Assembly (NCBI GenBank): GCA_043822305.1
Contig: JBDRBU010000047.1
Location: 1-10,017 of the forward strand
Length of the DNA stretch: 10,017 nucleotides
Direction: 5' to 3'
Source: Candidatus Firestoneibacteriota bacterium
GTDB taxonomy: Bacteria; Oederibacteriota; D2-FULL-39-29; JBDRBU01
In this document: positions 1 through 10,017 of the stretch, in pieces
Layout of the letters: each line of letters begins with the position of its first letter
Numbering within the stretch: position 1 is the stretch's first letter
Translations under genes and position numbers: made by a program
The notes under the pieces: model-generated
What the model was told of the DNA's origin: nothing
The model's database searches: none
Seen by the model: only the letters and a program-made list of their open reading frames with translations

Positions 1-282
1 CCAGAAGAATGTCTAAAAAGAGAAATACAGGAAGAGTTGAATATTAAGATTGATATTGATAAACTATTTTCAGTAAACTCGCACGTATATGAGAAGGAGT
101 CTGATAAACATCACGTTGTATTGATAACATTTCTCGCAAAATATGTTTCTGGTGATCTAAAAAACATCGATTGTCAAAACTCAAAGTGGGTAAAACTCAA
201 TGAACTTAAAGATTATGATTTTGTTCCTGCTGATATAGCGATAGTTGATCAATTGATTAGTAACCAGAACGTGTTTCTCTGA
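1..282 (+). CDS. Nudix hydrolase, MutT/NudG-like (deoxy)nucleoside triphosphate pyrophosphohydrolase; 5'-truncated by the window edge
   Basis: Frame 1 is open from base 1: PEECLKREIQEELNIKI, the second half of a Nudix box (REUxEExGU-like). The C-terminus KWVKLNELKDYDFVPADIAIV is typical of MutT/NudG. The 37..282 track ORF is only the distal part. Confidence 0.85.
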   Translation, partial: PEECLKREIQEELNIKIDIDKLFSVNSHVYEKESDKHHVVLITFLAKYVSGDLKNIDCQNSKWVKLNELKDYDFVPADIAIVDQLISNQNVFL

Positions 283-1209
283 CTAAATTGTTTTACTAGC
301 TTCTTTTATGAGGTTTATAACTTCGTATAGATTTTCATCGTTTTCTAAACTAACTTCAAAACACGGCACACTAAACCAAAATTTTTGAACACTTTCAGCG
401 GGTTTTCTTATTTTGTGATGTTTAATTAATTTCCTTCCTCTCTCATATGAAACGGGTATAATTATGTTTATCTTCTTTTTTCTAAATTCAATAAATGCAA
501 GATTCTTGTTTCTTTTAATAGATATATAATATTTTCGTGGATTGAAAATAAATGAAGAATCGATATCCAATACTTCTTGTTTTATCTTCTCATATAATTC
601 CTTTATCTCATCTGATGCTTTTTCAAGATGGCTATCTTCCGTAAAGGTTTTTATCTCTTGAGCTACTTTTTGAACAGCACCATCCACTTTTGCTATCTTT
701 GTTATCGATTCACTTGTTTTATGTGGCTTAATTTGATTGAAAACAATTATATCATTCTCATATTTTTTTATTTCCCAGATTTCAATCGGTAAATCTTTAA
801 AGTTTATTGCTTGTTTTTGATATTCTGTATATTGGGAGGAAATAAAAATCACTCTTGATTGCGACCATTCAATATCATTTCTACTTAAGCGTGTGTTTTT
901 ATTTTCATTATATTCTAAAATAAAATCCGCTTTATTATTCAATAATAAAGCAAGATAGGCATAACCTTGATCTATTACGCTAAAATTTTTATCCTTTTTA
1001 TATTCGATAATAACAAACGAATTTGTTAATTTATCGAAAGCGAGAGTATCAATTCTTAAATTATTTAATTGAAATTCAGATTTTACAAATTCTAATCCAA
1101 AAACATCTTTAAGATTTTTCTCGGTTATATTTTGTATATCCTTTTCTAATTTAAATTGAGATTGATTTATTTCTTTCAAGCTGTTTTTATCCTGTGAAAA
1201 TATTACCAT
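283..1209 (-). CDS. PD-(D/E)XK nuclease, NucS/DUF91-like N-terminal domain plus DUF5655-like C-terminal domain
   Basis: LEKDIQ...RIDTLAFD...FVIIEYKK...SVIDQGYAYL gives the E..D..ExK..QxxxY pattern. The C-terminal region (FTEDSHLEKAS..IKELYEKIKQEVL..PRKYYISIK..NLAFIEFRKKKI) resembles DUF5655. Confidence 0.8.
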   Translation of the reverse strand: MVIFSQDKNSLKEINQSQFKLEKDIQNITEKNLKDVFGLEFVKSEFQLNNLRIDTLAFDKLTNSFVIIEYKKDKNFSVIDQGYAYLALLLNNKADFILEYNENKNTRLSRNDIEWSQSRVIFISSQYTEYQKQAINFKDLPIEIWEIKKYENDIIVFNQIKPHKTSESITKIAKVDGAVQKVAQEIKTFTEDSHLEKASDEIKELYEKIKQEVLDIDSSFIFNPRKYYISIKRNKNLAFIEFRKKKINIIIPVSYERGRKLIKHHKIRKPAESVQKFWFSVPCFEVSLENDENLYEVINLIKEASKTI

Positions 1210-1230
1210 AAATGATTCTTATAAAATATC

Positions 1231-1238
1231 TTTATAAA
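1231..1238 (-). promoter_or_regulatory. Putative TATA box for a leaderless transcript of the 283..1209 gene
   Basis: Palindromic TTTATAAA lies 21 nt upstream of the ATG at 1209, and no SD motif is seen. Confidence 0.45.
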
Positions 1239-1311
1239 TAAATATTCATCATCCCACTCATCACTATCATAAACAGGAACCTCTAAAGACAAAAATAACA
1301 CGGTTTTTGTA

Positions 1312-1971
1312 TTAAGGTTTCAACCAAAGAGCCATCACATACCCATTAATGTCTTTTTTTCTAGAAATCATTTTTTTGTATTTATTCTTATTATTTTTAA
1401 CGTCTTCAAGTAATTCAGTGAATAATCGGCTTGAATATGAACCAGAAGAATGTGGAACACCTATAACAAATTTTTTAGGAAAACTTAAAGAGCAAAATTT
1501 AAAGGCTTCTTTACCAACAGCAATTATAATATAATTATCCGGACATTTTTTTATCTCTTTTCTTAAAAATTTATCTATACAAGTTCTTATAGTCTGTAAT
1601 GGTATTTTTTCAAACGTTTCTTTTTCTAGACATTCACATTTAACCAATTCTGTCCAAATTATGGGCCCATTAAAATTCATAATTTCTATAAATTCTCTTA
1701 TCTTTTTGAAATAACCCCAATTCTTTTCTTCCCAATATTTTACCGTAGATTCGTAGGAACATTTGTTTTTTATATAATACTTTCTCTGTTCTTTATCTGT
1801 GTCTGAATGGCCCGGATTTAGACCTACAACTATGACACCGTTTTTTCCTTTATTGTCTTCAAAAAATAAGCATCTAGGTAATATACCCATCCTTGGATCG
1901 CTAATAACCCCCTCACAATTTAGATCGCATTTAACTAGTTCACTTCCCATTTTCTCAATAAATTTCTTCAT
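1312..1971 (-). CDS. Uracil-DNA glycosylase superfamily protein
   Basis: Motif A VIVVGLNPG, WTELVKC, C..FLRKEI, IIIAVGKEA and a motif B-like VIGVPHSSG occur in the canonical UDG order. N-terminal Cys residues (CDLNC...PRC) could bind metal. Confidence 0.75.
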   Translation of the reverse strand: MKKFIEKMGSELVKCDLNCEGVISDPRMGILPRCLFFEDNKGKNGVIVVGLNPGHSDTDKEQRKYYIKNKCSYESTVKYWEEKNWGYFKKIREFIEIMNFNGPIIWTELVKCECLEKETFEKIPLQTIRTCIDKFLRKEIKKCPDNYIIIAVGKEAFKFCSLSFPKKFVIGVPHSSGSYSSRLFTELLEDVKNNKNKYKKMISRKKDINGYVMALWLKP

Positions 1972-2003
1972 AAATCATTATTAGTTTAAAATAATAAGTA
2001 ATA

Positions 2004-2351
2004 TCACTCATCCCATTTATCATCTTTTTCTTCAACAGTGATTTCTATCCGAGTCGGCATTCCGGCCTCTTTAGAGCGTTTGAGTTTTTCTTCGTGTACT
2101 TTTTTTGAAAAATGTTCGCAATAAAACTTACTATTCAGAAACTCTTGACATTATCTGCATTCTTTTGGAACATTTTTTGGATCATCTGGAATTTCTTCTT
2201 TTTTTGAACACCAATCATAAGGTAAAATTTCAAAACATTTAGGATATCTTCCTTTACCATATTTGATTATTATATTTTGAGCATAAGTCTTTTTTCTCCC
2301 TTCACGCATTCCTCTCGTCTTTTCTATGCCTTTTCTATGACTAGCACACAT
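2004..2351 (-). pseudogene. Small Cys-rich protein gene interrupted by one in-frame TAA (2151-2153)
   Basis: SD GGGGTGA at 2358-2364 precedes the ATG at 2351 (MCASHRKG...). After ...PKECR-TAA the same frame continues 48 codons (CQEFLNSKFYCEHF...KDDKWDE) to TGA at 2004-2006. The stop falls inside a CxxC (CR*C). Confidence 0.55.
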
Positions 2352-2394
2352 AATCATTCACCCCAATCATCGTTATTAATAATAGGTGTTTCTA

Positions 2395-2403
2395 TTTTTA
2401 AAC
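2395..2403. promoter_or_regulatory. Putative bidirectional TATA box between the divergent 2351(-) and 2424(+) genes
   Basis: TTTTTAAAC, with a TTTAAA core at 2397-2402 that is 21 nt upstream of the ATG at 2424. Confidence 0.45.
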
Positions 2404-2423
2404 TGATATTTCTAGTATTATTT

Positions 2424-5054
2424 ATGGCTAAACATAATAAAATGAAGATTACTAATCAAAATATAAAATATAATAAAATATGGTTATCTAAAGATAAATA
2501 TATTTTCCGTTTTGGCTATGGAAATCATTGGTTTATAAAAAAATTTGTAGTTTTATACAAAATATTCTTAGTTGAAAGAAAGAAGATTAATAAAGAAACA
2601 CTTAAGGAGATAACGGATATTTTTAACAAATTCATAGATTCAATTGAAGATAAAAAAATTAAAAAGGATGCTGAAGAATACTTTTTTTCTCCGCTAGATT
2701 TCAGAAAATCAGATAATATAATAGATTTTGATAAATTTAATGATGTTCCCAATCTAGATGATTCTGCAAGAAAATATTACTTTTTATATTTAACTGGAAT
2801 TGGAATGCAATCAGGGATTAAAAAAAGAATTGGGAATCTGCTATATTCTGATAGAAATATAACGATTTCAAAGATAATTAAGAAGATCCCAAAAATCCAA
2901 AAGGAAGAAATTGAAAAAAAGAAAAAGCAAGATAAAGAACCTAGATCTGTAAAAGACAATACCCGAACAATATTCTCAGATTTCCATGCAGAAATTAGAA
3001 ATTTTAGGCAACTTCTTACTTATTTTGGAATATTACCCCCCGAAGAAGACGGTTATGAAATGAATGAAATTGGGAATCTAATCTATTTTGCAGACTCTAT
3101 TTTAATAATGGCGATATGGGAACATCAAAAAATTAAGATGAGATACTATAATCCTTATACGAGTAGGATTAATCCTCTAAATGTTGAGGATAATTATAAA
3201 ACAAAAAAAGATTTCAGTGATTTTTCTGTGAATCCCTATATAGCTCTAATAAATATAATCGAAAAATTAAATTCAATAAATCAAGATCAAGCATATCTCT
3301 CTTTTGAAGATTACAAATTTTTTATTTGTAGAGAGGCTCCATCTGATTTAGATAGAGTTATAAAGAAAATTTTAGATTATAGAAATTTAAAGGAGGATGA
3401 AAAGAATAAAATAAAAGAGATATTCAATAACAGACCAAAAACAAGGAAATTTTCTATAAATAAGACTAAAGCAAGTACAGATGATTTTTTGAAAGAAATT
3501 TCAAATCTCTTATATGGGTTATATGAGTATAAGTATACAAAAGGAAATCCTTATTATCCAAACACAGTAAGATACTCCAAGGGGATATTCAAAGTAAACA
3601 ATATTTCCGATTTCATTAAGCATAGCAAATTCATAAAAGAAATTGAGATATATTTAAAATGTTACGATAAATTCTATAAGATTCTATCTGCCGCATCAAC
3701 TTTAAATCTAATTCATAGTGCCTTTGAGAAATCAACAGAAGAACATAAAAAAATATTATTAAAAATTAAATCAGAATATATTGATGATTTTAGGAAAGAG
3801 GATATTAAACTTAAAAACATCTTTCAAAAGTGGAAACGTTACATATCTTTTATTGATTGGAAATTGTTAGTATTTTGCTATGTTCATATTTTATCTTTAT
3901 ATAAACGAAAGTTATATTTATCAGGACCCTTAATTGATATTACTGGGGTAGATCAAGAAGAGTTAAAATCTCTTTTATTGATGTTTGAGAACTGTATCAA
4001 TAAAGGAGAGTATAATCTTAATGAAAAAATACAATCATCTCGCTTTTTAGACACAGACGAAGAAGAAGATAAAATTGAGAGATGGTTAAAAATAGAATTG
4101 AAGACTTCTAATTATTCAACAATCAAAGAACAAATAAAAAATGAAGAAAACGATATTAAATATAATATCGTAGATGGTCAAAGAGAAAGAAAGAGGAATC
4201 TTAGAATGATGAAATTAGTTCAGTATGAAAGATTTCATAAACATTTAATTATAGATCTGATAAGAAAGGATTATCCTGTCAATAAATGCGATTCTTGTGA
4301 TAAAGAATTTAGTGGGAACGAGCCAGAATGTCATCACATAATTCCTTTTGAAATTTATGGTCCAGATAGCCCCTACAATTATGCTTTCTTATGTAAGAGT
4401 TGTCATAAAATATTTACTCATAAAACATCAAAGAATGAAAGAAATAAATTAATTAAAAACTTAAAATTTAAGGGAATTGTAAATATAGATAATTTCAGGA
4501 AATTGATCAAAGAAGGAGAAATAAGAAAAGAACATTTGGACGTCTTGCTAGATGAGGGTTTCATTCATATTGTATCCTACTTAGATTTATTGAAAATGCT
4601 TAAAACTTCTAAACTTCAATATGATAAATTAGATAGTATTATATCTAAAGTAGGTCCCTCAAGGAATAGGTGGAACCGTGCGATGCAAACAACATTCTGG
4701 TTTAAAGAACCTGCCTCTTGTGAATCCTGTAAGGCTAAATTTAAATCAAACGAGCCAGAATGTCATCATATAATATATAATTCGATTAAAGGGCCTGAAA
4801 GTCCAGATAACTACACTTATCTTTGTAGGCCCTGCCATGATTCTATTACATATAATAGACAAGATAAGGGAGAGATAATCAAAAATTTAGTAAAAAATAA
4901 AATAATCGATAAAGAGTCTATTGAAAATTTAATATTAAACAACGAAATTTTATTTGAGCATTTAGATTTCCTGTTGAAAGAAGGTTTCATATCTGAAGAG
5001 ACTTACAATCGATTAAGAAAAATATTCAAGGATAAAGAGAAATTTAATCAATAA
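2424..5054 (+). CDS. Putative type IIS-like restriction endonuclease: AlwI-like N-terminal recognition region plus two tandem zinc-binding HNH domains
   Basis: Likely start is ATG 2424 (MAKHNK) or 2442. The region 3003-3383 (RQLLTYFG...EIGN...HQKIKMRYYNP...VNPYIALINII...LSFEDYKFF...VIKKILDYR) resembles AlwI-family winged-helix domains. HNH1 is CDSC..ECHHII..N..LCKSCH (4287-4406) and HNH2 is CESC..ECHHII..N..LCRPCH (4719-4838). The gene is adjacent to MTase genes. Confidence 0.75.
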   Translation: MAKHNKMKITNQNIKYNKIWLSKDKYIFRFGYGNHWFIKKFVVLYKIFLVERKKINKETLKEITDIFNKFIDSIEDKKIKKDAEEYFFSPLDFRKSDNIIDFDKFNDVPNLDDSARKYYFLYLTGIGMQSGIKKRIGNLLYSDRNITISKIIKKIPKIQKEEIEKKKKQDKEPRSVKDNTRTIFSDFHAEIRNFRQLLTYFGILPPEEDGYEMNEIGNLIYFADSILIMAIWEHQKIKMRYYNPYTSRINPLNVEDNYKTKKDFSDFSVNPYIALINIIEKLNSINQDQAYLSFEDYKFFICREAPSDLDRVIKKILDYRNLKEDEKNKIKEIFNNRPKTRKFSINKTKASTDDFLKEISNLLYGLYEYKYTKGNPYYPNTVRYSKGIFKVNNISDFIKHSKFIKEIEIYLKCYDKFYKILSAASTLNLIHSAFEKSTEEHKKILLKIKSEYIDDFRKEDIKLKNIFQKWKRYISFIDWKLLVFCYVHILSLYKRKLYLSGPLIDITGVDQEELKSLLLMFENCINKGEYNLNEKIQSSRFLDTDEEEDKIERWLKIELKTSNYSTIKEQIKNEENDIKYNIVDGQRERKRNLRMMKLVQYERFHKHLIIDLIRKDYPVNKCDSCDKEFSGNEPECHHIIPFEIYGPDSPYNYAFLCKSCHKIFTHKTSKNERNKLIKNLKFKGIVNIDNFRKLIKEGEIRKEHLDVLLDEGFIHIVSYLDLLKMLKTSKLQYDKLDSIISKVGPSRNRWNRAMQTTFWFKEPASCESCKAKFKSNEPECHHIIYNSIKGPESPDNYTYLCRPCHDSITYNRQDKGEIIKNLVKNKIIDKESIENLILNNEILFEHLDFLLKEGFISEETYNRLRKIFKDKEKFNQ
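4287..5030 (+). repeat. Intragenic tandem duplication of an HNH plus helical module (offset 432 nt / 144 aa)
   Basis: The exact 20-nt repeat AACGAGCCAGAATGTCATCA occurs at 4317-4336 and 4749-4768. At protein level, IKNL...EI..EHLD.LL.EGFI follows each HNH. Confidence 0.9.
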
Positions 5055-5802
5055 GCTCTACATTTTTTATAGATAAATTATCTTCTTCCAACCTATCTTT
5101 AATCATCGGCAAATATCCTTCTTTATTTAATTCAAAACCTATACATCTTCGTTTAGCTAACTCAGCTGCAATTAATGACGTTCCTGAGCCGAGAAAGGGA
5201 TCCAGAATTATTTCCTCTGGATTTGTGAATATCTCAATCATTCTCTTTATATATGGGACTGGAAATATTGCTGGGTGTACCATAAATTTTTTCCCTACAG
5301 ATCCAAATTTTTTATTAATGTTCCAAATATTTATTTTTGGAATTTTTTTATTGATTTTATAGTCAAAAAAACTAAAATCATTTATTGAATATTTGTCTGA
5401 TTTTGTAAATATTAAAAAATATTCGAAGTGATCTCCTAGATTACTTGGTCTTGGTATCCCACTCGATTTATGCCAATAGTGGACATCTCTAATCCTAAAT
5501 CCTATTTTCTCCATTTGTTTTATGAAATCATAAGGAATTAATACAAGATTTTTTTTATAACTTTTTGTGTTGATGTTTATTATCGCTATTCCATCATCAG
5601 TCAACACTCTAAAAGTTTCTTTCCATACTTTATATACTCTATTAAGATAAGTTTTATAATCTTCTTTATATCCAATTTGATTATCAACTTCATAATTTTT
5701 TAAGTTCCAATAGGGTGGAGACGTAATCATCATTTTTACACAATTATCTGAAATTTCTTCCATACTTTCTGAAGATTTAAAGAAAATTTTATGCATTAAC
5801 AT
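5044..5802 (-). CDS. Beta-class amino-DNA methyltransferase (m4C/m6A, N6_N4_Mtase family), here called M2
   Basis: Catalytic TSPPY near the N-terminus, then HPAIFP and SAM-binding DPFLGSGT near the C-terminus (beta order). SD GGGGTG at 5813-5818 favours a start at ATG 5802 (or 5796) rather than 5844. Confidence 0.92.
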   Translation of the reverse strand: MLMHKIFFKSSESMEEISDNCVKMMITSPPYWNLKNYEVDNQIGYKEDYKTYLNRVYKVWKETFRVLTDDGIAIININTKSYKKNLVLIPYDFIKQMEKIGFRIRDVHYWHKSSGIPRPSNLGDHFEYFLIFTKSDKYSINDFSFFDYKINKKIPKINIWNINKKFGSVGKKFMVHPAIFPVPYIKRMIEIFTNPEEIILDPFLGSGTSLIAAELAKRRCIGFELNKEGYLPMIKDRLEEDNLSIKNVELID

Positions 5803-6382
5803 TATCAATTTCCACCCCTTGAAATATATTATCAAAATTTTCATTTATATTTATCAATAAACATCTATCATTTTCTTCAGTAGTAGATTTAATAATCCTT
5901 TCAATAGATTCTTTAAAAGAAACTGAGATGTGTTTTATGATATTCCCCTTTCCATCATCTTCTGTTTTTAGCCATACATTTCCTGGATCTTTTCCCAGTT
6001 TGTGATAATTTTTTGCTCTTTTACCCCATTCAACATCTTTCCATATATGTCTTTCTCTAATTGGGTCCTTATTAAAATAATAGTGATTATTCTTTGAGAA
6101 GAACAATATTTCAAATATATTGTTACTAAAAAAAACGCCTTCTTTTTTAGTTTTAAAATTAGGAACTAAAATAACATTCCGAAGTTTGTAATTGTTGATG
6201 TTCTCCGCAATAATAAACGAAGAAAAAATAAGGCAATTATTTTTCAAATAATTTTCTGTTATTATCCAAATAGTGCCATCATTAGAAATTTGAAAATTAT
6301 ACTTATCAATTATTGAGTTAATTATTTGTTTTGATTCGTCAACATTTTTACCCAATAAATTAATTATTACAGATCTATACAT
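5789..6382 (-). CDS. Degenerate, probably catalytically inactive, beta-class methyltransferase-fold protein
   Basis: It retains DGTIWII, EILFFSK..YYFNKDPIR, GKDPGNVW and IERIIKSTTEENDRCL, collinear with the neighbouring MTase, but has no (S/D)PPY and no FxGxG. It has its own SD GAGGT (6389-6393) and overlaps both neighbours. Confidence 0.75.
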   Translation of the reverse strand: MYRSVIINLLGKNVDESKQIINSIIDKYNFQISNDGTIWIITENYLKNNCLIFSSFIIAENINNYKLRNVILVPNFKTKKEGVFFSNNIFEILFFSKNNHYYFNKDPIRERHIWKDVEWGKRAKNYHKLGKDPGNVWLKTEDDGKGNIIKHISVSFKESIERIIKSTTEENDRCLLININENFDNIFQGVEIDNVNA

Positions 6383-7425
6383 TCTTTAACCTCTTTATTT
6401 TTTTGTGAAAATCTTTGGCTGATACGATGCTCTGCAATTTCACAGTACTTAATCTCTTTATCTATACCGATCCATTTCCGATTCAATTCGTTCGCTACCT
6501 TACAAACAGTCCCACTTCCATTAAAGATATCAAGAACAACGTCATTTTCATTAGAAGACATTTTAATTATCCTTTTTATCATCTCTTCAGGAAACGGACA
6601 AGGGTGTGCCTCACCAGTTGAAGGGTGTTTAATTTTTTCCTTTTTACTAATATTTACAACTCTGTTAATATACCAAATATTATCAGATAAATTCTTCTTA
6701 ACGATATCTTCCTTTGAATTAATCAACCCATCTAATTTTGCTTCAATCTCTCTTATTGTTTCGTCCATTAATATTTGGTTTACATAGTTTTCTGCCTGTG
6801 TTTTTAATAGTTTTTTATATTGTTCAATCTTATTTTTTACAGAAATTAACTTATCTTTGTTTATTCTCTCATCAAATACCCAGAAATCTTCAGGATTCTT
6901 CCCCTTGTTATTGCATCTTTTATCGGTTATCCACTTAGCTGGAATTCGAACATGATCTAAATTAAATATATAATCTTGTTTATTTTTTATAAACCAAAGT
7001 ACGTTTTCGTATCTTCCAAATAGTCTAGTTCGTGGTGTTTCTCCCCCTTCGAATTTCCAGATTATCCAATTTTTCAAATGAAAATCTAAATCTTTAAAAA
7101 TATTATAAAAAAAGACGCCCAACGGAAATGTCTCTTTATCAATGATTGTTTGTGCAACATTCCAAAAAATAGCACCATTATCCTTTATAACTCTTTTACA
7201 TTCAATAATTATTTTTTTATGTTCTGTGATATAATCTTCAAATAAGTAATCCTTTTCATAAGATTTTCCTAAGAAATAGGATGGACTAGTTATTATTAAT
7301 GATACAGATTTATCAGGGAGCTTTTTAAGGGTGTCTAATGTTTCACCGCATATTATTTTATTATGTATATTATCAATTTCTTTAATTTTATTAAGATTCT
7401 TTTCGAAAATTATCATTTTTCTCAC
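6367..7425 (-). CDS. Beta-class amino-DNA methyltransferase (m4C/m6A) with TSPSY motif and helical insertion, here called M1
   Basis: Motifs TSPSY, KNWIIW, RYENVLWF, FNLDHVRIP, HPCPFP and DIFNGSGT. SD GGGGTGA at 7431-7437 favours GTG 7425 (or ATG 7416) as start. Confidence 0.9.
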   Translation of the reverse strand: MRKMIIFEKNLNKIKEIDNIHNKIICGETLDTLKKLPDKSVSLIITSPSYFLGKSYEKDYLFEDYITEHKKIIIECKRVIKDNGAIFWNVAQTIIDKETFPLGVFFYNIFKDLDFHLKNWIIWKFEGGETPRTRLFGRYENVLWFIKNKQDYIFNLDHVRIPAKWITDKRCNNKGKNPEDFWVFDERINKDKLISVKNKIEQYKKLLKTQAENYVNQILMDETIREIEAKLDGLINSKEDIVKKNLSDNIWYINRVVNISKKEKIKHPSTGEAHPCPFPEEMIKRIIKMSSNENDVVLDIFNGSGTVCKVANELNRKWIGIDKEIKYCEIAEHRISQRFSQKNKEVKECIDL

Positions 7426-7457
7426 TTTATTCACCCCTTATCTATTCTTTCCAATCT

Positions 7458-7580
7458 TTAAATTCTCTTTAATCCCTTTCTCGGCCACAAAAACCATACG
7501 TAAAATGCTCCTCCCACACCAATCGATAACAAGAGGCAAATTATCTGATTTTCAACTCCGAATATACAATACATGGCCAT
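7458..7580 (-). CDS. Possible 40-aa single-pass membrane peptide (not in the ORF track)
   Basis: MAMYCIFGVENQIICLLLSIGVGGAFYVWFLWPRKGLKRI*: one hydrophobic stretch followed by a basic tail. AGGT lies upstream, and the ORF is co-oriented directly before M1. Confidence 0.45.
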   Translation of the reverse strand: MAMYCIFGVENQIICLLLSIGVGGAFYVWFLWPRKGLKRI

Positions 7581-7585
7581 CAACT

Positions 7586-7650
7586 TACCTATTAGTAATA
7601 TACTATTGGTAAAGAAACTATAAATACTTATTGGTATATTACTATTAGTA
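7586..7650. promoter_or_regulatory. Divergent promoter with four TATTRGTA operator-like boxes flanking a TATA box
   Basis: TATTAGTA at 7590, TATTGGTA at 7604, TATTGGTA at 7629 and TATTAGTA at 7643 (spacing 14/25/14). There is a perfect 11-bp inverted repeat, TAGTAATATAC 7593-7603 / GTATATTACTA 7634-7644. TATAAATA at 7619-7626 is preceded by purine-rich AAAGAAAC (BRE-like). Confidence 0.7.
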
Positions 7651-7651
7651 T

Positions 7652-7786
7652 ATGGGTAAAATTACACTTTCTGGCTTCAAATGTGAACGCTGCGGGCATA
7701 AATGGGTGCCGAGAAACAGGAAGGAAGATCCTAGAGTTTGTCCTAAATGTAAGAGTCCATATTGGGATAGAAAAAGGAAGAAGTGA
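7652..7786 (+). CDS. 44-aa basic zinc-ribbon protein (CxxC...CxxC), putative DNA-binding regulator (not in the ORF track)
   Basis: MGKITLSGFKCERCGHKWVPRNRKEDPRVCPKCKSPYWDRKRKK*. The CxRCGHxWxPR..PxxCPKCKSPYW pattern is that of small archaeal zinc-finger proteins. The ATG lies just downstream of the TATA box. Confidence 0.88.
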   Translation: MGKITLSGFKCERCGHKWVPRNRKEDPRVCPKCKSPYWDRKRKK

Positions 7787-7809
7787 TATTTGTTTGTGTG
7801 AGGTTTATT

Positions 7810-9054
7810 TTAACAAATACCTGAAGATTTTAATATGTTTATCTCTTCACACTCGCCATAAAGAGTGCATTGACTCTCTACATCAGAACAAATACTGGAT
7901 GGCATATCTCCTGTCGACATAGAACCTAAACTATTTGATATCTCAACATAATCCTCAAGTATGTCTTGAAAGTCTCTTAAAGATTTTACAATAGAGCTTC
8001 CGTAGAAGCTTACTGATGTAACTTCATCCAAATTTGTCGATTCAAAAGCATTCCAATTTATCTTATTAAAAGTAGCTCTGGTCATGTATGATATCATCAA
8101 GTTTTCATCAACATAATAACCATATGCGTCTTTTTCTTTCTTCAAATTCTTTATCAATACCAGTTTGATATTTCTGTTTACGTTGAAGATGTTCTTATAT
8201 ATATTAGAAAATTCGTTTGCACTTCTTTCATAATCATCAACTAAAAATTCATCTTCATAATAATAAACAATATCAACAACTATCTCACCTTTTTGTAACT
8301 CAACATTTGATACAGTAGTTGAATTTCTGGCTATGCCAACATCTACAAGTTTGATTTTACTGTTTGGAATTATATCAGCAACAGCACTCTTTACATTTTC
8401 TTTTAATAAATAGAATTCTTTTATTGGTGTAAGTATATTATCAATTGTGTTAACATATTCATCAACTGCGTTTATGAAAATGTTTAATCTTTCTCTCTCA
8501 TAATTTACATCATCAATCAGGGCTTCTTCTGTAATAGTCCTGTTTTCATCTCCCATGTTTTCTATTTTCCACTCATTATCTATTTTTTTCAGATAAAACG
8601 TGTTTTTTTTACTAGTTTTAGTTGTGTTACTTTCAGTCGTATAATAAATTATAAAATTGGCCGTCACAGAAGCGTTATCATCATTTTCATAATCCTTTTC
8701 AATTGATATTATATCAACTTTGACTTCTGAATAAAAAGAGGGGCAATCATACTCTTCGCCAAGATCTAAATAATTTTTAACCTCATTACATTTTTCTGTA
8801 AAACGGTTTTGGGCAACCAACCAACCTTCATTAAGTTCTTTTTTTATATAATCAGATTCGTAGAAAATACCCGTGCCAACCATTAAATCATCATCTAAAC
8901 TCTCTGTTTCAAGTGTCTTTATGTATGATTCTACAGAATTTTCAGGGGTATCCATCAATATTTGAACCACTTCACTGTTTGTATTTTCACTTATACACCC
9001 AGAAACAACTACAATAAACCCGATTACAATCAATATCGGTATTAGTTTCTTCAT
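7810..9054 (-). CDS. Secreted acidic lipoprotein with NTF2-like N-terminal domain, function unknown
   Basis: The likely start at 9054 gives MKKLIPILIVIGFIVVVSGC (lipobox-like VSGC). TPENSVESYIKTL...ASVTANF...FYLKKIDNEWKI is NTF2/DUF4878-like. There are four Cys residues at the extreme C-terminus. Confidence 0.75.
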   Translation of the reverse strand: MKKLIPILIVIGFIVVVSGCISENTNSEVVQILMDTPENSVESYIKTLETESLDDDLMVGTGIFYESDYIKKELNEGWLVAQNRFTEKCNEVKNYLDLGEEYDCPSFYSEVKVDIISIEKDYENDDNASVTANFIIYYTTESNTTKTSKKNTFYLKKIDNEWKIENMGDENRTITEEALIDDVNYERERLNIFINAVDEYVNTIDNILTPIKEFYLLKENVKSAVADIIPNSKIKLVDVGIARNSTTVSNVELQKGEIVVDIVYYYEDEFLVDDYERSANEFSNIYKNIFNVNRNIKLVLIKNLKKEKDAYGYYVDENLMISYMTRATFNKINWNAFESTNLDEVTSVSFYGSSIVKSLRDFQDILEDYVEISNSLGSMSTGDMPSSICSDVESQCTLYGECEEINILKSSGIC

Positions 9055-9074
9055 ATTAAAAAAATTGAATTGAT

Positions 9075-9083
9075 TATTTAAAA
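9075..9083. promoter_or_regulatory. Single central bidirectional TATA box for two divergent, apparently leaderless genes
   Basis: TTTAAA at 9077-9082 is 22 nt from ATG 9054(-) and 21 nt from ATG 9104(+) in a 49-bp intergenic gap. Confidence 0.6.
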
Positions 9084-9103
9084 CTTCCCTCCAAACCTTA
9101 TTC

Positions 9104-10017
9104 ATGAAACAATCTATTTTTATCTTATTCATTGCTTCTATTTTCCTTATATCATTTTCTATAAACGTCTCAGCAGAGACGTTCGTCTATGACGACTTTT
9201 CTGGACCTGAACTGGATTTGAGCAAGTGGTTTTTTGAGACAGAGCTTGATCCTTACGCTGAAGGCCATCCAGATGAATATTACGTTGATACGGCATTACA
9301 GAACTATCATGTAAAGCAAAACACCCAGTCAAACAGGCAATTGCTTGTGTCTATGAGCAGGATCTTGCAACCAGGCGAAACACTTGAATACGATGTTGAT
9401 TATGTCTCAGGAGATGGGAACAGGGTAACAACATTTCATATTAATTATGTTCCAAATGGTCGTTCACTTGGATACTATATGAGTGAACAATATGGATGCA
9501 GTTACTGTGGTTTTATTGGTTTTTGGAACAGTCCAGGATCGATAGGAAATGATTTCGGTCTTTATCACTTCAAGATTGAATTTGTTGATGATTTCATGAG
9601 AGTTCATGTCACAAAACCAGATTCTTCTGTGTGGACTACTGTAATTTATGGGAACCAAACTTCTCTAGAAGCTCCATATAAGTTTACTTTTGAATCTAGA
9701 ACAGGCCACAACGGCATAATGCACTTTGATTACGACAACTTTGTCATAATCGCTAACGGAGAAGAGCCATCAGGAGAATATGAAGTTGATGATAACACAA
9801 TCGCTTTATGGCATTTCAATGAGGGCAATGGAACCATTGCCTATGATGAAACGGGTGTTAATCATGGAACTATAAACGGTGCTGTTTGGGACATGAATTG
9901 TTTTTATGGGAAATGTTTGAATTTTGACGGTGAAGATGATTATATTGCTGTTCCTGATGACGATTCCCTTACGTTTTACGAAGGGAATTTCACTATTGAA
10001 GCTTGGTTTAAGCTTTC
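9104..10017 (+). CDS. Secreted ConA-like/LamG (Laminin_G_3) domain surface protein; 3'-truncated by the window edge (not in the ORF track)
   Basis: Open frame from ATG 9104 to the window end. Signal peptide MKQSIFILFIASIFLISFSINVSA|E, then a beta-rich domain (DDFSGPELDLSKW...HFDYDNFVI), then the LamG signature IALWHFNEGNGTIAYD..NHGTINGAVW...GKCLNFDGEDDYI...FTIEAWFK. Confidence 0.9.
   Translation, partial: MKQSIFILFIASIFLISFSINVSAETFVYDDFSGPELDLSKWFFETELDPYAEGHPDEYYVDTALQNYHVKQNTQSNRQLLVSMSRILQPGETLEYDVDYVSGDGNRVTTFHINYVPNGRSLGYYMSEQYGCSYCGFIGFWNSPGSIGNDFGLYHFKIEFVDDFMRVHVTKPDSSVWTTVIYGNQTSLEAPYKFTFESRTGHNGIMHFDYDNFVIIANGEEPSGEYEVDDNTIALWHFNEGNGTIAYDETGVNHGTINGAVWDMNCFYGKCLNFDGEDDYIAVPDDDSLTFYEGNFTIEAWFKL

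Follow-up and report, generated by a model that had tools for sequence, protein, structure and literature searches.

Dimerization is regarded as a defining feature of beta-class DNA methyltransferases (PMC11380664; this and the other papers are cited from excerpts), and the need to dimerize is imposed by the beta motif order (excerpt of PMC7544214). In M.BceJIV, the TRD of one monomer serves the substrate of the other, and the interface is described as comprising helix alphaC, strands beta4-beta6 and loop-45 (PMC11380664). Fixed active/inactive heterodimers are named for eukaryotes only in the excerpted part of a beta-class review (PMC7544214), and bacterial 6mA enzymes are described as monomeric or homodimeric in the excerpt of a 2025 structural paper (PMC12485025). 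Here, we describe a prokaryotic protein, X, encoded next to an active-type methyltransferase, M2. The pair resembles METTL3-METTL14 and MTA1-MTA9 / AMT1-AMT7, in which an active enzyme of beta order is joined to a paralogous pseudoenzyme, and pseudoenzymes of the METTL14/MTA9 type are reported in these excerpts to have an eroded motif IV, to bind no SAM and to aid substrate binding or loop positioning (PMC7544214; PMC12485025). However, METTL3-METTL14 and MTA1c are eukaryotic members of the MT-A70 family that act on RNA or ApT DNA and require additional modules for DNA/RNA binding (zinc fingers; p1 and p2), whereas X-M2 is prokaryotic, matches PF01555, lies in a restriction-modification cassette and occurs in fused as well as split forms. 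EcoP15I Mod2, CcrM and M.BceJIV share the fold of X-M2, and in these enzymes, too, the DNA that one subunit methylates is served by the other or its TRD (excerpt of PMC11380664). Contrarily, their chains are identical and fully active and the asymmetry arises on DNA only, while the asymmetry of X-M2 is genetic: one chain is without the catalytic motifs and the other has a shortened TRD segment. MhoVII (excerpt of PMC12898733) was considered as the same system and rejected, as its fusion of YhdJ with D12 is another architecture. In a literature search, with REBASE outside its scope, no previous description of a prokaryotic DNA methyltransferase built as an obligate enzyme/pseudoenzyme pair came to light.

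Gene organization of the M1-X-M2 cassette

The window, i.e., the whole stretch of 10,017 nucleotides that was analysed, carries the following features:

2277..5054, plus strand: large nuclease in convergent orientation with a tandem pair of zinc-ribbon HNH motifs (PF01844/PF14279), probable start near 2424; presumed restriction partner
5044..5802, minus strand: M2, active-type beta-class methyltransferase (PF01555) with motif IV TSPPYW, motif I PFLGSGT and a shortened TRD segment; proposed catalytic partner
5789..6382, minus strand: X, uninterrupted ORF for a 197-aa beta-class methyltransferase-like protein, predicted to be catalytically dead; proposed non-catalytic subunit
5834..5854, minus strand: residues 177-183 of X (ININENF), site of motif I (PFLGSGT in M2) according to hhalign
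5972..6070, minus strand: residues 105-137 of X, hyper-conserved basic loop in the alignments, lying where the TRD falls in the beta-class order, after motif VIII and before motif X
6350..6361, minus strand: residues 8-11 of X (NLLG), presumed site of motif IV, (D/N/S)PP(Y/F/W), after the first modelled strand (E2-8)
6367..7434, minus strand: M1, complete second beta-class methyltransferase (PF01555; SPSY, FNGSG), which opens the M1-X-M2 operon
6390..6393, minus strand: GAGG, Shine-Dalgarno-like by sequence reading, 7 nt 5' of the X ATG

The X reading frame shares 16 nt with the end of M1 (stop at 6367-6369) and 14 nt with the start of M2, which lies in the +1 frame, if M2 begins at ATG 5802, in agreement with the first-pass annotation, which had described an intact ORF that has its own Shine-Dalgarno sequence and overlaps both neighbours. 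This ATG is preceded by GGGGTGG (5812-5818) and yields a protein of 252 aa, the longest M2 ORF beginning at 5844; the M2 orthologues in loci L003-L006 have 250-252 aa and identities of 56-67%. The same annotation had called X a paralogue kept between two methyltransferases. Its place between M1 and M2 was confirmed, but it is not a recent paralogue of either neighbour (BLASTP E of 1.1 against M2 and 0.005 against M1), and X is a single-copy gene, with no second copy found in the 2.15-Mb bacterial genome.

PF01555 covers almost its full length in both neighbours (positions 1-214 of 221 in M2, E 8e-43; 1-220 of 221 in M1, E 4.7e-52). Homologues of the HNH nuclease were present in 42 of 49 loci; two full zinc-ribbon HNH motifs were found in the window, L003 and L004, and most other loci have one. 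Neither a PADLOC restriction-enzyme model nor a solved structure matched this nuclease. M1-X-M2 and the convergent HNH ORF form a unit of methyltransferase genes adjoining a nuclease gene that is conserved across loci, and the cassette is presumed to be a type II restriction-modification system with two methyltransferases and the HNH protein as nuclease. In this system M1 would act as a separate methyltransferase, presumably on the opposite strand of an asymmetric site.

Fold, loss of catalytic motifs and conservation of X

Pfam PF01555 (N6_N4_Mtase) matched X with 35.4 bits (cut-off 26.7), albeit over profile positions 31-185 of 221 only, so that both ends, which bear motif IV and motif I, are missing from X. 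PADLOC MTase_II models also matched (E 8e-7), while MT-A70 was absent from the Pfam matches up to E 0.1. The AF2 model of X (pLDDT 92, pTM 0.89) shows the fold of class I methyltransferases in the beta order of motifs (IV-VIII, TRD, X, I), and its top Foldseek matches were M.RsrI, M.BceJIV, M.MboIIA and CcrM (probability 1.00); chains of METTL3-14 and MTA1c ranked below the bacterial beta-class enzymes (E 1e-4 to 7e-4). A role of X as controller protein was dropped, as no DNA-binding regulator fold was seen. The closest solved relatives are M.RsrI and M.MboIIA (profile E 5.8e-12 and 1.7e-8; Foldseek E about 1e-8, TM by query 0.59-0.67), which have the segments FNKD..R and GK.P.NVW in common with X. 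Both are catalytically active on adenine N6 and contain DPPY as well as FxGxG, whereas X has neither motif and ends about 20 residues past strand beta1. Alignment of X with the M2 family profile by hhalign (probability 98.3%, E 1.2e-14) stops at X176 / M2 201, directly N-terminal to the M2 motif PFLGSGT.

The absence of SPPY and FxGxG from X, claimed in the first-pass annotation, was verified, as neither string is present. Residues 8-11 are the presumed place of motif IV, the profile alignments beginning only at residue 16-19, and the chain terminates 14 residues past ININENF, without motifs II-III. Regular expressions, which cannot judge fragments, detected motif IV strings in 0 of 212 stored X-type domains and glycine-loop strings of motif I likewise in 0 of the 212. 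Motif IV is also absent from each of the 31 rows of alignment A1. Because motif IV and motif I are both missing, X is expected from its sequence to be inactive as a methyltransferase on its own.

Homologues of X numbered 92 in the length range 108-345 aa, most of them with 188-205 aa, and 223 in the range 346-2000 aa. A profile search gave 47 representative clusters with E values of 1e-30 or below and 120 with values of 1e-10 or below, ordinary active enzymes being among the weaker of these, and in an exhaustive search of representatives 65 of 66 new ones at 90 bits or more were without either catalytic string. Database annotation names X-family proteins 'site-specific DNA-methyltransferase'; short X-type proteins thus annotated get counted as enzymes, though they would be unable to act alone.

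With both catalytic motifs gone, X might be taken for a functionless, decaying remnant of a third methyltransferase, and some copies are indeed decaying (broken in L009, truncated in L047, degenerate in P0250). Against this stand the confidently predicted fold, a length kept at about 195 aa and 12 invariant residues over 31 sequences of a family that extends from Pelagibacterales to Asgard archaea with an overall identity of only 26-55%. Moreover, dN/dS of the X domain was 0.13-0.43, as compared to 0.05-0.20 for M2 (six pairs with dS unsaturated in both), indicating purifying selection. The uniform absence of catalytic strings from the 212 homologous domains, the retained lengths and these dN/dS values speak against a decaying copy, and we consider the remnant explanation scarcely credible; as judged from its sequence, X is a conserved family member.

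Linkage of X to M2

Search for fusions, as had been suggested for the proposed partnership, gave a positive result. Among 49 genome loci, 36 encode a fused X-M2 protein (34 standard, one N-truncated and one triple M1-X-M2 fusion), 10 are split as in the window and three are ended by a contig end; an M2-type domain follows X in all 46 loci without such a cut. Cultured carriers include Salinicoccus luteus DSM 17002 and Sulfurimonas sp. CS5 for the fused form, and Haloquadratum walsbyi C23 (PL100) and Natrinema sp. for the split form. At the protein level, 122 of 212 proteins (116 of two domains, six of three domains) carry an X-like domain on the immediate N-terminal side of an active domain of M2 type.

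The first-pass annotation had left the partner open between M2 and M1. Co-occurrence alone does not single out M2, since the immediate upstream neighbour of X is an M1-like gene in 45 of 49 loci, and X might partner M1, or both methyltransferases, instead of M2 specifically. Triple M1-X-M2 fusions (L049, P0197) fit this possibility, as does P0240 (651 aa), in which another methyltransferase is fused upstream of X and the chain ends at the X end, without M2; in addition, M1 is the best pairwise BLAST match of X in the window. However, X-M2 is constant whereas the gene upstream varies (a methyltransferase of about 355 aa, of about 270 aa, or with another motif order as in P0113), the pair occurs without M1 or nuclease in L050 and on the Haloquadratum walsbyi plasmid PL100, and M1 retains its own full GKNPEDFW segment. 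Given also the prevalence of X-M2 fusions, a partnership with M1 appears very unlikely, and the probable partner in the proposed heterodimer is M2.

Complex modelling, likewise suggested earlier, gave an ipSAE of 0.89 for X with M2 in three runs, as compared to 0.00 for the best of three controls. Of 157 solved complexes, 116 attain the ipSAE mark applied, as do 2 of 215 mismatched pairs. At least 97% of contacts were common to the runs, with a partner pLDDT of at least 86. The modelled interface joins X 44-105 to M2 79-159, matching stretches of both chains, and M.BceJIV loop-45 corresponds to about X 74-76 (an approximate transitive offset from profile matches), inside the interface stretch 74-79. 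The natural fusion P0100, of a type with 442 aa, was modelled with pLDDT 91 and pTM 0.92. The score of the X-M2 model may reflect solved beta-class homodimers memorized by the predictor, a reason for which split-gene halves often pass complex modelling.

A frameshift error at the junction 5789-5802 had also been raised earlier. The split could be due to an error in assembly, or to programmed frameshifting that gives a fused X-M2, in line with the commoner fused form and with the overlap and +1 frame of M2. One DNA sequencing run contained 0.14 of the sampled words and a second run of the same study 0.00, or next to none, and no RNA run was found; four short contig pieces span 5336-5375, 5856-6056, 6181-6355 and 7164-7202, and the junction lies outside all four. 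By contrast, 10 independent loci in bacteria and archaea have the split arrangement, short proteins number about 90, the junctions differ between split loci (genes overlapping by 4-32 nt, or separated by 3 or 9 nt), the split forms are without the 25-45-aa linker found in fused forms, and M2 has its own GGGGTGG and ATG. In the X-domain tree, furthermore, a 100/98 branch separates all 10 split rows and three archaeal fused ones from the others. Programmed frameshifting was dropped because the junctions vary among the split loci, and either form of frameshift is highly improbable as an explanation of the split.

In a metagenome scan based on an M2 alignment, at least 80 loci were found, with identities of 22-46% over the best aligned segment, or 22-34% for loci matching most of the query; the scan used the generic patterns TSPPYW[DN]L and DPF[LAV]GSGT and says little on true M2 orthologues without X. 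The X profile matched 5 of 80 among the loci listed, a sixth matching locus being that of the Haloquadratum plasmid (L132), and the one match checked by position (L096, E 5.5e-14) falls on the M2-like gene itself. A phage family was considered and rejected: among six pattern matches in viral contigs there was one locus, and it bears the same cassette at a contig end. Plasmid and phage collections gave one plasmid record (H. walsbyi PL100) and two records of one mycobacteriophage, the latter with 24% identity and representing an ordinary methylase.

The basic loop and a proposed division of labour

The long basic loop of X quoted in the first-pass annotation, YFNKDPIRERHIWKDVEWGKRAKNYHKLGKDPGNVW, corresponds to residues 101-137; it lies after FFSK, which resembles motif VIII, and before the helix in front of strand beta1. 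It aligns with the M.RsrI segment between motif VIII and motif X, and hhalign leaves M2 gapped there, in keeping with the short, unlike segment ascribed to M2. Mean conservation in X was 0.89 over residues 106-131, 0.58 over the interface and 0.38 elsewhere, making the loop the most conserved part of X, and D106, R109, H112, E118, W119, R122, Y126, G130, K131, P133 and W137 are invariant. Residues 106-131 include eight Lys/Arg and two His and lie outside the predicted X-M2 interface, while GKDPGNV (residues 132-136) contacts M2 122-126 in the complex model. The loop is modelled with lower pLDDT than the rest of the chain (64-86 in the fusion, 83-85 in X alone).

An indication of how this arrangement may have arisen came from P0267, an intact single-domain enzyme of 276 aa (33% identity to M2, E 2e-49; 29% to X, E 4e-16), which unites an X-type loop (KDRIRIPQKYRGKDWGGREYKMNPKGKDPGNVW) with the M2-type motifs TSPPYWN and PFLGSGT in one chain and relative to which M2 has a 13-residue gap in the loop region. 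In contrast to X-M2, such a protein consists of one complete domain and is presumably a homodimer; P0267-type proteins are uncharacterised metagenomic proteins, of which one example was examined. With loop and catalytic motifs in a single chain, P0267 points by its sequence to a homodimeric ancestor, the two functions of which would later have been shared out between two copies.

Following this, we propose as the probable arrangement that X is the non-catalytic and M2 the catalytic half of a hard-wired asymmetric beta-class dimer, with a loop acting in trans and an origin by duplication. X would pack on M2 as a fixed active/inactive dimer, its exposed basic loop (105-131) would reach, in trans, the DNA methylated by M2, and M2, having lost the loop segment, would flip the base and transfer the methyl group. 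The pair probably goes back to duplication of a homodimeric SPPY-type methyltransferase, one copy keeping the TRD and losing catalysis and the other the reverse. That X-M2 is in the strict sense a product of duplication, degeneration and complementation, with the recognition loop in the dead chain only, catalysis in the other and the two acting strictly in trans, is a narrower proposition to which we give even chances.

By analogy with the TRD of M.BceJIV, which acts in trans, and from the position, conservation and exposure of the loop, we infer that it supplies DNA recognition. Despite this, a near-invariant loop in a family of such low overall identity would not be like a variable specificity determinant; the loop may touch the backbone or a flipped or orphan base, or position M2 loops, rather than read sequence, or else the whole X family may share one site. 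X might therefore be an obligate structural partner only, which stabilizes or positions the catalytic loops of M2 with a loop that is not sequence-reading. Such a role would be in line with the unusual invariance of the loop, with the contact of GKDPGNV with M2 and with the pseudoenzyme MTA9, which in MTA1c positions the substrate-binding loop of MTA1 (excerpt of PMC12485025). It is less easily reconciled with the basic character of residues 106-131 and their place away from the predicted interface, with the fact that exactly this segment was lost from M2 and kept in P0267, and with the equivalent region of M.BceJIV being a TRD that works in trans (excerpt of PMC11380664). We thus regard a purely structural role of X as unlikely, though deserving of attention, and favour the asymmetric dimer with an in-trans loop.

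If this proposal is true, X-M2 would be a prokaryotic obligate enzyme/pseudoenzyme DNA methyltransferase that occurs naturally as one chain or two, and prokaryotes would have reached a eukaryote-like active/inactive solution inside ordinary restriction-modification cassettes, many times over in the databases. The split, fused and apparently undivided forms are a ready series for testing in-trans recognition against catalysis in a beta-class dimer, and X-M2 would offer a minimal bacterial or archaeal model for the division of labour in METTL3-METTL14 and MTA1-MTA9.

Gene layout and neighbourhood of X

M1, X and M2 form three overlapping genes on the minus strand of the window, X being the methyltransferase-like protein under study and M1 and M2 the beta-class methyltransferases that flank it:

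6367-7434, minus strand: M1, 355-aa ORF, full-length PF01555 match, motifs SPSY and FNGSG
5789-6382, minus strand: X, 197-aa ORF, partial PF01555 match
5044-5844, minus strand: M2, longest ORF (probable start ATG 5802, giving 252 aa as in its orthologues), full-length PF01555 match, motifs SPPY and FLGSG
2277-5054, plus strand: HNH protein, 925-aa ORF convergent to M1-X-M2, two HNH motifs (Pfam)

The first-pass annotation had described X as an ORF with its own Shine-Dalgarno sequence, overlapping both neighbours and lacking SPPY and FxGxG, which was borne out: GAGG lies 7 nt ahead of the X ATG, the overlaps are 16 nt with M1 and 14 nt with M2, and X contains neither motif in the form found in M1 or in M2. 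PF01555 matched X at profile positions 31-185 of 221 only (35.4 bits, cut-off 26.7), and with both of the defining motifs tested absent X is not an active member of this family. BLASTP of X gave E values of 1.1 against M2 and 0.005 against M1; judged by sequence comparison, X is no recent copy of either, and the source genome holds one copy of it. M1 carries a charged insertion of about 80 residues, predicted to be helical, at about residues 190-260 (within 6367-7434, minus strand), between the GKNPEDFW segment and the HP...FP motif; it is absent from the 270-aa M1-like enzymes of the clade in which X and M2 are fused.

The two HNH motifs of the convergent gene (4287-4838, plus strand) are tandem CxxC...HH...N...CxxCH motifs about 144 residues apart. 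Relatives at loci L003 and L004 have two full motifs, that at L005 one full motif and a second HH, and the 680-750-aa relatives in fused-type cassettes mostly one full motif by regular expression, short fragments having none. Two HNH sites per chain might allow both strands to be cut by a monomer. Furthermore, a 308-aa protein (283-1209, minus strand) gave a full-length match to PDC-S18, a candidate defence family of PADLOC (E 7.5e-108), and one to Pfam DUF5655, which places the restriction-modification cassette in a defence island. The 219-aa ORF between this gene and the nuclease (1312-1971, minus strand) gave a sub-threshold match to the uracil-DNA glycosylase superfamily (23.6 bits, cut-off 24.3) and no match in NCBIfam or PADLOC.

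The X family and its linkage to M2

A word-indexed search of short proteins detected 92 X homologues of 108-345 aa, most of which measure 188-205 aa and share 40-69% identity with X. In a 31-row alignment of these, all 12 invariant columns fell within or adjoining FNKDPIREKHIWKDVEWGKRxKNYxxxGKDPGNVW, and no row contained (D/N/S)PP(Y/F/W) or FxGxG in the X-like domain. Among longer proteins 223 matches were obtained, the best 120 of which were typically 440-500 aa long. When 212 stored proteins were scanned for domain architecture with profiles built from the loci, in 90 the X-domain was the sole one (median length 195 aa; three exceeding 230 aa are X with a partial M2), 116 had X followed by an M2-type domain and six an additional domain upstream of X-M2. 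By regular expression, none of the 212 X-domains contained a string resembling motif IV or motif I, a criterion by which fragments cannot be judged. Moreover, an exhaustive profile search of 1.84 billion representatives returned 411 matches at E ≤0.001, 120 at 1e-10 and 47 at 1e-30. Among the 137 new representatives, 66 scored at least 90 bits and 65 of these lacked both motif strings; ordinary SPPY...F[AS]G[ST]G enzymes entered this search at 87 bits or below.

The genomic context was analyzed by scanning one genome per species and comparing all ORFs with the window proteins by BLAST, which yielded 49 loci from Pelagibacterales, Bacillota, Bacteroidota, Campylobacterota and Paceibacterota as well as Woesearchaeota, Heimdall- and Loki-type archaea, Bathyarchaeia and haloarchaea. 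X and M2 are separate genes, as in the window, at 10 loci (L003-L006, L009, L026, L038, L046, L048 and L050) and fused, with X N-terminal to M2, at 36, comprising 34 standard two-domain genes, L047, where the N-terminal half is missing, and the triple fusion M1-X-M2 of L049; the remaining three are interrupted by a contig end (L019, L025, L051). Thus the fusions to M2-like domains that the first-pass annotation had named as favouring a partnership do occur, and an M2-type domain follows X at all 46 uninterrupted loci. An M1-like methyltransferase stands directly upstream of X at 45 of the 49 loci and an HNH protein homologue is present at 42.

The upstream partner varies: its length is about 355 aa in the clade of the window, the fused clade has one of about 270 aa, and P0113 (978 aa) carries a methyltransferase whose motifs stand in another order (FxGxG before DPPY), followed by X and then M2. 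At L050 (Natrinema) an overlapping X-like and M2-like pair occurs without adjacent M1 or nuclease, and on plasmid PL100 of Haloquadratum walsbyi C23 (L132, record 60895-62387) overlapping X-like and M2-like genes, annotated as 'DNA methyltransferase' and 'site-specific DNA-methyltransferase', have no M1 or HNH nuclease nearby. By their gene content, these two cases mark X-M2 as the constant unit. P0240 (651 aa) cuts against this, as its P0113-type upstream methyltransferase is fused to X and the chain ends there without M2; M2 might still follow as a gene of its own. With P0240 stopping at X, X and M2 may have been separated on more than one occasion. The PL100 genes may represent an orphan pair of a dead and an active protein, in a cultured and tractable haloarchaeon.

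Selection and phylogeny were analyzed on 45 rows, the window and 44 loci, with L009, L019, L025, L047 and L051 excluded as broken or cut. L009 (6995-7583, 8321-8803; Pelagibacteraceae single-cell genome) is decaying, with X in two ORFs and the nuclease down to 160 aa, as is L047 (6995-8080; Ruminococcus MAG), where the X-domain of the fusion is missing its N-terminal half and the nuclease has been fragmented. Six of the 37 pairs that share 60% X identity or more had unsaturated dS for both domains, giving dN/dS of 0.13-0.43 for the X-domain and 0.05-0.20 for the M2-domain; the sole close split pair, L026/L038, was saturated (pN 0.15 vs pS 0.86). These values support purifying selection on X, a check put forward in the first-pass annotation.

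In the maximum-likelihood X-domain tree, a 100/98 branch parts 32 bacterial fused rows from 13 others, namely all 10 split forms and three archaeal fused forms, and the split state requires two changes, only one of them forced by starred branches. The position of all split forms on one side of this branch, with few changes, indicates that the split is old and inherited rather than the product of scattered recent frameshifts. Split-locus junctions differ, the longest ORFs overlapping by 4 to 32 nt or leaving gaps of 3 and 9 nt, and a linker of 25-45 residues present in fusions is missing from split forms. The nearest relative of the window cassette is in a Heimdallarchaeota MAG (X 56%, M1 and M2 67-69% identity); over the two closest cassettes, L004 and L003 from Heimdallarchaeota and Woesearchaeota MAGs, identities are 67-69% for M1/M2, 52-56% for X and 47-49% for the nuclease. 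The source genome is bacterial according to its 16S rRNA, and its closest cassettes being archaeal suggests transfer between the domains.

With regard to origin, P0267 (276 aa, full PF01555 match, 193 bits) carries TSPPYWN and PFLGSGT as in M2 together with the X-like KDRIRIPQKYRGKDWGGREYKMNPKGKDPGNVW. The alignment with M2 spans the whole length at 33% identity (E 2e-49), 13 residues of the loop region facing a gap in M2; that with X covers 172 residues at 29% (E 4e-16). X and M2 scarcely match each other directly, yet each matches P0267, which fits duplication of a homodimeric enzyme; from this single protein we hypothesize that one copy may subsequently have lost catalysis and the other the loop.

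Predicted structure of the X-M2 pair and the conserved loop

The AlphaFold2 model of X (45-row alignment) reached a mean pLDDT of 92 and a pTM of 0.89. Foldseek retrieved M.RsrI, M.BceJIV, M.MboIIA and CcrM (E about 1e-8 to 2e-6) and, ranked lower, MTA1c and METTL3-METTL14 chains (E 1e-4 to 7e-4); by sequence profile the best solved relatives were M.RsrI (5.8e-12) and M.MboIIA (1.7e-8). Profile-profile comparison aligned X 19-176 with M2 54-201 (probability 98.3%, E 1.2e-14), ending just ahead of M2 PFLGSGT and with M2 gapped opposite the X loop, in agreement with the earlier remark that M2 is short there.

The natural fusion P0100 (442 aa, 113-row alignment) was modelled with pLDDT 91 and pTM 0.92, implying a confident two-domain arrangement, the loop region being the least confident stretch of its N-domain (pLDDT 64-86). 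No solved chain was found to span both domains, the best TM by query, 0.45, covering one domain only. For X and M2 (47-row alignment) as separate chains, ipSAE was 0.89 in each of three runs, which gave 119-123 contacts, and 0.00 in the best of three controls; contact agreement was at least 97% and partner pLDDT at least 86. Among solved complexes 116 of 157 reach the ipSAE mark, and among mismatched pairs 2 of 215, a calibration that holds roughly here, own alignments having been supplied; since the PDB holds beta-class homodimers and the two chains correspond to halves of a gene fused elsewhere, passing it denotes likeness to a known kind of dimer and not proof of binding. The first-pass annotation had X heterodimerising with M2 or M1: fusions and linkage favour M2, and M1 as the partner did not stand.

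The modelled interface comprises matching stretches of both chains (X 44-105, 132-138 and 148-153; M2 79-159), as a pseudo-twofold beta-class dimer would give. In M.BceJIV, the interface is described, in a passage of PMC11380664, as helix alphaC, strands beta4-beta6 and loop-45; the last corresponds to about X 74-76 by an approximate transitive offset and lies inside the modelled interface stretch 74-79.

The loop (residues 105-137) comes after the motif VIII-like FFSK and ahead of the helix preceding strand beta1, the position of the target recognition domain (TRD) in the beta class, and TRD residues 167-194 of M.BceJIV correspond approximately, by the same offset, to X 105-132. Residues 106-131 contain 8 Lys/Arg, 2 His and 4 Asp/Glu. 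Their conservation over 45 rows is 0.89; the 45 interface residues stand at 0.58 and the other 126 at 0.38, so the strongest constraint on the dead protein falls on a segment left free in the model. The same passage of PMC11380664 reports that the TRD of each M.BceJIV monomer inserts into the major groove of DNA on which the partner monomer methylates the adenine, and that labour is likewise divided between identical subunits in EcoP15I and CcrM. We infer that the X loop contacts DNA methylated by M2. Its near-invariance argues against a variable specificity element and implies either one site common to the whole family or a constant role, be it at the backbone, at a flipped or orphan base, or in positioning M2 loops.

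X-M2 as a proposed asymmetric methyltransferase

Motif IV of M2 is SPPY, a form generally associated with N4-cytosine enzymes. A passage of PMC5867850 notes this form in a 4mC enzyme. A 2020 review of beta-class enzymes (PMC7544214) contains neither 'inactive' nor 'pseudo', passages of it discuss heterodimers for ciliate and mammalian enzymes, and bacterial 6mA enzymes are called monomeric or homodimeric in a passage of a 2025 paper (PMC12485025). No report of a prokaryotic active/inactive beta-class pair was found in open-access full texts, and judged from that literature such a pair has provisionally not been described before.

Taken all together, the best-supported reading is an asymmetric beta-class dimer in which M2 is the catalytic subunit and X the fixed one without catalysis. 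The computations support that the family exists, that its members have all lost the motifs and are linked or fused to M2, that X is under purifying selection and that its modelled interface with M2 is confident. We propose that M2 would depend on X, that M1 would serve the other strand of an asymmetric site and that the HNH protein would act as the nuclease. Unlike METTL14 and MTA9, X falls outside the MT-A70 family; the X-M2 arrangement would nevertheless work like METTL3-METTL14 and MTA1-MTA9.

Follow-up and report, generated by a model that had tools for sequence, protein, structure and literature searches.

A gene for a 44-residue basic four-cysteine zinc-ribbon microprotein and a 27-bp palindrome lying upstream of it occur together, with a characteristic geometry and set of neighboring genes, at many loci in archaea and bacteria. 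We propose that the two form a portable repressor-operator cassette in which a dimer or larger assembly of the protein likely sits on the palindrome and represses both the divergent promoter and its own. We put the probability of this reading at about 0.7. Gene-site co-occurrence, site geometry and gene neighborhoods are direct observations, and we infer that the protein binds zinc and DNA, as well as its oligomeric state, the sign of regulation and the timing model set out below.

The window (the whole stretch of DNA analyzed, 10,017 nucleotides) carries the gene of this proposed operator-binding repressor as an ORF with CxxC and CPxC motifs at 7652..7786 on the plus strand. Facing it on the minus strand is what the original prediction described as a divergent methyltransferase (MTase) operon. 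MTases are indeed part of the operon, but its first gene is a 41-codon hydrophobic ORF (7458..7583) that matches no family and occupies the slot held in relatives by a transposase. This ORF is followed by N6/N4 DNA methyltransferase 1 (6367..7434; PF01555, E 5e-52; PADLOC MTase_II), a short, degenerate N6/N4 MTase-like ORF (5789..6382; PF01555, E 1e-8) and N6/N4 DNA methyltransferase 2 (5044..5844; PF01555, E 8e-43; PADLOC MTase_II). Homologues of the hydrophobic ORF occur on contigs C124, C99 and C40 (the last with a stop) and at locus L359, with defense genes nearby in the neighborhoods seen. Convergent with the MTases, on the plus strand, is a gene for a large double-HNH protein (2277..5054; PF01844 over two stretches), a putative nuclease whose position suggests that it is the partner of the MTases. 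The zinc-ribbon gene does not precede the HNH gene, which is 2.6 kb away with the MTases between them, and none of the eight best operator-like sites in the window lies near the HNH gene start. UDG-like, DUF5655 (PADLOC PDC-S18) and NUDIX genes lie further leftward, and a Pfam profile search found no transposase in the window.

The region between the microprotein gene and its divergent neighbor had been described as containing two pairs of TATTRGTA boxes, and these are present on the plus strand at 7590, 7604, 7629 and 7643 (spacings of 14, 25 and 14). A search of that strand of the whole window returns only these four boxes, and three or more boxes appear in 0 of 200,000 mononucleotide shuffles of 7561-7660. 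One pair flanks each side of TATAAATA (7619-7626), as stated, and the last box ends at 7650, just before the ATG at 7652. The claim that every box lies in a near-palindrome holds for boxes 2 (8/11) and 4 (10/11) and not for boxes 1 (6/11) and 3 (2/11) in the 11-nt frame used, into which the latter two fit poorly because they belong to 12-nt TACY-N4-RGTA units. The suggestion that the pairs form an inverted repeat has to be replaced, since a direct repeat fits better (20/27 at an offset of 39, vs 17/26 inverted). Within each pair a gap of 3 bp divides a 12-bp unit from one of 11 bp, an arrangement that is present twice in the window. The boxes had been framed half a period off, and the real unit is a 27-bp palindrome (consensus TACCTnnTAGTAwwwTACTAnnAGGTA), two copies of which, 39 bp apart, surround the TATA box.

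Scored with a matrix trained without the window, candidate operator A (7586..7612; core 7594-7604; boxes 1 and 2) is the best site in the window at 21.4 bits and lies over the predicted start of the leftward transcript. Candidate operator B (7625..7651; core 7633-7643; boxes 3 and 4) is second best at 19.6 bits and lies over the predicted leaderless start of the zinc-ribbon gene. The third-best score is 10.1 bits; weak matches at 5815-5841 (10.0 bits) and 1189-1215 (9.2 bits), near the starts of the MTase 2 and DUF5655 genes, are within chance. The TATA-like box between the operators (7619..7626, plus strand) lies 33 nt before the ATG and reads TTTATA on the minus strand, and from this sequence we predict a promoter element that is possibly bidirectional. 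With one TATA box in the window and a site on each side of it, the protein could block both starts. The positions of the two operators over predicted start regions agree with the earlier view that the boxes cover the expected starts of both divergent transcripts.

The palindrome is not peculiar to the window. We kept 68 of 80 genome loci (the best 80 of at least 484) and 64 of 80 viral loci, dropping those with less than 150 nt upstream, those missed by the motif expression and near-duplicates. With the window excluded, EM started from random seeds on the 68 genome upstream regions yielded the motif TATATACCTwwTAGTAATATACYA, which when symmetrized gives the 27-bp palindrome. The expectation that a similar motif would be found upstream of homologues is thus borne out de novo. 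In ten-fold cross-validation at a threshold of at least 12 bits the site was found at 46/68 genome loci, compared with 13/3400 dinucleotide shuffles and 0/187 other promoters of the same loci; for held-out viral loci at the same threshold the figures were 9/64, 8/3200 for shuffles and 1/173 for controls. The two top-scoring motif sites of the window are the two box pairs seen originally. The family consensus has a 12+3+12 layout, with paired palindromic units ~15 bp apart upstream of the gene. Its core, RGTA-N3-TACY, is rigid, with 41 exact N3 cases across the 68 upstream regions and no other spacer occurring more than 5 times, whilst the TACY..RGTA unit singled out originally has a variable spacer (N3 in 18 cases, N4 in 28 and N5 in 24). 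Since the core keeps a fixed 3-nt spacer and the outer spacer ranges from 3 to 5, the core lying between the original boxes is likely the primary site. By in-sample scores the site is present at 28/35 transposase loci, 10/13 MTase-only loci and 12/20 loci with neither.

Some homologues depart from this pattern. A paralogue on contig C69 without the site scores 5.6 bits. A divergent homologue (L008, on G054:C47) has a different 20-bp near-palindrome, present twice around its -35, which is a candidate for co-varied specificity. Members of a short-loop viral clade (L116, L126, L131, L147, L153, L155, L161 and L166) have one TTACCnATAGG-type unit in the -35/-10 spacer, and in three short-loop viral loci tested an HNH, NUMOD3 or similar gene lies directly 3' (L116 and L126 are named, and also L169 and L170).

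The reverse search, from DNA pattern to gene, points the same way. A loose viral pattern was rejected, as the gene was present at 1/120 loci and most matches were GTATAATAC-type sequences without the gene, and the pattern was tightened for this reason. The tight pattern comprises 20 nt built from family sites and was applied to DNA only, to rows that were not dereplicated. In metagenomes the gene was present in the fetched DNA at 84/119 loci among the matches listed and absent at 35/119, and in viral sequences it was present at 1/6 loci and absent at 5/6; the loci are related and the matches are only those listed, so these counts are not independent trials. In 56 of 80 long tight-pattern loci among the matches listed the gene is present, in every case pointing away from the site and in 55 cases within 16-118 nt of it. 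All five sites of at least 20 bits in the 2.15-Mb assembly containing the window are at a zinc-ribbon gene, the next site scoring 17.7 bits. Forward and reverse tests together support the view that the microprotein and the boxes belong together.

The original prediction had cast the module as archaeal and specific to restriction-modification (RM) systems, and neither restriction stands. Many bacterial phyla carry the module, and its commonest divergent partner is a DDE transposase (35/68 genome loci) rather than an MTase (2/68). An MTase is found within 3 kb at 16/68 loci (13 downstream and co-directional including fusions, 2 divergent and 1 convergent), with a background of 23/292 6-kb windows of the assembly, and 20/68 loci have neither transposase nor MTase. 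The transposases are nearest to the IS5, IS6, ISH3, IS1595 and IS1182 models, several of them below curated cut-offs, and besides transposases no neighbor family (of at least 60 aa) occurs in more than 11 loci. At 57 tight-pattern loci with the gene, among the matches listed, the opposite gene is IS6-like in 18, SWIM-DDE in 13, ERF in 5, assigned to no family in 18 and absent in 3. Terminal inverted repeats with 19/20 matches were found in 1/22 loci, most having none at 16/20 within the limited search window.

The downstream cargo of the zinc-ribbon gene is defense-rich. There is downstream room at 120 of 150 non-redundant loci, and at 52 of these there is a coupled co-directional ORF, some of which may be spurious; 30/52 of these ORFs match PADLOC (18 of RM type, mostly MTases or fused enzymes), compared with 6/60 control ORFs more than 3 kb away (1 of RM type). 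Between the transposase end and the 3' end of the zinc-ribbon gene related loci have DNA in common, and beyond this stretch they diverge. Seven loci (L066, L072, L074, L292, L295, L306 and L317) carry near-identical transposase-operator-gene cassettes, and the gene that comes next differs from locus to locus and is at several a defense gene; at the junctions of such loci stop and start often overlap and no terminal repeat was seen. Related genes lie directly before a tyrosine integrase in 4/5 prophage-like loci tested (L109, L119, L123, L134 and L142), a placement that is that of a prophage immunity repressor. One integrase-linked homologue is opposite a weak HTH_17 gene.

Promoter geometry across the family suggests how the protein might act. 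In the 38 bacterial loci, 10/53 sites have on the divergent strand a -35-like word that begins 26 nt upstream of their centre, which places the core on the divergent -10, and the core itself holds the -10-like words TATACT and TATATT. Promoter constraint may account for some of the conservation of the core, which overlaps -10 or TATA-type sequence. In 14 matches the gene's own -35 is placed at -35 or -36 relative to the ATG, and upstream of archaeal homologues TATA-like words cluster at -28 to -33; from these positions we predict a leaderless transcript in both domains. We suggest that a dimer would bind the core, with extra subunits taking the outer half-sites. In a naive cell that the cassette has just entered, both promoters would be active, and as the microprotein accumulated it would cover both start sites and damp the divergent promoter and its own. 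The MTase operon of the window would then give an early pulse followed by a low steady level, and transposase loci would give a burst of transposase in a new host. Counting against the cassette reading are the lack of the site at most viral homologues and at the C69 paralogue, the tight-pattern matches that have no such gene in the fetched DNA, a structure model that is generic and matches no DNA-binding protein significantly by fold, and the rarity of a divergent MTase of the kind seen in the window.

An early-high, later-low MTase profile is what RM systems need (PMC6237814). The C.Kpn2I account in the same source describes a small regulator that is divergent from the MTase gene with overlapping promoters, represses the MTase promoter, binds inside its own ORF and leaves the nuclease gene independent. 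The window is similar in that the regulator is divergent from the MTases and there is no site at the HNH gene, but both of its sites are intergenic, ending before the ATG, and its protein is a C4 zinc ribbon. C proteins of the PvuII/AhdI/Esp1396I type are described as binding paired short palindromes upstream of their own gene, ~15 bp apart and with a well-conserved centre, and as often heading the RM operon (PMC2647307). Window and family share with these the paired palindromic boxes upstream of the regulator gene. However, the C box is GACT-N3-AGTC, whereas the family has TACY-N3-5-RGTA with the rigid RGTA-N3-TACY core; C proteins use a helix-turn-helix (PMC3874152), whereas the microprotein has a zinc-ribbon fold without one; and the main partner is a transposase and the gene is not ahead of the nuclease gene. 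Membership of the C-protein family was rejected on fold, consensus and gene order. The original idea of a dedicated archaeal substitute for a C protein is too narrow, given the many bacterial phyla, the transposase partners and the lack of a helix-turn-helix, whilst C-like control of the MTase operon at the window locus is plausible. Autorepressing MTases such as M.Ecl18kI are described as having an N-terminal helix-turn-helix DNA-binding domain and an operator over their own promoter (PMC3874152). Fusions of the ribbon domain to the N-terminus of C5 and N6/N4 MTases (L021 and L043) mirror this layout, with the differences that the M.Ecl18kI domain is a helix-turn-helix and the window regulator stands alone.

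The protein might instead bind the operator as a true C-protein-like switch, activating one promoter at low level from a site abutting its own -35 and repressing at high level. On the gene's own strand a -35-like word does lie 5 nt downstream of the site centre at 9/53 bacterial sites, the second site there abutting the gene's own -35; the units repeat every 14-15 bp, against 15 bp for PvuII-type C boxes (PMC2647307); and the RM-type share of coupled downstream genes (18/52) would also suit such a switch. We nevertheless regard it as unlikely, since the position of both window sites over predicted start regions suits blocking, the strongest family site is on the divergent -10, and the HNH gene is without an upstream site.

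We consider it improbable that some other factor (a host helix-turn-helix regulator, a C protein acting in trans or the transposase) binds the site with the microprotein as mere cargo. The TACT..AGTA halves resemble the C-box halves GACT..AGTC (PMC2647307), and the geneless 35/119 tight matches among those listed would agree with another binder. The site nevertheless tracks the gene across two domains and unrelated transposases and persists where there is no transposase, no neighbor family of at least 60 aa other than transposases is common to the loci, and just 1 of 29 geneless tight matches, in 86 loci examined, is beside a family transposase. There is a comparably slim chance that no dedicated repressor exists and that the palindrome is conserved as a compact promoter firing in both directions or as a res- or dif-like site of recombination. 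This would accommodate the -10-like words in the core, the geneless viral sequences that dominate the loose-pattern matches and the swapping between loci of the genes on either side, but symmetric outer arms and two copies per locus go beyond the needs of a promoter, archaeal loci have TATA boxes apart from the site, and homology between the window contig (C47) and C124 is unbroken through both sites. Action of the microprotein on RNA or a partner protein (for example in translational control, as with Mu Com, or as a transposase cofactor), the site having a separate role, is very improbable. The protein's sequence weakly resembles RNA-binding ribosomal proteins of the zinc-ribbon type (E about 0.1), but most of the main site would be part of neither mRNA, as it is 55-100 nt upstream of the leaderless start and falls on the divergent -10.

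The repressor proposed here is basic (15 K/R vs 4 D/E) and belongs to a large family. We found 177 near-length homologues, at least 484 confirmed members among at least 594 genomic stretches listed as pattern matches, 273 confirmed among 381 pattern matches on viral contigs, and 1117 longer forms among 7995 scored candidates. Residues C11, R13, C14, H16, W18, C30, P31, K32, C33, K34, S35, Y37 and W38 are invariant in 68 homologue sequences. The best 80 of the at least 484 genome loci come from Nanoarchaeota-type archaea, Thermoplasmatota, Nitrososphaerales and many bacterial phyla. Among other close-relative genomes 5/60 have the gene, three of the five as weak matches in long frames, and the window's own protein is absent from a collection of 15 billion sequences. 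Sequencing runs contained only small shares of the sequence; an RNA-library contig of a related variant spans 7604-7767, a match that cannot show transcription. No Pfam or NCBIfam family scores above its cut-off for the protein and neither PHROGs nor PADLOC has a model for it; FmdB-type zinc ribbons match below curated cut-offs (PF09723 at 24.2 of 34.4 bits, TIGR02605 at 22.4 of 31.3 bits). No helix-turn-helix family appears among 24 weak Pfam matches, and the structure model (pLDDT 82, pTM 0.49) is a generic zinc ribbon without helices. Fold searches of this 44-residue model against solved structures, which have little power at that size, gave no significant match, the best being E 0.65 (Foldseek) and Z 2.7 with an rmsd of 4.6 over 42 residues (VIA-align), and identification by fold was abandoned as only generic zinc ribbons were returned.

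The ribbon domain is also fused to DUF488 and KilA-N-like partners. Joined to an unnamed 70-residue domain, it heads DUF488 operons matching PADLOC PDC-M19A/B (L048, L049, L055, L057, L065, L068, L070 and L080); PDC-M19A was rejected as the identity of the ribbon, as the match in the fusions spans the DUF488 part only. Two to five tandem ribbon copies occur in natural proteins P0141-P0149, P0163 and P0191. A residue-to-site comparison found V before CPxC in 58/59 sequences with the site and 20/52 without, but this separates clades, is confounded by kinship and was not counted as evidence.

A regulator divergent from a transposase or early gene, with operators between them, is a familiar arrangement from Tn3 (tnpA/res/tnpR) and phage P2 (C/cox). 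Unlike the microprotein, whose 44 residues leave no room for a catalytic domain, TnpR is a recombinase; P2 C has a different fold from a zinc ribbon. The nearest solved sequence to the microprotein is PF0610 of Pyrococcus furiosus (PDB 2GMG; E 0.0019), in which the similarity falls on the C-terminal zinc ribbon (chain residues 66-101). PF0610 is a 105-aa winged helix-turn-helix protein by the title of a work cited in PMC7221443, and combines in one chain two elements of which the window microprotein has only the ribbon. The JGI label 'predicted Zn-ribbon and HTH transcriptional regulator' probably stems from PF0610. Haloarchaeal one-domain C(P)xCG zinc-finger microproteins, including Brz, are likewise small and four-cysteine, one of them regulating an adjacent gene (PMC6562870), a likeness to the window protein that is one of description; the portion of that report considered describes no operator. 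The portions considered of two IS6 reviews mention no divergent regulator gene (PMC7986276, PMC6807381), and supplementary IS tables may list such elements. In insertion sequences with passenger genes, terminal inverted repeats bound the transposase together with its passenger; the window is without a transposase.

If the cassette reading is right, an operator can be assigned to a widespread and usually unannotated microprotein family, MTase and transposase expression would be timed after horizontal transfer by a regulator without a helix-turn-helix, and the transposases of uncultured archaea and bacteria would gain a named regulator. A repressor that works at either type of promoter would also be a possible small genetic part. 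A 44-residue peptide and a 27-bp duplex suffice for a cheap test of the claim. We give somewhat better than even odds to a broader proposal, namely that a stand-alone 44-residue C4 ribbon could serve as a sequence-specific transcription factor on both sigma-70 and TBP/TFB promoters, forming a ~250-bp plug-in timer captured separately by unrelated insertion sequences, prophages and RM loci, and that mobile defense genes could thereby move between the two domains without losing their regulation. Cis-encoded autoregulators of mobile elements are known as a kind; a zinc-ribbon fold in this role may be new, and we know of no example. The ISA1214 group consists of archaeal two-ORF elements with a small second gene, and prior notice of the family there is possible. 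The part of PMC5473848 considered only names the ISA1214 family. A search of openly accessible papers found no description of the family or of its operator.

The 2.15-Mb assembly contains five matches to the 44-aa protein, one of them partial. The 14/39/53 box pattern recurs in it only on contig C124, before a second gene copy, where operator A is identical, the zinc-ribbon gene is 92% identical and the NUDIX end is 97% identical. Homology of C124 to the window covers 18-254 and 7571-7767, and the genes between these shared ends differ, C124 having a pair of MTase-like ORFs along with a large helicase-like one (labels drawn partly from sequence). The two look like versions of one hypervariable defense locus. 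The assembly has a bacterial 16S gene, but the window contig and C124 stand apart in tetranucleotide space, and Shine-Dalgarno words precede 2/35 starts on window-type contigs vs 105/349 on core contigs. Both contigs are probably archaeal DNA misbinned in a bacterial genome. High-PC2 contigs (C47, C124, C43, C69, C99, C40, C80 and others) are likely foreign, and several more look like further contaminants. Positions 2007-2357 of the window hold the remnant of a small cysteine-containing gene and a repeated stretch common to C69, C40, C99 and C124, and this repeat partly coincides with the end of a further small CPxC gene, itself found repeatedly in these islands.
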